A DNA stretch of 14,034 bases from the IMG/VR virus record IMGVR_UViG_3300009983_000002. The stretch is one strand, 5' to 3'. Under the pieces are notes generated by a model, which had not been told where the DNA came from, ran no database searches, and was given only the letters and a program-made list of their open reading frames with translations. This stretch comes from a virus. Lineage: Duplodnaviria; Heunggongvirae; Uroviricota; Caudoviricetes. This document shows, piece after piece, positions 1 through 14,034 of the stretch (the first letter of the stretch is position 1; every line of letters starts with the position of its first letter). A program made the translations under genes and the position numbers.

Positions 1-834
1 AACATGGCTATGGCGGAGATGACCGCCAACACGCTGGAATTCCAAGTCGCGATGGGCGAAGGCACCTACGTCGATCAGTTCCTGGCGGGCCTGACTCGCA
101 TGACCGAAGGCGCCCGCAACATGCAGGCGACGATGGGCGACCTGATGACTCAGGCCGCGACCTCGATCACGCAAGGGATTGGCGACTCCCTGGCCCGCGC
201 CATCGTCTACGCCGAAGACCTCCAAACGGCTCTGTATGATGTCGTGAACCAAGCGCTGTCGCAGTTGATCTCTGGCCTGATCCAAATGGGTATCCAGATG
301 ATCATCAACCAGATGATCGGCCAAGCCGCACAGACGGCGGCCACGACCGCCGCGACCACGGCGGGCGGCACGGTCGCGGGCGCGTGGGCCCCGGCGGCGG
401 CGGCGGTCTCGCTGGCGAGCTTCGGTAGCAACGCGGCTCCGGCCATGATGGGCATCGGGGCCACCTATGCCATGACCCAAGCCCTGTCTATGGCGGGCGG
501 CCTGGGCATGAAAGACGGCGGTGAAGTCATCGGGCCGGGCACCGGCACGTCTGACTCTGTCCCCCGGATGCTCAGCAACGGCGAGTTCGTGGTTAACGCC
601 CAGGCGGCGGCGGCCAACATGGGCACCCTCCAAGCCATCAACAACGGCGCGGTCGCTGGTGGCGGCATGGGCCGTGGCGGCGACGTGACGGTCCAAGAGG
701 CTCCGGTGACGGTTAACGCCATCTATGACCCTGCGGCGGTCATGGGTGCGATGTCGAGCGTCGAAGGCGAGCGGGTCATCATGACCGTGCTGGGCAACAA
801 CTCCGACAAGATTCGCAATCTCCTGTCGCGTTAA
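1..834 (+). CDS. Tail tape measure protein, C-terminal part (5' end outside window)
   Basis: Frame is open from base 1. Ala/Gly/Met/Gln-rich helical sequence followed by GGEVIGPGTGTSDSVPRMLSNGEFVVNA, a motif typical of siphophage tape-measure C-termini. Lies directly upstream of baseplate genes. Confidence 0.85.
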   Translation, partial: NMAMAEMTANTLEFQVAMGEGTYVDQFLAGLTRMTEGARNMQATMGDLMTQAATSITQGIGDSLARAIVYAEDLQTALYDVVNQALSQLISGLIQMGIQMIINQMIGQAAQTAATTAATTAGGTVAGAWAPAAAAVSLASFGSNAAPAMMGIGATYAMTQALSMAGGLGMKDGGEVIGPGTGTSDSVPRMLSNGEFVVNAQAAAANMGTLQAINNGAVAGGGMGRGGDVTVQEAPVTVNAIYDPAAVMGAMSSVEGERVIMTVLGNNSDKIRNLLSR

Positions 835-837
835 TCA

Positions 838-866
838 TTGACACTAACCACGATCTAGGTTAAGAG
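838..866 (+). promoter_or_regulatory. Putative sigma70-type promoter P1 (TTGACA-N17-TAAGAG)
   Basis: Perfect -35 at 838-843 in an AT-richer 38-bp gap. The -10 at 861-866 lacks the final T and doubles as an SD-like AAGAG. ATG 873 lies 6 nt after it. Confidence 0.5.
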
Positions 867-872
867 ACGACG

Positions 873-1790
873 ATGGCTGTAATCACGGGCACTTCGAACG
901 ACTGGAAAGACCTTCTGGCCGATCTCCGCACTTCTGCGGTCGCGAACGGCTGGACCGAACTCGACTACTCCACGGGCGGCACCGACGAAGAGCCGGATGT
1001 CCTCTACCTCGAAGGTCCGGGGATCACGATGGACGAGAAGGTCTACGTCCAAATCCGCACGCACGCCGACGTTGACGAACTCTACTACGGCTGGGAAATC
1101 CGCACGGCCATCGCGTTCTCGCCGGGCCTCGACTTCGAGAACCAGCCGGGCGTCAGCCCCGCGACCTACATGAACCTCGACGACGCGACGATCAACTATC
1201 GCTTCTACATCAACGATGGCCGCATCGTCGTCGTCGCTCGCATCTCGACGTTCGTCATGTCGTGCTACGCGGGCTTCTTCCTCCCCTTCGCCGACCCCAC
1301 GGAATATCCGTATCCGCTCTACGTCTTCGGCAGCAACCCCAGCATCAAGCGCTACACCAACGTCATCAATCAAGATCGCGGACTCGCGGGCCCAGGACAG
1401 AACTGTGCTCACGTTCGTTCGTCTGGCGGCCAGTGGCTTCCGGTCTGGAACTACAACGACAACGCCAGCTTCGACACGCCGCATGACGAGAACGGCTACA
1501 GCCTGTGGCCGCTCTACACCGGCCAAGCTTCTTCGCAGGCGACGGTCTCCTACAACCTCGATCTCCGTCCGCCGCAAGGCGAGACCGACGCACACGCCTT
1601 CTGGCCCGTCCACATTCACGGCGCTGCGGCCAACCTCGGCGTCCTCGGCGTTCTCGACGGCGTCTACTATGGCTGGAACTCGGTGCTGAACACCGAAGAC
1701 ACGGTCGATGTCGGCGCCGATGAATTCCGCATCTACCAGTCGATCAACCGCGCTGGGCTCAACAACTTCTTCTGGATGAAAGAAGAGTAA
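873..1790 (+). CDS. Virion structural protein (baseplate, receptor-binding-like), D3112/JBD30-type first post-tape-measure gene
   Basis: 305 aa with strong C-ending codon bias. The motifs 'FYINDGRIVVVARIST..SCYAGFFLPF..PTEYPYPLYVFGS' match my recollection of this family. The stop overlaps the next start (TAATG). Confidence 0.75.
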   Translation: MAVITGTSNDWKDLLADLRTSAVANGWTELDYSTGGTDEEPDVLYLEGPGITMDEKVYVQIRTHADVDELYYGWEIRTAIAFSPGLDFENQPGVSPATYMNLDDATINYRFYINDGRIVVVARISTFVMSCYAGFFLPFADPTEYPYPLYVFGSNPSIKRYTNVINQDRGLAGPGQNCAHVRSSGGQWLPVWNYNDNASFDTPHDENGYSLWPLYTGQASSQATVSYNLDLRPPQGETDAHAFWPVHIHGAAANLGVLGVLDGVYYGWNSVLNTEDTVDVGADEFRIYQSINRAGLNNFFWMKEE

Positions 1791-2854
1791 TGGCTTACAC
1801 TTCACATGGCGATGTCACTGACATCAACGACCTCGCTGGCCGTCTGAAGACGTTCGCTGTTGCCAACGGCTGGACGCTAGACGACGACTCGTGGCCGAAC
1901 AACATGAGCCTCCACAAAGGCTGTTGCTACATCCACTTCCGCCGCGAGACCTTCAACGACGACGACGCCAATGGAATCAACCGGCAGGATGACCGCATGG
2001 TCTATCACCTGTCCACGGGCTACGACGGCGCGCAACCAACGGCGACGCTGCGTTTCACCGGCCAACCCAACTCCCTTGTGACGGCAACGGACGACAGCGA
2101 CTTGCTGCGGACGAATGACCTGACTGGGCCGTTCGAAACCGTCCACCTGTTCTGCAACGACGACGCGGGCCCGCACTACATCTACATGGTAGTCGAGAAC
2201 GCGAAGACCGCAGGCGACGGCTTCTACTCGCACGTCTACTTCGGCGAGTATGATCGCAATGGCATGACCTACACGCCGGGCTTCGCCTGGGCCGGTGCGA
2301 CGTTCTATCAATGGTATGCCGCAGACATCGGCGGTCCCGGGATCAACGACTGGAGCGAGACCGGCAACATCGGCACGCATCACATGATGTTCGCGATGGA
2401 CTTGTCGGCTTCCGACAACCAAGTGCATGTGCGCTGCGACGGTGCGATGGACTCGACGTTCATCGTTCGCCAGCGTGTGCTCCCGCTCTTCCAACGCCTT
2501 GTCGGCGAAGAAGACCCGTGGGAAGACAGCACGAGCGGCGGCATCCTCCAAGCCTGCTTCGTTGCCGGTGCTCACCCAACCAACGGCGTGACCCCGCTGT
2601 TCCCCATTCCCATCATCGTCGGGCGTCTCTCCGATGGCACGATCTACTCGGTGTTGGGCCATGCCAAAGACCTTCGCGTGTGCTCGATGAAGGGACGCAC
2701 CCACGGCGAAGAAATCACTTTCGGCGGCGACACCTGGGTTCTCTTCCCCATGCGCCGCAGCCAACCAACGGGCCTGATCACGATGCCGACTTCTCCGGCG
2801 ATTGACAACACGAGCGCCCGTTACGGGTTCGCGATCAAGAAGAACGTGCCCTAA
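1790..2854 (+). CDS. Virion structural protein (baseplate), probable distant paralogue of the preceding gene
   Basis: 354 aa. The N-terminus (DINDLAGRLKTFAVANGWTL) resembles that of 873..1790 (DWKDLLADLRTSAVANGWTE). TAATG coupling at both ends. Confidence 0.7.
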   Translation: MAYTSHGDVTDINDLAGRLKTFAVANGWTLDDDSWPNNMSLHKGCCYIHFRRETFNDDDANGINRQDDRMVYHLSTGYDGAQPTATLRFTGQPNSLVTATDDSDLLRTNDLTGPFETVHLFCNDDAGPHYIYMVVENAKTAGDGFYSHVYFGEYDRNGMTYTPGFAWAGATFYQWYAADIGGPGINDWSETGNIGTHHMMFAMDLSASDNQVHVRCDGAMDSTFIVRQRVLPLFQRLVGEEDPWEDSTSGGILQACFVAGAHPTNGVTPLFPIPIIVGRLSDGTIYSVLGHAKDLRVCSMKGRTHGEEITFGGDTWVLFPMRRSQPTGLITMPTSPAIDNTSARYGFAIKKNVP

Positions 2855-4512
2855 TGGCTATCGGGGTCGTCTTCCCCGTAGCCGATGCCGCGCCGCCTTC
2901 TTGGACGGCCACGCATGTGGGCGCTGCGGCCTGGGGCGACGAGTTCCGGGCGGAGGACCCGCTTGTCTCCAACGATGTCAACGAACAAGACATCAGCCTC
3001 GGCGAAGCCAAAGGCATTGGCGTTCTCCACGAGGGGATGCTGGGCGACTACTACTACCGCGTCTACTTCATTCCGAGTTTCACGCTCACCGTTCGTAACC
3101 CGACGACGGACGTTCCGATTCCCTACTTCATCTGGAACGCCTTCTTCGACCCCAACGAAATCACGGCACGCGCTGAGACCGGCGACACCGGCATCATCAA
3201 CTCCGCCGATGTCGGCGAGACCTTCAAGCGGCTTGAACTCCGTGAATTTACGATCACGTTCACTGAAGACGCGCCGCTCACCGTCGATGCCGAATACGAC
3301 TACGAGTTCACACTCGGCGAAGCCATCTTCAATGTCATCGCCCTGCGTATCGGCGTCTTTGCCGACAGGCCGGAGATGCCAGCGCGTCGGCAACTATCCT
3401 ACTTCACTGACGTGTTGCAGGCGTGGGATGGCACGGAGCAGCGTATCAGCGTCCGCGATGAACCGCGTCTGACGCTGAACTACACCTACTTCCTGCCCAC
3501 GGAACCAGACATCCGCCGCTTCCGCGAACTCCTGTTTCGCGGCCTCGGTTCTGAATATGCGATGCCTCTGTGGGGTGACGCCACGAACCTCGCAACGGCT
3601 GCGCTGCCCGGGGCCACCGAACTCGATGTCGATCTCTCGCTGGCCGACCTCTACGAGGACGAATTCATTCTCGTCGAGACCCCAGTCGGCGAACAGTATC
3701 TCTTCCGCGTCGCCGAAATCGACGGCAACGAAGTCACAGTGGACACCGTCGTCGGTGCTGAAATCCCGGCAGGCTCTGCGGTGTTCCCAATGATCCGCGT
3801 GCAGGTTCAAGAAGGCGCGGGCATCTCGTCGTATCCGGTCAACGCGGGCACGGCGAACATCACTGGCATCTCTATGGAGACGCGCCTGTTGGGCGGCGCT
3901 GGCGGTGTTCTCACGACTTACAAGGGCACGCCGGTCCTGGAGCAAATTCCGCTCAACAACGATCAGGTCGAAGAAGACTTCCAACGCAAGCTGGAGACCT
4001 TCGACTACGGCGGCCAGATCGAAGTCTACTCGGCGCAACTCGTGAGTCGCGTCAGCGGCAACCGCACGTTCTGGATCGAGACCCGTCAAGAGCGCCAGGA
4101 CATGAAGGTGTTCCTCGACGCCGTCGCGGGGATGCGTAATCCCTTCTTCGCGCCGACGTTTCGCGACGACTTGATCCCCGCTGGGGACACCGGCAACGAA
4201 CGCTTCATCGACGTGCAGTCGGGGACGATGGTCGGCGACAACTACCTCACGACGTATTTCGACGCCGTGGGCTTCCGCGCTCTCCGCATCAAGACGCCGA
4301 CGCAAATCTATTACGCGACGGTGATCGCCGTCAGCCAGATCAATGCCGACACCGTTCGTCTGGAACTCGAAGAAGACTTCGAAGGCGAGCAAGATCAGAT
4401 TTCGCAAATCTCGATCATGCGTCTTTCACGTCTCGCCAGCGACAACGTCGGGGTCAAAGACTTCAACCTCGATTCCGAAATCACACTCAGCATCACGACG
4501 ACCGAACAATGA
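2854..4512 (+). CDS. Upper baseplate / distal-tail-like protein with two Dit-like halves
   Basis: 552 aa. YFTDVLQAWDGTEQRISVRDEPR is a typical distal-tail-like N-terminal motif. Lies directly before the hub gene with an ATGA overlap. Confidence 0.72.
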   Translation: MAIGVVFPVADAAPPSWTATHVGAAAWGDEFRAEDPLVSNDVNEQDISLGEAKGIGVLHEGMLGDYYYRVYFIPSFTLTVRNPTTDVPIPYFIWNAFFDPNEITARAETGDTGIINSADVGETFKRLELREFTITFTEDAPLTVDAEYDYEFTLGEAIFNVIALRIGVFADRPEMPARRQLSYFTDVLQAWDGTEQRISVRDEPRLTLNYTYFLPTEPDIRRFRELLFRGLGSEYAMPLWGDATNLATAALPGATELDVDLSLADLYEDEFILVETPVGEQYLFRVAEIDGNEVTVDTVVGAEIPAGSAVFPMIRVQVQEGAGISSYPVNAGTANITGISMETRLLGGAGGVLTTYKGTPVLEQIPLNNDQVEEDFQRKLETFDYGGQIEVYSAQLVSRVSGNRTFWIETRQERQDMKVFLDAVAGMRNPFFAPTFRDDLIPAGDTGNERFIDVQSGTMVGDNYLTTYFDAVGFRALRIKTPTQIYYATVIAVSQINADTVRLELEEDFEGEQDQISQISIMRLSRLASDNVGVKDFNLDSEITLSITTTEQ

Positions 4513-5315
4513 GCTATGTAGACGACGAGACATCAGTCCACGACGGGCGGCCAATCGAACTCTACAAGTTCGTGAACCCCATCCGCAGCTACTGCTATAC
4601 GTCTTACCACCGCACCATCGAATACAACGGGGATGTCTACGAGGCAATCCCGCTGAAGCGGTCGAGCTTCACCGGGGGTTCAACCCAGGACCCGCCGAAC
4701 CTCGACATCGAAATGCCGGTGAACAAAGAGGTCGTGCAGGATCACGCATTCCAAATCGCACCGCGTAGCCTCGACCTCACGATCTTCCGCCGCCACGGCG
4801 AAGCCGGTGAGACCGTTGTCTATTGGACCGGCCATGTGGCCTCGGTGTCGGCAAAGAACCGGACGGCCAAGCTCCGGGTCCCCAGCACGTTCGCCTCGCG
4901 GATGTCGCAGTCGATCCCGAACATCTACTATCAGTCGCAGTGCAACCACCCCCTCTACGGGACACGCTGCGGCGTTCTCCGTTCGGAATTCGTCGTCGAG
5001 ACCACGGCTGTCTCCTACTCCGGCGGGGCCTTCATCGCCGTTGGCAGCGTCGGCGGAGAGGCTGACGGCCACTTCAATGCCGGTGAAATCGTGCGGGTCG
5101 CCGATGGCGAGCGCCGCCTGATCACCAGCCAACAGGGGGTCAGCCTGTCCCTCAACTACCCGTTCCGCGAGATGAACCCCGGGGACGCCGTCGAAATTTA
5201 CGCCGGATGCGATCATACGATTGACACCTGCAAGGCGAAGTTCGATAACGTCGTGAACTTCGGCGGGCATCCTTACATCCCCACGATCAACCCCTTCAAG
5301 ACGAAACTGAGCTAA
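4509..5315 (+). CDS. Baseplate hub protein, DUF2163 / phage BR0599 family (lambda gpL-like, Cys cluster)
   Basis: 268 aa. N-terminus 'GRPIELYKF...YCYTS', then QCNHPLYGTRC and the C-terminal GCDHTIDTCKAKFDNVVNFGGHPYIP signature. Confidence 0.9.
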   Translation: MSYVDDETSVHDGRPIELYKFVNPIRSYCYTSYHRTIEYNGDVYEAIPLKRSSFTGGSTQDPPNLDIEMPVNKEVVQDHAFQIAPRSLDLTIFRRHGEAGETVVYWTGHVASVSAKNRTAKLRVPSTFASRMSQSIPNIYYQSQCNHPLYGTRCGVLRSEFVVETTAVSYSGGAFIAVGSVGGEADGHFNAGEIVRVADGERRLITSQQGVSLSLNYPFREMNPGDAVEIYAGCDHTIDTCKAKFDNVVNFGGHPYIPTINPFKTKLS

Positions 5316-5319
5316 CCCC

Positions 5320-8300
5320 ATGTGGATGCTTCTCTTCGTAGCCGTGCTCTTCATCGCCAGCCTGTTGCTGGCGCCGAAGCCCAAGCTCGAAAACGCGAAG
5401 GCCGCGAGCCTTTCCGACTTCTCGTTCCCGATGACGGACGAGGGGACGCCCGTGTTTTTGTTCTGGGGCCGGGTCAGGATCAAGGCTCCGAACGTCCTGT
5501 GGTATGGCGACTTCTTCGCCGAACCCATCAAGGAAAAAGTCAAGACCGGGATGTTCTCTTCGAAGAAGATCACGGTTGGCTACCGCTATCACCTTGGCAT
5601 CCAAATGGCGCTTGGTCTCTTCACCGGGGCCGGGCCGACGCTGCGCCGCCTGTGGTGGGGTGACAAGGAAATGTGGACGGGCACGTCCACGGGCGGCACC
5701 ATCGCCATCAATGATCCGAACTTCATGGGCGGCCACAAGGAAGGTGGTGGCCTTATCGGCACGATTGACTTCAACCCCGGCACGTTCTCACAGAACCCTT
5801 CGCCGTATCTGGAGCAAGAGCGCAACCTCGGGGCCGGGGATGTCCCGGGCTATCGCGGCTTGATTAACTTGGTCTTCCGGGGCAACACCATCGAGCAAAC
5901 GGTGGACGCTTTCGGCAAGGCCGTGATCCCCAAGGCCTTCCAGATTGGCGAGCGCCCTAATCTCGATCCCCTGAGTGTCGAAATCGAGCAGGTTCCAAAC
6001 CTGCTGGGCTTCAATACCGTTGGCCCCAACGGCGACTGCAACCCGATGGAGATGATCTACGACATCATCACCAGCGACTGGGGCCGCATGGCCCTCGCCA
6101 CGTCTACGGTCGATCTCGCTAGCTTCACGGCTGCGGCGCAAACGCTTGAGGATGAAGAGCACGGCATCGCCTACATGGTCCGGTCGAGCCAAGACGCCCG
6201 CGACGTGATCGAAGACGTGCTGAAGCAAATCGACGGCATGATCTACGAAGAGCCGACGACGCGCAAGCTCGTGATCAAGCTGATCCGTAACGACTACGAC
6301 GTGAACGCCCTGGTCGAGTTCGACCAAACGAACGTGCTTGAAGTCACGGAGTTTGCGTCTTCGCAATGGGAAGACACCTACAACCAAGTCCGCGTGGTCT
6401 TCCCCGACCGCGCGTCTGACTACGAAGAGAAGACGGCGTTCGCACAGGATTTGTCGAACGTCTCGATGCAGTCTCGCGTCCGCTCGTCTGAAGTGACTTT
6501 CGCGGGTGTCAGCAACGCCGCGCTGGCCCAATTCCTTGCCAGCCGCGAACTCAACTACCTCTCGATCCCGATCACGAAGGTCCGCATCGTCGTGGACCGT
6601 CGCGGTGCGCAACTGCGCCCCGGCGATGTCGTGAAGTTCTCGTGGCCGGAATACGGCATCAGTCAACTCGTTTGCCGCGTGCAACAGTTCGACTACGGCG
6701 AACTCGACAACAACCGCGTCGCCATCGACCTCGTGCAGGATCGCTTCGCGATCTCCAACACCATCTTCAGCCCGCCGCCGCCGACTCTGTGGGAACGTCC
6801 GCCTACGGACGCACCGCCGATTGAGAACTCGCGCATCATCGAACTGCCGCGCTTCCTCGTCAGCAAGATCGTCGAGAGCGAAACCACGCTGGGCGGCGAT
6901 GACGACTCCAGCTTCCTCGGCTACTTCGTCCAGCAACCGAGCGACTCTTCGGCGTTCTTCACCGCCGAAGTCACGGTCACGGGCAATGCCGAATACGGCA
7001 CGGATGTCGTCACCGGCACCTTCAACAACACGGCCACCCTCGTCAACGCCATCACCATCGAAGGCCTCGACGAATACGACACGACGGACGGGATTCAAAT
7101 CACGAACGTCCAAGAGCCCGGCCAACTCGTCACCGTCACCGAAGCCGAAGTCGAGACCGGCGCCAACATCTTCATCATCGGCGACGAAATCTTCGCCTAT
7201 CGCAGCGCCACACACCTTGGTGCTGGCGTCTATCGCTTGAACACCATCTGGCGCGGCGTGCTGGACACCAGCCCCCGCGATCACGACGCAGGCGAGCGCG
7301 TGTGGTTCTTCACCGACGAACTCGGCAACTTCGGGGAAAACTTCTTCGAAGGCGACGAAGACCTGTCGGCCCAACTCTACAATCGCAACGGGTTCCGCAC
7401 CAGCATCCCCGAAGGCCCGTTCACGGTCGATCTCCAGAACCGCAGCGAACGTCCGTATCCGCCGGATCAAGTCGAACTCGAAGGCGTGCCCTTCCTCGAC
7501 GAACTCGCGGAAGGCGCGACGCTGGACTTGACGTGGCATCGCCGCAATCGGAACGCCACTTCGATTACGCGCCCCGACGCCGCCGACGAAGCTCCGCACG
7601 AGACCACTGAATACTACGCGACGGTGTCGCGCCAGAATCAACCGGAAGAAGGCCCAGAGTATGATCTGGGCACCGGCACGTCTGGCGACCTGACCGACGA
7701 CAAGCCGGGCCTCGTGACCCTGCGCCTCTACTCGCGTGTGGACGGCGTGTCGTGCCTGTATCCCGTCTACCGTCGTTACATCAGCCGCAACCCATACCTG
7801 ATTTCAGCGCTGATCTCCAACGAACTGTCGCTGACGGCGAACCTCCGCAACCTGCCTCCTATCCAAATGGACGCAGAGCCGATCATGACGCTGACTCTGA
7901 TCGGCGACATGCAGAACATTGGCCCCATCGAACTCGAAGCCAACCTCGATGTCGATCTCGTTGTCACCGCAGACATGCAGAACAACGAGCCGAACTTGCT
8001 GTCCGCAGCGTTCGACATGGAGATGGCTCTGACCGGCGATCTCCTGAACTACGACGCCGAGCAAGAGCTTCAAGGCACGCTCGATGTCGATCTCTCGTTC
8101 ACGGGCGACATCAGCATCGAACGCTACTTCGAAGCCACGATGGACGTGGACTTGGAGATGGCGGGCTTGATCACCCAAGACGCCACGACTCCGCTCTTGG
8201 AGGGTTCGAACGACTTCTACTACACTGGCGCCGAACGTCGGTTCGTCGTCCCCGCAGATTGCTATGCGATCACCATCGACGCATGGGCGGGTGGCGGCGC

Positions 8301-11300
8301 ACAGGCTGGCAACCCAACTGGCGGCTTCCGCCTCCCCGGCGGTTCCGGCTACTCGCGTCTGGTTCTCCGTGTCACGCCCGGCGATGAAATTCGTTTCAGC
8401 ATCGGCCAAGGCGGCCAAACTGGCGTCGATGATGTTAGTGGCGGCCCCGGCGGATGGCCTGACGGCGGCGACGGCGGCCTGAGCAGCAGCTTGGCCGCAG
8501 GCGGCGGCGGCGGCTCCACGCATATCTACATCAACGACGAACTCGTTCTCGTCGTCGGCGGGGGTGCAGGCGAAACCGGCACTTCGGCAACCGGCGGCAG
8601 CGGCGGCTCCGGCGGCGGACTATCTGGCGGCGGCTCTTCTGGCTTCTCTCCGACTTTCGGAGCCACACAGACTGAGCCGGGCTTCAATCCCAACCACTTG
8701 ACTGTCCATGACGGCGTAGGGCCGCAGGGCGGCAACGGATGGGATACCAGCATCACCACGGCTGACGGCGCGGGCTCCGGCGGCGGCGGCGGCTACTTCG
8801 GCGGCGCCGGTGGGCACGACGGCAGCGCTGGTTCTGGTGGTTCTGGCTTCATCATCCCCCGTGAGGGTAATGAGGGCTACGTCATCGAGTCCATGACGCA
8901 TGGCTTCAGCACCACGGACGGCTTCTGGTCGCACGGGTTTGAGGACCCTTACGGCGTGCGCCTGCCAACCGGCGTTGGCACCGATGGGAACGACGGAAAG
9001 ATTTCGATCTTCGTCCACGCTGACGGAGAACCCTATGATCTCCATCGCGGCCCGTTTGTCTCTACCCCAACCAACCACACGACCGACGTGTGGCGGTGGA
9101 AGCGCTTCGTCGTGCCCGCAGATATGTGGATTGAAGAAATCCACGTCGTAGCGAACGCCGACTCCGCGACGACGACGATCTGCGGTGTGATCTTCAATCA
9201 CTCTGTGGCCCCTCTCGTTGACGGCCCTGGTAGTTGCATCGCTCACTCTGGCTTTGTGACCGGCGTGACCACTGGGCAAAATGATTTGCCACTACTCGAT
9301 CCCGTGTTCGTCCGCCAAGGACAAACGGTGTGGATCGGCACGATCTCCGACATCGCGACCTACAGCAACCGTCAAGACTCGACGGACCACTTGCTGCCAA
9401 CAAACTACTCATGCTCTAACACGGGCGTCACCGTTGACCCCGCTCTCGGCGGCATCTGCGCCAACGAGAACACCTGGGGCTCGACGAACAGCAAGAGCAA
9501 CATCGCTTACGGCTTCTGGGCGTCGGGGACCACGGACCTCGATGTCCCTGGTGATTCCGCCATCGCAGTCGTTCCCTTCACTTTCCCGACTTCCACAGGC
9601 ACTTTGGACATCACGTCTGTCGATCTCGGCGGGCGCATCCCCAAAGTTGCTTTGATCTTCTACGGCTACGCTCCGGCAGATTCTGACGCAGCCAGCATCG
9701 TGCAGGGCTTCGGTATGGTCTCTCGTGGCTCAGGCCGCGCCCAGACTGTGTCGGCGACGATGAACGACAACCAAACGTCGTCAGACACCGCACGCTCGCA
9801 AATCTACAACCGTGCCATCCATTACGGTTCGCCGGGGACCAATACCCCTGCGGGCGAAGCCAGTATCTCTGATTGGCTCAGCGACGGCATCCGTCTGAAC
9901 TTCACGACCGTTGACGGCACCGCACGTCAGGCCTTCGCGATCTTGATCGCTGGGGAAGACGTTGAAGTTGCTTGTCAGCGGAAGAGTGACTGGAATGCCG
10001 GGGACACCCGCATGGACGGCTTTGGGTTTAAGCCTACGTTCGTTGTCTGGTCTGGACTCTCGATCAACATCACCAACTCCACCAGCCCCGGCACCATCAC
10101 CGCCGGTAGCGCTGGCTTTGGTGTTGGCATCTGTGACAGTCACGGCAACCAAGGCTCCATCGCCTGGGGGCAGACCGACGCGCAAAGTCAAGCTGGTCGT
10201 CCGTCGAACTACATCTCCAACGCTGCCATCGAGTCGAGCATCAACAGCGGCGCCGCGAGTGTGAACTCACTGTTGACCCTCCATAGCATCGACGACGCAG
10301 GCTTCACCATCAACGCCACGAACGGCCTTGGCAGCACCGAGTCCTATATTGTCGCCGTGCGGATTCCAGACATGGAATCTCGCGTGCTGCAATTTGATAG
10401 CCGCACCACGACTGGAGTCCAGAACGTGACGGGCGCGGGTTTTGAGCCCGAGTTTGCGCTGCTCTTGGGCTCTAGCGTCCAGAGCTACAACACTGTGATC
10501 TACAACACCGACGAAGCGTCGGGCTTGGGCGTCGCGGCCTTCACCGCGAACGACGGCATTGGATTGGGCTTCTCCAACCGTGTCGCCGACCCCACGGATT
10601 GTAATTCCGGTGCTCAACTCGACGACTTCATTGTTGGCCGGGGCACCAGCCCACGCGCCATCGCCGCCGATTTCGATGGGTTCACCAGCGACGGATTCGA
10701 TCTCGACTATACCGCTGTTCACACGACGGCGACGAAGAACCTCGCGCTGGTTCTCGGACGCGGCAACCACATGGACGCCGTAGCCGAAGCCGACACCGAT
10801 GTCGCTGGTCAGTTGTTCAACCAAGGAGAAGGTGGCTATTCGATGCTGATGACCCGGGGTAGCTCCTGGGCTTCGAGTTCGACGGGCACGTTCTTCGTCG
10901 CCCTCAACAACTGCGGCATCGGTAGCAACATTTCGTCTGGCGGGGCCGAACTCGGCACCGACATCATCTGCCGCCGCGACGCCACGATCAGTAAGCTCAC
11001 GGCGCATATCACAAACAACCTGAAGACCACTAACGTCGTGATCCGCTTCCGTAAGAACGCGGGCAACGGCAACCAAGTGATCACGGTTCCTCCGTTGACT
11101 ACGGGTTTCTTCTCCGACGTTACGAACACCGACAGCATTGTCGATGGCGACCGCTTCTGCGTGAGCATCACGACCACGGCGCCTAGCAACGATATTGCTA
11201 TTCGCGGCATCTTCGCGCTTTGTAAGTCCGACACCGGCAATCCCCACGTCTACTGGGGCCTGTATGGTGGCGAAACCACGGTGTTCAACGACGCCGGGGC

Positions 11301-12072
11301 CAGCGAAGCTCACTACTACGCGCCAATCGGCGCGCACTCTGGCGACGGTGACGCCACCGACACCGCATATTCGCGTGTTGTTGTCCCCGTTGACTGCGAA
11401 GTCAGCCATCTCCGCGCCCAGGTGTTCACGAACCCACGGACGACAGACACCGTCGCTTTCGTTCGCATCAATAGTGTGAACAGTGCGGTGACGATCACGA
11501 TTCCAGCCTTGACCACCGGCAGTTTCGAAGACACTTCGAACACTGCTTCGATCACGGCTGGAGATACGCTGGGCTTCATCGTGACCACGGGAACAGGTGC
11601 AGGCACGTTGAACTTCAACCACCTTGGCGTCATGCTCGCGATGGACAACGACGAGTGGCCGCTTGTTGCCCACAGTCAGGTCAACAACCAAGGCGAGATT
11701 GATAACGCAGACTCCCGTCGCGAAATGTATCACGCATTGGGTGGTCGTCTGAACTTCATTGGCGAACTCGCTGACGTGACGACGGCAGACATTGAGCTTG
11801 AGCAGATTCCAATCCTGCACTCGTTCTACGCCCGTGGCCTGTTCACGACGCTGGCGACGAAAGCCGGGTCTGACTTCGTTCTCCATCTGAACGCGGACTT
11901 CGAAGACCTGACTAACACCGTCACCGCGACTGGGGTTGGCACCTTCTCCGACATCACGAACGAGGATGAAATTCCTTCGGGGACCCGTCTGTGTGTTCGT
12001 TCCGACCGCCCGGCCACGACCTTCAATCACGACTACATCACAGTAGGCCTTGTTATGTCCAACGAGCCGTGA
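5320..12072 (+). CDS. Tail tip / central tail fibre protein (gpJ/Tal-like core) with a ~1420-aa multi-domain C-terminal extension
   Basis: 2250 aa uninterrupted. The core carries GYRYHLGIQMAL, VPGYRGL, NPMEMIYDIITSDWG, YNQVRVVFPDRASDYEE, LRPGDVVKFSWP and RGVLDTSPRDHDAG motifs. These are followed by repeats, a Gly-rich domain and two triplets of beta-rich domains. Confidence 0.9.
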   Translation: MWMLLFVAVLFIASLLLAPKPKLENAKAASLSDFSFPMTDEGTPVFLFWGRVRIKAPNVLWYGDFFAEPIKEKVKTGMFSSKKITVGYRYHLGIQMALGLFTGAGPTLRRLWWGDKEMWTGTSTGGTIAINDPNFMGGHKEGGGLIGTIDFNPGTFSQNPSPYLEQERNLGAGDVPGYRGLINLVFRGNTIEQTVDAFGKAVIPKAFQIGERPNLDPLSVEIEQVPNLLGFNTVGPNGDCNPMEMIYDIITSDWGRMALATSTVDLASFTAAAQTLEDEEHGIAYMVRSSQDARDVIEDVLKQIDGMIYEEPTTRKLVIKLIRNDYDVNALVEFDQTNVLEVTEFASSQWEDTYNQVRVVFPDRASDYEEKTAFAQDLSNVSMQSRVRSSEVTFAGVSNAALAQFLASRELNYLSIPITKVRIVVDRRGAQLRPGDVVKFSWPEYGISQLVCRVQQFDYGELDNNRVAIDLVQDRFAISNTIFSPPPPTLWERPPTDAPPIENSRIIELPRFLVSKIVESETTLGGDDDSSFLGYFVQQPSDSSAFFTAEVTVTGNAEYGTDVVTGTFNNTATLVNAITIEGLDEYDTTDGIQITNVQEPGQLVTVTEAEVETGANIFIIGDEIFAYRSATHLGAGVYRLNTIWRGVLDTSPRDHDAGERVWFFTDELGNFGENFFEGDEDLSAQLYNRNGFRTSIPEGPFTVDLQNRSERPYPPDQVELEGVPFLDELAEGATLDLTWHRRNRNATSITRPDAADEAPHETTEYYATVSRQNQPEEGPEYDLGTGTSGDLTDDKPGLVTLRLYSRVDGVSCLYPVYRRYISRNPYLISALISNELSLTANLRNLPPIQMDAEPIMTLTLIGDMQNIGPIELEANLDVDLVVTADMQNNEPNLLSAAFDMEMALTGDLLNYDAEQELQGTLDVDLSFTGDISIERYFEATMDVDLEMAGLITQDATTPLLEGSNDFYYTGAERRFVVPADCYAITIDAWAGGGAQAGNPTGGFRLPGGSGYSRLVLRVTPGDEIRFSIGQGGQTGVDDVSGGPGGWPDGGDGGLSSSLAAGGGGGSTHIYINDELVLVVGGGAGETGTSATGGSGGSGGGLSGGGSSGFSPTFGATQTEPGFNPNHLTVHDGVGPQGGNGWDTSITTADGAGSGGGGGYFGGAGGHDGSAGSGGSGFIIPREGNEGYVIESMTHGFSTTDGFWSHGFEDPYGVRLPTGVGTDGNDGKISIFVHADGEPYDLHRGPFVSTPTNHTTDVWRWKRFVVPADMWIEEIHVVANADSATTTICGVIFNHSVAPLVDGPGSCIAHSGFVTGVTTGQNDLPLLDPVFVRQGQTVWIGTISDIATYSNRQDSTDHLLPTNYSCSNTGVTVDPALGGICANENTWGSTNSKSNIAYGFWASGTTDLDVPGDSAIAVVPFTFPTSTGTLDITSVDLGGRIPKVALIFYGYAPADSDAASIVQGFGMVSRGSGRAQTVSATMNDNQTSSDTARSQIYNRAIHYGSPGTNTPAGEASISDWLSDGIRLNFTTVDGTARQAFAILIAGEDVEVACQRKSDWNAGDTRMDGFGFKPTFVVWSGLSINITNSTSPGTITAGSAGFGVGICDSHGNQGSIAWGQTDAQSQAGRPSNYISNAAIESSINSGAASVNSLLTLHSIDDAGFTINATNGLGSTESYIVAVRIPDMESRVLQFDSRTTTGVQNVTGAGFEPEFALLLGSSVQSYNTVIYNTDEASGLGVAAFTANDGIGLGFSNRVADPTDCNSGAQLDDFIVGRGTSPRAIAADFDGFTSDGFDLDYTAVHTTATKNLALVLGRGNHMDAVAEADTDVAGQLFNQGEGGYSMLMTRGSSWASSSTGTFFVALNNCGIGSNISSGGAELGTDIICRRDATISKLTAHITNNLKTTNVVIRFRKNAGNGNQVITVPPLTTGFFSDVTNTDSIVDGDRFCVSITTTAPSNDIAIRGIFALCKSDTGNPHVYWGLYGGETTVFNDAGASEAHYYAPIGAHSGDGDATDTAYSRVVVPVDCEVSHLRAQVFTNPRTTDTVAFVRINSVNSAVTITIPALTTGSFEDTSNTASITAGDTLGFIVTTGTGAGTLNFNHLGVMLAMDNDEWPLVAHSQVNNQGEIDNADSRREMYHALGGRLNFIGELADVTTADIELEQIPILHSFYARGLFTTLATKAGSDFVLHLNADFEDLTNTVTATGVGTFSDITNEDEIPSGTRLCVRSDRPATTFNHDYITVGLVMSNEP
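7795..8178 (+). repeat. Six tandem ~22-aa protein repeats (consensus roughly L-x-A-x-L-D-V-D-L-x-x-T-G-D-M-x-N)
   Basis: Units include LPPIQMDAEPIMTLTLIGDMQN, IGPIELEANLDVDLVVTADMQN, NEPNLLSAAFDMEMALTGDLLN, YDAEQELQGTLDVDLSFTGDIS and IERYFEATMDVDLEMAGLITQ. Confidence 0.85.
8212..9018 (+). other. Glycine-rich domain within the tail tip protein
   Basis: FYYTGAERRFVVPADCYAITIDAWAGGG...GGSGYSRLVLRVTPGDEIRFSIGQGG, then many GGGGG/GGSGG runs, ending in GNDGKISI. This is the pattern of the phage/ALK-type glycine-rich domain. Confidence 0.75.
9553..10764 (+). repeat. Three tandem ~135-aa beta-rich domains
   Basis: Shared motifs: GGRIPKVAL / GFKPTFVV / GFEPEFAL; QGFGM / AGFGVG / SGLGVA; LSDGIRLNFT / DDAGFTINAT / TSDGFDLDYT. 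Approximate units are 9553-9960, 9961-10368 and 10369-10764. Confidence 0.8.
10834..12069 (+). repeat. Three tandem ~135-140-aa C-terminal domains (C1q/TNF/BclA-like jelly-roll by pattern)
   Basis: Shared motif: TTGFFSDVTNTDSIVDGD / TTGSFEDTSNTASITAGD / GVGTFSDITNEDEIPSGT. The fold assignment is an inference. Confidence 0.75.
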
Positions 12073-12085
12073 TAGAGAGGACGCG

Positions 12086-12304
12086 ATGATCAAAACCACA
12101 CGCTGGACCCTGGACACCTGCAAATGCGTATTGGACTTGCACTGGGACGACTCTGTCGATGTCTCGGAAGGCGCAAGCCCAATCGTCAGCGTGTCTTCGG
12201 TGACAAAGTGTCCTCTCCACGCCCACCACGCCTCTGGGGCGGACCACTACCAAGCGGTCCTGGCGCACAACAGGGACGCGAACGTGCAGGCCAACAAGGT
12301 ATGA
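12086..12304 (+). CDS. Small Cys/His-rich protein, possible tail fibre assembly or tip-associated factor
   Basis: SD GAGAGG 5 nt before ATG 12086. 72 aa, with WTLDTCKC and CPLHAHH. Directly follows the tail tip gene; ATGA overlap with the next gene. Confidence 0.7.
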   Translation: MIKTTRWTLDTCKCVLDLHWDDSVDVSEGASPIVSVSSVTKCPLHAHHASGADHYQAVLAHNRDANVQANKV

Positions 12305-12525
12305 TCGTCAAGGCCCTGATCGAGTTGAAGGCCGCGAGCCCGCCGGGCGTTGGCCCCCTCTACTACACCAAGGGCCCCTCTGGGCTCTTCGGCTGGACTT
12401 CCGTGGCCCAGGACGCCTTGGGGTTCGAAAGCCTCCACGATGCCCAGGCCTTCATGCAAGAGGGTTTTCTCGTCGGAGTCGCCGAAGCCCGGGAACACAA
12501 GTTTCTGGACGTGCCACCCCGTTGA
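12301..12525 (+). CDS. Hypothetical 74-aa protein
   Basis: ATG 12301 overlaps the previous stop (ATGA). It is in frame with the 12124..12525 ORF of the track. Sequence begins MIVKALIELK and includes LYYTKG..GWTS..DALGFES. Confidence 0.62.
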   Translation: MIVKALIELKAASPPGVGPLYYTKGPSGLFGWTSVAQDALGFESLHDAQAFMQEGFLVGVAEAREHKFLDVPPR

Positions 12526-12550
12526 CAACATGGTTAATCTGTGGTAGAGG
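12522..12550 (+). promoter_or_regulatory. Putative sigma70-type promoter P2 (TTGACA-N17-TAGAGG, preceded by TGn)
   Basis: Perfect -35 at 12522-12527 and an AT-rich spacer. The -10 at 12545-12550 lacks the final T and doubles as SD GAGG. Holin ATG lies 6 nt later. Confidence 0.5.
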
Positions 12551-12556
12551 TCGGGG

Positions 12557-12859
12557 ATGGCCCAAGCCCCGGTCCCCACTGGATTCCTCCCCGAGCCCCG
12601 TTGGCTGTTTCGCCGCATTCTCACGTTTGCGGTGATCATCTACGTCGGCCTGATGGTCGGCTTCATCGCCCACGTCCTGGCCGCCGCCGGGGCCACGATG
12701 GCGCTCCTGACCCTGGCAATCGCCCTGGTCATCCAGTCCACGATCCTCCAACTGATCTACCTGATCGCCCCAAGCGCCGAATACGTCCGTGCGATCTCCA
12801 CGGTTGTCGAGGCCGCCCGGGGCGGCGACGTTGAGAATCCTCCGGCGCAAGGCACATAA
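12557..12859 (+). CDS. Probable holin
   Basis: 100 aa with two long hydrophobic segments (ILTFAVIIYVGLMVGFIAHVL; ALLTLAIALVIQSTILQLIYLI), an RR before the first, and a polar C-terminal tail. Lies immediately upstream of Rz/Rz1. Confidence 0.65.
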   Translation: MAQAPVPTGFLPEPRWLFRRILTFAVIIYVGLMVGFIAHVLAAAGATMALLTLAIALVIQSTILQLIYLIAPSAEYVRAISTVVEAARGGDVENPPAQGT

Positions 12860-12864
12860 AAAGT

Positions 12865-13272
12865 ATGACTTTCTCCTTCCTCGCCCCAGTGCTGAGCTTC
12901 TTCAGCAACCCCCGCGTCCTCGTCATTCTGGCCGTCGTCGGCCTCCTTGGCGTGATCTACGTCCGGGATACCCAACAAACGGCCCGGCTCGAAGCCCAGG
13001 CCGCCGTTGTGGCGACTTTGGAAGAGACCGTGGCGCAGAGCACCGCGAAAATTGAAGGCCTCCAGCGGGCCTCTGAGGCCCAGCAAGAGGCCAATGAAGT
13101 AATCTCCCAGCGGCTCGCCGAGCGGGTCGCTTTTGAAAGGTCCGTAAATGCGCTCATCCGTGACATTGATCGGGCGGGTCCGTCTCTTCCTGACGGCGCT
13201 ATCCGCGATCTTACTCATGAGCGGCTTGGCGTCCTGCGCCGGGACGCCGAAGCCCGTTATCCCGCCCGTTGA
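12865..13272 (+). CDS. Rz: Inner-membrane spanin (i-spanin)
   Basis: 135 aa: N-terminal TM (VLVILAVVGLLGVIYV) followed by an Ala/Glu/Gln-rich coiled coil. Overlapped at its 3' end by a lipoprotein gene. Confidence 0.85.
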   Translation: MTFSFLAPVLSFFSNPRVLVILAVVGLLGVIYVRDTQQTARLEAQAAVVATLEETVAQSTAKIEGLQRASEAQQEANEVISQRLAERVAFERSVNALIRDIDRAGPSLPDGAIRDLTHERLGVLRRDAEARYPAR

Positions 13273-13495
13273 GTTTTCGGCTCCCGACATCGAGCCGAAC
13301 ATCCTGACGTGCGAGTTCGCGCCGGTCCCTCCAGGGCCCGGGGCTAGCGAAGCCGAAGCCGAGGTCTACAAGGCCCAGCTTTTCGCCGCCTGGGAATCGT
13401 GCTTCGGCAATCTCTACGCCGTTGGCAACGCCTTGAACGCTTGGCGGGTCTCCGTTGGTTTGCCGCCAATCGAGTTCCGCGACGCTCCGCGTTAG
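13148..13495 (+). CDS. Rz1: Outer-membrane lipoprotein spanin (o-spanin), overlapped type
   Basis: SD GAAAGG 7 nt before ATG 13148. Signal peptide ends in lipobox LAS-C (Cys30), followed by a Pro-rich mature part with two more Cys. Overlaps Rz by 125 nt in another frame. Confidence 0.85.
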   Translation: MRSSVTLIGRVRLFLTALSAILLMSGLASCAGTPKPVIPPVEFSAPDIEPNILTCEFAPVPPGPGASEAEAEVYKAQLFAAWESCFGNLYAVGNALNAWRVSVGLPPIEFRDAPR

Positions 13496-13532
13496 TTATC
13501 CTTCAAAACCCTAATTCCGCCGAACGCGGGAT

Positions 13533-13575
13533 AAGAAAAAGGCCCCAGGGGAGTAGCCCGGGGCCTTTTCTTTTT
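13533..13575. terminator. Bidirectional intrinsic terminator
   Basis: AAGAAAAA-GGCCCC-a-GGG-gagtag-CCC-GGGGCC-TTTTCTTTTT: a GC stem with a T-tract on both strands, located between convergent units. Confidence 0.88.
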
Positions 13576-13746
13576 ACTCGGTCATGGGTGTGGTAAGGCC
13601 CATGTTGCGACCGGATCACCAACCTTTTTCCAGGTGACGGGGAGGCCGGAGCCCCGCATTTACTCCCGAGAGAACAGTCGCGGGATGCGACGTTCTAGCG
13701 ATCAGGAGCCACCCTACCGGGCGCTTAACCCCGGCGTTTGTCTCAT
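13533..13746 (-). ncRNA. Candidate structured small RNA (~214 nt), family not recognised
   Basis: Has its own promoter (13753-13780) and terminator. Five consecutive hairpins precede the terminator: 13716-13735, 13662-13709, 13639-13655, 13615-13638 and 13579-13613. No ORF longer than 25 codons follows its ATGs. Confidence 0.55.
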
Positions 13747-13752
13747 GAGCAC

Positions 13753-13780
13753 AGAGTAGCAGGTTCTGTGCCGCTGTCAA
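13753..13780 (-). promoter_or_regulatory. Putative sigma70-type promoter P3 (TTGACA-N16-TACTCT with extended -10 TGn)
   Basis: The - strand reads TTGACA gcggcacagaacctgc TACTCT gtgctc ATG. It starts 3 nt after the RNR stop codon. Predicted +1 is about 13746. Confidence 0.68.
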
Positions 13781-13783
13781 GCG

Positions 13784-14034
13784 TTAGCGAATGGGGCAGG
13801 CCCCGGTCGCACACTGATCGCCGAGTTCGATTTCATCGACGGTGTCGGTCCCCGTGAAGTCGATGGGCTTGAGATACGCCGCGTAGATGCGGAACGTCTC
13901 TTCGTCCACGACTTCCTGCGGCAGGTAGGCGTAGCCCAAATCCTGAGCGGTCTTCGTCGGATCGTTGCGGAGGATGAAGGAGACGCCGACGTAGGTGTCC
14001 CAGTTTTCGAGCAACCACGAAACGATGTCTTCGA
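13784..14034 (-). CDS. nrdJ: Class II (adenosylcobalamin-dependent) ribonucleotide reductase, C-terminal end (5' part outside window)
   Basis: Frame is open to the window edge (EDIVSWLLENWDTYVGVSF...LPQEVV...). It ends in CATGACPIR, matching the C-terminal redox Cys pair of monomeric RTPR-type enzymes (CEGGACPIK in Lactobacillus leichmannii). Confidence 0.85.
   Translation of the reverse strand, partial: EDIVSWLLENWDTYVGVSFILRNDPTKTAQDLGYAYLPQEVVDEETFRIYAAYLKPIDFTGTDTVDEIELGDQCATGACPIR

Follow-up and report, generated by a model that had tools for sequence, protein, structure and literature searches.

The window analyzed in this work (the whole 14,034-nt stretch of DNA) is part of a 32-kb IMG/VR fragment, and the same phage has also been assembled as an 85-kb ENA contig. 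On the basis of gene order and best matches, this phage is placed with the phiCbK/DSS3P8/Lacusarx-like siphophages of Alphaproteobacteria. Its genes are arranged in the order rIIA/B, SNF2 helicase, PolA, RecD, dNMP kinase, ThyX, HTH, and RNR, after which come the converging lysis and tail genes. The nrdJ stop codon (13784, - strand) is separated by 288 bp from the Rz1-like one (13495, + strand), the largest gap in the contiguous gene calls that were checked over ~40 kb of this phage (the runners-up being 216 and 202), which confirms the claim of an earlier, sequence-only reading that a non-coding gap of this size is unusual here. The neighbors that it had named, a ribonucleotide reductase on one side and a lysis cassette on the other, were also recovered, as nrdJ (PHROG 367) and Rz1/Rz, respectively. 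The features of the region are listed below; the sister phage is the second species in which a homolog was found.

12865..13495, + strand: Rz-like gene (12865-13272; PHROG 739) and overlapping Rz1-like spanin gene (13148-13495), converging on the terminator
13533..13569, no single strand: bidirectional intrinsic terminator of 12-13 bp, with 12/12 pairs kept in the sister phage, 3 of them by double changes
13533..13746, - strand: predicted non-coding RNA of ~214 nt, its putative +1 placed by promoter spacing; the sister form has 183 nt
13749..13771, no single strand: 7-bp inverted repeat over the promoter; kept in the sister phage with one compensatory change, the loop being longer by 2 nt there
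13753..13758, - strand: -10 hexamer TACTCT, TG-extended, with a 16-nt spacer; TAnnnT kept in ungapped register
13775..13780, - strand: -35 hexamer TTGACA, invariant in the sister phage, with no change listed in a soil relative
13784..14034, - strand: nrdJ, 3'-terminal part (a class II ribonucleotide reductase gene, 683 aa in full), the upstream neighbor

The Rz1-like protein was assigned from the overlap of its gene with Rz and from its lipoprotein-like N-terminus; neither this protein (13148-13495) nor the putative holin (100 aa, window 12557-12859) matched any PHROG family, and no endolysin was recognized in the window beside them, where relatives have an amidase. A second promoter-like element (window 12522-12557, + strand; TTGACA, 17 nt, TAGAGG) ends 6 nt before the putative holin ATG and is kept in the sister phage and in the relatives' locus L165, which suggests a leaderless lysis-gene mRNA. 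The phage also encodes a T4-type RNA ligase, a HAD phosphatase and kinase, an SspB-like protein, and a YAcAr protein (L276 6522-9012, 14035-14989), and no tRNA was found in the ~64 kb of it that was examined, unlike in Lacusarx.

From these features, the unit looks like a stand-alone, moron-like non-coding RNA cassette with its own promoter and terminator, located where the replication arm meets the lysis arm. The promoter, which had been described as near-consensus, has a perfect -35 and a 16-nt spacer, both retained in the sister phage, and a TG extension, but its -10 matches the consensus at 3/6 positions only, and for this reason it was not listed by the scanning tool. In the sister strains the -10 reads TACGCT and TAGGCT, with TTGACA-N16-TAnnnT preserved, and within the 32-kb record the promoter of the RNA unit is the sole intergenic match to TTGAC-N-TAnnnT. 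The inverted repeat lying over it (a T.G variant in locus L162) may be an operator dyad or, alternatively, a hairpin of nrdJ read-through RNA. The terminator that had been proposed to end the unit was found again in the sister phage and is flanked by U-tracts on both strands; its C-rich loop (13556-13548, CUACUCCCC, 9 nt) is invariant while 4/12 stem pairs change.

A coding function was also considered. A leaderless mini-ORF at 13746 was rejected, its ATG being ATC in the sister phage, as was a 54-codon TTG frame (a small protein or leader peptide), which acquires an early stop and a frameshift there; no ORF is common to the two homologs across the RNA unit. In two RNA-labelled runs (assembled contigs; X5 and X8), the genes on either side were present but the unit itself was represented by short fragments at most, probably as DNA; no transcript of it was seen, and these contigs speak neither for nor against its expression.

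The homolog in a sister phage

The sister phage was found through cluster members of NrdJ (89% identical) and Rz. Alignment of its intergenic region with that of the window needs no gap between the -35 and nucleotide 49 of the RNA, and the region is closed by the same terminator; a covariance model built from the window alone gives it 67 bits (E about 1e-15). The homolog is 183 nt long and ~64% identical, whereas four-fold sites of nrdJ are 61% identical; as judged from this comparison, the RNA sequence has drifted far, near the rate of synonymous sites. The Rz genes of the two phages (window 12865-13272 vs. L159 2740-3147) are much closer (93% nt identity, 85% at four-fold sites) than the nrdJ genes (82% and 61%, respectively), which points to a recent exchange of lysis genes.

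Two strains of the sister phage differ at 1 position in 184 nt of the RNA, and this difference is a GAAA/GCAA swap, i.e., from one GNRA tetraloop to another. Four-fold differences between the same strains amount to 3/39 in Rz1 (P = 0.018 vs. the 1/184 of the RNA) and 11/89 at the nrdJ end, although this test of strain-level diversity is confounded by recombination, as Rz shows only 2/84. We regard these counts as signs of purifying selection on the RNA unit.

Predicted fold and its support

All of the stems listed in the sequence-only reading are present in the sequence where it had placed them. The expectation that the folding energy would beat shuffled controls holds for the whole region (z = -3.88, reached by 0/200 shuffles), but this is mostly due to the terminator: once it is removed, z is -1.6 for this phage and close to 0 for the sister phage. 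Since the z-score reflects mostly the terminator, the case for a real structure rests on the comparison with the sister phage and not on energy.

In this comparison, 21/23 pairs of the helices predicted from the window alone are kept in the sister phage vs. 16.6 ± 1.5 with redrawn substitutions (P = 0.0035, in a test using an alignment fitted to the structure); with a structure-blind alignment allowing register slack, pair retention is not significant (P = 0.3), and identity runs between the two homologs are no longer than expected by chance (P = 0.22). In the consensus model, 13 pairs changed on both sides vs. 0-2 when the partners were slid. Read as - strand RNA, seven variable pairs are G-U in one of the phages; + strand RNA would have A-C at these pairs, and the alternations thus favor the - strand as the RNA strand. 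The covariation test in relatives' nrdJ-Rz1 intergenic regions, proposed in the sequence-only reading, thus gave one sister phage keeping the promoter, the terminator, and most stems, but it remains a two-sequence result, with only two species compared. Altogether, we consider the evidence for conservation of the predicted structure good, but not conclusive.

The string of hairpins drawn from the window needs correction: most of its stems are kept in the sister phage, but the fourth and the innermost ones fail, and a three-way junction is favored by the comparison. The helices of the revised model (all on the - strand) are as follows:

13716..13735: P1, 5' hairpin; 5/5 core pairs kept, one changing from G-C to G-U
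13632..13714: PA helix (13714-13710 with 13636-13632), predicted by RNAalifold; it closes the three-way junction from which P2 and P3 emerge
13662..13709: P2, long hairpin whose internal loop holds an invariant GAUCGC (13703-13698); 5 pairs show double changes when the fitted alignment is used
13638..13656: P3, a 5-bp stem, invariant, capped by a 9-nt loop
13619..13649: putative H-type pseudoknot, P3 loop (13649-13643) with 13625-13619, across an A-rich linker (13631-13626)
13579..13613: P5, with an invariant CAAC (13607-13604); 4/5 pairs kept, 2 double changes

The PA helix has 5/5 pairs in both phages; both partners are altered in 3 of these pairs and a single partner in the other 2 (nominal P 0.03; P about 0.04 in a post-hoc scan), and its probability in single-sequence folding is low (0.005 and 0.15). 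Its formation excludes the previously drawn GUCACC/GGUGAU stem, of which the sister phage loses 2/6 pairs and which is less well supported than PA; hence, in the favored model, the junction of PA, P2, and P3 replaces the fourth stem of the earlier one. The AUGGG/CCCAU inner stem did not survive the comparison either: it is absent from the sister phage, the inner hairpin (13603-13584) being an insertion private to this phage. The tip of P2 is shortened in the sister phage to a GNRA tetraloop (the one polymorphic between its strains), while P3 offers no covariation evidence because its stem never varies. Invariant bases cluster in the junctions and loops of the core (GAUCGC, UCC..CU, UGGUGA, and CAAC).

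The strand freed by PA could pair with the P3 loop into an H-type pseudoknot, which, on balance, we narrowly favor. The pairing comprises 7 bp in this phage, whereas that of the sister phage has 6 bp and a bulge (duplex energies of -10.6 and -6.7 kcal/mol, respectively), but it hinges on the placement of a 1-nt gap, and in the other register only 3/5 tested pairs hold. With two pyrimidines as loop 1, loop 2 lacking, and an A-rich loop 3, the candidate would have the geometry of a textbook H-type pseudoknot. With the pseudoknot left aside, the junction model (-82.1 kcal/mol) and the earlier hairpin model (-82.4 kcal/mol) are about equally stable.

Some strands of the model have other potential partners. 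In both phages, a 7-bp pairing is possible between the 5' strands of P3 and of the terminator (-15.3 and -12.9 kcal/mol), strands can also be exchanged between P1 and P3, and the unit points at Rz1/Rz, so that an attenuator or riboswitch-like element might be imagined, timing lysis by conditional antisense transcription into the lysis cassette. We consider this quite improbable, as runs of G and C make chance pairings likely, the terminator has 12-13 bp, and no known aptamer matches.

Distribution and the genomic slot

DNA-pattern scans of IMG/VR and GTDB genomes, which find only copies keeping the chosen bases, gave no further homologs, and metagenomes gave the sister phage only. No homolog of the RNA was found by blastn of phages and plasmids, nor by a covariance-model search of the relatives' loci and 24 whole records (including phiCbK, Rogue, Lacusarx, DSS3P8, RcXuper, MD18, and Gurke), in which weak matches in phiCbK and Gurke proved to be ordinary terminators overlapping genes. 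A ~45-nt motif beginning with the same CGGGG..CCCCG hairpin and ending in GGAAGGACCCG was met in four unrelated viral contigs (L174 9576, L180 9941, L186 9621, and L189 2799) and was rejected as a homolog, since it resembles a cos-type sequence near a terminase gene.

In DSS3P8, RcXuper, and two metagenomic relatives, the same slot holds a repressor-like gene and an integrase, mostly with a tRNA-derived attP, and in another lineage it is empty. A tRNA-Arg(CCG) or a tRNA 3' fragment lies beside the integrase (attP) in the slot of the relatives (L165 10279-10355; L156 9900-10000).

This occupancy by integrase, repressor, and attP is in line with the view that there is no independent functional RNA here, but only a bidirectional terminator together with an nrdJ 3' UTR or a decayed lysogeny relic, whose GC-rich stems partly agree by chance. 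The non-significant z-scores of the body, an identity equal to that of neutral sites, the structure-blind test, and the length of the identity runs agree with such a view. It is opposed by the kept register of the promoter, the many double changes, the G-U bias of the - strand, the GNRA-preserving polymorphism, and the low strain diversity, and the unit showed no similarity to the intergenic DNA of the relatives' lysogeny regions. We therefore hold it to be unlikely, and estimate at about 0.8 the probability that the unit is a real functional RNA.

Possible roles and comparison with known RNAs

Judging from the two homologs, there are two invariant sets to be explained, i.e., the core bases and the 9-nt C-rich loop. 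Under the mechanism that we tentatively put forward, the primary-sigma RNA polymerase of the host would transcribe an RNA of ~185-215 nt from about position 13746, possibly with some read-through from nrdJ. The RNA would fold into the 5' hairpin, a compact core (the three-way junction and the probable H-type pseudoknot), the CAAC hairpin, and the terminator; the core would confer nuclease stability and may bind a protein, and the invariant C-rich terminator loop would be a seed pairing with G-rich, Shine-Dalgarno-type sequences of mRNAs, probably those of the host, and altering their translation. Pairing by C-rich loops has precedents in CcnA and RNAIII and has been proposed for the cuckoo RNAs (PMC8959179; PMC4615179). 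By this analogy, the reading that we place first, though at well below even odds, is a stable scaffold whose anti-SD-type seed would act in trans on mRNAs; against it, most of the invariant bases lie in the core, where a seed does not explain them, and the C-rich loop occurs once and differs from the cuckoo motif.

Comparison of the two phages revealed no conserved phage mRNA target. The holin mRNA, for which a pairing of -17.6 kcal/mol was calculated in this phage (0.5% of random windows; about 100 comparisons) and over whose start the terminator loop also pairs (in this phage only), was rejected: neither pairing exists in the sister phage, which lacks the hairpin involved in the former, and the pairing site would be absent from a leaderless holin mRNA because it overlaps the -10 of the holin promoter. 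The tract GGUGAUCC was likewise rejected as a complement of the 16S 3' end, since the sister phage has only GGUGA there and no start codon lies at SD distance.

Nearly as likely as the trans-acting seed is a protein-binding decoy or scaffold, in which the tertiary core titrates a host protein (e.g., a defence nuclease or a toxin) and the terminator loop is incidental. Decoys of this type are exemplified by pseudo-ToxI and the RNA anti-CRISPRs. This reading accounts for the clustering of invariant bases in the core junctions and loops and for the moron-like layout in a variable slot, and the T4-type RNA ligase and polynucleotide kinase/phosphatase of the phage hint at an RNA-directed host defence. 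However, the unit contains no repeats of the type III antitoxin style and matches no CRISPR repeat in Rfam, and none of the genes carrying a Pfam label over the ~64 kb examined is a reverse transcriptase, TnpB, or Ro60.

Among the non-coding RNAs of phages, which are under-catalogued, several have proved to be anti-defence or host-takeover factors. The feature described here is real and the predicted RNA uncatalogued, with a better fold than the one first proposed, but its distribution is narrow and its function putative; its reach is so far small (two phage species). The two natural variants are ready-made compensatory mutants, with which the fold, nuclease resistance, and self-cleavage are testable in vitro without the uncultured phage.

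The Rfam search (Rfam 15) that had been proposed was run and returned no family at the gathering threshold, the best scores, 21 bits for BjrC68 and 22.5 bits for ar14, coming largely from the end with the terminator, and ARAGORN detected neither a tRNA or tmRNA cloverleaf nor a tRNA-like domain in the unit. The original claim of an undescribed, structured, phage-encoded RNA is thus supported by conservation in the sister phage, the lack of a conserved ORF, and the lack of an Rfam match at the gathering threshold, but the fold given with it was partly wrong and the regulatory role is putative.

The predicted order of strands in the core, i.e., a three-way junction with the loop of the last hairpin probably pairing downstream of the closing helix, is that of the class 1 flaviviral xrRNAs (PMC8374639), and xrRNAs also stop RNase J1 (PMC8374639). 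A roadblock of this kind would block 5'-3' decay by RNase J, so that nrdJ read-through RNA or the primary transcript is trimmed to a stable 3' RNA starting at ~13714. Nevertheless, the P2-P3 junction has 5 nt in this phage and 6 nt in the sister phage, compared with 0 or 1 in class 1/2 xrRNAs, which speaks against membership of these classes; neither the base triple nor a threading of the 5' end through a ring, which in xrRNAs has 15-16 nt, was identified, and the unit is an sRNA-like gene of a DNA phage, with a terminator and a promoter of its own that makes trimming unnecessary. For these reasons, the roadblock seems improbable to us. Rather unlikely, too, is the bolder idea that the junction and pseudoknot form a bacterial-side counterpart of the viral exoribonuclease-resistant RNAs, or a single-unit host-defence decoy, i.e., a new functional class replacing a lysogeny module.

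HDV-like/theta ribozymes, which occur in phages (PMC10879173), share with the unit a G-initiated 7-bp helix followed by G and a UCC in a loop. In both phages PA can be lengthened to 7 bp, and the helix then begins with G and has GG or GA behind it, as in an HDV-like P1 (6-7 bp, starting with G, then G), and an invariant CAA lies downstream, so that a deviant fold cutting 5' of G13714 could be envisaged. A strict HDV descriptor found no match in the unit, however; under a relaxed one, P2 reaches only 3-4 bp (a P2 of >=5 bp after the catalytic C being expected), in registers that differ between the phages, P3 and its loop are of the wrong size (3 bp with the consensus loop being expected), there is no adjacent tRNA, and no Rfam ribozyme matched at E up to 10. 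Self-cleavage is accordingly very improbable, and the unit was not included among the HDV-like/theta ribozymes.

The cuckoo/ar14 RNAs (RF02344; PMC4615179) resemble the unit in the alphaproteobacterial host class, the terminator of their own, and a C-rich, anti-SD-like loop (CUACUCCC here vs. CCUCCUCCC), and this terminator loop is the source of the weak ar14/cuckoo match in both phages, which recurs at 20-22 bits, below the gathering score of 58.8. These RNAs consist, however, of 2-4 adjacent identical hairpin modules with the CCUCCUCCC loop, whereas the phage-encoded RNA has one such loop with a one-base mismatch, its other C-rich tracts are paired, and it possesses an additional three-way-junction core; membership was therefore rejected. 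In the same phage, between rIIB and peptide deformylase (L272 13820-13900), there is a GC-rich hairpin of 12 bp whose loop, UAUCUCCUU, is anti-SD-like, with a second CUCCUUCCUCC tract ahead of it; this might be a cuckoo-like RNA derived from a 3' UTR.

CcnA of Caulobacter crescentus (PMC8959179) is comparable in length (about 182 nt), alphaproteobacterial context, and C-rich loop, and its CCCC loop acts on GGGG near start codons (PMC8959179); it is, however, chromosomal, located at the origin, and CtrA-driven, and the likeness is drawn with no claim of homology. A further parallel is offered by the structured orphan RNAs known from phages (more than 10,000 candidates, PMC10690425), which are likewise intergenic and covarying, with no assigned function, and the RNA described here is best filed within this known category as a new family with, so far, two members.
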